A stretch of DNA of 63,812 nt, the filler included, from Olpidium bornovanus S191 (Eukaryota; Fungi; Olpidiomycota), in the NCBI GenBank assembly GCA_017911155.1. It is 30 parts of 30 records of this genome, joined end to end, with 100 filler letters (N's around TTAATTAATTAA, not from the genome) between each part and the next. Parts side by side here need not be neighbours in the genome. Positions count along the whole stretch, not along the records: positions 42,926 to 44,930 come from JAEFCI010005620.1; 29 more parts are not named here. One strand, 5' to 3'. Positions 1 to 63,812 of this stretch are shown here, one piece after another. The first letter of the stretch is position 1; every line of letters starts with the position of its first letter. The notes under the pieces are model-generated. The model saw nothing but the letters and a program-made list of their open reading frames with translations, had not been told where the DNA came from and did no database searches. The position numbers were made by a program, and so were the translations under genes.

Positions 1-1355
1 GAAGCGAACCGACTGCTTGGCGGACGGGTACTGCACGCCGGCAAACCGGTTTTCAAATAGCTTTAAAATGGATGCTGATAGAAAAATGTTAATATGTCCA
101 CGGCCTATCCTACCGTCCATGGCCAAGCTATCTAAGAGATTCGGACTGGCTTTCTGACCTTTTTTCTGTTAGATATAGACCCCATATCGGGAAAGGTCGT
201 TGTTTGGGGTGGCTGGTCCTTTATCGGATTGCATGTTGGCTTTGTGATTTTGAGTTTTTGCTCGTTGGGTCGGTGTCGCGATTGTCGCTCGCATCGTTCG
301 CTTCAGAGAATTCGGTCATATAGACGACGCTGCGATTGCTGTCGCAGTAAGTAGGAAGCTCGAGTCCAGCGGCGGCCCAAAAGAGCGTTGATGCGAATGG
401 CTATTAACGAGCCGAAGGTGACCGTAAATTCGAACTCGTGAGCAGGCTTGCAAATGGTCTTGGCGCCGTGAAGGTGCGGGTTTTGGCCAAGGCGGCCGCC
501 GGCGGGCTTGGCACGTATATCGCGCAGGCTCTGCAGCCAAACCTTGAAGGCGGGTGCCGACGAGACAGAACCGGCAGCCCACGGTCGCGGCGTGGATTTG
601 CGCGAGGCGTTCGGGCGTGCCGATCGGGGGCGGTTGGGCTCTGCACGCATGCATGGAGAGATTTGTCCGTGTTATTTTAAGCATGGCGATCGCGGGCGGT
701 TTGCTGTTGAACGCACGCTCGCCATCCGAAGCTGCGAACTAGATGGCGGCGGTGATGGCATGAGCCGGTCGGAAGCTCGGTGCTGCCATACATGGCGAGA
801 GATAGCCGCGGGACGCGGCATCACGAGAGCCGTCGCAGGTTTCTGCGGCACGGCGATCTCGGCGGTTTGACGTTGGTCGCGTTACAACCCAAGATGGTTA
901 GCACCTCGCGCTCTGAGGGCCCGGGGCACCGAGCATTGGGGACGGCCGTGACGTCATGCGACCGCCCGCGTTCTGGGCCCGCCGGCGGTTGTGCGACGCC
1001 GCAGCCAAATTTGCGGTTTGCGGGTTTCTGTCGGAGACCATGTCGCGCGCGGCGTCGACAGAGGCGCCCATGGGGAGCTCCGCCTCTCGACTCTTCTGAA
1101 GCATGCGTCGACGGAATTCGCAGAGCAGGGGCGCGGGCCCCAGCGCGGCGAACGCCGATGGGCAAGAGTACGTTCGCGTCGGCGGTTCGGCGCGCAAACT
1201 CGCACGGGCTAGGCGTAGAACGAAACAGCTGGAACATGCGAAAAAAAAAGAAAAAAAATTCAAGAAAACCGATGCGCACTAACGTTCGTTTGCGTGAGCA
1301 GCATTCGCAAAAGGACTGTCTGCGGGTGAGGCGCGCTCGGGAACTGCCGGAAAAA

Positions 1356-1455
1356 NNNNNNNNNNNNNNNNNNNNNNNNNNNNNNNNNNNNNNNNNNNNT
1401 TAATTAATTAANNNNNNNNNNNNNNNNNNNNNNNNNNNNNNNNNNNNNNNNNNNN
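1356..1455. other. Artificial contig spacer (first of 29 identical ones)
   Basis: 44 N + TTAATTAATTAA + 44 N = 100 nt. The 12-mer has stops in all six frames. The same spacer is at all 29 gaps. Confidence 0.99.
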
Positions 1456-1887
1456 CATGAAGTTGCCGACGTCAGCACACCGTCGACTGCCCAAGAGAGG
1501 GGGGCGCTGCGATGCGTGCAAGGCGTGCTTGAAAGGCCAGCATCGACACAGCTAGACGCCGAGAGGGCTCAGGGTGTGTGCCTTTTTTTCCCCCTCCGAA
1601 TCGACTGTGCGTTCTCCGTCTCTCTCTCCGGTTTGCCGCGTGCGCACACTTCAGGAAGTTCCTCGCGAATTGAAATTTGAGTGGACTTGATTGAATTTGA
1701 ATTGGTGGGAGTGCCCTCCGGCCCTCCCCCCACACCCCCCTTTCAAAAGCCCTAAAGAAAAAAAAAGAGAAAAAAAAAAAAAGAAAAGAAAAAAAAACCC
1801 CCCCAGGCGAAACTCCCAACCCCCCACTGCCGCCGCCGCCGCCGCTGCCAACCCCGTCCGTGAGACAACTGCCCTGCCCGCTCGCCC

Positions 1888-3183
1888 ATGCTAGACTCGT
1901 TCACGGTCGCAACGAAGGGCGGCAGGGTGCTGTGGACCGTAGACTACCTCGGGGCGGACGCTGCCACTGCTGCGCGAGACCCGGGAGGGGACGGGCGAGG
2001 AGGAGGAGGCCCTGCGGCAGACCCTGTGGACGCGCTTTTTCGCACCGTCCTCGTCGAAGAGCGCGCCGGGCTCGACTCGTACACCACCGGCCCGTCCGCC
2101 CTGCGCTGGTCCTTCGTAAACGGACTGAACATAATTTTCGTCGTGCGTGGGCGTTTTTTCTCCTTTAGAGCGGCCAAACTGTGCCCCCCCCGTCGTTTTG
2201 GCCGTTCATGTTTTTATTTCTCTTTTTTGTTTGCGGGGTATTCACCGGCGGACTTCCTCCCACCCCCCACACACACACCCCCTCCCTTGCCTTTTGTAGG
2301 TCGTGTACCAGAAGATCTTGCAGCTGCCCTACGTCGACGAGCTGCTCTCGTCTGCGAAAGCGCTCTTTTGCAAAACCTTCGCCGAGGAGCTGAAAGATTC
2401 CACGAGGCTCCATTCGTTCGCGGCGTTCGACGAGGTTTTCGTGCGTCTGCTGCAGCAGCTGGAGTCGAAGCAGAGCCGGAAGGCGGAAAGGTTTCCGAGG
2501 GCGTTCAAGGACACAAAGAAAGGGAGGGCACTGCAGCTGAACGCGGCCAACGGGTCGCCCGCGGCGACAGGTGCGAGAGAAGAGAGCCGGAAACCCCGCT
2601 GGCGGCGTTTTAGACTTCGCGGGGAGGTGGGGAGGGAGGGGGGGGAGTGGACGGAAGGGCGGGTTTTCGCTCTTGTTCAGGATCTCTCATGCCCCGCCGC
2701 TCCCCCCTTCCCTACCTCCCACCGTAACCGCCACCAGAGGAAGAAAACGAGCCGGCGTCCGGACACGTCGCCGATGTGGGCGGCGAGGTTTCCAGAAGCG
2801 CGCGGTGGCCCCCGGCGGGCGCGCGCAGGCGCGGGCCCAAGTCGATCCAGGGGAAGAGGAAAGCGGCAGGCAAAGCCGCGGCGGCTGCCGAAGACGCCGG
2901 GGCCCCGGCGTCGAAGAAGGGCGGGAAGAGGCGCACCGTGTGGACGGCCGACGGCCAAATGATGGAGTTGGACGACGCGGAGGTGGTCCTGGACTACAGC
3001 GCCGGCGAGCGCGCCGCAGGAGACGGGGCGGCGGCCGTCGACGAACTCGTGGAAAAGGGTTCCATGGGCAAAATAACCGGGCGCGAAGGTTTTTATGAGG
3101 TTGCGGACCTCGGAGACGTTATCAGCGAGGAGGACGACGACGAAGACGAAATTGTCGCGCCGCCCCGCGCTGACGCCGGCACC
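1888..3183 (+). CDS. SRPRA: Signal recognition particle receptor alpha subunit, N-terminal part (3' truncated)
   Basis: Longin-domain motifs MLDSFTVATKGGRVLW, DALFRTVLVEER and VVYQKILQLPYVDELL, then KKGGKRRTVW and LDYS. Exons 1888-2142, 2300-2570 and 2738-3183 splice in frame at GT-AG sites. Confidence 0.9.
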
Positions 3184-4001
3184 NNNNNNNNNNNNNNNNN
3201 NNNNNNNNNNNNNNNNNNNNNNNNNNNTTAATTAATTAANNNNNNNNNNNNNNNNNNNNNNNNNNNNNNNNNNNNNNNNNNNNAGACGGCCATTCCTTGG
3301 ACGCCGGCAATTATGTTGATGCCGTGTCGGAGTCACAGCTCCCACGCCCTCCGAGGCTTCAGAACTGATCTCCGAACCGGCTACAGGCCACGTCGGGAAA
3401 CATGCTACCACGATCTTAACCAACCAACGACACATCGGCCGGTTACCGAAAATCGGTTCTGAACACTGCATGATGTAGCAGAGGGCACGGAGATCAGGAC
3501 AAAAGCAAGTTATTGACGGGGCAAGCAGAAAGGGGGTGTCGCCCAGCCGCGGGCAAATCAGCCGCCAGAGCGAAAAGCAGGGCACCAGAAAGGGGACGCC
3601 GACGCCCGCATTGGCAGAGCGAGAGCCAAAGGTTGCTTGCCGGGGGTGCCATATAAAAATCAGCGGCGCCTCGACGGCAATTCGCTATCCACGGAATCCG
3701 TTGCTTTCCTCTTTCCCTCTCCTCCATTTAGTTTTCTTATTCTCTTTGGTTTTTTTCTCTCTCCATCGAAAGCCCACAACACTGGCTGCCGTCAGTTGTT
3801 CACGTCGCCGGCGCCGTTTATCGTGCAGGACGGTCGAGCCCAGTACAGAGAGAATATATAATGCTTTGTCGGCATATGTCGCAAATTGGCGAAATCGTTC
3901 GCACAACCCACTACGGTACTTTCTCTTCCCCCACAATTTCCTCCCTTCCCCCCCCCCTTCCCCGTTGTCCCCCGCCCCCCCTGGAAAGCCCGCTTTGTTT
4001 T

Positions 4002-4042
<41 letters not shown>

Positions 4043-5949
4043 TTTTTTTTCGGTTTCTTTTTTTGTCGCCGGTCGGACGCCCGAGATATAAAAAGGGAGC
4101 CCCCGCCCAGACCGAGCGCTGCTTTCTCTGGCCGTTGCTTCCCGCCCTCCATCCCGCGAAAATGCCGTCCTCCCGAGAAACGAAAGGCCGCTCTTTTTCT
4201 CGTCAGCCGGCCAGCGGGAACCGCTGATACATAACGCGGCGGGGTGAGTTGCGGAGCCGTCGCCCCTCCTCCCCCCCCCCATCCCCCCCGCCCCGGGTGG
4301 TCCCTCCTCCTTGCTCCGGGTGGTCGTCGACGGTGACGATGAACCGATGTTTGGTCCGTGTTTCTGAGGCAGACGTAAGACCCTGCCGCCTGAAGAGCAC
4401 CATATTTTCAAACACACTGAACCTTGACTTGTAGCTACGTTCGCGACGGTGTGGTTTGTTCATGTTCTAACCAGAACTTGCGGTTCGTTTTCCTGCCAGC
4501 CCTGTAGGTTTGTGCCGCCTTTCCGGACTTCCATTTCCTCGTACCTGCAGCGGGTAAGCATGGCGGTGCATTTTTTGTTTGAGCGTTTCAAGAGATGAGA
4601 AATACGTTGCCGCCCCAGACGGAACACACCTTGTCGAGAATGCACATGTCGTACAGACAGTTCCATCTGATAGACTATGAGCGCAGAGTCTTGTGTGCTC
4701 TCCCGTTGTCGTCTTCTAATGCCCCAACTTTGATTATTTTAGGCGCGGATACGCATCCGTTACTACGTTGCATGACTGCGGTGGTTTGTCCGAGTCGAAA
4801 GCGAATTAAAGCCTAACACCAGGTTAGTCAAGAGTCAGCATCCCTTTTCTCACCTTTTGATGAGCAAGCTTTACTCAGCTCACATCGAAAAACCATGAGA
4901 AAACTGTTTAGCACTGAAGGAAATTTGCCGGTTTTTCGATTACTAGCGTGCTGCGTTAGGGTTGTTGCTAACCTGTTATAATCTTAAACGATTAGGTACC
5001 TAAAAAGTTTTTCATCGCGATTCTTCTGTAAGTTAGCAATGGTTACTTGGCGAATACTTTAACGGGCGCATGATGAGGTTTTTTCCACAATGTCTTATCG
5101 ATCATGAGGAAATGGGAACGCGCTCCTTCGCTGAGGAGCGATTGCCAGAATGTCTACCTGACGTTTTTGGATTGCCGCAGAAATTTTTATTTAATTTTCA
5201 GACTTATTGATGCACTGCATATCTCCGCTTTGTTTTTTTTTAAAAAGGACCATAGTCCATTTTTCCGTCGTTCAAGAAACTTCACAGTGTGAGTATTCGG
5301 TGTTTGCTGTACTGGCATTTGCGATGATCGAATTTTTCCAACTATTCGCAGTTTCCTCCCGACGGCGTTTTTGGCCTTCCGGTGGATGACTGATCTGCCA
5401 GGGGCGGCATGAACCCAATGGTGGAATTGGTGGAATTTTTTTTCGCCTTTATGGAACGGCATTGCTTTATGAGGGTCAAATTCATCCTTGGATGTCTGAA
5501 TGCCGGACGTTCAACTGGCAATATTGTTGTCCAAACTCGACCGCGGTGGTGACCATTTGTCTTTTTCACGCTTTTTAGTCTTTGACTTATGAGACTGCAG
5601 TTCGCATGCGACTACGCCTTAAAACAAACTGTTTATGGTACGTTAGCCCACATACCTTTGTATCTAGCCGAAGGATGATATTCAACATACAGACCTGTAC
5701 CGACGCCGTTGCTGCGTACGAGGACAAACAAATATTGCCAAATATCAGCTGACGGTTTTTTTGGAAGTGAATTTTTGTTTTTGTTGGATTCTAGTTGCTG
5801 ACATTTTCTTCTCTGCTGTTTTCTCTGTGGAAAAATAAGTCGCGCGTATAGGAAGCCAACGGCGTTTGCTACCGGCGCCCATGGACGGAGGGTCCAACTG
5901 TTAGTTTGTATAAATTGCTTGATATCCGATTTTCTTTATCTTATACTTC

Positions 5950-6089
5950 TGTAATGCGTTCGCTACGGTATTCTGCTAGATAGGAAACCCTCTGTTCCCT
6001 CCTACATAGTCCCCCTCCGGCGAGGCGTCGTCGTTTCCCCCCCTTTTTCTCCTCCGTGCCAAAACAGAAAGAGAAGCGAAACCGTTACA
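5950..6089 (+). mobile_element. Candidate short (140 bp) 5' LTR
   Basis: Starts TGTAATGC and ends CCGTTACA (TG...CA with a near-perfect terminal inverted repeat). A PBS-like sequence and a repetitive leader follow directly. No second LTR copy is in the contig. Confidence 0.55.
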
Positions 6090-6100
6090 TGGTAGCAACG
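6090..6100 (+). promoter_or_regulatory. Candidate primer-binding site for the 3' end of initiator tRNA-Met
   Basis: TGGTAGCAACG abuts the LTR-terminal CA. TGGTAGC is complementary to the GCUACCA end typical of fungal and animal initiator tRNA-Met. Confidence 0.5.
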
Positions 6101-6119
6101 CCCGTCTCTCTCTAGGGCA

Positions 6120-6440
6120 CCCCGCCTTCGCCGTCCGCCGTAGCCGCCCGCCGCCCTTCGTCGCGTAGCTGCCTCCGCCGCCGCCCGCCGTCGCGTAGCC
6201 AGCCGTGCGCCGGCTGCCGTCTGCCGTTCGCCGCCCGCCGTCTGCCGTCGCGTAGACATCCGCCGTGCGCCGTCTGCCGTCACGTAGCCGTCCGCCGTCC
6301 GCCGTCGCGTAGCCAGCCGTCCGCCATCCGCCATCCGCCCTCTGCCGGCTGCCGCCCGCCCCCCGGTTCGCCTTCCGTCGCCAACAACGCGCATCTGTTC
6401 GCCATCCGCCCGGCTTCTGCTGCCGTACCCCGCCCGCTCT
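6120..6440 (+). repeat. Degenerate C-rich tandem repeat (retroelement leader)
   Basis: About five copies of GTCGCGTAGC or close variants among CCGCCGT units. Confidence 0.75.
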
Positions 6441-6749
6441 GTCACGCCGCCGTTGCCCCGTGACCCGCTTCGTCGCCTTCCGCCTCACTTCCCGTCGTCA
6501 AGTCGTCACTCCGGACACCAACCCTATGGCCGAAAAGCCTTTCAGCACATAGCGCGGGTGCGAGCACAACCACACCCGCATCGTGTGTGGGCGTGTCGTG
6601 CCGGGCGTGCCCTGTGCACAGATGTGCTCTGCTGCGTGGGATTCCCATGNNNNNNNNNNNNNNNNNNNNNNNNNNNNNNNNNNNNNNNNNNNNTTAATTA
6701 ATTAANNNNNNNNNNNNNNNNNNNNNNNNNNNNNNNNNNNNNNNNNNNN

Positions 6750-9195
6750 AGTATTTCGAAAGGTATTAGCCGCCTTTGTCGGTATGGTGTCAAAGAACTT
6801 TTCGACCTGTGTGTCGTTCAAGCCAGATGAGAAAGTTATCAAGGCACGAGCGAGAGGTCGTATCATCATGATTGGTGAGAAAGTAGGTGACCGCCAAGCG
6901 CGCAGTGCGTTCCACAAGCGTCAGCGTATACTTCTCTCCGTTGAGTGCAAGAGCAAAGGGGCCGGCACTGTCTGCACTGATGACTGACTGCCGGATCCGG
7001 GCGATCGACAGTCGCGAATGAGAGCCGGCATGCGTGCCCGAGAGCACAGGGCTCGCAGGCAACATCTGCGTCGGTTGGCGGTCATATGTCGGCACCTATC
7101 AGCTCCTTGGCAATTTTCTTCATCGTCGACCATCCGAGATGGCCGAGTCGTCGATGCCAAAGGTCCGCCTCTGCAGCCCGGGCGGCAAAAGCACGAGCGG
7201 GCATGATGGCAGAACAGGCAGAAGGATTTTTAGTGTCAGTGAGCGGTCCAACTGATGATTTAACGTCAAGGAAGAATGATTTTCCTTCTCGGTAACCCTT
7301 GGCGATGACCATGCCACTCGGGCACACAAGGTCGGCTTGGTCAAGGAAGGTGACTCCGCCGTCAGGATCAAACCAGATGCCAACTCCATTGACCGTTGCG
7401 CTTGCGATAGAGAAGAGGGGCTCGGAAATCCCTGGGACGCAGAGGGTGTCCTTGAGACTCATCGTGCCAAGCGAATGGGAGAGGTCGACAGTGCCTTGGG
7501 CTATGACTTCTAGTTGAGAGTCGTCGGCGATGCGAAGCGTATCATTCTGCCTGTCGGGTCGATGGTGCTCAGCGACGACGGCTTCGTTCCCAACGATGTG
7601 GTGCGAGGTGCCTGAGTCCAAGAGCATGCGCTCTGGAGTCGAGGTCGCGTGTGAGGCACGGGGGCCGGCGCTCACTGTCCGCGTGGCTGCTACCAAGCCT
7701 CGATTGGCGGCAACTTCCCCCATGCGAGCCATCATAGCACGGTGCACGTGTTGGGGGCGAGAGTGAGTGGGGGCGTGTGGAACCTGGGTGGAATCCGGGC
7801 GGAGCCGGGGCCCCACCCGGACCATAGGTCATTTACCACCCCCGAGGCCAACACAGCCCCCGAGGCCACCGCCCCGGGGCCAACACAGCCCCGAGGGACC
7901 CACTGGGTCCGCCCTGCTACTGCATGGCGCTAGCTCACTGGCTAATACAATAGCCCGTAAGGGCATTCGTCTATCTCTATCTATGGCTCGCCATGGGAAC
8001 TCGGTGTCTCGCGGAGCGGCCCTCACCACACGGGCTCTTGCGCGGCAACCGCGTGTGGTTGACTTGAGGTACGGCTTCCGTGGCTCGGCTGTTGCTGTTG
8101 GTGCTGCCGTGCGAGCGTTGGACAGTCCCTGTAATAGTGGTTTTGACCCGGGCAGTGTTTGCATGCGGGGAGCCGGCGCGGCCCGCTGCGCGTCTTCTTC
8201 TGTGGCGTCCTGTCAATCTTCGGGGTCGAAGAGGAGGGCTGGTTGAAGCTATTGCTTTCAGCTTTTCGGGCGACCGGCGTAGCATCCTTCTTCGCGCGTG
8301 GACTGATGTCTTTCTCAAGAGCAATCTCTTGGCATTTCGAGAAAGACTCCTCGTACGCGGGATGGGCCAGGACTAGGTCCTGGATGCGTTGTTCGCGCAT
8401 GGATCCGCCCTTGGCGAAATTCTGGATGTGACGGTCGAGGACCATGGACCGCTGTGTCGTGAAGAGTAGGTTCGCAACCTTATTGAATGCCATGTTGAAT
8501 TCCGAGACGGAATCGTAGTCCTTGAGGCAAACTTTCCAGAGTTCTTCGAAAGTCTGCTTCTCAAGATCTTTCTGGAGGAACCGACGCCAAAGACGCTCTT
8601 GGAGTTCTGGCCACGTGGTGCACTTCTCATCGGGGGACTCTTGGAGGTGATTTCAAAAATCCGCGGCATCTTTGGTAAGTCGCTGCGCTGCGAACGTGGC
8701 TTGCATGCGCTCGCTGACCCGATCACGGATGAAGGAGAAGTACTCGTCGTGGCGCCTGATGTACGTACGCAGAGCTGCAGCGTCGCACTTGCCATCATAC
8801 TTGGGTAGATTAGCGCCCATGGCCTTTACGAGCTCGCATTCCTCGCTGGTCTGATGGTAACACTTCATCTTCTGCGTCTGATCGTCTCTGTCGCTGTCAT
8901 CCAACTCGGAATCCGAGCTCGAGGTTGATCAGCTTTTCGATGGCAGACAGAGCTGATGCAAGTGATGGGACAGACGAGAGCGTGATGACTTCGACGACTT
9001 TAATTTCCTTGTATGGTGGTACCGGCGCAAGTGATGCAACCGAGGGTTGTCGTCGTCGTCCGAAGAGCTCGACGACGAAGAGGTAGAAGGTCCCATGGAG
9101 CGGTGTTTCTCTTGCTTGTGAGGCTGTTCCTGGAGTTCGCGTGTTGCCTCACGGTCACGATTCGGGTCCAGCGGCACCAGGGTTACACCCGGCAT
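6750..9195 (-). mobile_element. Degenerate Ty1/copia LTR retrotransposon: gag, protease, GAG-pre-integrase and start of integrase (runs off the contig)
   Basis: Gag 9195-8023 has LPKYDGK, TWPELQERLWRRF and a CCHC knuckle CKHCPGQNHYYRDC. Protease LLDSGTSHH, then LWHRRLGH, CEPC and integrase SADSAGPF...HTDKGG*YLS in copia PR-INT order. Several in-frame stops and frameshifts. Confidence 0.9.
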
Positions 9196-9386
9196 CTGTC
9201 ACGGAGGATAAATCAGTCACGTGACCACAGATACATTCCACCTTCCCTCTTCATATTTTTTCCCGTAACTTCCACAGAATTCACAATATAAGAGAAAAGA
9301 ACACGAAAGCATCGTGGCGTACCATTGCGGCATGGCGTAGTATGTCCCGGTATGCCTTGTTGCGGGTATGGAGCTCCGTTGGGGTA

Positions 9387-10127
9387 CTACTCAAAACCCG
9401 AAGTATACCTAGGAGTATGCGGAAGGTACTGAGGTACAAAGTCGTGCATTGTGTCTGGGCGCGGCGCGGTGCCCCGATTTTCCACCACGTTGCCCTGATA
9501 TCTAGCACTTACGAAGCGGTGTGGATCGGTTGGAGGAGCCGAAGGAGACGTGTCAAGTGACACCCCGCCGCCGCGGGCACCGCCGAAGCGGTCGTTCCCT
9601 TCATACTCGCTTCCAACCTTCCGGGCCATGGCGGCTTCGTTTTCGTACTGTCCACGCTCATATTGCGGCGTCCTGCCAAAGAGCGGGCGTTGGTGGTCGT
9701 GCGAAAGTGACTCGTCAACTGCGTCATCATCGTTGACGAGTTGTTTGAGAAGTCGACCTTGGCGAGGAGCGAAGACCGACTGGGTATCTCCTTGGTCACG
9801 CGTGGCGCTGGGCGTTTCTCCAGTTGGGAAATGGCCAGGAAAAGGGGCACCTTGTGATACAAGAAGCGCCGCGGGCGTGGTGATTGGCGCATCAGTTGTT
9901 GTTCCAAACGAGATCGGGAGTGCCGAAGCGGCGCTCTCAGAGAGCGAGGCGCGGGACAGCTGCTCTGTGACGATGGCGGCCTGTTGCTCCGAGAGTTGCT
10001 GCTTCGACCTGGAACGCGGGTTCCTCTTGAATGTCTCGTCGAGAAGTGACGGAACGAGTCTGCCGCCAGGCCGCGCTGCGGCGACGCCTTTTCTCTTCAT
10101 GACTTTGGTCTTGTCCGTCGCGTGCAT
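9387..10127 (-). CDS. Low-complexity ORF upstream of gag, possibly the 5' part of the gag region
   Basis: ATG at 10127 (MHATDKTKVMKRKG), same strand as gag, and the sequence stays protein-like past the TAG at 9387 (YPNGAPYPQQG). No recognisable domain. Confidence 0.3.
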   Translation of the reverse strand: MHATDKTKVMKRKGVAAARPGGRLVPSLLDETFKRNPRSRSKQQLSEQQAAIVTEQLSRASLSESAASALPISFGTTTDAPITTPAALLVSQGAPFPGHFPTGETPSATRDQGDTQSVFAPRQGRLLKQLVNDDDAVDESLSHDHQRPLFGRTPQYERGQYENEAAMARKVGSEYEGNDRFGGARGGGVSLDTSPSAPPTDPHRFVSARYQGNVVENRGTAPRPDTMHDFVPQYLPHTPRYTSGFE

Positions 10128-10189
10128 GTACGCAAAACCTCTCCTGTGGCGTCGACGGCGGCTGTAGCTGCGGCGGAGACGGCGGTGCG

Positions 10190-10402
10190 CGGCGGTGCGC
10201 GGCGGAGGGCGCGCGGCGGGTGCGCGGCGATGGCGGCGGCGGCGCGCGGCGGTTGCGCGGCGAAGGGCGCGCGGCGGGTGCGCGGCGGTTGCGCGGCGGA
10301 GGGCGCGGCGGAGGGCGCGCGGCGGTTGCGCGGCGGAGGGCGCGCGGCGGTTGCGCGGCGGAGGGCGCGCGGCGGTTGCGCGGCGGAGGGCGCGCGGCGG
10401 TT
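10190..10402. repeat. 25-bp GC-rich tandem repeat
   Basis: Unit GGCGGTTGCGCGGCGGAGGGCGCGC starts at 10321, 10346 and 10371, with degenerate copies back to about 10190. Confidence 0.9.
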
Positions 10403-10843
10403 GGCGTCGATGGCGGAGCCGGCGGAGGAGCCGGCGGAAGAGTGGCGTTGGCGGCGAACGGCAATGGTTGAGACGGCGGAGGAGCCGGCGGTGGCGGCGC
10501 GCGACGGTTGCGCGGTGGTAACAACGGCGGGCGCGCAGCGGGTGGCAACGGCGGCCGCCCCACCGACACCGGCCCGGCTCAACCAGGGGGTATCGCCGCT
10601 GACCACGGTGGCCCCACAGACTCGCCCGGCCGCGCAGCCCGGCAAGACCAGGGGGATCCGCCGCCGGCCACGGTGACCCCACCGACCCGCACAGCGCCGC
10701 CAACCCCGGCGTACCCAATGACAAGGAACAGACACCAACCATGNNNNNNNNNNNNNNNNNNNNNNNNNNNNNNNNNNNNNNNNNNNNTTAATTAATTAAN
10801 NNNNNNNNNNNNNNNNNNNNNNNNNNNNNNNNNNNNNNNNNNN

Positions 10844-12020
10844 CATGCGGAGCTTGGTCCACTCCTTCAAGAGTTGGCCGCGCTGGTCGGCCAATCTCCT
10901 CTGCGACTGGTCGAGGCGCTGACGCTCTGGATCAGGTATCGGGACAGATTGAGCGGGTCGTCGACCTGACCCCCTGCGACCGCCCTCCAAAACGACCGCT
11001 TACCTGCTTGAAGCGAGTCCTCGATCTCCTTCGCCCTCCGATCCAGCTCTTTCTCCTTCTCTTGCTGTTTGTCCTCCCGCTCCTTGACCAAGCTCCTCCC
11101 GTGAGCGAGCATAGAGTGCTCCTCCTCAATACGCTGTAAGGCCTCACTGCGCTCCTGCTGGTACGACTCCCGCGCCTTGGCCACTTCCGCCAGCGCCATA
11201 TCGAACGCGTCTTGGGCCTTCTTGCGGGATTCGTCTAGTGCTTTCTTTTCCCGGTAGACGCCGGAGTCCGGCGACGACGGGATGAGAACAAGTTTCCGGA
11301 TAGACAAACGGAGATTGCACACTTCGCAACGCTGCGGGAAACAGGGCGACCCGTCCGTACTTCACGCTGCGCGAGCTCCTCGCGATCCGCTTCGTGCCGG
11401 CTTTGAATGTGCCGTTCCTTCTCCCGATATTCCGTCAGCCCCGCGTCCAAGCTTGCTACCAAAACCTGCAGCTGTTTGGATGTGAGGATGCGTGAGGTGC
11501 CAGCTCTTTCGGCGTAGGCCTGCGGTTTTTCGAACCCGAACCTTGCTATTCTCAGCCGCTATTTGCTGCTGTTGAAGGGCGATGTCGTCTTGGTACTGAA
11601 GCAACAACACGCAGTCAAATCTCATCAGGTCGGCCGTCAGCATCGTCGCCGGCAATCTCATTGGCAAATTCTCACCTCGCGCATCTCCTTGACCCGCAGC
11701 TTGACCAGCTCCTCTCGCTCAAAAACGTTTTGCGCCAACACGTCCTCCATCTTCTGCCTGAGGAGGTCGGTTTCTTGATGTCTGGACACCAGCTGGTCAA
11801 GGAAGCTCGCGAGCCGCTGACCGACATCCTCGCTTTTCACGACCGCGGCAACCTGGCGGCGGAAGGGTCGGCCAAATCCGTAAGAATTTGAAGCAGGAAG
11901 GTTACGTCCCAAGGCCATCCTATATACCAATTGTTCGTTACCTCCGCGGCGTGTGCGGCCCTCAGTTCCTCGATCTGCTGGGCGTGGACCTCCTGCAGTG
12001 CGCTTATCTTGGGGTACATG
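10844..12020 (-). CDS. Multi-exon coiled-coil protein fragment, unidentified
   Basis: Several E/Q/K/R-rich heptad segments bounded by GT/AG-like sites (e.g. KKALDESRKKAQDAFDMALAEV, ETDLLRQKMEDVLAQNVFEREEL). Open at both contig ends. Confidence 0.65.
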
Positions 12021-13587
12021 NNNNNNNNNNNNNNNNNNNNNNNNNNNNNNNNNNNNNNNNNNNNTTAATTAATTAANNNNNNNNNNNNNNNNNNNNNNNN
12101 NNNNNNNNNNNNNNNNNNNNCATGTGCGTCGGAGGGGGAAGAAATGGATTGGCGGCGCTCCGAAGTCAATCGGGGGATAAGCTTCGGACCTGGGTGTGCG
12201 AACTTCAGTCTCCAAACCAACCTGCAGACCTCCACCCCAGGAAATCAATCACAGACCTTCAAATCAATTGAAGAAGGCCTAGGCGGAAATCCGAACCTGC
12301 AAGGAACAAATCGAACGCAAGGCAGCAAATTTTCCGGCCGCCAGCGCCCCACGGAGAAACAAACTCTCGAGGAGAACCAATCGCCTCCGGACTCAATTGG
12401 CGACAGGAGAGCGCCCGTGCGGTTTTTAAGAAACCCACGTGGAAGGGGGTGAGGCGCGGGGGGCTGGGGGAGGGGAAGAATATAGGGCAGGCTAAGCCGT
12501 ATGAGACATATCCCCTATCCTCCGCCCGCCGCCATTGTGTCTCTTTGCTGCCATCCTAAATGCGGAAGTAACCCACGTGCGGACCGCGGGGGGTCCCAAC
12601 CCGAAACGCGAGAAGGGTGGAAGGAAACTGCATTCGTGGCGAAGGGGCAAACAGTGGCTCGTGCGCCCAGTGCATCCGTGCTCCCCCCTTTCCATTTTCC
12701 TTCCTTTATTTCCAACAGCCAGCCCCGCTCCAATTCCCCCCCCCCTCTCTCCCCCATTCTCCTGTAGGACTCGGGGGAGATTTTCGGGATTTTTTTTTGA
12801 AGATCTGAAGAGCCTCTCTATTCCTCTGGCTCTCCTCTGGCCTTTTACCGAGAGGGCGTTCCAGGGAAGACGCGGGCGAAACGTGTACGTTTCCGGGGCT
12901 GAAAAACGAGTGTGTGCGGCGCGGAGAGGGGGACAGGGTGGGTGAAACGCACGGGGTGAAAAACGTTTCAAGGGTGAAAGACAGGCGCTCTCGGGTTCCC
13001 CCCGTTTCCGACATCTTCCCCCACCCGCCGGAGCCCGCGAGAGAGAGAGAAAAAAAAAAGCGGAAGGTAGGAACAACGCCCCCCCCCCCTCCCGCCCCGC
13101 CGCTCTGCTGCACTTTCCTGGGAGAGCTGTCGCCCGGCGGGATGCGGGATTGCGCCAGATGGGGTTGGGGGAGGGGGGAGGGGGTGGGGGGGGGGGGGTG
13201 GGGAANNNNNNNNNNNNNNNNNNNNNNNNNNNNNNNNNNNNNNNNNNNNTTAATTAATTAANNNNNNNNNNNNNNNNNNNNNNNNNNNNNNNNNNNNNNN
13301 NNNNNCATGATATTGTCGTTCACCAGCATTGTGAATTCCTTGAAGAAACGCCATCCCGATGTTCGGGTGCGGATATGTGGTGGGTGCGGAGAAGTTAACC
13401 GGTTTACTGTGTCCCAGAAGCTCCGCGCAGCCGTGCGGCGTTAGCTCCATTTTCCGATGTTGCGTGGTTTCTTTTTTGCCGCTAAATAAGCTAAACGGGC
13501 TTCCTGTGCCCCGGAAGCTAGGCGAGCGTGCGGCTTTGCTTCTGTTCTCCGATGTTGGGTGGTTTCTTTTTTTCTTTGCCGCTCAAG

Positions 13588-14444
13588 GGACTAAAGCTGT
13601 TTCTCCGCAATTTGAAATTGAAGCCGTCGACTACCCTCTGGCCCCCGAGGCCGCCTTCCCGGCGGCCGTCGATTCCGCCGTGACGGCCTACCGCTGGCTC
13701 TTGAAGCAACCGGGGATGTCCGAGGCTCGGATCGCGCTGGGCGGCGACAGCGCGGGCGGTGGGCTCGCCCTCGCGTTGGTCCAAAAGCTCCGCTTCATTC
13801 AGCCGGTCTCGCTCGGCAGCCGCATAAAGGGCCTGGCCCTGATATCTCCCTGGGTGGACCTATCCCTCTCCAGCGCCTCAGTCGCCCGCAACGAGACCAC
13901 CGACATCATATCTCCGTCGGTGGCGCGGAGCATGGTCCGGTTCTACCTCACCGGTGGCGCTGTCGGCCCCGAAGCCGACGCGTACCTGGAGCGGGTGTCC
14001 GCGCATCCCATCGTATCCGCGGTCCGTGCGGACATGCGCGGTTTCCCTGACATGTTCGTCGTAGGCGGCGGCAAAGAGCTGTTCCACGAAGACCTGATCA
14101 AGTTTGTAAATAACGCCAAGTCGGCCGGCGTCAACGTAGAGACCGAGTTCGCGGAACACATGGTGCACGCTTACGTTCACTTGGAGGTACGTTACAGGGT
14201 TTCAGGTTTTCGAATTTCGACACGGACCGTTTTTTCGGGAAAAACTCCGTGCGGTCATCATTCTCGGGACTGACGTGTGTACGCCCGTGTTCCGGGACGT
14301 CGGTTGGGAACGCTCCCCCGGCATTTCCAGCCGTTCTTTGGCAAGTCCGCGTCGGCGGCTATCCAGAAATTCGCGGCGTTTTTGGCCAAATTGGCCGCAA
14401 GGCCTGTGCAACCCGCGGATACCTGCGCCATTGACATCTGCATG
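13588..14444 (+). CDS. Alpha/beta hydrolase, HSL/Abhydrolase_3-type esterase (partial)
   Basis: VDYPLAPE, nucleophile motif GDSAGG, LISPWVDL, GGGKELFHED and HMVHAY. Intron 14187-14330 is followed by PFFGKSASAAIQKFAAFL. The 5' boundary is approximate. Confidence 0.9.
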
Positions 14445-15690
14445 NNNNNNNNNNNNNNNNNNNNNNNNNNNNNNNNNNNNNNNNNNNNTTAATTAATTAA
14501 NNNNNNNNNNNNNNNNNNNNNNNNNNNNNNNNNNNNNNNNNNNNCATGAGACGCACCTCGCAGGTCTGGCGCTAACGAAGTAGCTGCAAAGGCCACAGTG
14601 CGCTGCGACAGCAGGGGAGCAGCGCGGGGGAGTGTTGAGTGCAGCTAAAATAATAGTGTCCCCGCATCGATGTGTCACACAGTGATCTTGCATCAAAGCA
14701 TCCCGTGACCTTACGTCGACCCGCACTTTTCGGAGCTCTTCTTCGAAGCAAACTCTCCGCCGTCGAAAAACTATAAATCTTCCCTCGACCTTTCACACTT
14801 AGGTTCCGCCATTCCTATGAACTTGGAGAATAATAGACCACGACGGCCGCTTTACGGCCTCCGCGGGAATAGAAGAATGAACAAAAAACTCTGAAATTTC
14901 CTATCACCGCACCAGTCCCATCACAATCACACGGCGTTTAACTTATCGAACGTTGAAGCCGCCACCCTGAAACCGAATCCACTTCGACTACTCTAAATTC
15001 AAAGCGCAGGGCCCCGGTACATGGCCTTTTCCGAAGGCCCACCGCTGTATTTTTCATTTTAAGACGAGCAGCTGCAAAGGGCCCTTGCGGCAATCTCAAG
15101 ACGCGCAAGGCGTTCAGCCGAGTTCACCAGCTCTTCATGCGGGTCCTTCTCGTCATCGTCCAATACGAGCAATCCTTGGTGGTTGATGTACCTGTACTGG
15201 GCCAAAATAAAATTGCTCCTCGAGGAGTTCCCGCACGCTCCCGTGTGCATTGAGGGGCTCATCAGCGAATATCTGGGTCTCGCCAACCGCCTGGTCCAGG
15301 TAGTTGAGCCGGATTCTACGATGATACGGCGCTCCGCTGCGCCCGGGCGGCCGGTTCGTCCGACATTCTGCTCGCTGCACTGCGCACGGGACCCCCGCGG
15401 CGGGCGGAGAGCGGGGGAGGGCCGTTGGGCGCGCGCGCGGCTTTTCCTTTCAATCCGGAAACTTCCGATTGTCGCCTGCCGCTGCTTTGCTGGATGAAAT
15501 CAACGAACAAAAAAAAAAAAAAAAAAAAAAAGAAGCAAAGCCGCCTCTCCGCCCCGACGCCGTTGACTACACGGAGCCGCCTCGTCAGCCGCAGTAGCCA
15601 AAGCCGGTCGTCCCTCACAGCTGGGGACTGACGGCGGAGTGGTGGGGGAAGGGTTGGTGAGGCGGGAAAGGTGACCGGCGCGCGGCAACA

Positions 15691-16921
15691 ATGACGCTGG
15701 GGCTCGACAGCCCGTATCTCTCCCTGCTGCTATGGGCCTTCGTTCCGCGGCTGGTGACGGACCGGCTGCGCTCCCTCTACTACGCACTCAGGTACGCCCG
15801 CGGGCCCGACCGGAGGCCGGCGCCGGGCACGGCGCGGTTCGTCCGCGACACCGGCCGCATATACACCCTCGTTGTGCTCTCCTACCTCGCCTATTCCCTC
15901 GCCGCCCTCGTCGCGGCAATGCCCCCCTCGCACTACGCCGTGCTGGGCCTGTCGCCCGCCGCCGGCGGCCTCACCGACCGCCAGCTGCGCGCGTCGTTCC
16001 GCAAGCTCTCCGTCCAGCACCACCCGGACAAGGCCGGCGGCGACCCCCTCGCCGCCGAAAAGTTCATGCGCGCCCGCGCCGCTTACGAGGTCCTACAGGA
16101 CCCTGTGCGCCGCTTCGCCTACGACCGGTTCGGGAACGACGTGGCCCTCTGCAAGCACTGCAGGACGAAGTCGGACTTTTTCGGCGTCGCCTTCGAGAGC
16201 TACAAGTGGTTCTACGCGGGCACCACGGCGGTGCTGATCGTCATCGGCGTGGCGGGGGAGGGAGAAGGCGGGGCCCTGAGACCAAGAGGGCGAAAGTGGG
16301 GGGGGGGGGTTCGAGCGATGAATTGGCCTGGTTTTTCCGGAAGAAAAAGTGCCGGCGGCTCCCTTCCGGCTTTCCGCCCGTGCAAAAGGATATATATCTC
16401 ACCCATGTCCCTTCCTCCGCGATCTCCCAACCCCCCTCCCTCCTCCCGCACACACACAGGGCCAGTTCGGGAAATACTGGCGGTTCGTCGCGACGCTTTT
16501 CCTCGCTGGCCTGGAGCTCGCTATGATGACGCGGCCGCGAAATCCGATCCCGCTGGCTTCGGTCCTGCTGTCGCCCTACCTGACGACGCACGAACAGATC
16601 GACCTGCTGCACAACGTCACCATCACCTTCTTCATCGCCCTCTCGCAGGTCGGACCGGTGCTCTTCCCGCAGCACGACAATGACGACGACCCGCCGCTGC
16701 GCTCGCTACTCGAGCGCCTGGAGAAGGTGCAGCACGCCGTCAACGTTCAGTCCGTCCAGTCGTTCGCCGCACTGTTCGCCCCCTTCTGCGACGACCCCGA
16801 GTCGGTGGCGCTGCTCCGCAGGGAGATGACGAGGATCGCCATCGACGCTAAACTCGGCGAGGACCCGGAGCTCGCCGCCGCCAAGCAACGAGTACGCAAG
16901 AGGCTGTCCAAGGACAAATGA
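15691..16921 (+). CDS. Membrane-associated DnaJ/Hsp40 protein (fungal type)
   Basis: J-domain HYAVLGL...FRKLSVQHHPDK...AYEVLQDPVRRFAYDRFG between hydrophobic segments. One intron, about 16249-16459 (donor position uncertain), joins to GQFGKYWRF. Confidence 0.9.
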
Positions 16922-17121
16922 AAATGAGGGGGCGGGGCCAGCAGAACTTGTGAGCACCGTTTTCGATCCATCCCGCATTCGTTTAGATCTCGGGCGCACG
17001 AGTTCCCACCGCATCGTCTGTTCTAGACATTTTCACGTCAAGCATCAACGTTAGAACGTAGAAGGCGGATCCCGCCGGAGACCACTCGGTCACCGGTGCG
17101 GAGCGTCCTGTTTTTTTCTTT

Positions 17122-17161
<40 letters not shown>

Positions 17162-17522
17162 CCCTCCCCTCCCGGAAACCCCGGCCCCCCCCGCCCCCCN
17201 NNNNNNNNNNNNNNNNNNNNNNNNNNNNNNNNNNNNNNNNNNNTTAATTAATTAANNNNNNNNNNNNNNNNNNNNNNNNNNNNNNNNNNNNNNNNNNNNC
17301 ATGTTTTTGGTTCCCAGCCTGTGGAAAAGAGAATTACGGCCAAGAGTAGGGAAAGGGAACCTGGCGAGCGGAGGCATTACGTTGCTGCGCGAAGGCTGCG
17401 CTCAATTCCCGCTTCACGTCCGTTCATACTGTTATGCGGGGAGAAGCGTTCTTGTCTGTTTCTGACACTCTCGTTTCCTTTTTGCGATTGTTGTTGATTT
17501 TTTGCCTTGCGCCGCGAACCAG

Positions 17523-17933
17523 CTTTTTATGGAGGACAATGCTCCGGCCAGACGGCAAGACGCCGCAAGTCAGGGCGTACCCGTGGACCGGAGAAAACGA
17601 CTGTACGTCTCTGACCACGCTCCCTGTGGCGAGCTGGCCGAAAATAAGAAAAAATCGTCTGGGCAGCGGATTCGCGATGAAAAAAAAAAAAGGATAATAA
17701 ATCTCGTTTTCTCCCTCTCTCTCTCTCTCTCTCTTCCCCCCGCCCCTTCGTCTGTCTCTTTCTCTTGCACGCGCGCACACTTTTATTTTTTGGAAGATTT
17801 TATTTCCAGCGAGCACAATTTTATAGGGGTAGGCGGCGGGTAAGTTTTTTTTTTTTTTTTTTTTGGCCCCCCGACCGGGGGCCCCCCCGTTTTTTTTTTT
17901 TTCCTTTTTTTTTTGTTCTTTTTCCCCCCCCCC

Positions 17934-17973
<40 letters not shown>

Positions 17974-18153
17974 TTTTACAGAAGCGGCCGTTTCGGCCTG
18001 TACATTTCCGACCCGTTCGAGAAGGGGTACACGGAGACGTGCGCGACGTTCGCGAACGAGGCGCTCACCGGGCCGGGCTCGCCGTGCGAGTTCGACGTCC
18101 TGGAGCTGGAGGCGTGGGGGTTCGAGGTGTACATGCAGTCGCAGGCGATTTGA
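17523..18153 (+). CDS. TLDc-domain protein (Oxr1-like), C-terminal exons
   Basis: Exons 17523-17602, 17797-17839 and 17982-18153 splice to FLW...AYPWTGENDYFISSEHNFIGVGGGSGRFGLYISDPFEKGYTETCATFANEALT...FDVLELEAWGF, the TLDc consensus. Confidence 0.85.
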
Positions 18154-18202
18154 ACAACCTCCCGCCGGGGCGCGGGGGCCTCGTGCGTGCAAAGGAAAGG
18201 GG

Positions 18203-18234
<32 letters not shown>

Positions 18235-18752
18235 GCGCGGCCGAACCCTTTCTCTTTCCCCCCCACCCTCCTTTTTTTTTTTCTTTTCCCTCCCATCTGC
18301 GAAATTGTTGTCCGTGCTGCTGCCGCGCCGGATATGCGGAGATTGCCCAAGGCGGCGGCGAAGGTTGTGGGCTCCCTTCGACTTTCCGCTCTCTCTTTCT
18401 CTCTCTTTCTTTCGCTCTCCCTCCCTCTCTCTCTCTCTCGCGCGCGCGCGAGCGCGCGCTCTGGCTTTTTACACGGGGGCTTCGACGCATTAGCGGTCCC
18501 CCCCCCCCTCTCTTCCCCCCTCCCCTTTACCCAGCGCCCGCACTGCCGGACAATGTCTGTCGGCATCTTTCCGTTGCTTTTTTTGCTTTTGGCATAGAAA
18601 TTTTTTTTTTTTGTTTTTTGCCTTTTGCGTGCACATCTTTTCTGCATTAGAAACCACATCAAGTAATATGTACAGTAAACGATTTTGGGCACGGCCCGTA
18701 AAGGGGCGCGTGGGGGTTTTCGAGAACCGCGCGGGAGAAGAGGGGGGGAGGA

Positions 18753-18783
<31 letters not shown>

Positions 18784-18905
18784 AAAGGGGGGGGGGGAGA
18801 GGGGGNNNNNNNNNNNNNNNNNNNNNNNNNNNNNNNNNNNNNNNNNNNNTTAATTAATTAANNNNNNNNNNNNNNNNNNNNNNNNNNNNNNNNNNNNNNN
18901 NNNNN

Positions 18906-20083
18906 CATGACTGCCGCAAGTTTCTTGTATGGGACTTGATTCACGGCATCGGTCACCCCTTGGTGGACGCGGGTCATCCTCCACGTGAGAAAGAAGGGAA
19001 AGTCGAGCTCCGGACCAAGGAGGGGGAGCTTTTCCCGTTGTTTCCAGACGTAGTACTCGGGAAAGTACTTGTCGAGAGCGTAGTTGTCAACGTCAAGATG
19101 ACCGTCAGCGGGAATGGTCGATACCGAGGGAGTTGGGTCGACTTAGGGAAAATCTTCTTGGAGAACTTCTTGTAATGTTCGGCGTCCCGTCTCCATTGTC
19201 CCGGCGACACCGGCTGGGGCAGCGGCACCAGATGTTGGAGTGGACTGCGGGACAGCGGCAAGTACACGTCCCATATCAGCGGTAGTCCTTTCTGCCCCGG
19301 CGACACCGGCAAAGCCGGCAACACCAGGCAAAAGGGGCCCCTGTTCCCTCCCGGTGACACCGGCAGGGCCAGCGACACCAGAGAGTTGAGGTTGCTGAGG
19401 TAGGGAGGTACTTAAACCGGGTAGGTCGAAGTAGGACACATTCTCTTGCTGCGCAGTAACAGGCGTCTCGGTGACAGCCTTAGCGGCAGGAGTCGCGTTG
19501 AACTTCCCTGGCATCCTCTTGGCGTGAGAACGGTGGAACTTGACGGTCGGGGCGAGCCGAGCAGGTGCCGGCGGAGGTAGAGAGGGCCCTGGTGACGTTT
19601 CCAGCGTGTACCTTGGGGTACTCAACGTGTTTTCTCCTTGAGAACAAGAGCGCTGCCCAGCACTTTCTTGATGAGTCGAGCGGTCACCGGAGGGCCTTGA
19701 GACACTTGCGGCGGCTGCCGCTGCTGCGGCCGCCAGCCTGATGTAGAAGCTGTAGTCACTTTCTCCTTCCTCTTGGTGAGGAAGTGGCGCACGAGATCTG
19801 GTCGCCATGGTTGGCGAGCGGCGCGCGGCGGTTGCGGCGACGCGCAGCGGTGATGAGCGGCGGCGAGGCGGGCGTGCAGCGGTGACGGCGGTTGCCCGGT
19901 GACGGCGAGGTGGGCGCGCAGCGGTGGCGGCGCGGCGGCGGCGGGCTCGCAGCGGCGGAGGCGGCTGGCGCGCAGCGGGCGGCGGTTGCGCGGCGGGCGG
20001 CGGCTGCGGCGGGCGGCGCGCGGATGGAGGGAGCGCAGCGGCGGAGGCGGCGGGAGCGTCAGAGTCCCGTTGGGCTCATAACC
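18906..20083 (-). mobile_element. 5' part of a degenerate copia-like element: PBS, GC-rich leader and frameshifted gag-like ORF
   Basis: PBS at 20083-20072, C-rich leader at about 20060-19810, ATG at 19808 (MATRSRAP). Three ~30-bp repeats encode GVAG-like units, followed by frameshifted protein-like text. Confidence 0.6.
20072..20083 (-). promoter_or_regulatory. Primer-binding site matching the initiator tRNA-Met anticodon arm (half-tRNA priming type)
   Basis: The minus strand reads GGTTATGAGCCC, the exact complement of GGGCUCAUAACC in the anticodon stem-loop of fungal initiator tRNA-Met. Confidence 0.7.
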
Positions 20084-20303
20084 TATCGTTTTGTTTTCCG
20101 CCTTTTGTTTTGTATTTTCCGCTCGTTGTCCTCGATTACAGGCCGTATATGACGAAAAATCCGGCCGGCCCAGCCAAACGTGCTTAACTTTGATGGGTAA
20201 GTAGTACTCGGCGAGTTCTCAAGATGTTCAGAATACGTATGCGGGGAATTGAAGAGCACCCCCAAAAGCATCTTTTCTAGCACAGCAATTGTGGGCAGAG
20301 TTG

Positions 20304-20304
<1 letters not shown>

Positions 20305-20340
<36 letters not shown>
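20305..20340. repeat. (TG)18 microsatellite
   Basis: Read directly from the sequence. Confidence 0.95.
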
Positions 20341-20343
<3 letters not shown>

Positions 20344-20525
20344 GATCTCCAAGTTCGATGAATTACAGGTGGTCCAAAGCGAGCGGCACCATAAAACCGG
20401 GGGTAGAAATTGAGCCCCCCCCGCGAAGCTCTCCTTCTCCCTTCGAAAAAAAGAAGGGCGCGGGAATTCTACAGAGCCGTGGACGACGAACGCACTGAGC
20501 GCACGCCAGCCCGCGTTAGCGCCCT

Positions 20526-20581
<56 letters not shown>

Positions 20582-21210
20582 CGCGCGGCGCGCCCCCCCC
20601 CCCCCCCCCTCCCCGCTCGNNNNNNNNNNNNNNNNNNNNNNNNNNNNNNNNNNNNNNNNNNNNTTAATTAATTAANNNNNNNNNNNNNNNNNNNNNNNNN
20701 NNNNNNNNNNNNNNNNNNNCCATGGGCGGACGACACAGGACGGGAGTCTAAAAGGCAAAACCAGAAATGAGAACACCTATTCCTTTAGAGAGAGAGTAAA
20801 AGGTTGCCTCACGGCGAGCTCAGAAAGTCCCGGGGACTGCTGCTCAGACTCCCGTGGAGTGAGAAAGAAAAAAAAAACCGCGAATGCAGAACTCGACGAC
20901 CGATCCGTCACCGGGGCCGGGCCCGTTTTGCCGGGTCTCAAAGTCGGGGGAGATTTGACGGTATCTGGTCGCATTCCAAAACTGACTTATGAAGCTCGTG
21001 GGAGCATCGACGTTGGTCTCCGCTCCAAATCTTCCCCCCTCCCCCCCCCACCCCCCCCAGGCCTCACTTCCCACCCTCCCCTTGAGTAAACCGAAAAACG
21101 GACGATTTTCCTGCGGGCTGCGGATGCAACCCCCCCCCCGGGGGACCTCCCGGCGCGTGAGCACCCATTTTTCTTTGTCGCCCGCAAGAAAAAAAAATTA
21201 TGTTTCGTTT

Positions 21211-22614
21211 TCACCCGAACGAGTAATTGATCTCGGCAATCGGCACGAACTTTGCGTCGTCGTCTGCGTTCGCGTCCGCCGTCCCGCCTGCTCCTCTCCA
21301 CCGCCGCACGTGCGTCCGCTCCTCAAAAAATCCTTGCTGCGCCCACGCGGTCATCTGGGATACCGGGTAAGGCCCAAACACCTGGGCTTCTTCCGTAGAG
21401 TCCCACTTGTACTCCCACTGCGGCTCCTCCTCCGCCCCCTCCGGCTCCTGGGAAGTCTTGCCGCTTTGCGCGGCCGGTTCCGGTGGAGCTTGCTTCGAGG
21501 GGCCGGAGAGCCGATACGCCAGCGACTCGTAGGTGTCGCCGTAGACGGTCAGGTCTCCCAAGGAAACTAGCCGGTCGACGAGGACGGTGAAGCTCTCGAC
21601 CGCCTTGCGGTGCGCAGCCGCCTTCTCCTCCTCCCCGGCGTCCTTCTCTTCCGGAGCGGTAGAAGCCGCGCCGCCGTCGGAATCGGGTTTCTTGGCCGCC
21701 TTGGCGCCCTTGCTCTGCCGCCGACTGCCCGCCTTCCCGATGTCCCTGCCGCCGCCGAGCCTCCGCAAAGTCCTGGTCACCGTCTCCCCCGGCTTCATGC
21801 ACTTCAGCATTTCCGTCCATACCTGCTCCCTGGTCATAGAGTTCACAGGGTCCCTCCCCGCCTCCTCTTCCTTCTTCCTCAAGGCCTCCTCTGCGCGCTG
21901 CCGCTGCAGCTTGGCCCGCTCAAAGTCTCGCCTCCCCAACCCGTCCAGCCAGCTGTCGTGGAACCGCTGCGGGTCGGCGGGCCTGCGGACGTAATTCCCC
22001 TCGTTGTCGAACCTCCCCTCCTCCATCTCCTCCTTCAGGTTGAACGCCTCCAAAACCTGCTCGCCCTTCTCGTCGAACTCCGCGCGGGAGGCGTAGTCCT
22101 GCCACGCGATGTCGCCCTCGGAGAGGTAGCGCGGGTTTCGCTTCAGGCGGCGGTATTCCGCATCGTCAAGCTCTTCTTTTCCGGCGTCGGCGCCGGGCCG
22201 GCGGCGCTCGGCCGTTCCGCGGCTGTCGGCAAACATGTCATCGTCCTCGTCGCCGTCGCCGCCCTCCCGCGCCGCCGTCGCCCGGCCGCCGGTGCGCGCG
22301 TCCCGGCCCCACTTCGCCCTCGGAACCTCCTCCTCGTCGCTGCTCGCTTCGCCGGACCGGTACCCCGCGAGGTTCACCGTCCCCCTCCGCTCCTTGCGCT
22401 GCTCTAGCGACGCCTCGTGGTCGAACTCCTCGAACGCGCCTTCCGTGCCGGCTCCGGCTTCGTCGTCGCCGGCCGCTGCCTTCCCCCGCACCCCAAAGCG
22501 GACCCGTTTCGGCCCGGCGGCGGCGACGCCGCCGAACGAGGAAAACGGCTCCTCCTCCCGGAAGGCGGCGGCGGCGGCGGCGGCGGCGGCGTCTCCGCGC
22601 TGCCTCTTGGACAT
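21211..22614 (-). CDS. LIN1: CD2BP2/Lin1 (U5 snRNP 52K) GYF-domain protein
   Basis: Single exon from ATG 22614. LEAFNLKEEMEEGRFDNEGNYV, DSWLDG, MKPGETVTRTLRRLG and a C-terminal GYF domain WEYKW...GPYPVSQMTAWAQQGFF. Confidence 0.93.
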   Translation of the reverse strand: MSKRQRGDAAAAAAAAAFREEEPFSSFGGVAAAGPKRVRFGVRGKAAAGDDEAGAGTEGAFEEFDHEASLEQRKERRGTVNLAGYRSGEASSDEEEVPRAKWGRDARTGGRATAAREGGDGDEDDDMFADSRGTAERRRPGADAGKEELDDAEYRRLKRNPRYLSEGDIAWQDYASRAEFDEKGEQVLEAFNLKEEMEEGRFDNEGNYVRRPADPQRFHDSWLDGLGRRDFERAKLQRQRAEEALRKKEEEAGRDPVNSMTREQVWTEMLKCMKPGETVTRTLRRLGGGRDIGKAGSRRQSKGAKAAKKPDSDGGAASTAPEEKDAGEEEKAAAHRKAVESFTVLVDRLVSLGDLTVYGDTYESLAYRLSGPSKQAPPEPAAQSGKTSQEPEGAEEEPQWEYKWDSTEEAQVFGPYPVSQMTAWAQQGFFEERTHVRRWRGAGGTADANADDDAKFVPIAEINYSFG

Positions 22615-22734
22615 TTTGCAGATCGTTCTGGCGAGAGGGGTTGACCGGTCGGGAGACAGAGAGGGACAGCGGCGGTTTTTGGAGCGGCCCAAATGAGAAA
22701 AAAAAAATACCCCAGGAAGGAGCTTTTCGACAGG

Positions 22735-22771
<37 letters not shown>

Positions 22772-24199
22772 AGAGAGAGAGAGAGAAAAAAAAGGCGAAG
22801 GCGGAGGCGGAGCGCGGCCGCAGAGCCCTGCTTGAGGTTCCGGTTCGCCCTCAGTTCTGCTCTGTTGAGACACAGCCTGGGCAAGCCCATTCTGTCCTTC
22901 GGAGGTGCAGCGGGCCTCGAAAGAGAAAAAGTAACCCTACTTTGCGGAACAAGTCTGCGGAGCAACGCCATGAGCTTTTTGTTACCTGAAGCGCCCAGTG
23001 AAGGCGGGGAAGGAAGGGTGGTGGGGAGATGACCGAGAGGATCCACGGCGATGCGTCGCTTATGGCCTCCCCGCACACTCTCCTGGTCGGCCAGGCGCGC
23101 GACGACCTGGGAGCCCAAGCCCTCCGCGGGCCTCGGAAACTGTCGGCAAGTGCGTGGATGCCCAGATGCGCGCCCAAACATCTGCGGATATATCCCCGTC
23201 CAAATGGATGAGCCCGGGCAGGAGGAAGAAGGAGGGGGGGGGGGGGGGAGTATAGCACGGTGTTTAGACGTTTAAAAATTTTCTAGGCTCATGGTATCAG
23301 CCATTCACAGAGATACTCTCCGGAGTGACCATGGCAGCCGCGGGCGCTTTTGAAGAAATCCGCACTAGCCGTCTTCAAGCCCAGTGGCGTCACCAGATCC
23401 CGTTTCCACTTGTGAAAACCCACGGCTGCGGCGGTACCTTTGACAGAGCCGCGCGGATGTGATGTTGGCGCGTGGTGCGGAGTTACCCCCGTGCATGTTT
23501 CCGAGTGCTTATGGCAACACCTTTACCGTCCTTGCCAGGATGCTGGAACGACGGGCGTTTTGGAGCTCAGAAACGCAGGAATGCATGGAGATTGGGGGAA
23601 ATAGGTAGTGACAGCCAGGTCCCGTCCTACTGGTCGAATTTCCAGCCCTGGTTCCCATGACTATGCTTTGAAACGTCCATCGCGCGCGCTGCCATTACCT
23701 CCACCTGATCTGGATTTTTGGAATGCGCGCTCGCGTCATTCGCCTTCACCACATATTACTCCATCCGGAGGATANNNNNNNNNNNNNNNNNNNNNNNNNN
23801 NNNNNNNNNNNNNNNNNNTTAATTAATTAANNNNNNNNNNNNNNNNNNNNNNNNNNNNNNNNNNNNNNNNNNNNCATGCGCGAGAAGGACAATTCTTCGT
23901 CTTTTTGCCCCCAAGGGGTTTGGCAAAGCTTGATAGATTCCGGCCTCCGTCCGGTAAAACTCGGGCCTGAATTCCATCTGTTAATTTTGCCCAAACTCGA
24001 TCTTTTTTTTATTTCCCGGTGGGGTTTGCGCGGTTTGATTATGGTTTTGTTGGTTTTGAGACGCGCGTGGCGCTTCGGTTTGGTGGATGGGTGGTTGGTT
24101 TGGTCGTGCCCGCGCCGCCTCCCCCGCGCCGCCTCCCCCGTCCCCCCTCTCTCTCTCCGCCCCCGCCGCTCCGTCGCGACGAAACGCTCCCGAGGGGCG

Positions 24200-26276
24200 A
24201 TGCTGCTCGAAAAGCTGGTGCGCGGCAAGGAGCCCTCGGCCTTCGTGCTGCTCGAGGATTCGCTCGAGTGCCCGGCGCTGCCGCTGCTGAGGGAGGCGGT
24301 CGCCGCCGCCGCCGCCGAGCCCGAGTGAGTGCGAGCCTGCTGCCGCCCGCCGCCCTCCTTGCGCACAACGCGGACGGGCCTGACGCCTTTTCCCGAAACC
24401 AAACCCGCCACACCCCCCCCCTTCTCCCCCTCCCGCGTGCTCTCCCGGTTTCTCCCCCCTCCCCCTCTCTCCCCCCGCCGCCGTTCCTCACTTCACCCCA
24501 ATCTTTTTCAGCCACGTCGTCCTCGTGCTGGTAACGGACACGCCCGCATCCGTGCTAGTAGGCGGCGTCGTCAGCGTCGAGAACCGCCGAAGGTATACAA
24601 CCCAAAAGCCGCCGGCTCCCGCCACGCGGCCGCCCACCCCCCCCCCCCACCTCCGCGGCGTTTGGCGGAAAAAGCTCGGACAGACACCCCAAGAGAAAGC
24701 CCGTCGGAGGAAGAGGGAGAGCGGGAGTGGGAGAGGGCTTCGACCGGCCCGCTGACCACCCTTGTGCGTTTGGCCCCCCCACCTCCCGACCCACACACAC
24801 CCGAAGGATACGCGTGTTCGACGCCTACTCCGATCCTTACGGCTGGGCGGCGCCGGGGAAAGGAGCGGCGAGGTCGCGCGGCGGCGAACTTGCAGAGCCT
24901 GAGCCGGTCACGTGCCTGGACGATCCGCGGCTGGTCACCGATGCCCTTCTCGAGGCCTTGCGGAACGGTGAGAAAGCCCATACATCCGTTGTTTTGTCCA
25001 TCCTTTGCCCGTCACTTTCTTTTCGTAGAGTTTAAACTGATAAACTGGCGAACTAACTTATAATTCGTGTGTTATTTATTACAAGCCGCAGGTCCGCAAG
25101 GGCGCTTCACGCTCGTGATCGACTCGGTGGAACCGTTCCTGAGGAGGCCAGCGGGCATCGCCTGCTTGAAACGGTTGGTCGCCGCCGCCGCAGCCGCCGC
25201 GGGCGCGGAGGTTCGCGCAAACGCCACGGCCGCGCCGAGGAGGAGTCCCGGCGACGGCTGCGGCGACGCTCCGGCGCCCGTCCCGCCCGGCCTACAGGGG
25301 CTCCTCGGCAGAGTGGTCGCCGTGCACCACGGCGACGTGCCCGTTCCGCCGGCGAGGCGGCAGTCTCGCCCGGGCGACGGAGGCCCGTGGTCGCCGCCAC
25401 GGGACAAATGGCTCGTCCACGCCGCCCTGGCGTACTTCGCGACGTCCCGCGTGGAGGTCCGCCACGGCCGGCGGCTGGCCGAGGTCAACGCGGCGGCCGC
25501 CAACGGGGCGCGCCGGACGTGGTGGCCGCCCGAGGACGCGTTCGAGTATTTTGGCCTCGACACGGCAGAGCCCTCCGCCGTCTGCGTCGTCGAACACTCT
25601 CGAAGGAGCGGCAAAGTGGCGAGGGAGGTGGGCAGGCGTTTGTTTTCCGGCAAAAGGGGGCGCGTGTGTGTGCGTGTGTGCGCGCGCGCGCGCGCGTGTG
25701 TGCTTATGTGCGAATGTGCGCCTCCAGGTCAACGGTTTCAGAGTCGAAGCTGACGAGACCGTCACGTTCCTCTCTGAGGACGACGTGCTGACCGCGGTGC
25801 GGCAGCACGAGACGAAGCGCGGAAACAAGACTCTGGACGGGAGCGTAAGGAGCGGAGGAAATTTCGGTCGGGTGTCCCATTTTTTCCGCCGAACCGTAAA
25901 AACAAACGGCGAGCTAACCCGCAAACGCAAACCGCGTGCAAAAAAAAAAAAAAAAAAAAATCGTTTCCGTTGCCGGCTTACCCAGGTCGATCCGACCGCC
26001 GATCTCTCGTTCAATCTCACCTTAACCGACGACCAGAGGGAGGCCAAGTCGAAGGTGGCGCTTCCGTATCTAAAAGCGCAAGGTCAGGCGGCGCGCCGTT
26101 TTTCGCGTCGGGAGAGCGTTGGCGTGGTCCCCGCTCGCTGCTCAATTTTCTGACAATTTTCCCGGGGGTTACCCTCTTTTTCAGAGCAGGGTGCCGGAGG
26201 CGGGACCATATTCTACGCTCCGGACGCCGCAGACGACTTTGACGAAGACGATCCGGACGACGATCTTGACATCTGA
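24200..26276 (+). CDS. ELP5: Elongator complex subunit 5
   Basis: Seven exons (24200-24324, 24512-24592, 24807-24967, 25086-25627, 25728-25844, 25986-26082, 26185-26276) splice in frame. They give VIDS, VAVHHGD and the family C-terminus DPTADLSFNLTLTDDQREAKSKVALPY...IFYAPDAADDFDEDDPDDDLDI. Confidence 0.92.
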
Positions 26277-26347
26277 AACACGAAGAAAAACTTGCACCCC
26301 TCCCCACCCCCCAAGCGGGCGTTTTGCCGGTGACGTGGAGGACATCC

Positions 26348-26383
<36 letters not shown>

Positions 26384-29251
26384 GAAAATTGGGGGGGGGG
26401 GNNNNNNNNNNNNNNNNNNNNNNNNNNNNNNNNNNNNNNNNNNNNTTAATTAATTAANNNNNNNNNNNNNNNNNNNNNNNNNNNNNNNNNNNNNNNNNNN
26501 NGAGGTTTTGGTGGTCTTAAAAATTGCGTTGCCTTTCTTTTTTAACCTTGCTTCAGCTTGGTGGGCGGTGGGGGAGAGGGGCGAGGCTTGTCGCGGAACA
26601 CCACGCCTCTTCGCTTCGCATGGAGAGGGATGGAGCACCGTGGTGTCCGGCCGTCACACCCACCCCTTCCCCCCCCTTTCCCCCCGCAGAGCGCCCGGGT
26701 GGCAGTTCCCGGTTTTTTTTTCTTTCTTTTTTTCTTTCTTTTTTTTTTTTCTTTCTTTTGTTCTTTCTTTTTTTTTTCTGTTTTTTTTTAAAGCAAGCGG
26801 TGAACTCCCGGACGGGCAGCTCGCCTGCCCTGCAGAAAGTCGTGTGCTGCCACGCGCAGAAAAAGGAAGGGCGAAATTTGCTGGGAATACTCCAGGGGAG
26901 CAGTATCTGGCACGTCGTTCTTGTTCGGGTCCCTGTCACTGCGTTTTCCGCCGCGTGCAATAAAAAAAAAGAATACGTGGCTCGTTCGCAAACGCCTCAA
27001 CATAAGACTGGGGGGGGGGGAAGGGGGCAGGACTCTGCCGCACAACCCAGACGGGCACGCGGCGGTGTTCGCCCTTCCGGCCGGGTGCGGGAAGAGGGGC
27101 TTCACGTTCTGCGTCCGTGTGATGCGCCAAAATCGGGAAAAAGAAGGGATAAACGTGAACGAACTCTCTTCCCCCCGGGCGGGAGGAGGGGTGAGATGGG
27201 AGCCGGCCCCCTTTTTTTCCTTCTTTTTTTTTCACAAAACTCACACCCCCGCGCTCCCTCTCTGCACTCCGCGCAGACCGGCTCCCCAACAAACGCACAC
27301 GCGCGCCCCGGCGTATTCGCGGGCGACCGGGCGCTCCTCTGATCGCGTTGCCGCATGTAAAACCGATCCCCCCCCCCCCCCCCCCCCCCGCCGCGGGGCC
27401 CCCCCGGGGGGGGGGGGCCCCCCCCCCCCCCCCCCCCCCTCCTTTTTCGGTTGCCGGATTTTCGCGGGAAGGACCACGGCGCGTGCCCGAGAGTGTGGTG
27501 GCGGTTGGAAGGAAGACTCGCGCGCATCGCGCAAACGAGAAAAAAAAAACAAAATTACTACGACGGGGAGCGAGCTCCGGGCCGGGCACCTTTTTTTGCT
27601 GTTTTGGCTGGGAAGTGGGGGGGGAGGGGGGAAAGAAGAGGATGCCGTTTGCTGTTCTCCCCCTCCTCCCGCCCGCCCCCCTCCTCCCTCAGACCGTTAC
27701 TCTCTCTCTCTCTCTCCTCGTTTTTCGATCACGCATGGCCTGCCGGCACGAGGGAAATGGTGGTGGCGGGAGGGGGGCATCCCGAAAAATCAGCTTCAAA
27801 TTAGAATAAAAGATTTTGGCCGTCGACGCCCCCGAATAAAAAGAAAAAAGAAACNNNNNNNNNNNNNNNNNNNNNNNNNNNNNNNNNNNNNNNNNNNNTT
27901 AATTAATTAANNNNNNNNNNNNNNNNNNNNNNNNNNNNNNNNNNNNNNNNNNNNATAATTCCATCCCTCGATAGCACTGCTTGTGCGTGACGTGATTAGA
28001 CTTGTCACAGTCACTTTCACCTGGCGTTCACCAGGGACGCGCTTGCGCGGTTAATGTTTCAGTACAACTGGCATGGGGTTTAAATAGCAAAATTGTCCGC
28101 AAAGCGGAATTTTTCAATTTGGTGACTCATGGATTCAGCAAGTCAAATATCTTTGTACACCATGATGATTTCGGAATCGGAAAACACCAGGGCAGGGAGC
28201 TCGGGAACTCGTTTCTGGCCCGAGTGCATAATGACATTAAAGATTAAATAAACTAGGTTGATGTGAAAACCAGGGTCTGTTAATTATCCAGAAGTATCCT
28301 CGATATAAAAATGTAACGACGGTTCCATTCGGGACGTTTGGCTGCAAAAAGTAAGGATTTTCACACCATCGTTTCTCTTCGCTGCTTTTGATGATGGCGA
28401 TATTTCTATCATAGAATAGTTTGTCCAAAATCAATGGAAACAGGAAAAAGAATCAAAATGGAAGAAGCGCAAGGATGAGATTATTGGGGCACAAGCAACC
28501 AGAGATATCAAACAAGATTAGCCCAGTTAATGACGACACCCGCGAACGTTGCGGCGAGCCTCCCGGTGGTTTTGCAAAAGGCACTCAAAACTGTGTGCAG
28601 CTTCGCTTTCTGGCCGCCCGCCACACAACCTATTTTCGAACAGTATGCTATATAGAGTCGCGAATGGGTCATTGAACTTAATTTGGTAAAGGGTGCCGAC
28701 CGGCCCAACCGTGCAAGGTGCTGCTACAGTCAAAACGACGCTTGCACACCGATCAACGCCAGGCTTTTAGCGATTACGATAGGGCGGATCAGACAGTCGG
28801 CGAGCGCGTACTGACGAAATACGGGTCCCGATTGGAAGGTGAGCCGGCAAGGCGCGTTACATTTCGAGTCACCGGTGCCGGGGGGGGGGAAACACGTGTC
28901 AAAAGCAGGTCCACCGCTATTGTAGTTCTCGGCAAATGCGCGCGCGGTGCACACGCGCGGTGGTTTCGTGATGCCGGTTGCAGCCAGCGCCTCGGGATGA
29001 AACGTGCCGGCGCGCGTGCAGCATTTCCCGGCCGCGTCGCGCGACGGGTGGCCGGGCGGGCGGAGGAAGGGGGCGAGGCGTGTCGGGGGGGGGGGGAAGG
29101 GGAATGGGGAAAGGTTACGGGGAAAGGTAGGGGGAAAGGCAATTTACAAAAAAAAAAATTATCAAAAGCAATGTGCGGGCCGGAGAAAAACGACTGCCTT
29201 CCCGCATCACGACACAACCGCGCGCCCGCGCATCGCCGGATCCGAAGGCCG

Positions 29252-29493
29252 ATGGGGAAGCGGGAGGACGAGCGAGCCCGGCTGGGCCGCCCCCGCTTTC
29301 GGGCGCAGATGTCGCCGGACCCGGGCGCGGCGAATGTTCAGATCTACCTGAACACGCCCCTCCCGGGGAGCGCCGTGGACCATCGGGGGCGGCTGGTCGC
29401 GCCGTTTCCGACCAACAAGCTGAACTCCACAAAGTACACCCCGCTGACGTTCCTGCCGAAGAACCTGTTTGAGCAGTTTCGGAGGGTGGCGAA
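29252..29493 (+). CDS. P4-type ATPase (phospholipid flippase), first exon
   Basis: FPTNKLNSTKYTPLTFLPKNLFEQFRRVA followed by a GT donor at 29494. This is the conserved P4-ATPase N-terminal motif. Confidence 0.85.
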
Positions 29494-29811
29494 GTGCTTC
29501 CCGTCCGTCCCCCTTTCGTAAGCGGAATGTACAGGTTCCCAAGACGTGCCAGTGCTTTTAGGATGCCGGAAAATGATCCGCGGAGCTGCCGCGAGCATGA
29601 CTGTTCTGGCTCTGGGATTTGGATCTAGTTTCGAAAGTTCTGGAGTTTCTCGTAGGTCTGAAAAGTACGACTACTTGGTTAGGCACATTACGGAACGGCT
29701 TGTTCGCCGGCNNNNNNNNNNNNNNNNNNNNNNNNNNNNNNNNNNNNNNNNNNNNTTAATTAATTAANNNNNNNNNNNNNNNNNNNNNNNNNNNNNNNNN
29801 NNNNNNNNNNN

Positions 29812-31188
29812 CGGACGTATTCGTTGCGGTAGGTGGCGGTTATCCACACGGGTATGCAAACCAGCATCCCGTAAAAAAGAACGGGGCTCAGCGGAGTGGC
29901 GGCGTACAGCCGCAGCACGGTGCTGCACATGGACAAGGTCACCAGCGTCACGAGGTCCCCCAAGGAGGCGCCGATCGGCGTGGCGATGTTCGCTGGAGGC
30001 GAAGACGAACGTTCACCAATGAGCTCGGTCAGGAGCGGGAGATCAGTCACCGGAACGCAGTCGAGACTTTCGGTCCGACGGGGGGGCTACCTGGATTGAT
30101 GTCGAGCTTCCGGCTGCAGATGATGAGCGCGCACATAAAAGTGCCCAGGACGAGGCTGCTTACGGCCGCGCACCCCATGCTGGCCGTTATGAGCAGGGCC
30201 ACCTCGCGGCGGCAAGCGGCCGCATTTGTTTGAAGGCGAACGTCAGCCGCCTCCCTTCGAAGTACCTCGGGGGCAGTCGGGCGAGCCGCTCTCTCCGTAC
30301 CTCGCTCCACGCGCTGGGATTTGACCGGTCCGCGGCGCCGAGGGCAAACGCGAACAGGCCGGCGATCGCGCCGACGACGAGGCTCTGGAGCTGCAACAGG
30401 CTCAGGTTACCCACGACGAGCCCGCTCCTGGTGCTGCGCTTGTCAAGGTGGCCGGTGTTCGAGGCGGTCGTCAGGCGCGCGGCGAGATTAATCTCGAGGT
30501 TGCCCTTGAGGTTGAGGAGGATGGGCACGAGGATGAACAGCTCCCTGACGTCCACGAACACCGGCCAGCTCTGCACCGCGTCCAACAGCCAGCCGGTAAG
30601 CATCTCGCCGAACACGCCCGCCACCAGCGACGGGGTCGCCTGCGAGAGAGGCGGGCAAAGCGGGCAAAGGGAAGCGGGGTAAGATCAGAACCGCGACGTT
30701 TTGGAGGCGCAGGCAAACACGGGCAAGCGCAGGTCTCCGGCGGCGAAGAGGCCGGGCGTCGAGCGGACCGGGGCAGAGGGGTCCGGGCACGAGTCACCTG
30801 AACAGCCAGCCGAACCAGATCGTCCTCGGCAACAGTCTGTGGCGCGGCCCCGACGGCGGGCCCGTCGAGGCGGTCGAGCTCGATGTCCTCGCCGGATTTC
30901 TCGATCTCGGCGGCCAGGTCCCCGACGCTCGGCGGCGGACGCGGCGGCCGCTCTTTGCGAGGGCCCGGGCGGCCCTCGGCGTCGCCCGCGGCCGGGGACA
31001 AAGCCGTCTCCGGGGCCGAAGCCGCCTCCGGGGACGTGCCGCCGGGGCCGGGGCCGGCCGAGCGGTCGAAAAGAAGCCGCCGCTCCCGCGCGCGCCCGCG
31101 CGGGCGCGGCGGGGGGGTTCCCAGAGGGGGGCTCTCCAGGAGGCGGTGCGCATCCGACACGTCGCCGCCGTCGTCCGGGCTGTCGCCG

Positions 31189-31274
<86 letters not shown>

Positions 31275-31469
31275 TTCCGGGCTGCGTGCGCGGCGGGCGG
31301 CGTCCCACGGCGGGGAGAGGCGGCGTCCGGGCGGGGGGGAAGCGGCGGGCGCGGCGCCGGCGCCGAGCGCCATGGCGGGGGGAGGCCGGCGGGAGGCGGC
31401 GGCGGGGCGGGGGCGGGGCGCTGGCGGGCGGGTCCGGGGCGGCGGCGGCGGCGGCGGGGGCGGGGGCAT
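29812..31469 (-). CDS. SLC41A: SLC41/MgtE-family magnesium transporter (3' truncated)
   Basis: LVPILLNLKGNLEINLAARLTTASNTGHLD, LVVGNLSLLQLQSLVVG and NIATPIGASLGDLVTL. Exons about 31469-30798, 30639-30301, 30202-30091 and 29992-29812. Confidence 0.92.
31191..31271 (-). repeat. Coding trinucleotide repeats giving Gly10-Asp17
   Basis: (GTC)17 then (GCC)10 on the plus strand, in frame in the SLC41 N-terminal extension. Confidence 0.9.
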
Positions 31470-32500
31470 GTGCCGACGGCGGAGCGGGCCCGGCGGATGC
31501 GCATAATCNNNNNNNNNNNNNNNNNNNNNNNNNNNNNNNNNNNNNNNNNNNNTTAATTAATTAANNNNNNNNNNNNNNNNNNNNNNNNNNNNNNNNNNNN
31601 NNNNNNNNAAGGAGCTGAGGGACCGCGGAGCAGCAACGCAACCGGACTCGTGCGACGACGACGGCGACGACAGAGACCTCCGAAGAGCCTCGAAGAGGAG
31701 GCATGCCAAGCGGGGCGTGAAGGAGGACATGAGGGCTCTGCGGGACACCGGGCAAAAAAGGGCCACCATTTTGGGGCTACGGTTGATTCGCGCCTCGCCC
31801 TAGGCAGCGCTCTGGCGCGAAGGGGGCGGTTGTCGGCACCCAAAATGGCCGCGGCAGACATCGACCCCGCCTTCGATTACCTTAGCTTCGAACCCCGTTT
31901 CCCCTAGATTCCCCTCCGGTTCCGTCTCTTTTGCATCGTTTCGTCCCTTTTGCATCATTTCGCTCTTTTGCACCTTTGCACTCTTGCATTATTTCGCTCG
32001 CTTGCGCCCGCCCTTTTACTTTTGCTTACCGGAGTCACGTGCAGCGACGCCGTCCACTTGCTCGAAGTGTTTTGGTTTTGCTGCCCCTTTTTTTCTGCCC
32101 AACGCAAAAAAAACCTTGACGTCGAACGCAACGCAAACCACCCAACGAAAAAAAACCCTACCATAGCCGCTTCGAAATAAACAAAGCCGTCGGGCTTGTT
32201 TGAGCACCGTATTTCCCCCCCCTTCAGTCCCGTTCGAGCGGAGGCGTCGGCCACCGCTACGGGTCGAGCAGCGTCGGCTGCTCTCTGATTTCCTTCCTTT
32301 CTCGTCCTCTTGCGCGCAGCGCCGGCTGCGGAGGGGTTCGAGACCGCGCCGTAAAGCTATCGACGTTGGTCGGAGTGCGGCACGCAGGCCCGCTTACCGC
32401 CCGGATCGCCCAAAGCCCCCTGCGAGCCCGAAGCCGACCCTACCTTCTCTGCCGCTCGAACTCGATCCGTTGCGGCGCGGCTTTACCGCCGACCCCGCTT

Positions 32501-34145
32501 CATGATATTATCCTTGATTCGGGTGCCATTGAACACATGTTAAAATGGCCTCTGTTTTCAGGCACTCAAAGCCTCGGACAACCGCCGTGACTGTCGCTGA
32601 CGGTACCGTGCTTGACTCTCCCGCTGTTGGTGATGTTTTACTCACCCAAACTGCTGGCACTCCCCCTCTCTTAGAGAATGTCCTTCATGTGCCGCAGTTT
32701 CCAGCGTCCCTTTTCTCTATCGCACACGCCTGTGACCACAATGCCACTGTCACGTTTACGTCAACTGATGCCACTATCTGTGATGCCAGCTCCGGCGCCT
32801 TGATAGCCACAGGCAAACGCGAAGGCAATTTGTACCCGCTTAATGCCTTTCCAACAAATAACGTTCCGTCTGCACGAGTCGTTCGTACGCTGCATCATGA
32901 TACCGACTTCCTCTGGCACCGCCCCATGGCTCATCTCGGCCCCACCAATCTTCGCCTTCTCGCCAAGATTGTCGACTTTGACCCGCCATTGTTCAAGGAG
33001 GAGCATGGTTTGAGAGAACCATGTCGGATTGCCAAAGCGACTCGCGTTGTACATGGCTCCAGCGACACTGACATCACACAAGTTTTAAGTCTCATCCACT
33101 CAGATGTCGTGGGACCTTTTGAACTTTCTGTCGATGGATCCAAGTACGCGTTTTCATGGATTGATCTCGCATCTCGGTTTGCCTTTACACACACCACATG
33201 CAACAAGGCATCCTCTACTGCCCTTTCATATTTTCGCACTGTCCAAGCTGCCGCCGAACGAGCAACATGCCTTAAAGTTTTCACTCTCCGAACTGATAGA
33301 GGCGGAGAATACCTGTCGGATGATTTCCGCCAATACCTTGCTGACACCGGTATCGCCGCCCAGCTCACCATACGGAATACCCCCCAACAGAACGGTGTCG
33401 CCGAGAGGTTCAATCGAACCATCCTCGAACACGTCCGCGCGGTTCTCTCTGACACCGGACTTCCGCTTTGTGGGATGAGTTGTGGCATACTGTCGTTTAC
33501 TTGTATAATCGGTCTCCCCATTCGTCACTTGACCATCGGCGCCCGATCCAAGTCTACCGTGACAAGATGAGCTCCACGGAGAACTATGTCACTCTCTCTC
33601 ACCTCCGCGTACTTGGCTGCAAAGTTTTCGCTCACCTGCTCAAAGAGGAGCGCAACGACAAACTCGCTGACACCGCACATGTATGTTACCTGGTCGGTTA
33701 CTCCACCACGTCAAAAGGATACCGCTTATGGGGCCCAACTGTTGACCTTGTTATTGAGCGTTGTGACGTGACATTTGATGAGTCCAAACTGTACAAAGAC
33801 AGCATTGACTATCAACCAGTCGACACCTCTAATTGCCTCTTGCCAGAAGTGCCGATGCCGAAGATTACCTTGTCGAAAGGATATTGTCACACAGAAAAGA
33901 TCCAGATGGCAAACTACATTTCTTGCTTAAATGGAAAGGCCCTCCTTCATCTGAGAACAGCTGGGAACCAATCGAAATTTTGTCCTGCAATGAACTCCTT
34001 CGTCAATACTTCATACGTCGACACTTACCCGTTCCGTCCTTTGATGCGTCAGACTCACCCAGAACGATTGCGTTTGCCGCAAAGATCGCTGAGGCCACTG
34101 ACCCAACAACTGTCACACAAGCAATGTCATCCCCACATGCACCAG
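32501..34145 (+). mobile_element. Ty1/copia pol fragment: protease, GAG-pre-integrase, integrase core, SH3, chromodomain and pre-RT linker
   Basis: ILDSGAIEHM, ENVLHVP, LWHRPMAH, IHSDVVGPF, LRTDRGGEYLS, TPQQNGVAERFNRT, HLRVLGC...GYSTTSKGYRL...DVTFDES, then DPTTVTQAMSSP. Frameshifts near 32545, 33470 and 33830. Confidence 0.95.
33866..34012 (+). other. Chromodomain inside the copia pol
   Basis: YLVERILSHRKDPDGKLHFLLKWKGPPSSENSWEPIEILSCNELLRQYF fits the chromodomain consensus Y.VE.IL.HR...Y/F.VKW.G...NTWEP..NL.C.ELL..F. Confidence 0.9.
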
Positions 34146-34489
34146 CGTTGTACTGCGGCAAGGTTAAGCGTCTATTCCTCCCCTCGTCAGGTCTGAGGCG
34201 GTGCTACAGGTAAGGTGACGAGGGCTGGCAGTGCAGTTCGAAGGAGAAAGGTCAANNNNNNNNNNNNNNNNNNNNNNNNNNNNNNNNNNNNNNNNNNNNT
34301 TAATTAATTAANNNNNNNNNNNNNNNNNNNNNNNNNNNNNNNNNNNNNNNNNNNNAAATCTCGAATTGCTTTTTTTTTTTACAGCGTGGCACATTTGCTC
34401 CGAGATAAATCTCAAATTGTGAGCGTGTGCGTGAGTGGGAAAGGCGTCGCGGTGAGGATGTGGTAAAAGGGCATGGACCGGCTCACTAG

Positions 34490-36881
34490 TCACACGGCCG
34501 ACGAAGTTTCCTGGGGGTGCGTAAGGGAAAATTCTGTTCTCGGAGTCGTACCGTCTTGCAGTACGAGGTCAGGGCGGTTCGTCAGGTTGTGCGGTAACCA
34601 CGATGGCATGCCTTTCCTAGAGAAGCTGACAATGGTGCCATCTGGCTGGCGCATGCCCACCGAGGGATCCATTTTCCGTGCCTCGTTTAGCTCGTCCAGG
34701 CACTCCTTCCTGCCGCACGTGCCACAAGTTTTTTCTCGGCAGCGGTCACACTGAGGCCGAACGCGTCAGAGACCCATGTTAGCACAGAGACTCTGTGGGG
34801 CAAAACCCCGGCAAAACACCTGGTAACAAAGCTGCAGACGAACCGCGAACCTGGATAAACATCAGATTACATTGCCGGTTAATGCAGACCACATAATCAT
34901 TGACCGCTGCCGGCCCGCTCTTCCCGTCGTATCCGTTTGGTGGACATGTATGGCAGTGGGTTAATACATGTCCGGTGATGGTCTCGCCCCGACAGTCATC
35001 GAACCTAATGCAAGCTTCTGGTGTCAGAGATACCGAGGACGCCAAGGATTTTCGATACAATTCCAGTAATCACTGCAAACGTACGTGAAGTTTTTTCCTT
35101 TGAACAGCGACACAACATTCGGATGCTTTTTGAGAAACTGGCCATAAGCGGAAATTCCGCCACTTAACTGGACATATACAACGGAGTGGGCGGAGGGGTT
35201 AAGAAATGGATGCAATATTTTGCTTGACCGGTATCTCAGGAAGCAGCTCGGCGGGTGCTACTCACCGCGATAATGTTATCCCACCCTTCCTGGGCGAGTA
35301 TAGAGCCGGCTTTTGTGCAGCGTATCCCTCCCTATCCGTATGGCGTCAGTGAAAAAACGATGATAGCGTTCTAGATCAGGCAATCCAAAAACACCCTTAC
35401 TGTGCAGTACTGTTGGTCCAGACGGCAGTTGGATCATCAGGAACAAATAACTGTCAGCCCGATATTTTCAATGACGAAATCACAACGAGTGAGCGGAGTA
35501 CTCACGAAGAAAACAGGTCTCTTGTCTTCCTTGCTGCGCTTGGCAAAGATATCTCGAACAACCCGAAGAGCTTCTCGGAAGGTGTCAGTGCCCAGAACGA
35601 CCGCAGAATCGACCCTCCCGATCTGATGACGTGACACACTGAAAAAATAAGCAAGACACTCCTTGAGGCGGCAATTGCACGACAACAGACAAATCAAACG
35701 GACTATGTACCGCTGTCTCATAATGGTTTCGCAGACTGGTAGTGGATTGATTGAGCAAAGGCCAGTTAGATAAGGTAACGAGCCGCGAGGCATTCATCCA
35801 CATCGGAGGAGCAGACGACTCCACCGGCGTCACAACCGGGCAGTCGTTTGCGTCACAGTTCCGCGCTGCCTCGCGCAGTTCAGCCAAAGACACAAGAGCT
35901 CCTGACATACTCAATAATAGTGGGCTTCTCCGTTCCATTTTCCGCGGCCCGCTCCATCTCACGCGTCACCATATCGTGCCATTCCGCTGGGGACACGTGT
36001 TTGGCCTGCGGCATTGTGTCTTCAAAAGTTACCACCGAGTCGTCCAGCCCGTCGTTGATCAGCTTCTTCCTGACGCGCACGTGCAGGGTAGTGAAGGTTT
36101 GACACCCATCGCTATGCTTCCTGTATTCCAGGACGCCCGGTTCTATGCTGGGAAGGGCACTCTCCAGGGCCCTTTTCAACCGGTCGATGTTGCGGTCAGG
36201 GCAGCTGAAGTGTGCGTTGATTCCCTCAGCGGCCAAGTAGACCCTCCCGCGGACGCTCAGGCGCAGGAATATATCCAGGAGCGTCAAACGAAGTTGCTCA
36301 AGATCGCCCGCCGGCAGCTTTACGAAACGGTAAAAAGACCAGGAGCTCTTTTTTCCATTCACCGGGGGAAGGATGCCGATCTTTTTGTAATAGTACAGCG
36401 GATCCTTCGCAAAACTCAAGGACCTCGAGGAGAAAGCGGAGGAGTGGAATCGAGCAGCGCACGACTTCAGTCCAACGGCGACCACACGAAAAGGCGAGCA
36501 GCAGAAAGCGTCCACTGTAACGGGCAGTTGTGCGGCCCGGGTGCCGTTCGCGAAAGCGGCGCCAACGCCCAGTCGGGCGCACTCCGGGACAATGCTCCGA
36601 TATCCCCGAGACGCGGACGAGGCGGCATTGCGGACCTCCGTCCCCTCGCGCAGCGAGGGGCTACAGGAGGCCGAGGTAGACAGGGGGCAGAATCCGGGTT
36701 CTCGTGCGCCCGCGCGGACGACGCAGCAACCGCCACCGCTGCTGCTACTGCTGCTAGCAGGGAAGCGGCCGTTCTGCGAGGAAGGCTGGGACGGAAGAAG
36801 GTTGAGCGAGCGGAAGGGCCACGGCGGCGAACCGAGCAGGAAGCGGCGCGCCCGAGGGGGACGCATGGCCGACAGCGACAT
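34490..36881 (-). CDS. TSTD2: TrhO/UPF0176 (TSTD2-like) rhodanese-domain protein
   Basis: SFYRFV, VRGRVYLAAEGINA, LHVRVRKKL, IIDLRNHYE, FFYCTGGIRC, LSGGISAY, FKGKNFTFD and CNLMFIQC. Exons 36881-35911, 35735-35711, 35622-35506, 35409-35401, 35331-35266, 35167-35085, 35004-34851 and a last exon ending at 34490. Confidence 0.92.
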
Positions 36882-37337
36882 TATTTTGGGGGGGCGGCGG
36901 GCAGGCGGGCAGGCGGACGGCGGGAGTTGTTATTGTTATCATTATTTTTTCTTTTATTTTCTTCTCGACGAGGCCCCTCAGGGGCCAACTCTCGGCCGCG
37001 CGCGCGCCCGTTGTCGTTGCCTCCTGCCCCGCCGCGCGCGCCCACCCGCATGATCCTTCTCCCGGACACAAACGGGCAAGTTGCTCCTCATACAAAACAG
37101 ACTAGACGGACATAACTGTAGCTAGTTCCATACGCTCGCCTTGGTCGCCGCATTCGCGGATTCCTCGGCATCCAATTCCTCCATTGGCGGAGTTCTCGTT
37201 GCGGATTGTGAGACNNNNNNNNNNNNNNNNNNNNNNNNNNNNNNNNNNNNNNNNNNNNTTAATTAATTAANNNNNNNNNNNNNNNNNNNNNNNNNNNNNN
37301 NNNNNNNNNNNNNNGGCGCCGGGGGGGCGGGGTGGGT

Positions 37338-37442
<105 letters not shown>

Positions 37443-37817
37443 GCCTCGCCGCGGCCGAGAAACGCGCGCCGTTGACGCCGAGGCAACTTATCAAATTAAC
37501 GACCGCTCCCAAACCCCGCCATCCCGGCGAGCAAACTTGCTTCCTGCAGCAAGAAGCTCGAGCTTTGACGAACCCACCGGATCCTGCCTGCGTCTCTGCC
37601 CAAAGCTGTTGCGGTTGCGAGTTCGCAACCTCGGCGGAAGCCGCTTGCCAGGTCGCCAAACTCGGTACGGCGTTGCTGCCTTGCTGCCGACGGCTCCGTT
37701 TCGTTGGGTGGCGTTCCAGCTGAGACGAAGACGCTCGACCAGCGACCTCTCTCCTGGAACCCACCCCCGGTTGGCGCTGCCCGAGCCGGCCGCCGTTTAA
37801 CGCTGGAGAGCAGCTCG

Positions 37818-39176
37818 ATGGCATCGTTCTTTCCGTTCGTCTGGCCGGGGCCCGGGCCGGCGCCGCCCTCTGCGCCCGTCGTCGAGCACGTCCCGGCCGG
37901 AGCGGCGAAAGTAGCGGGAGACGCCGGAGGGGCGGGAAACAGCAAAATCGAGCACCTGTACGTGCGGCAGGCGGAGACGCGGCAGGCGGAGAACGGAAGC
38001 AAGCTGTACACCGTGTTCCGGATCGAGCTGCACGGGCCCGTGCGGATATGGAGCGTGTGGAGGCGGTACTCCGAGTTTGACGCGCTCCACGCGAAGCTGT
38101 GCGCCGTCTCCCCGGACGGGGTGCGCACGCCGCCGCCCGGGAAACTGCCGCCGAAGACGTACTTCTTCTCCACCGTCAACTCGGAGGCGGCCACGGAGGA
38201 ACGGAGGAAAGCCCTCGAGGCGTGGCTCAGGGGGATCCTGCAGGCGCGGGACTCGCGGTGGAGGGAGTCGCAGGCGTGGAACGAGTTCCTGGCCGTGCCG
38301 GGGGCGAAGGGCGCGGCCGGCGGCGGCGCGGAGGGGCCGGCGCCGTCGCTGGCGTCGCGGAGAAAACCCGGCTTCGTCAAGGCGTTCACGAGCGAGAGCT
38401 GGCTCGACGAGGCGACCGAGCTGTCGACGGTGGCGAGGCAGGCCCGCGCGCTCCTTCACCGGCGCGACGCCCTGCTGGCCAAGGGCGAGGTCGCGCAGGC
38501 GGCCGGCGTGTCCGCGGAGGTGAGGTCGCTCCTCACGATTTTCGGCACCCGCTTCGCGGCCTTGCAGGCCGGCCTGCAGGCGTTCGCGCCGGCGGAAAGC
38601 GCCGGCGGGCGGCGGCGGATCAGCGTCGGGGGAGGAGGGGGGCCGGCGCCGGCGCCAGTGCTGTCGGAGGGGGAGTACACCCGGCGGCACGACATGGTCC
38701 AGCGCTTCAAAGACGAGCGCGACGCACTGTCGAAGCTCGCCGGCAGCACGATCCGGGCTCCCGCGTCGGCGCTCGCCGGTTCGTCGGCCGCCTCGGCCGC
38801 CGACCGGAACGCCCTCCTGTCGGGCCCTTCGGGCGATCGCCGCGGCGCGCCTTTCCATTTCCGCGCCGGCGGCCGCAACAGCATCTGGGGACAGGAGGCG
38901 CCGTCGCCAGGCGCGAACGCGCCCCGCAGGGTGTTCGGCTCTCCCGCTCCGCAGACCGCCGCGTCCCCGGGCGCGCCGCCGCCGCCGCATCCCGTCGAGA
39001 CGGAGGCTACCCGGCAGCTGAGCAACGAGGGCCTCCTGCAGTTGCAGCAGCAGATCATGGAGCAGCAGGACCAACACATCGAGGGATTCTCGGCGCTGTT
39101 GAACCGCCAGAAGCAGATCGGCCTGGCTATTAACAACGAGCTCGAGAACCAGAACGCCCTCCTCGGCGAGCTCGAC
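37818..39176 (+). CDS. VAM7: Vam7-type PX-domain Qc-SNARE (3' truncated)
   Basis: PX domain YTVFRI...VWRRYSEFDALH...LPPK...ERRKALEAWL. C-terminal ETEATRQLSNEGLLQLQQQIMEQQDQ...QKQIGLAINNELENQNALLGELD SNARE motif. Confidence 0.9.
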
Positions 39177-39939
39177 NNNNNNNNNNNNNNNNNNNNNNNN
39201 NNNNNNNNNNNNNNNNNNNNTTAATTAATTAANNNNNNNNNNNNNNNNNNNNNNNNNNNNNNNNNNNNNNNNNNNNCCCCCCCCCCGCCCTTACAAAACA
39301 TCATAATGAAAAACCGCACTACCGTTGACCGAAAGAGATCGGAGCCCATTCATTTCCCTTTGCATGCACGCCCAGGAGACGATCAGAAGTCAAATCACCT
39401 ATAAAGGAATCGCCTTTATACACACTCTGCATCGGCAGCCAGAATGTCGGCACTTTATCAATTTGAAAAAGGAATCTTTGTCAGGGCATACACAGCAGCG
39501 GCAAACCCCGCGAAAGATCAGTGTCACTTCCAAATCGAAAAGGAGACATGACACCTGGTTTACAGCGGTTTTCCACCATCCAACATTTGGCTCGTACAAG
39601 GGCGCGCGGGGGTAGTTCGCCTGGAGACCCAAAAAAGGGTAAGGGCCTGCCACTTTCAGAACCAAACTTTTCGAACGACTTTTCCATGCTCTCTCCATTG
39701 CAAAAGACAGCGTGGTTTTAGTGAACAAAAATGGGCGACAGGCGGAGATCAAGCGTCGCTGAAGCGAATATCACGCCGGATATCTGAGATTGCTAAAAGC
39801 AGCGGCTAGTAACGTCACGTGATCAACCGAAATGGTGCGGCGGGGACGAACGCCACTTGCGGAAAAAGCGGCCAGCGGAACCAAAGGAACCTCCCCCGGG
39901 CGGAACCAACCTCCGAGGAGGCGAGGAGGACAGGAAACC

Positions 39940-40928
39940 ATGGCGGACGCGGAGCCCAGCAGTTCAACCGACGGCCGCGCCCGAAAACGAGGAGAGCAGC
40001 ACCCGCAACCGGCGTCGCCTTCCCGCGCCGCGGGCGTTGTCGGTGTCGCCTGCGGATCACGGGAAACTGGCCGGACCGCCGCCGGCCACGGTGGCTCGCT
40101 GTCGAAGTTCTCGTTCCCCTCGTTCAGCAGCGCCCCGGACCTCGGCGGAGCCGACGAGCTACCTCCCATACCCGCCGTCAGGAACGTCCGCGGGCTTCAG
40201 CCCTTGTTTCCTTCCGCCTTGCAGCTGCGGCGTTCGTCCTCGCCTTCCGATTACGAGGACGATCTGCAGGCGGACGCTTCCGGCGAACATTGGGAAGGCG
40301 TCGCGTCAGCGGAGCGCGCCGAGCGGACGCGGCAGCGGCGCCGGGGTCGCGACGACAGCCCGAGGGAGCGGGGCAGCCGGCGGAGGAAGTTGCGGGAGGT
40401 AGAAAGCAGAGATGAAGAAAGCCACTCCAAGAGGAAATCACACGTTCCGCGAGATCGCGACGACCGCGGCAAAAAACGAAAACGACGTAATCGCTCGTAC
40501 TCCCGTTCGCGGTCACCGCCGCATTCGAAACGCCACACCGGGAGCGGGACGTTACCAGCGGTTCGTCGCGCTTTTAAACGTGCCTGCGTCGGCCCTCCTT
40601 TGCGGTCAAAAAGCAAACTGCGACTTACGGTCAAGTGGTGGATCAGGCGGACTTCATCGGCGCCGACTTTGTGCTGGACGGCAAAGGCGACAAAACTACC
40701 TTCCTTTCCGAAAATACAAGCGTTTACGAAGCTCCGAAGTTTTTCAGAACAGGTATTTCTTCGATGCGAACCCTTCTCCACTTTGCCGTCCCTACTTACC
40801 TTACTCTGCTCCATTATTACTGATTCGCAGAAAGCTTTGTGATTGGCCTTCCTGGAGCACGAATAGACCATCGAAGTACCCATGTCAATGGGATAGTATT
40901 ATTTGAAGGCGGAAAAGGACGCCGTGAG
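39940..40928 (+). CDS. NRDE2: Probable NRDE-2 nuclear exosome/RNAi factor, N-terminal exons
   Basis: Basic RS-like N-terminus, then FVLDGKGD...VYEAPKFFRTG and a following exon FVIGLPGARID. This resembles the NRDE-2 motif F..D.KGD...Y..P.Y.R.G...V.GL. Recognition is from memory only. Confidence 0.55.
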
Positions 40929-41219
40929 GTGAGAAACCTCAGAATTGACTTCACGTATTTTGCTCACGTTGACATGTCATGTGTACCTAGAAACGATACA
41001 TGGATGTTAATTGGGACTTGGAGAATCGAAGAATCAAAATGTCAGACGGGGAAGTTTTCTGCGTCTAAAGGCACATACGTGGTTGCCTGGCTGACGGGAG
41101 GGAAGGGGGGGGGCGGGGGNNNNNNNNNNNNNNNNNNNNNNNNNNNNNNNNNNNNNNNNNNNNTTAATTAATTAANNNNNNNNNNNNNNNNNNNNNNNNN
41201 NNNNNNNNNNNNNNNNNNN

Positions 41220-42825
41220 CATGGCGCGTTACGATGTCATCATTACAACGTACTCCTTAGTGGCAAACGAGCATCCTGCCCGGGAAAAGGGAGGCAAAGA
41301 CGCTGGGCGCGCTTCCGAAGACCGTCCATTCGGCCCGTTATTCGACATCCACTACCACCGTATCATTCTTGACGAAGCGCACACCATCAAGAACCGCAAC
41401 ACTCAGGTGGCAATCGCGTGCTGTTCGCTGAAAGCCGAAAAGAGATGGTGCCTAAGCGGGACGCCAATTCAAAATAACCTGGACGAGCTATTCTCGCTGG
41501 TTCGCTTTTTGCGTATTGAGCCTTACAACGATTCCCGCTGGTTCAACGAGAAAATCCTCGTTCCGGTCAAGTCGGCAAACCCGCGGAAAGGTTTTCACCG
41601 ACTCCAGGTGTTTCTCAAAGCGATTTGTCTGCGCCGTACGAAGGACGCAGAGGTCGACGGCCGGAAGGTACTAGAGCTGGTCCCGCGCAACGTCGAGATC
41701 CTCTCCGCCGACTTTTCTCCTGAGGAGCGTGCGTTCTACAAGGGGTTGGAGGCGAAGGCGAGGGTCCGGTTCAACCGTTACTTAAAAGAGGGCACTGCGA
41801 TGAAAAACTACTCGCACATCCTTGTCTTGCTGCTGCGCCTCCGGCAAGCCTGCTGCCACCCCCACCTCCTGAAACACGAATTTGTTGATGTTTTACCCGG
41901 TGACGAGGATGCCCACGACGCTGGAGATGACAGTCGCGTGCGGAGGGACGGCGCGGGCAGCCAGGCTGAACTTGTCGAAAGGATGGATCCTGAGGTGGTC
42001 CGCCGGCTCTTGGCACAGGACGAGTGCGGCGAGCTGGAGAAGGAGTGCGAAATTTGTTATGGTGAGTGTATATGCATATGCGGAAAAATTTCTGCTTAAC
42101 TGGCTCACCACCCCGGCGCCGGCTGCGTGCAGACGTTCGAGAAGATCCGGTTGTAATTTTTGGATGCGGGCACGGGCCGTACTGCAAGGAATGCCTCTGT
42201 TGTAAGTCTGAAGTTGTGCGGATGAGACCGTTCTGCCGTTAAAAGCGACTAACGGCAGGTTTGACTCTCTGTCTCGCGTGCGATTTACCGAATCGCAGTG
42301 TACGCCAGGGACGGACGCAAGCCTTGCCCTAATTGCCGCGGTCCCTTGAATCTACGCGAGCTGGTCTCACTTTCATTCTTCATAAAGAAACACCGTGCAA
42401 AGCCGCCGGCGGTCGAGGGCCCGTCGACCTATCCGGGATCATCGTCCTCCGCGGCAGGCTCGGCGCCGGACGCCGAAGGAGTCGACGATAACATGGTTGT
42501 GGAAACGACAAAGAAGTTGTGCGGATCCCAGGAAGTATTCTTATCTTCGACGAAGCTAGACAGGATGATCGAAGCGATTCATAAATCCAGGAGAAATTTC
42601 CCGGGCGAAAAGATAATCGTGTTTTCACAGTTCACGCGTCTGGTGAGGATTTTGCTGCGTTGCGGCTTTTTTGACTGATAATAGCTGACAGTTCGTTTCT
42701 CTTTCATGGACCGTTGCCGCGGCTCGTTCCTGGTATTTCGCACCACAGCTGGATCTCGTTGAGATCCCCCTCATCCGCGACGGGATCCGGTTCGTTAGAT
42801 ACGACGGATCGATGAGCATTGCAGC
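41220..42825 (+). CDS. SNF2-family helicase/ATPase with RING finger (Rad5/Rad16/Uls1 group), internal fragment
   Basis: IILDEAHTIKN, RWCLSGTPIQN, CLRRTK, LLRLRQACCHP, a RING split across exons (CEIC, CGH..YCKEC, CPNC), SSTK, IIVFSQFT and RYDGSM. Exons 41220-42061, 42133-42201, 42299-42642 and 42749-42825. Confidence 0.95.
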
Positions 42826-42925
42826 NNNNNNNNNNNNNNNNNNNNNNNNNNNNNNNNNNNNNNNNNNNNTTAATTAATTAANNNNNNNNNNNNNNNNNNN
42901 NNNNNNNNNNNNNNNNNNNNNNNNN

Positions 42926-44930
42926 CCGCCGCCTTCGACGCGGAAATCTCGGTGGCAGACGCCGACGTCGCGGAGAAGGCCGACGAGCTGAGGGCGGCGG
43001 CAGAGTCGGTGAAATCCTGCGAGCTGGAATACGACAAACTGGCCGCGAACGTCGCACAGGCGGAAGCGGCGGCTTCGATGAATGAAGTCACCGCGAAGCT
43101 CGAAGGGGCGAACGCGAAGTTGGAGCAGCTCCCCAAAACGTCGATCGAAGAAATCAAATCCTTCACCTCGCCACCCGAGCCGGTCGTCGTCCTGGTCGAA
43201 GCGATCTGCATTTTGTTCGATGTCCGGCCCTCTTGGGAAGACGGCAGGAGACTGCTTTCCAGCCATAATTTTATCCGCAGAATGATAGATATGAACCGCA
43301 GGAGCCTTTTAGACACCCCGGGAAAGCTCGACCGCCTAAGAAGGCTACTGGAGGGACCGACGTTCGAACCAGTGAGGTTGGGTGCAGTTTCCGTCGCGGC
43401 CAGAAGCCTGTGCGAGTGGGTGACGGCGCTCGTGGAGTATGCCGTGGCGGCGAGGTTCAACGCGGCTCAGCAAACGAACTTGTCCAGAGCAAGAGGCACG
43501 TTGAACTCGAAGGCGGATTTATTGGAGGCGGAACGGAAAAGATATGCCAGGCTGCAAACCGAGCACACCCGACTGAGCAAAAAATGCTTCGATCTTCGTC
43601 ACGAAAGGTGGATGACCGTCGGTCAAAAGTTCTGGAAACTGGACGTCCTGGAGGATAAAGAGCCTGCGCCGAACGACGGACCGGCCGCGGAAGCCAGATG
43701 GTTTCAGAGGTCGTTTTACCGCGACGGTGAACAGGAGCGCCCTTTGGACGCCGAGTTGATGGCCGCGTATAAGGCGCACCAGGATGCGAAGGAAGAACTC
43801 CGAGACCTTGAACTTCAATGTTGGAAAGACCTGGGCTCCGCCCGGGAAAGCTTAGAGGAAGCTCGGCGGATTGTGGCGGGCGTCAACATCGCGGACGTGG
43901 AAGAGCTGCTGGAAAGCACACGGCAGTCTGCCTTCGAGTTGGGGATGAAAGAAGCCATTTGCTGCCTCTTGAACCAGGAAAGACCGTCGGCGGCCCAAGT
44001 CGTTCGCAAAGTGAGCAGTGCGGCGAAATTTGATCTGAGAAATTGAAAACCCGCCGTCCCGGCCCCGCCCTGCGTTTGACCGCGTTTCTTTTTTATTTTT
44101 TTTTTTATTATTTCATTTTATTTTTTTTTTTTTACTTTATTCTGGTTTTAGTTAGCTTCTATTCGAGGGGGGGACATATTGCGCCTAATGCCGGTTCTGA
44201 AAGCCATCATACCAAACTCGGCCTTTCGAGATGACCATTTCTACCAGAAAACATTCACCGGGGCGACGGCCCTTTCGCCGTTCGCCGGATGTCGCTTTGC
44301 CTGCCTGACGCGCAAATGGATTGGAAGCGTCTACAATTACGGCCAGACGGTGCATAAGCGTTCGAGCGCACTGGAGCAGGCAAGGGACACAGTGCAGAAC
44401 CTTGGAAAGAGGTGTGCCGATCTGTGGTGGAAGGAGTACGGAGACGACCCGACGTTATGGCCTTACGACACTATTCTTGTGAGGAAAAAGGTAAAAGAAA
44501 AACGGAATAGGGGCAGGAAACTTACTCACCATCCGGGCGCATCTGTAGATTTTAAGTTTCGGATGTTCTACTGCTGATTGGCTTGGATCTGAGGCGGATA
44601 GACCCTACCCCTTACCGGCCCCCTTGATTTTTTTTTTTTTTTTTTGCCATTCGGAGGCTACGCAGGGCGCTAATCTGTCCCGCTACGTTTTTGTTTTTTT
44701 TTTGTTGACATCTAGGAGCTGCGACAGAAACTGTCAAATCCCCCAGACCAACAAGCGCTGATGTACTTGAATGCGGTACATAAGCCAGCGGCTCTCAGCG
44801 AGATCTTGGCATGCGTCGGGGGCATCATTAGCCCCGACGACACCGGGGTTCAGCCGTCGACCCTGCCGGCAGATCCCGGGGAGTGGATGTCACGTCTCGC
44901 GAGAATCCCCGCGGAATTGGACCCGCGCGC
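42926..44930 (+). CDS. Protein with tandem dynein stalk/microtubule-binding-domain-like units (partial at both ends)
   Basis: LEQLPKTSIEEIKSFTSPPEPVVVLVEAICILF...SWEDGRRLL...FEPVRLGAVSVAARSLCEWVTALVEY is followed by a second unit CWKDLGSARESLEEARRIVAGVNIADVEEL...EAICCLL...KWIGSVYNY. Exons 42926-44010, 44152-44490 and 44716-44930. Confidence 0.8.
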
Positions 44931-46798
44931 NNNNNNNNNNNNNNNNNNNNNNNNNNNNNNNNNNNNNNNNNNNNTTAATTAATTAANNNNNNNNNNNNNN
45001 NNNNNNNNNNNNNNNNNNNNNNNNNNNNNNGCGGCCGCCCTTTTCCCGCTTGGCCTTGCCGCTTGTCAGTGAATGCGACGACGGCGAGCCGTGCGTCATT
45101 AATTGGGGTTTCTCTTTTGCTTTTTATTTGCGATTTTGGTCTGAGGCCATGTTTTTTTTCCCAGGGAAAACAGAAGCGGTCTGTACTGGGAAGCGGAGGA
45201 GGGCGGAAGTGAAGGCCCGCGTTTTTGCGCCGTCGCCGTGAAAAAAAAACACGCCCTGCGTGGAACGAAAGTGAAAGAAGCAAGGGCGGAGGGAATCAAG
45301 AAAATTATCGCCGTTTTCGCCCGGACAAATTTTTATCCCCCCGCTTTTCCGCCAGCCAACCGTCTTATTTTCCCCCTTTTCTACCTACTGTCTTTCGTTC
45401 AAAAAGTACAACCAAGTTGTCAAAGGGACCTCGCATTACCATATGCTGTTTTGATTTCTGATTTTTCCGGTTTCGGCTGTTGTATGGTTTGGGAGGGGGT
45501 AGGGGGATCCCCAGGTTTGCCTTTCGAGCCCAAAAAAGCCGAACAGCCCCGCCCTCCCCGGCATCTCTCCGCGAAACGCATCCGCCGCAAACCGGCGCGT
45601 GCAGCGACGGCCTTTTTTCGGCTTTTTTTTTTTGGTTTCCGCCCCGCGTCCGGCCTTTTCGAGTAAAAGGGCCGGGGCAGGCGCGCGACAGCAAAACGAG
45701 CGGGGATCTGCAATTTGACGCGCTACCGTCGTTGCGGTTTCCCTTTGCTGCCGCCGGCGCCGCCGCCACGCGGCTTCCGTGGCGGATGATCGCTCCCGGT
45801 TATCAGCAAAGCTGGAAAGTGCGCGTTCCGGCAGAGCAGAAATCTGCTGCGGCCCGCCGGGCGTGGGGAAAAGGGTGCCCGTTGAGTAGAAAGCGGGTGT
45901 GCGGAATCTGGAATCGAGAAAAGGAAAGCAACCGCTGCGGAAAATTGACGCTGCGCTAATTTCAAACGAGCAAAAATCGCCTGTAAACGCGCGCGCGCGC
46001 CGCCCCCCTCTATCCCCTCCGCCCTGCCTTTTTGCCCACGGCAGTAATATCGCTGAATTCGCACTTCTCGACCAAAGCGGAAGCCGTGAGCGGAGCGCGC
46101 TTTGCGCCCGGCCAGACGGACGCCTTGCCTGTTTTCCCGCCTTCTGTTTCGCGCCAACTCGCCAAGTGGCGTCAGCGTTGTTTGCGACACTCGGGCGGCT
46201 CGGGGTGTGTCAACTTACTTTTTGCGCGGGAGGTGCGGGCGACGCTGAAAATGCCGCGACATCAAGGTACTGCACGCCGTCATCATCAAATGGAACCGCG
46301 TCTGGCCCTTCGGAACCAGCTGCGCCGCGAGCAGCCGCCTTCACAGCTTCCACGGCCGGATATGAGCGCCGCGTCTTTCTCCGGCCTGCCTCGTATATTC
46401 CTCGTCGTCTGCCTGCCAGTGAACTGGTAAGGACTGAAGCCGCGCGAAAGGTTGCGGTCGCGTCTGCGGGGAGGCAACAGCGGCGACGGCGGTGGCAACG
46501 GCGACGTCGGAGAGCCCGCGGTGCCCCGATCAGGTCGGAAACGTGACAGGCAAGGGAGGGAAGGGTGGGTGGGCTGGCAAGTCGCAGAGGGCGCGACGGG
46601 CCAGCGGTTAAACCGCGCCCACTCTTTTTGGCCACGTTTTGAGGGATTTCCCGGCGCAAGTGGCTCGTACGCGCAAGAGTTGCCTGGATTCGCAAAANNN
46701 NNNNNNNNNNNNNNNNNNNNNNNNNNNNNNNNNNNNNNNNNTTAATTAATTAANNNNNNNNNNNNNNNNNNNNNNNNNNNNNNNNNNNNNNNNNNNNC

Positions 46799-46996
46799 CC
46801 TCCCGCCGCACCTCCTGCAAAGAACTCTGCCTTCCGTCTAAGCCGAATCAAGGCCCACGTGGAGGGAGCAGCCGCTCGACAACTGCAGGAGGCGGAAGCC
46901 GACAGGACAAGGTTTCTAACAAGGGCGGTCATCGCCGAGGAAATGCTGCGGAGGTTTACGAAGCGTTTGCCAATCGCCGAACCAAACGAACCCTAG
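46799..46996 (+). CDS. Probable 3' end of an unidentified gene converging on RPF1
   Basis: Open from the contig start, helical and protein-like (AARQLQEAEADRTRFLTRAVIAEEMLRRF), with TAG at 46994-46996. Confidence 0.35.
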   Translation, partial: PPAAPPAKNSAFRLSRIKAHVEGAAARQLQEAEADRTRFLTRAVIAEEMLRRFTKRLPIAEPNEP

Positions 46997-47182
46997 GTGA
47001 TCCTGGGCTTGCGAGCTTGGCCTTCATTGGTTTGATGCGATAACGAGAGACAGAACGCATCGCCTCGAATTTGGCGCTCCGGTGGGTACAAGCACCGAAC
47101 CACTCCCTGTCCTGCCCCCAGTGCCCTTTGGCGAGAAAACTTGTATTACGTCCACTTAAACTGCAGCCAAGCGATTATAAAA

Positions 47183-47829
47183 CTACAAAAAGAACCTCCG
47201 TCGGCTAGTTTCCATTTCCGGCTGTGAAAAAATAACGGAACGCATTTTGTTAAGAGACAAGAGATATTGATCTGTCTAACGACATGGTTGTCCAGCAAAA
47301 TAGTCCGATACGCCACAAAAACCCCCACAGACACACACACCTTGAATTTCCACTCGTACTCCCCGTGCTGCGGATCATACAAGCCCTTTTGCAGCCAGCA
47401 AAGCTTTAGCGTGAAACGGGGCCCAAGCTCCTGGAGGTCCACTTTCTCTTTACTCTTGAACATATACCTTCACGTCGAAAACGCCCGGGAGTCAGAAGCA
47501 CGCACGAGATACAAACAAAAAAATGCTATCGCGCGACAAAGCAAAAAAAAAAAAAAAAGAAGCTCACCTCGACCTGCGGAAAAATATGAAGTCGCGCTGG
47601 TTGTGGAACGTCGCCACTGTCCGGCCCTGGAATTCGGGCACGTGCGGAAACAGGGCGGCGATCATCCTGCCGACGGTGTGGCCCAGCCGGGTGTTAAAAT
47701 TGTTCAAGATGAGTTCCGGAAGGTGGCCGGTGTAGCGGCCGTGCGCGGCGATATCTTTCGTCAGGGAAATGCCCGAGAGCTTGAAGTGCGCGGTCGGGCC
47801 GTCGGGAAGGTGGATAAGCGTGAGGGCGT
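47183..47829 (-). CDS. RPF1: Ribosome production factor 1 (Brix domain), C-terminal exons
   Basis: [63 protein letters not shown] and the terminal SRRRFFL. Exons 47829-47568, 47467-47341 and 47221-47183. Confidence 0.93.
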
Positions 47830-47964
47830 CTAATTGTTTTTCACCCCCCCCCCCCCCCCCGCCCNNNNNNNNNNNNNNNNNNNNNNNNNNNNNNNNNNNN
47901 NNNNNNNNTTAATTAATTAANNNNNNNNNNNNNNNNNNNNNNNNNNNNNNNNNNNNNNNNNNNN

Positions 47965-49532
47965 CATGGCAAGGCCGAGCTGCAGATACCGCGATCAGTC
48001 GATGACTTAGGGCAGAGGTTTTGGACGTCGAGTGGGTGCTTCTCAAACGTAAACCCGTGTTAGCTTACCTCCGGAATAGGATACCGGATCCTCCGGCCCC
48101 CGAGCATCAGCCAGTTGGCCGGTTTTTGGGCCTGTTCCGCGCTGATGAACGCGGGAACACAGTTCTGCGGTTGCTGTTGTTCTTTCAAATGACAGACCAC
48201 TCCACAGGCAGCCACTCCGGGTGATTTCGACGGCAGCGGAGGCAAGTCGACGAGCATTCCGCACTTGGGCATACCCATGACCCATTCGCCGTCATAGGCC
48301 TGCCGCCGAACTTTGTAGATAAATTTTCCGGGGCCTTCCTTCTGGTCATTCAGCCACATGCCTTCGTAACGGTCCTGATTTGCTGGCGTTCCAGACGCGA
48401 GCAATTGCACGGACGGTGGCGGCGGCAGGAAAAAGATCGGTCGAAGAAGCGAACCAACATGGGAGCAGTACGCATCGCCGGATAGGTTGAAATCGAGAAA
48501 TGATCATAGCATCCGATGCTGGGGGGGACGGCCAAAACCAACGTGAACTCACGCAGCAGTAGGATTCCCTGCCCGTGGCGCTTCTCGTCGAACCATTCGC
48601 CGTCGTATCGGCTGCCGTCGCTGTAATGCATGGTTCCCCAGCCCTTCATGACCCCATCCTCCCACTCACCCTCGTAATACGACCCGTCGGCGTAATAGTA
48701 TGTGCCGAACCCGCACCGCTTGTCTCCCTTCCAGCCTCCTGCGTATACTTTGCGGAGGGGGTACGCTGTCTTGGACGGTCGGCGCTTCACCGTGGCGAAG
48801 ATTGTATCGTCAGCTCCGCCCACCCGTTCAGACCCCGCCGCCGGCGACTCCGGCGCCCTGTTAGATAAGAGGAGGGAAAGCGCGGAGGCCGTCTTGCTGT
48901 TTGCCAGGCAGGCCGGCAGCGACCCCGCCTTGTCAGACGTGGTCGAGCTCGAAAAGGAGCCGGCTGTGCTGCTCTTGCGAGACGAACCGGGGGCGGAGCT
49001 CTCGCCCTCCTCCAGATCTTCCGGCGGGATCAGCCGCACGGAAAAGGTCCCATAACCCTCCCGGCAGCCATTCACCCATTCGCCCTCGTACACAGAGCCG
49101 GTGCGGGCGCAGGTGTATGTCCCCTTCCCTGCCCGTTCGACGGTGTTCGACAAACGAAAGAGTAAATCCCACGCCCGGGAGGAAGCGTCAGACCTGGGAA
49201 GCTGGTCTTAAAGAACGGTGGCTCAGCCCTTCGCGACCCGCATGGGCCAGACCGTGCTTCATGTTGGCCTTCCACTCCCCGAGGTAGGTGTCTCCGTTGA
49301 TCAGGTAAACCATGGCGTGCGGGCCGTTCTTCTCCGACCGCCGGTCGCGTTCGTGCCAGGCCGGCTCCACTACGCCTCCAGAGGGCCTGCCGACATTTCT
49401 GGTCGTCCTTCTCCCGAAGCCAATTGCAGGTACCCCGGCATCATCTTGATAACGCCCGGGCGCCTTTTTTTTGGGAACAAGGTCGGACACTGTGCCGGCG
49501 GCTATAGCGGAGGGCGCGATTCTGTCTCTCAT
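47965..49532 (-). CDS. MORN3: MORN-repeat protein 3-like (3' truncated)
   Basis: W..RDRRSEKNG...NGDTYLGEWKANMKHG, multiple YEGEW...G.G repeats, RKVYAGGWKGDKRCGFG, KCGMLVD and YPIPE. This layout matches MORN3. Confidence 0.88.
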
Positions 49533-50493
49533 GCTGCGCAGGAGAACCGACGGCGAGGACTGGGGGGTGGGGAATGGGAGGACGGCGAGGTTCCTGTGCG
49601 GCGTGTCTCGTGCGTGGCAAGCTCTCGTTCCGGGTCCGTCGATTGGTCGGTCGGTCGATCCGGTAGGGGGATGCGAGCGGGGCCGCGGAGGCCAGTGACA
49701 GGAGCTCGGCTGGCAATCTCGCCCAAACACGCCGACAAACCCAGTTGCCCATTCCCCCGAACACACAGGTTTGCGGCTCCGCGAACGGGATCCTCAGAAA
49801 CATTCGGGAACGCCTCCAGGAACTGCGTATTCTCGGCCGACCCCTCTCACCCACACAGCCCGGAGTGAACCACTTTCATCGTTTATCTCCGCGTATACGA
49901 CTACGGATAAACCGTCCGTTCTTCCTCGAGGACGGGCGGGAGAGTAGGGTGGGAAGGGGGGGTGGGGAAAGGTTGTTGCGTGTTCTGCTTCCGACAATGT
50001 CTCGGTCTCCGGCTCTCGCGAGCGGCAACCAGCCCAGTTTGAGGCGACAGCGGCCATGACTTTGCCGACGTCTTGCGCGTGGGCGACCAGCACCTGGGAG
50101 TTGGAGGAGTTTCATCGAAACTGCACTGTGCATAGCCGCGTGGGTCCCAAATGTCGGCAGCGCGCACGACCGGCGGCGACGAGGAGCCCCGGTTTGAGGA
50201 CCGAAATCAAGCACCGCTTGGTCAGGCCGGGGCGGCGTGCGCACGCACGGAGAAGGAGGGGGGTGGGGGTTCGTGCCGGAACCCTGGCCGCCGGCGTTGC
50301 GCACACACCTGGCGCAGGAAATGGCAAGGCGGGCGGGGCGGTGGATTGTGCGTTTTGGTTTGGGTTTCCAAAAAAAAAATTCCCTGCCACGAAATAAAAA
50401 AAATCTCGGCGTTTTGCGCTCGGAACCTGAGGCAAACAACACAGGAAACGAAAAGAAAAGATGGGGCGAGGCGACGAAGTTTACTTTCGAATC

Positions 50494-51476
50494 TCACACA
50501 TCCCCGGCGTCAGGTGCGGGCGCTGCCAACGTGAACAGCAGCTCAGAGTCACTTTGGCCGCCGCCGTCGACACCAGGGGGTGCCGAGACTGCTGCAACAG
50601 GGATTCCTGGAGCTGCCGGTTCCAGGTTTTCCGAGACCGCTGCTGAGGCGGTGGCAGGCGTCGGCGGAGCCGCTGCTGCCCCGGCAGGTTCTCCCGCGTC
50701 CGGGGCCTGGACGCGGAACCGGGGCGGGTGGCTGGAACTCCTTTTTCTTCCCGTAAGCGTCGAGGCGGCCCTCGTGTCCTGCAGGTAACGGAATTGGCGC
50801 GCGAATTTGGGTCTCCTAAACCCTCCTGCTCTTCCGCCGGCGTAGTAGTCGTCCTCGACAGAGCGGGTGCGGTAGTGGCGTCGGGGGTAGTGCCGGACCA
50901 TGGCCACAACGCCCTCTGCCACCACCCGGGTGGTGATGTTCGCGTCGTCCCTTTCCATGTCTTCCTGCTCCTGGTCTGCATCGCTCAGTCCTCCGTCTCT
51001 TTCTCCCTCCAGGTTCGCCTCGGCCGCCGTTGCAGTCGTTGCCGCCGAGTCCTGCGAACCTGGGGACCAGGAATAATCCTCCTCAGCTGATAGTTGCGAA
51101 TAACCACCCGCGGACTGGGGGCGACGGAAGGCGCTTTTCTGCAGGAGAGACCCGTTGCGTGCATCCAAAACGTTGAGCACGATGCCCAAGAGGACTCCTC
51201 CCAAGGAAAGGCACACAAAAAATGTCTCCACGCCGATAAATCCTTCCGTCTCCGTCGATCCGCGAATATTGGCCACGGCCAGCGGCAGCAGCGTCAGCGA
51301 GATGTTGAGTGCCACTGTCATCAGTCCATACGCCGTGCCCAGCTGGTGGGAGCCCACGAGGTAGGGTATGCACGGCCATATACTGGAAGCGAACATTGAG
51401 TACGCCGCACCCAGCAGTACCAAGCCCACCACAGGATCCAGGGACGTCCAGCCCAACAAGAGGTGTACTGTCATGA
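50494..51476 (-). CDS. MFSD1: MFS transporter C-terminal part, MFSD1-like, with a long disordered tail
   Basis: LVLLGAAYSMFASSIWPCIPYLVGSHQLGTAYGLMTVALNISL and VLNVLDARNGSLL, followed by about 200 aa of low-complexity sequence. Confidence 0.75.
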
Positions 51477-51576
51477 NNNNNNNNNNNNNNNNNNNNNNNN
51501 NNNNNNNNNNNNNNNNNNNNTTAATTAATTAANNNNNNNNNNNNNNNNNNNNNNNNNNNNNNNNNNNNNNNNNNNN

Positions 51577-53404
51577 CACCAGACGCATGCGTTTCCTGCC
51601 GCCGGCGAGCTTAGCTTCGCCGCTCCGCCGGGCAGCGCGGCAGTTGTTGGAGACGGTGACGGCGGTGACGGCGACAGTCCGTTCGCGTTTCCCATGGGGA
51701 ACAAAAGCTGCGCAAATCCTGCCAACCTAGACTACCCTGGGAATCCGGTCTATCCTGCCAGCCCGGACAACAACGACGACGCCGACCCTGACGGCCGCTC
51801 ACCAGGTAGCCCCGAACACAACGACCGCCAAGCGCCGCCGGCGCGACCAGCACCAAAGCAAAGGCAGCAGCAGGAGAGTTCGCTTGTACCGTCGCCGATA
51901 AAGCACCCGCCGACACAGGCACACGAGCAACATCCGCGGGTGGAACCGCTGTTCCCGTTCGTCGCCCCATTGCGACCGCCGGGAGCACCGCTTCTTCCTG
52001 TCACGTTCCCTTCTGTGCCGGCCCCGGACATTGACTTCAGCAGCCACGGCAGCGGCGACGGACTCGCGGACGGCCTTGCCAATCTGGTTCTGGGTGGAGG
52101 CCTAGGCGGGGAGTCAGCTGGAGTAAAAGACGGTGGCGACAAGGGTGTCGGGCCCGACGCGCAGCACCTGGCAGAATCACCTGTGCACATGCCGGGCATA
52201 CCAGCAACCGCGAATTATTACGACACTTTGTTTGCACCAGCGACCGGTGCACACTTTTCTGCTGCGGTCGACCCTGCGAGCCTATTCAATCTCTCGCCGC
52301 CATTGTTCCAAGTTTCAGGAAAAGAGCAACCAGGCAATTTCCCGACGGCACAAGCGGAACTGGTGCCTGTGGAGATGCCCGTGACTCGAGCCAAAGCAAA
52401 CTCGCCAAATGGCCTGTCAGGTCACTCCGTCGCGCCGGCACGTGCCACCGTCGGCTCGCAGGTTGGCAAGGAAACAGGGGGGGCAATGTCGAACCCGTAT
52501 TCGAAGCTGCTTCGAGCCTCTCGGGGGCGAGACGTGCCGGTCGCGGTCCCGATTAACAGGTGCGGCCGGGCATTGAGCGACGGCGACGACGAGCCGAACG
52601 AGGAAAGTGACGGCAGCGGTAACACGGACGACTACAGCGACGATGACAGCGGCGCTGAGGACGATGATGCCGCTTCAGAGAGACGGAAGGCGCGGGGCTT
52701 CGTTGCGTCAGACAGGGGCTCCCGCGCCCGCCGGCGGAAGCTTTGCAGGCCGGAAGTCGCCCACGTCTCTGCTAAACCCAAACAACCGGCAGGGCGCACC
52801 GAGTCGCCCCTCCCGTGCCCCTTGCCGCTCCCGGAAACTGCAGGAACGTCCGCCATCTTCCGCGATTTCGCGAAAAAGGAGGTCCCGCCGGTGCTTCGTT
52901 CGGGGCCACAAGAAAGCCAGGGCACCGTCGCCGAATTTGAGAACGTCACTTTTGACTTTGTGTGCGAAGACCAGGATTCGGACGATATCCTCAGCCGTCC
53001 GGGGCCGGCAGGGAAGGTGCGCCAAGTTGCCCGCGGCTCTGGCGCGTCCGGGGCATCTCGTCCGTTTTCTGCTGAGTTGTCTAAAAGCTTGGACGAGTCT
53101 CCAGCGTCCGGGGACGAGACGGACCAGGATTCGAGCGACAACCCGGAGCTTTACCGGCCCTCAGAGGCGAATGTGGTAAATGTTCCTCAACTACTTGAAG
53201 ACTCAGAAGACCTTCTGCGTCGGCAGCAGTGGAAGCGAGAACAATTCCGGCAGCAGCTCCAGATGCAGCAGGCTCAGCATCTGGCTCACCAGCAGCAGCA
53301 GCAGCATCTGCAAATGCAACATCATCAGATCGCCGCTGGGCATGCGAAGCCCGAACGGCCCTCCCCCGGGCCTACCCTCCGCCCGTTGAAGGTTCGTGTC
53401 ATGC
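51577..53404 (+). CDS. Long disordered ORF with acidic and Gln-rich tracts, unidentified
   Basis: One frame is open across the whole 1.8-kb contig. D/S-rich and poly-Q segments, no recognisable domain. Confidence 0.6.
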
Positions 53405-53828
53405 NNNNNNNNNNNNNNNNNNNNNNNNNNNNNNNNNNNNNNNNNNNNTTAATTAATTAANNNNNNNNNNNNNNNNNNNNNNNNNNNNNNNNNNNNNNNN
53501 NNNNCATGGCGCAGTATTTGCGTCCCTTGGCTGTACGGCCGCCGTGTCGCTCAATTGCCCGCAGCGTGTTGTCCATTCTTTTTGACAGCCATCGCCTGGT
53601 TGTTTTATTTCGACCGAGGTCCGTCGGAGAATATGTAAAGAGCTTCCAGAAGCCAACCGCGATTTGAGCGGGCCCCACACATACATATCCACACACTTTC
53701 CTTCGTGACTTCTTTTTTTTCATTTTCTTTTTCTTTTTCTCTTTCTTTTTTAATAAAAAAAAGTTCGTATATATATGTCTAATCAGGATGCAAAATAAAA
53801 GTCTCCCGGTTAAAGATGACGATGCGTC

Positions 53829-55023
53829 TTATTTGCCCTTGCCCTTCCCTTTCTTCTTCCCCTTATTCCCCTTTTTGGCCGTCTCGAAGACCTTGCGGTT
53901 CCCGTCCTGAATGGCCGTGAAGATTTCGTTCGGTATCCTTTCCGAAACCCACACCGCCAGCGTCTTCCCGCGCGCCTTGACGGCGGGGAGAACGGCCTGC
54001 GCGCCGCGAACCCCGAAGTGGTTACCCCGCAGGTCGACGAGGTAAATCACCGTATTGTCCGCGATCGCCTGAGCGAGGAGCTCGAGCGGGGAGCCGTCGA
54101 GCGGCTTGGGCGGCGGCAGCGCCTGTTGCTGCTGCTGCTGCTGCTTTCGCGGCGGAGGCGCTGTGCCTGGTGTCGCCGGTGCCGCCGGCGGGCCCGCTAA
54201 AGCGCCGGCGCCGCCCGGAACCTCGGCGTGGTCCCCGTCACATTCCATCGTGTAGGACACGATGCCCGGCGCGCCCGGCCGCCCTTCTTTCCGCGATTCG
54301 TCCGGCGGCGGCTGAGGCGGCGGCGGCGACTGCGACTGCGACGGCACGGCCGTCGGATCCGCGGACGGGCCGGGCTCGGCGAAGGGCGGAACCTCGACCA
54401 GCAGCGATCCCGGGACAGTCCACTGGAACGGTGCGGCCGCCGCCGGCGCGACGGCGGGGGGGACCGGGGGCGCGTCCACAATGGTGTTGTTGGCCAGCGC
54501 CAGGGACTTGAGCGCCCGATTAGTTAGCAGGGAGTACGCGATCGAGACGAGGCCCAGATCTCCGAGCTGGTTGTGAGAAAGGTCGACGGACCTTTTTTTT
54601 TGTTGTTGTTGTTTGATTTTTTATTTATTTCCAGAGCGGAAATTGCTGTCAACAAAACCCAAGCGGCGCCTCGCGTTCACGTGTTATGCGCGGCGAGGGG
54701 GTGGCGCCGAAAACAACGGCCACCGCCCGCCCAAGGCGGCAGCTCCCCGCAGGCGGGGAAAGCGAACTCACGTGAGGCTGGAATTCCACTTCAGGGCTAG
54801 CCCGATGGTCTCCCCGCACTCCGGGCCTGCATCGCAGTACCTCGCGGAGAACGAGGCCAGCTTGGTGCGCGGGTTCGCCGTCAGGCCCCGGAACAGGGCG
54901 GACATGCCTGCCGCCGTCAACGGGTTGTGATCCAATATCACCGCCTGGAGGGTCGTTGAGCTTGCGAGGAACCGGGCGAGACGCCCGGCGGCGTCGTCTG
55001 TGATGTCGGAGTCGACCAGTTCC
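53829..55023 (-). CDS. RNI-like leucine-rich-repeat protein, C-terminal part
   Basis: LQAVILDHNPLTAAG, SVDLSHNQLGDLG, LKSLALANN and YLVDLRGNHFGVRG, with a K/G-rich tail. Exons 55023-54772 and 54591-53829. Confidence 0.85.
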
Positions 55024-55129
55024 NNNNNNNNNNNNNNNNNNNNNNNNNNNNNNNNNNNNNNNNNNNNTTAATTAATTAANNNNNNNNNNNNNNNNNNNNN
55101 NNNNNNNNNNNNNNNNNNNNNNNCATGAT

Positions 55130-55310
55130 TTGCAGGATTCGCAGGGTTCGCCGGTGCACAGGATTCCGATTACGCAGGATTCGCCGGATTTGCCGGATTC
55201 GCAGAATTCGCGGGATTTGCCCTAGTCGCCGGATTCACAGAATTACGCACGATTTGCCCAATTCGCACAATTCGCAGGTGCGCGGGATCTACAGGAACCG
55301 CAGAATTCGG
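55130..55310. repeat. Degenerate 9-bp tandem repeat
   Basis: Units such as GCAGGATTC, GCCGGATTT and GCAGAATTC. Confidence 0.8.
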
Positions 55311-55329
55311 CGGACGCCGGGCGCCGGCC

Positions 55330-56790
55330 GGCGGCCGCCGACGCGGACGGACGGCTGCGCCCCTCTTCGCAAAATGACATCGCGGACTTCCTGCTCTCCG
55401 CCGCTGGTCTCCGCGTCGCCGAAATCACCGCCGCGGAAGAGCACGCCGTCGTCCCCCCGCTTTCGGCCGCGCCCCCGCTCCTTCTCGGCGTTCCTTGTGC
55501 CGCCCCCGCCGTTTTCGTCTTCGTCTGTGACCGCAGGACCGCTCACTGGACCTCTCACGGCACCGCTCACGGGTCTGCCGCCGGGGCCGCTCTCCTCCGT
55601 CTCCGCTCCCCAAACCGGATTCGACGCGCTCCGTGGCTTCCACTTGGGGCCCCGCTGGAGCGCTCCGCACTCGCCCAGCAGAACTTTGACTTCCCCGGAA
55701 GATGCCTCCGCAAGCTCGACAGAACCGCTGCCGAGGAACGTTTCCAAGCCGCGTCGGGCGCGGACGCCGGCGGCCGAGTTCTTCTCCAGCGCTTCCAACT
55801 CGGCTCTGTATGCCGGCGGAGCCAACGTTGGAGCTTTACAGGAAGCGATTGCACGACCCGAGGCCGAGGCCGCCGTATTGAATTTCCCAAGGAAGGACGA
55901 TAAAGGCCGGCGTGTCGGGCGACTCGCGACACGGATCAAGCGGCAGTTGAGGAAGACGGCCACCCCGTCTGAAAGAAGTTCAGGGGAGGACACCGATGCG
56001 TTCGGTACGTTGTGCTGCGGCCGACGGTTCGGGAACAGTCATCGGTAACCGAATTTCTTTGGAGCTCATGCCACCGAATTTCCGTGGGTCAGAAAGCTAT
56101 GAAGGCGATACAACAGAAGCGACCGTGTCCGGAAGCGAGCAGCCGAGGGGTGAAGGACTTTCCGTTTCTCTGCGGTCATATTCACCCAATCGCCTCGACA
56201 ACTTTCTCTCGATCCCCGCGAGTGATCCAAGAAGATCCCCTCTGTTTCTACGCAAGGGCAAGCAGGACCACAGTGTTGTAAAAGCGGCCAAAGACGGGGA
56301 AATCATCGACGTCGCGCTGCAAACGGATGCGGAGGAGTCGCGTGGCAGCCAACCAAAAACGAAGGCGAAGCAGCAAACGAAGTCGACCTTCGAGCCGACT
56401 TTCGTGTTTGTAGAACTGAGCAAGCAATTCACTTTTCTCAGCCTCGTCGCTTTTCGCGTCACCCGAGATCGTGTGCTGTACCGCACTTTGGATGGCGGGC
56501 AGGAACTGTTGGCGAGCTGGGAAGATAGCAGCCTGATGCAGCAGATCGCGGAGCCGGATAGTCCTGAGGAGGGGAATCTTTCAAAAAGCCTAGCTTCGGG
56601 CATACTCAAAGACACCGACTCAAGTTTCTTGGAGTACGAGCTTGCAGACCGAGTGCTCGTGATTAACGTCGCGGGAATTTTTGGAAGAGAGAGGGCCAGG
56701 CCGAATGAAGTCGGCACGGCCATACGTGGGTTGTTTTACGTTCAACACTTCCAAAACGTTTGGTACATAAGATTACCTGTACTCACGTAG
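55330..56790 (+). CDS. Hypothetical protein fragment
   Basis: Two long adjoining ORFs, possibly joined by a short intron at about 56005-56038. A Ser/Pro-rich region is followed by a globular-looking segment (FVFVELSKQFTFLSLVAFRV). No family recognised; bounds approximate. Confidence 0.45.
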
Positions 56791-58299
56791 GTTCTTTATC
56801 CCCTGCCGCGGCAAATGCAGACGGCGACACGTTCCAGTTGCTGACATGNNNNNNNNNNNNNNNNNNNNNNNNNNNNNNNNNNNNNNNNNNNNTTAATTAA
56901 TTAANNNNNNNNNNNNNNNNNNNNNNNNNNNNNNNNNNNNNNNNNNNNCATGGCGAAAATGGCGATGCCGTAGAGATATGCGAGATTTATATATCGGAGA
57001 CGTATTAACCACCGCCATTGGAGTGATGGCTCAGGATCTGGCGGCCAGTTTGTTTTTCCGTGAAGCGGTGGCAGTCCTTGACGGCATCGAAATGGCTTCA
57101 TCGGGCATTAGTATGATGTCCCGTGCGAGATCGGTAATTGACAAAGTAAAAGCATAGGAATTACTGTTGTTTGAAAGAATGAACAGACCAGCAAGGTCGG
57201 CACTGATGCATTCAAGAGGTGCGTAACGAGAAGTATTGTTAATGGAGAAATGCGGGGATGCATGAGAGCGTCCCAATGCGCAAGCCTTGCACGAAAATGC
57301 TTGAAGTAAGCGCTTCAGCGGACATATGCGTTCGGGCTCTGGTCATTTGAGTCAGGAGAAACCAACAGCCCCGGAGGCTTGGATCTGTCTGCGCCTTTTC
57401 CTCTAATCCTCGAAAAGAGTAATGTTTTCTCGAATAGCGTGTGACGAGCTCGTCGCCGCCGCCATCCCCCATTCCCGCTGATGCGCCCGACGCGTTCGGC
57501 CTTCCGCTGACGACTGCCCCCGTTTTCGGTTGGGGCAAACCCACCGCTGCCCCGCGCCCCCCGCCTTCCCGACCGCCGACGTCAACACTCACGCGCTCGG
57601 CGGCACGCCGTCTCATAACGTGACAGCGCTATGAGCGCTCTCGGTGCCAACTGCGCCGCCCTGCCGTTCTTTGCGACTTCGACGTCGCTGTCGCTTGCTG
57701 ACCCAGCCGTTTCGCTCATTCCCGAGCCCGTCAGGTTGGGGTCTACAGGGGGTTCTTTTCGCTTTTGGCGTCGCGCCGCGCGGCCGTGGCGCTCACCCCA
57801 CTTGACCGTAACCACCCGTAGCGGTTCGGGTCCGCCGCGAAGTCGGCTTGCTCCCTCGTTGACCGTCAAACTGTTGGAATTTGGCAAGGCATAGTGCTAA
57901 CTGCCTTGTCCCCGAACGAGGGCGGTTAGAGGAATCTGCCCATGGGCCGCGCGGTTTAGGTGGCCCCCATTCCATATTCACGCATGACCCTGTACCGGAG
58001 TCCTCACGGGGGCGGGGCGCAGAAGTAAACAAACATAAACAATCTCTCAGCCCTTTCCCTCCTTCGGAAGCCCAAATACATGTACAAAGGGCGTAAGATT
58101 TACTACACACACTGCCTTGGAAAACCTCAAGCCCACCGTCGTCGATGCTGCTGCCGCCTGGCGCCGTGCCACAGCTCGGTCGCTCCCCTTCGTCGAACCN
58201 NNNNNNNNNNNNNNNNNNNNNNNNNNNNNNNNNNNNNNNNNNNTTAATTAATTAANNNNNNNNNNNNNNNNNNNNNNNNNNNNNNNNNNNNNNNNNNNN

Positions 58300-59323
58300 C
58301 CGGCTGCGTCTCCGTTTCTGAAATCTCGCTTTCCGCGTCGACGGGAGCGGCCTCCGGTCGCGCCTCCCCTTCACAGAGCGGAACGTTTCGAGGGGAAGAG
58401 CCGGTCCACGAGGATGCATGACTCGGCGAATATTTCCTCTCGACGTGAGCCTCCGCCGGGACAGGCGGCTCTCTTCCCGCTTCTCCGTCGTGTGCCGCGT
58501 GACCTTGGTCGTGCCGGTCGTTTGAAGTCGGTAACGCGCCGCCGCCGCCGGTGTCGGCTTCCGGCTCTTCTTCCGCCTGTCCGTCGGTTCGGGTACATTC
58601 GTCGGTTGTCGGACAACAAAGGGTCTGAAGGCTGTCTCCCTGTTCGTCGACGTGCTCGGCCTGGTCGGCGCCGGACACTGCCGGATTGAGCATTCCGTGG
58701 GCCGCCGCGTCCCCGCCCCGTTCGCCGATCTCGCCGGTTCGCGGCACAGAGTTCGGATCCTGGGCGTCGTTTAAATGCCCGTCGTGCAGGGGCGATTCCG
58801 GTGACGTGAACAGGTCCGGAGTCAGGGTGCCGGCAGCGCCCGGCGGGCAAGGCTCCGCCGTCCCGTTGTTGTCGTCCGGCACTTTTTGCGCGATGCCGCC
58901 CTCCGACGACCCGTCTCCGTCGCAACGGCCGCTCACTGGCCGATCAGCGCACGCCGCAGCGCCGGCGGCGACCTCCGCCGGGGTCATGCCCACATCCCCG
59001 AGAGCCCCGCCCGTTCCGCCAATACCCTCGTTATAACGAGGCTCAGCCGCAAAAGCCGCCGCTGCCGCCGCCGCCGCGGCGTCGTCGTCCCCTTCTCCCG
59101 CCCGAGCTCCAGGCAGGAGTTCTGCCCCCCCGCTGGCATTCGAGGCCGGAGGACCTCCGAGCGCCGTCGCCGCCGGGCCGTCCGGCGGGATCCGCGGCCC
59201 GTCTGCTCGGCTAGCCGGTGCGACCTCGGCGCCGCCGCCGGTGCCTCCACCGCCATCAGAAGCGTGACCAGGGGCCGGAAACGCCTGCGCCGCCGATGCC
59301 ACGGAAATCGGATTGTCCGAAAC
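58300..59323 (-). CDS. Hypothetical low-complexity acidic protein exon
   Basis: About 1 kb open frame rich in A/G/D/E/P after a CAG acceptor, running to the contig end. Confidence 0.45.
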
Positions 59324-60568
59324 TGCCGGCCGCCCGCTCGCCTGCCGAACCTCCCTTCCCTCCTCCTCCTCCTCTTCCTCCCTTGCGGCCGCACCCTCCG
59401 GGACCGGACCACTCGGCTCGTCCGCCGGCCGTAGCCGGGGTCGCTGCTGCGAAACGTTTTTTTTTTGTTGTCACGCCGGCCGCGGGACGAAAAGAACGGG
59501 CGGAGTGGCGTCACTGAAAACGTTTGCCGGGAAGTCCCCGCGACACCAAAAAATGTTTCGATGCGAGACTCCACGCCACAACATTGCCGCCCTCGCCCCG
59601 CCTCTCACCTGCACGGATACGGCGGTCGCGGTTCCCGGTGGCGAAAATATCGCCAACTGCCGCCGTATGCCGGATACGCCGGGAGACTGCGGCTCGGACT
59701 GGGACGGAGGATTCGCGGACGACAACCACGTACGTCTTTTGGCTCTCAGCTCCAAAAACTATTTTTTTTTTGTCGGTGGAGAAGGCAAAGACGAAAGAAA
59801 GAGGAAGAAGGAAGGGCGAGGTGGCGAGGGAGGGGGAACCGGTGAGATTCTGGGCTGGTCAGAGCGGAGGGGGGGGGGAGGGGTAGTTTCCGCAAAACCC
59901 GCGGAGCTGAGTTTTTATTTTTGAAGGCCGTCAGAAGAAGGATGCAGTCGAGCGCGGGGTTCGTCTATGCTCCTCTCCCCACTGTCCGCACCTTCTTCTT
60001 GCCGGCGTCAACCTTGCTTCTCCGGTTTTGGGCGTCGTCCATTCTCGGCGGTGCGGGCGTCCACTCGCAATTGGCACGCCCTGTGCATGTGTGTCTCGTT
60101 TGCCCGTTCGACACTGGGACGCTTCGAGCGCCCGCGTTGAGAGAAGATGCGAGGGGAGGAGGAGGGGAAGATGGAAGAGAGGGGTCCTGCAGGTCGGAAA
60201 CGCGTGATGATCTTGTTCTTTCTCATCTCCAAGCTCTTCTGCCCTTACCCCGCAAGAAGCCCTGAGAAAGAAGCCTCTTTTTTTCGTTTTTTTCTTCGTC
60301 CGGCGCGTGCGCGGGGGGGGCAAACGCGTTTCTCTTTCGGCTCCTCCTCCCCCTCCTCCACACGCACACAAAAACAAAAAAAAGAAAACAAAAAGTTTCC
60401 GTGTTCCGTCCCGATCAAGAGAGAACGAAAAGAGGGGACGAGAAAGATAGAAAAAAAAAAGCGAGAGAGAGAGAGAGAAAGAGACCGAGGCGAGGCCGCG
60501 AAAAGGAAGCCCGGCCCTAACCCTAGTCCATCTCATCCCTTTCACGAAGAGGAGAAAACGCGCGCGGT

Positions 60569-61829
60569 ATGGAAGTGAACGTGCCGCTCTACTCGGCGGA
60601 ACAGATCCGGGTTCCCCCGGACCTGCCGGACATTCTCAAGTCGTACACGAAGCACATCCTGCGGCAGCAGCCAAAGGACATCCTCGCCGCGTCCGTCGAG
60701 TACTTCACCCAGCTGTCCAACGCGACCGCCCAGAAGCGGTTCAGGTCGTCCGGCCTGGAGGCTGAGGTGCTGCGCCGCCTGTGGAAGAGTCTTGAGATCC
60801 GCTGGCCGGACGCCGCTGTCCTGCCCAAGGACGACGTCGCCGGAGCGTGCGCAGACTTGGGGATCCAGGCGTGGGGAATGAACGACCTGCTGAGGTGCGG
60901 GTCGAAAAAGAAAAGTAGAAAAGTGACGAAGGGGGAAAGCGGGTAACGGGACGTCCCTCCGCGTACTCCTTCTCGTCGCCCAAACAGGCTTGGCGGATGG
61001 AAAGAGAGTATCCCCAAGAGGAAATTCTGGGCTTTGGCCGTCGGGTCAACGAACGAGGTGCGTAGCGGTCTTCCCCGCCTTCCCTCTTTCCCTCAGGAAA
61101 ACACCGTCTCTCGGCCGGTTTTTTTTCCGTTTCATTCTTTACTCTCTGCAAACGTATCGACAAAAAAGGAAATTTTATTGTTTCACATTTCATTCTCTTT
61201 TTCGTTTAATATTTTCTGTTTTTCTTTGAAAATTTCGTCCTTTTTCTTCGTGTAACTTTTCTTTGTTTAATTCCAATTTTTTTTTAAATTTTTTTTCTTT
61301 CTCGTTTATCTTTCCATCTTTCTCTTTTAACTATCTTTTTTTTTCTCCTACATTTATCTCTTTGCAGAACTTGGCAGGTACGATGCGGTCCGTTGTCGAC
61401 CTTACATCAGACGGGGCGGGCAACGCGCCGTCCGGCCCGCTGGCTGAAATGTTCCGCTTCCTGGCCGAGCGCGACCCGGACTTTCCGCCGACAAAGATCG
61501 AGGCGATATCTCAAGCTCTGCTCGCGCAGTGAGTCAATCCTCCTCCTATTCCCGCCCCACTTTTTCCCATCCTCCCCCTCCTAAAAAGAGGGAAAAGGAA
61601 AAAAAAAAAGAGAACTCGCCGCGCGCGCAAGTTTAAAGCGCCCTTTTTTAACGCTTAAAACTTTTTGCCGTCCTTCACCCCCCTTCTCTATCTATCTCTA
61701 TTTTTTTTCTTTTCTCCTTTTCCCTTCCCCGTTTTTCCGTTCGCGCGCGAAAAACTCACCAGGCCGGACGTTTCGCGAGACGCCGCGGCCGCAGTTTTCC
61801 GGAGCCACCACCTGTTTGGAGACACGTAG
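60569..61829 (+). CDS. ROPN1L: Ropporin-1-like / radial spoke protein 11 (RIIa docking domain)
   Basis: EQIRVPPDLPDILKSYTKHILRQQPKDILAASVEYFTQL, later KFWALA. Exons 60569-60894, 60988-61057, 61368-61528 and probably 61763-61829 splice in frame. Confidence 0.88.
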
Positions 61830-62520
61830 AACGCGCGGCAGCGACCGCCGTGGGAGAGAGTGGTCTGGCAAATAGAAAAAATTCCGCTCTTTTGGATTTT
61901 TTTCTTTTGGACATCACGGCGTCTTGAGAGGGTTTTCTCTTGCGCCCGATGGTCGCGTGCGCCGCAGGGGACAGACATGACGGAAGGCGGAACGGTAACG
62001 GCTGCGCGAAACGCGACCAGCCGCCCGCCGCTCACGCCGGCCGTTTCCAACATCCATAGTCCCATCCGCCGTGCCAACGCAGATGGACCCGTCATCCCGA
62101 ACCGTCGTCGGTCGTCGGCCAATCCCCGTCGCCTGAGATAGGCGTCTTCCCGTCTTCCCCCCACAACCACCCACCCACCTTTTCCTCGCCCTCCACACCT
62201 GAAGAAGATTTGGAAGGAAACCGCCAAAAGGGCACGATTCCCCCCCCCCCCCCCCCCCCAACCACACCCCCACCCACCCCCCCCCCCCCCCCCACCACAC
62301 CANNNNNNNNNNNNNNNNNNNNNNNNNNNNNNNNNNNNNNNNNNNNTTAATTAATTAANNNNNNNNNNNNNNNNNNNNNNNNNNNNNNNNNNNNNNNNNN
62401 NNGTAAGCTTGTTTCGTCCCTTTCTTCCGCTCGGCTCTGGCGTCCCAGTCCTTTGTCTCGTAACCTCCCCCCATCCTTCGGTTTGACTCGTCGTGATAAG
62501 CTCCGCACCCGGGGACCCCC

Positions 62521-63211
62521 ATGCCGGCAACTCTCACCCCTGAGCAGAGAAAAACGTTTGACAACTGGTTTAAAGAGCGCTACACTCGTCAATCGTCCGC
62601 CCTCGGCGTGGGCTACCAGTCCCTGTCCGAGTCGACCCCGGACAAACTGGTCGCCAACCGCCGCCGCATGGTTGACTTTTTGAAATTCTCGTGGCGCTTC
62701 TGAAACGCGGGCTCGCTCGACCAAACACACTCTATCTTGTCATTGTGCCGGTAATGCCGCGTTTTTCTCGTCGTCGTCAGAATAATTTGTAGAAGTAACC
62801 CCGTTTTTCTTCTTTTCTTTCTTCCTTCTTTCCAGGACTGTTGCCATCGCGTATGCTGCGTCCTTCAAAGCCGATCCCATCCACTTCGGGATCCCTGGCG
62901 ATCCCGGGGATACGACCTTCCTCTTCTTGCCGTCTGACACGGATTTCTGCGGCCCTCTTGGGCCCACCGACCTCGAGTACGACCCTCGCTTCGGCCCGAC
63001 CGTTAACGACGAGGTAATTTTGGCTGAGGGCTTTGTCGGTCTCCCTTCTGCCGACGTTACAATCTCCGACGCCCAACTTCCCGACAATGCCGTCCGCCCC
63101 CCGCCGTACGTCCCTTCCGTCGCCGATTTTGCCAGTGTGGGGTCTGAAAGGAGGGGGGTGTGCCAGGGTTACCTGGTATTTTATAGTGAAGTCGGGGTGG
63201 GGGCCGTTTGA
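62521..63211 (+). pseudogene. Two-exon ORF interrupted by one in-frame TGA (pseudogene or recoding)
   Basis: ATG 62521, TGA 62701-62703, frame open to donor GTAATG at 62751, acceptor CCAG ending 62835. The spliced frame continues about 125 codons to a stop at 63211. Confidence 0.4.
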
Positions 63212-63812
63212 GCAAAACATAACTGAGTATTAGGTTTAGGATAAGCACGGACAAGGAAAAAGCCCCTGAATTTTATTCTTATTGTTATTGGTCTATTTTT
63301 GTGGGGTAATCTCGTTTGGACTGGAAGAGCCCCGCTGTAGGTCCTTTCAGGGTGGTATCAGTGTTTGGCGTGGCCCCCCCGCCACCTTGAAAGGGGGACT
63401 ACCTCTTCCGGGGTGTCCCCCTTACCGGTCAACAGGGTGTTCCGTTTTTGCAGTTCGAAAGTGGGGGTTGGTGAACTTCACATTTCATTGGTTGGTTTTC
63501 AAGGGCGCGCCCCACGTTCCCCCCTACGTGGTAGCAAAAAAAAATTCGCCGATTCGTAAAAGATCGGCAAGTGACAATTCGAGGGTGAACCATCGGGCAG
63601 AACTCAGTGTTTTGGCATGGCTCGCCGTGTCCGCGGCCGATGGTGTATAACCCTTTAACCGAACCCCCCCCCCTCTTCAACCTGTTGGTTCGAAGGAGCT
63701 CCAAAGAGCTTCTGTATTCCGCCGGTCTACCCGGTTTTATGGAGAGGAATCCAGGGGTGAATTCAGGGGCGTGATGTGCGCAGTGCACCTCGTTCTCCCC
63801 CTTTTTTCCAAC

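Follow-up and report, generated by a model that had tools for sequence, protein, structure and literature searches.

The piece at positions 42926-44930 of the window (the whole 63,812-nucleotide stretch of Olpidium bornovanus S191 DNA that was analysed) very probably encodes the stalk region of a DHC10 orthologue; DHC10 is the class-10 dynein heavy chain of zoosporic fungi, with a length of 6,400-6,800 aa. It carries a canonical dynein microtubule-binding domain (MTBD), called unit 1, and then a second coil-plus-head unit, called unit 2. We read unit 2 as a degenerate copy of the stalk tip that arose by internal duplication; the sequence supports this well, and the structural data agree with it without being decisive.

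On the + strand, where all features described below lie, the piece reads as one reading frame in three exons, with phase 0 at every exon junction. Exon 1 runs from the piece edge, which cuts the frame at 42926, to 44010, exon 2 spans 44152-44490, and exon 3 (44716-44930) is again cut by the piece edge. Intron 1 (44011-44151, 141 nt) and intron 2 (44491-44715, 225 nt) both have GT..AG ends and long T runs. The piece was searched exon by exon, and the folded models are those of orthologues. A search of 42926-44930 against Rfam gave no match, and a scan of the piece for bacterial promoters and terminators remained at chance level, which is irrelevant to a eukaryotic gene.

Unit 1 and Its Short Return Coil

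Exon 1 opens with the distal part of the stalk coiled coil (CC1; aa 1-66, 42928-43125), which aligns with DNAH6 CC1 and with the Pfam MT profile from position 77 onward. In the AF2 model of the Spizellomyces punctatus orthologue, the CC1-equivalent helix (residues 2-65) showed a pLDDT of 84-94. Unit 1 follows at 43126-43452 (aa ~67-175), and its identity as a dynein MTBD, first recognised from the sequence alone, was confirmed by profile and sequence searches. Exon 1 aa 44-217 matched Pfam PF12777 (MT) with an E-value of 6.2e-11 and 42.4 bits (gathering cutoff 24 bits); exons 2 and 3, taken singly, gave no match to this profile. The best PDB-chain match to unit 1 by phmmer was the DNAH6 stalk/MTBD (E 8e-22), and the leading sequence matches among solved structures were stalks of canonical axonemal inner-arm dyneins (DNAH6, DNAH2 and DNAH1; PDB 9fqr, 8j07 and 8i3j). 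The hallmarks of these dyneins from H1 to H6 (DI.E.K, PP, W and S.AA..LC.W) are present in unit 1, with H1 as TSIEEIKS at 43138-43161, the proline pair in PPEP at 43171-43182 and H6 as SLCEWV at 43405-43422. In addition, the unit HMM scored 172 bits on unit 1 and the Atlas feature search pointed to PF12777 clusters only, while a word-index protein search with exon 1 found no match.

The return coil of unit 1 (CC2, 43453-43611) ends in KKCFDLRHERW, with HERW at 43600-43611. The distance from the H6 Trp to HERW is 61 residues, compared with exactly 90 to E..RW in all eight canonical heavy chains (8/8), which agrees with the shortened coil that had been read from the sequence. In a canonical dynein heavy chain, AAA5 comes after the stalk. 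Unlike the inner-arm dyneins, the window gene has a CC2 that is ~29 residues short and does not run at full length into AAA5, and a second hairpin takes the place of that domain. Since units 1 and 2 are only ~45 linker residues and a coil apart, no AAA5 can fit between them, and the proposed tandem arrangement of dynein-type stalk-tip units without an intervening AAA5 stands. A shared LxKxCxDL...W motif, also proposed earlier, follows each of the units, as KKCFDL..ERW (43579-43611) behind unit 1 and as KRCADLWW (44407-44430) behind unit 2.

The linker between the units (43612-43743) contains a class-10 family motif, ARWFQRSFY at 43693-43719, which reads SESQWIQQAFH in orthologues. Its Trp258 and Gln260 are invariant across a 13-sequence alignment, and the motif occurs in one copy in each of 14 relatives and is absent from DNHD1.

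Unit 2: A Probable Second Stalk Tip

Unit 2, a second and shorter coiled-coil hairpin, is split by intron 1, and its head lies ~250 aa from that of unit 1. The first half (43744-44010, exon 1 aa ~273-361) comprises an outgoing coil (aa ~273-320) and the head helices H1'-H2', represented by IADVEELLE at 43888-43914 and EAICCLL at 43951-43971. The second half occupies exon 2 (44152-44490) and comprises a variable head loop, an H6-like helix (RKWIGSVYNY, 44311-44340) and a return coil that holds the KRCADLWW motif given above and LWPYDTIL at 44455-44478.

Direct comparison within the piece gave faint signals: the BLASTP support for unit 2 was E 0.037, and BLASTP of unit 1 against exon 2 returned nothing. 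With the unit HMM, exon 1 aa 297-351 fell on MTBD profile positions 5-59 and exon 2 aa 55-86 on positions 121-152; these fragments scored 5.5 and 6.8 bits, in the expected register and spacing. With a profile built from orthologues only, positions 7-126 fell on exon 1 aa 240-360 with 41.7 bits and positions 128-235 on exon 2 aa 3-110 with 51.6 bits, the second match continuing the first across intron 1.

The hhalign comparisons of unit 2 were performed with profiles built from orthologues. Unit 2 aligned with unit 1 at a probability of 91% (E 1e-6, 128 columns), with 21 canonical heavy-chain MTBDs at 96.6% (E 5e-10, 149 columns) and with the multi-MTBD family of protists, described below, at 96.4% (E 1e-9, 126 columns). 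The reversed unit 2 gave E-values of 0.0085-0.12, and the best of 20 column shuffles gave 0.02, so that all controls stayed at E of at least 0.0085. The MTBD-like character that had been claimed for unit 2 is upheld by these values, and the head, as a degenerate MTBD copy, therefore points to an internal duplication of the stalk tip.

The AF2 model of unit 2 from S. punctatus (pLDDT 82) shows a two-helix hairpin whose cap consists of three short helices and, after a disordered stretch, an H6-like helix. In a Foldseek search of the PDB with this model, the top 16 matches were all dynein stalks (E 0.012-0.2). The VIA search, which is independent of Foldseek, gave alignments of 167-184 residues to dynein stalks only, with Z-scores of 8.4-9.2, which are not above the helical background. 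The unit 2 profile found no dynein match among PDB sequences, and an ESM Atlas shape search with the model returned unrelated rows with TM <0.4.

These structural results bear on the possibility that unit 2 is not derived from an MTBD at all, being instead the strut/buttress hairpin of an AAA5 that has degenerated, or else some unrelated coiled-coil hairpin that resembles a stalk tip through helical composition. Such an origin would fit Foldseek E-values of 0.012 or more, the many unrelated two-helix hairpins that equal the VIA Z-score of unit 2, the missing dynein match in PDB sequences and the uninformative Atlas search; in addition, the strut of class 10 was not located by Kollmar, according to the accessible text (PMC5100056). 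However, against three independent MTBD profiles hhalign aligns the whole head, H1 through H6, collinearly at 91-97%, where the reversed and shuffled controls fail, and every match spanning both coil and head is a dynein stalk. Moreover, the gap of ~40 residues between CC2 and the hairpin leaves no room for the AAA5 elements that precede a buttress. An origin outside the MTBD thus keeps a slim chance, and a duplicated stalk tip is the reading that we retain for unit 2.

The Segment after Unit 2

A third, diverged unit had been suspected from 44716 onward, the start of exon 3. This exon (44716-44930), with ALSEILACVGGII at 44791-44829 and DPGEWMSRL at 44872-44898, is a candidate partial unit 3, but the claim found little to hold it up: exon 3 gave no significant match to unit 1 (BLASTP), to the orthologue profile or to the MTBD profile. 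In hhalign against the MTBD profile, its best register was the expected one, at E 0.014. In orthologues, the position of exon 3 falls between unit 2 and an F-box, an assignment that is positional only, because its MAFFT placement against the orthologues is weak. What follows unit 2 is thus a short helical segment. Its counterpart in the orthologues weakly resembles the PP-H2-H3-H4 part of an MTBD; it matched the multi-MTBD profile at a probability of 83% (E 9e-6, 50 columns; controls at least 0.011) and the canonical MTBDs at 19% (E 0.0012).

Probable Assignment to Class-10 Dyneins

An exhaustive HMMER search yielded 1,612 matches with E up to 0.001, which are of two kinds, multi-unit and single collinear. 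The single collinear matches, over query residues ~31-357, come from chytrids, namely Borealophlyctis (P0014, 6,579 aa), Spizellomyces 'palustris' (P0016, 6,481 aa), Phlyctochytrium (P0032, 6,419 aa), Rhizophlyctis (P0023), Homolaphlyctis (P0078), Clydaea/Lobulomyces (P0141/P0162, 6,766 aa) and Nowakowskiella (P0004); S. punctatus SPPG_06767 (P0169) was added to this group subsequently. In alignments, the window gene runs collinear with this group over four segments (unit 1, the linker with its motif, unit 2 and the stretch ahead of the F-box), at 19-29% identity to the orthologues, and the layout of the units is kept in at least nine species. Like DHC10, it has a stalk with an MTBD followed by a long unique region without recognisable AAA5, and the sequence downstream of unit 1 matches the orthologue-only profile.

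In a tree of the unit-1 region with 51 sequences, the sequence from the piece and 15 DHC10-type sequences were monophyletic with an SH-like support of 0.846, and the sequence from the piece was sister to the other members of the clade. This tree is moderate evidence, since the alignment is short and the rooting is at the midpoint. The window gene differs from the known members in that its CC2 still ends in the canonical ERW, for which they have KRELVGR, and in that it branches outside all sampled members. According to the accessible text of Kollmar 2016, class 10 is restricted to Chytridiomycota and Neocallimastigomycota and its strut could not be located; within that text, the unique region is not described as a stalk-tip duplication and the term F-box has no occurrence (PMC5100056). 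In the literature searched, no paper on the DHC10 layout or on a multi-MTBD layout was found apart from Kollmar 2016, nor any mention of class-10 dyneins after the 2016 catalogue. The family has been known since 2016, and what the duplicated stalk tip, the F-box and the dead site in AAA1 add to the knowledge of it is modest.

Since the piece holds neither AAA4 nor the F-box, the full architecture of its gene has to be drawn from the orthologues. Their Pfam domains follow the order DHC_N2, AAA_6, AAA_7, AAA_8, MT, and DHC_N2 with AAA1-AAA4 lies upstream in every full-length or genomic relative examined. In AAA1 of the orthologues, GxxxxGKT is kept and the Walker B sequence DEFNR is replaced (FRQLDR, MRNIER, LQNLER and similar), with loss of the catalytic Asp-Glu pair. 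Pfam found no confident AAA_9 in the relatives, with a single sub-threshold trace in P0078. An F-box-like domain occurs ~355 aa past unit 1. Dynein_heavy (D6) is weak in P0016; for Dynein_C, P0078 has a clear match (E 1.3e-25) and P0032 a weak one. The C-terminal part of the relatives contains an NPHP3-like segment, a NACHT/STAND NTPase and WD40 propellers, and a C-terminal tail of ~1,500 aa with WD40 repeats was found in P0014, P0162, P0169 and L001. The last of these, a 30-kb genomic contig, carries DHC_N2, AAA_6/7/8, MT, F-box and AAA_16/WD40 in a row on one strand. By analogy, the window gene would have a DHC_N2 linker and AAA1-AAA4 upstream, and downstream an F-box, a degenerate AAA5/AAA6/C-sequence, a NACHT-type NTPase and a WD40 propeller.

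Comparison with Multi-MTBD Proteins of Protists

Dozens of the best matches were protist proteins of 386-1,568 aa that consist of 2-9 PF12777 units with a period of ~150-175 aa and carry no AAA domain. Examples are P0152 (9 units), P0168 (6 units) and the proteins of Tripos fusus (P0159), Diphylleia rotans (P0006) and Picozoa (P0011). They share with the window gene the tandem dynein-type stalk-tip units, the short coils and the lack of an AAA domain between units. They differ in that each of their units scores well against PF12777, in that no AAA ring is found anywhere in them and in that they are without the DHC10 linker motif; in the unit-1 tree, they form separate branches.

The sequence-only reading had taken the window gene for a stand-alone, non-motor protein of this general kind, with arrayed dynein-type MTBDs and no AAA domains, possibly acting as a microtubule cross-linker or tether. 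That such proteins of 2-9 units exist and give the highest summed scores to the query speaks for it, as does the length of the sole transcript contig seen (3.5 kb). The high scores of the multi-unit proteins are, however, sums over several units, whereas the best single collinear stretches (query residues 31-357) belong to DHC10 proteins, and the 3.5-kb Logan contig may be a mere fragment. Besides, three features of the window gene are specific to DHC10 (the linker motif, unit 2 and the stretch that in orthologues leads up to the F-box), and the tree places its unit 1 in the DHC10 clade, outside the multi-MTBD units. The window gene does not have two or more PF12777-scoring units at a period of ~150-175 aa; one unit passes Pfam, namely unit 1, unit 2 comes to light solely in profile-profile comparison, and the spacing is ~250 aa. 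A stand-alone array akin to the protist proteins is therefore very unlikely. Of the sequence-only interpretation, the tandem MTBD-type units and the homology of unit 2 to an MTBD are retained; the non-motor protein gives way to a gene that is collinear with DHC10, groups in its clade and has relatives with DHC_N2 and AAA1-AAA4. Where that interpretation knew of no named family, the layout is that of the class-10 dyneins (Kollmar 2016, PMC5100056), and on this point the reading falls on its own terms.

Two observations go the way of the sequence-only reading: AAA1 of the orthologues is without the Walker B pair, and the layout it had imagined (2-9 MTBDs, no AAA) does exist in other proteins. 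The AAA-less multi-MTBD family is separate from class 10 and apparently undescribed; it is a lead of its own and may be the more novel one.

Transcription and Sequence Variation

Run X1, labelled as this organism, contained a spliced contig of 3,506 nt with exon joins identical to those of the gene model, the piece corresponding to contig positions 1116-2754. Intron 1 is absent from it, and its joint at intron 2 lies at 44488/44714 (cut +2). Since the contig joins the exons and extends past the piece, the gene is expressed as a spliced mRNA that goes on beyond both ends of the piece. Two raw RNA-seq runs with the same species label (X21 and X24) yielded no reads, which carries no weight as evidence. 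The sequence occurs in the labelled organism and in soil and root metagenomes, a distribution that is compatible with a zoosporic fungus of soil without proving it. A soil-metagenome contig covers 42926-43740 with ~97.5% identity. The 19 differences listed for this variant comprise 14 synonymous and 5 nonsynonymous changes in the frame of the gene model (6 and 1, respectively, within unit 1), and from this ratio of 14:5 the gene is under purifying selection. Scans of metagenomes for flanking DNA, with protein patterns and a 30-nt exact pattern, found nothing.

A decaying dynein pseudogene or an assembly chimera of joined stalk fragments, for which the unusual layout, the highly diverged unit 3 and the homopolymer runs in the introns could be invoked, is scarcely credible and was rejected, as the frames are open over three exons, canonical introns are removed in the cDNA contig, the layout is conserved in at least nine species and synonymous changes are in excess in the soil variant.

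Proposed Function and Related Dyneins

Since the orthologues have lost the Walker B pair of AAA1, it is quite possible that the protein is no working motor, and it is probably unable to run a power-stroke cycle. It could instead serve as a dynein-derived scaffold in which unit 1 is predicted to keep microtubule binding. Unit 2 is predicted to be a structural brace or a partner-binding arm rather than a second tubulin binder, because it lacks the PP and Trp hallmarks and its centre is variable and disordered. The F-box and the NACHT-WD40 tail would suggest functions in recruitment or switching.

Taken to its full extent, this proposal makes the 'unique region' of DHC10 a tandemly duplicated stalk and the protein a non-hydrolysing, dynein-derived scaffold, with two MTBD-type heads or perhaps two and a half, that acts as a microtubule-anchored ubiquitin ligase or STAND switch; we give the whole of it an outside chance. 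If it were true, a possible role, and a speculative one, would be to mark the axoneme for proteasome-assisted breakdown after flagellar retraction in chytrids. Retraction of the chytrid flagellum followed by such breakdown of the axoneme is attributed to Venard et al. 2020, as cited in the accessible text of PMC11772885. With a degenerate second stalk tip at the start of the unique region, an F-box after it and an AAA1 that has lost its catalytic pair, the 'unalignable' stretch gains a testable architecture. The picture is that of a pseudo-motor that may recruit other machinery while one or more of its heads hold microtubules. Spizellomyces punctatus can be transformed and carries an orthologue, and localisation and knockout look feasible in it.

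Other dyneins offer a partial parallel. A preprint proposes that DNAHX and DNHD1, heavy chains with insertions within or close to the stalk and with an AAA1 that is without the catalytic Walker B residues, are non-motile (Chai et al. 2025, PMC11785096). It describes these insertions as disordered and not as a duplicated MTBD, and, unlike DHC10, the two proteins are without an F-box, NACHT or WD40 tail. Weak matches to the DHC10 stalk region came from DNHD1 (E 3e-5), and DNHD1 is the next branch in the unit-1 tree, a grouping that may be due to long-branch attraction.

Stalk Return Coil, Introns and a Soil Variant

The return coil of the stalk (CC2) closes in the window gene with the canonical ERW, which is kept at 43600-43611; all other sequences of the class-10 dynein heavy chains (DHC10) carry KRELVGR at this place. 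Retention of ERW fits the position of the window gene as the earliest branch of the DHC10 clade.

A variant of window 42926-43740 was found on a soil-metagenome contig (run X4), about 97.5% identical and differing by 14 synonymous and 5 nonsynonymous substitutions. These data indicate that a close relative lives in soil and that the frame is under purifying selection. Both introns of the gene contain long T homopolymer runs (44081-44146 and 44615-44654), which were passed over as repeats in the read comparison.

Domains of the DHC10 Orthologues

An F-box-like domain is located within the unique region of DHC10 orthologues, about 355 residues past the canonical microtubule-binding domain (MTBD, unit 1), at ~3605-3647 in P0016 (Spizellomyces 'palustris'), ~3975-4017 in P0162 (Clydaea/Lobulomyces) and 1375-1413 in P0078 (Homolaphlyctis), as well as in P0032 (Phlyctochytrium). 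The final residues of the piece under study, IPAELDPR (44905-44928), could be the start of such a domain, which the edge of the piece would then cut off.

In the orthologues P0169 (Spizellomyces punctatus), P0014 (Borealophlyctis), P0032, P0162 and P0013, AAA1 has lost the Asp-Glu pair of Walker B, with other motifs standing in place of DEFNR, and the AAA1 P-loop GxxxxGKT is kept in most of them. The C-terminal STAND NTPase of the same proteins has an intact P-loop, with GESGMGKT at 5294 in P0169.

Possible Relation to DNHD1 and Gene Fragmentation

In the tree of the unit-1 region, mammalian DNHD1 sequences branch immediately outside the DHC10 clade, and they give weak matches to the DHC10 stalk region (E of 3e-5 to 9e-4). 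This proximity may reflect shared ancestry or long-branch attraction.

An entire DHC10-type gene was located on a 30 kb genomic contig of a relative (L001:1-21503), where prokaryote-style gene calling had split it into about 14 pieces. Such fragmentation accounts for the short, microtubule-binding-only appearance of database entries such as P0022.

Tandem MTBD Proteins Outside the Window

A separate, widespread family found outside the window consists of proteins of 386-1,568 residues with 2-9 dynein-type MTBD units in tandem, all scoring as PF12777 at a period of about 150-175 residues, and with AAA domains absent. Neither the solved structures nor the literature search yielded an AAA-less multi-MTBD protein. 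Members include P0001-P0003, P0005-P0012, P0015, P0017-P0019, P0021, P0152, P0159 and P0168, among others, and sources include Tripos fusus (a dinoflagellate), Picozoa, Diphylleia rotans, one MMETSP transcript and metagenomes. P0005 presents an additional N-terminal Hmw_CFAP97 match.
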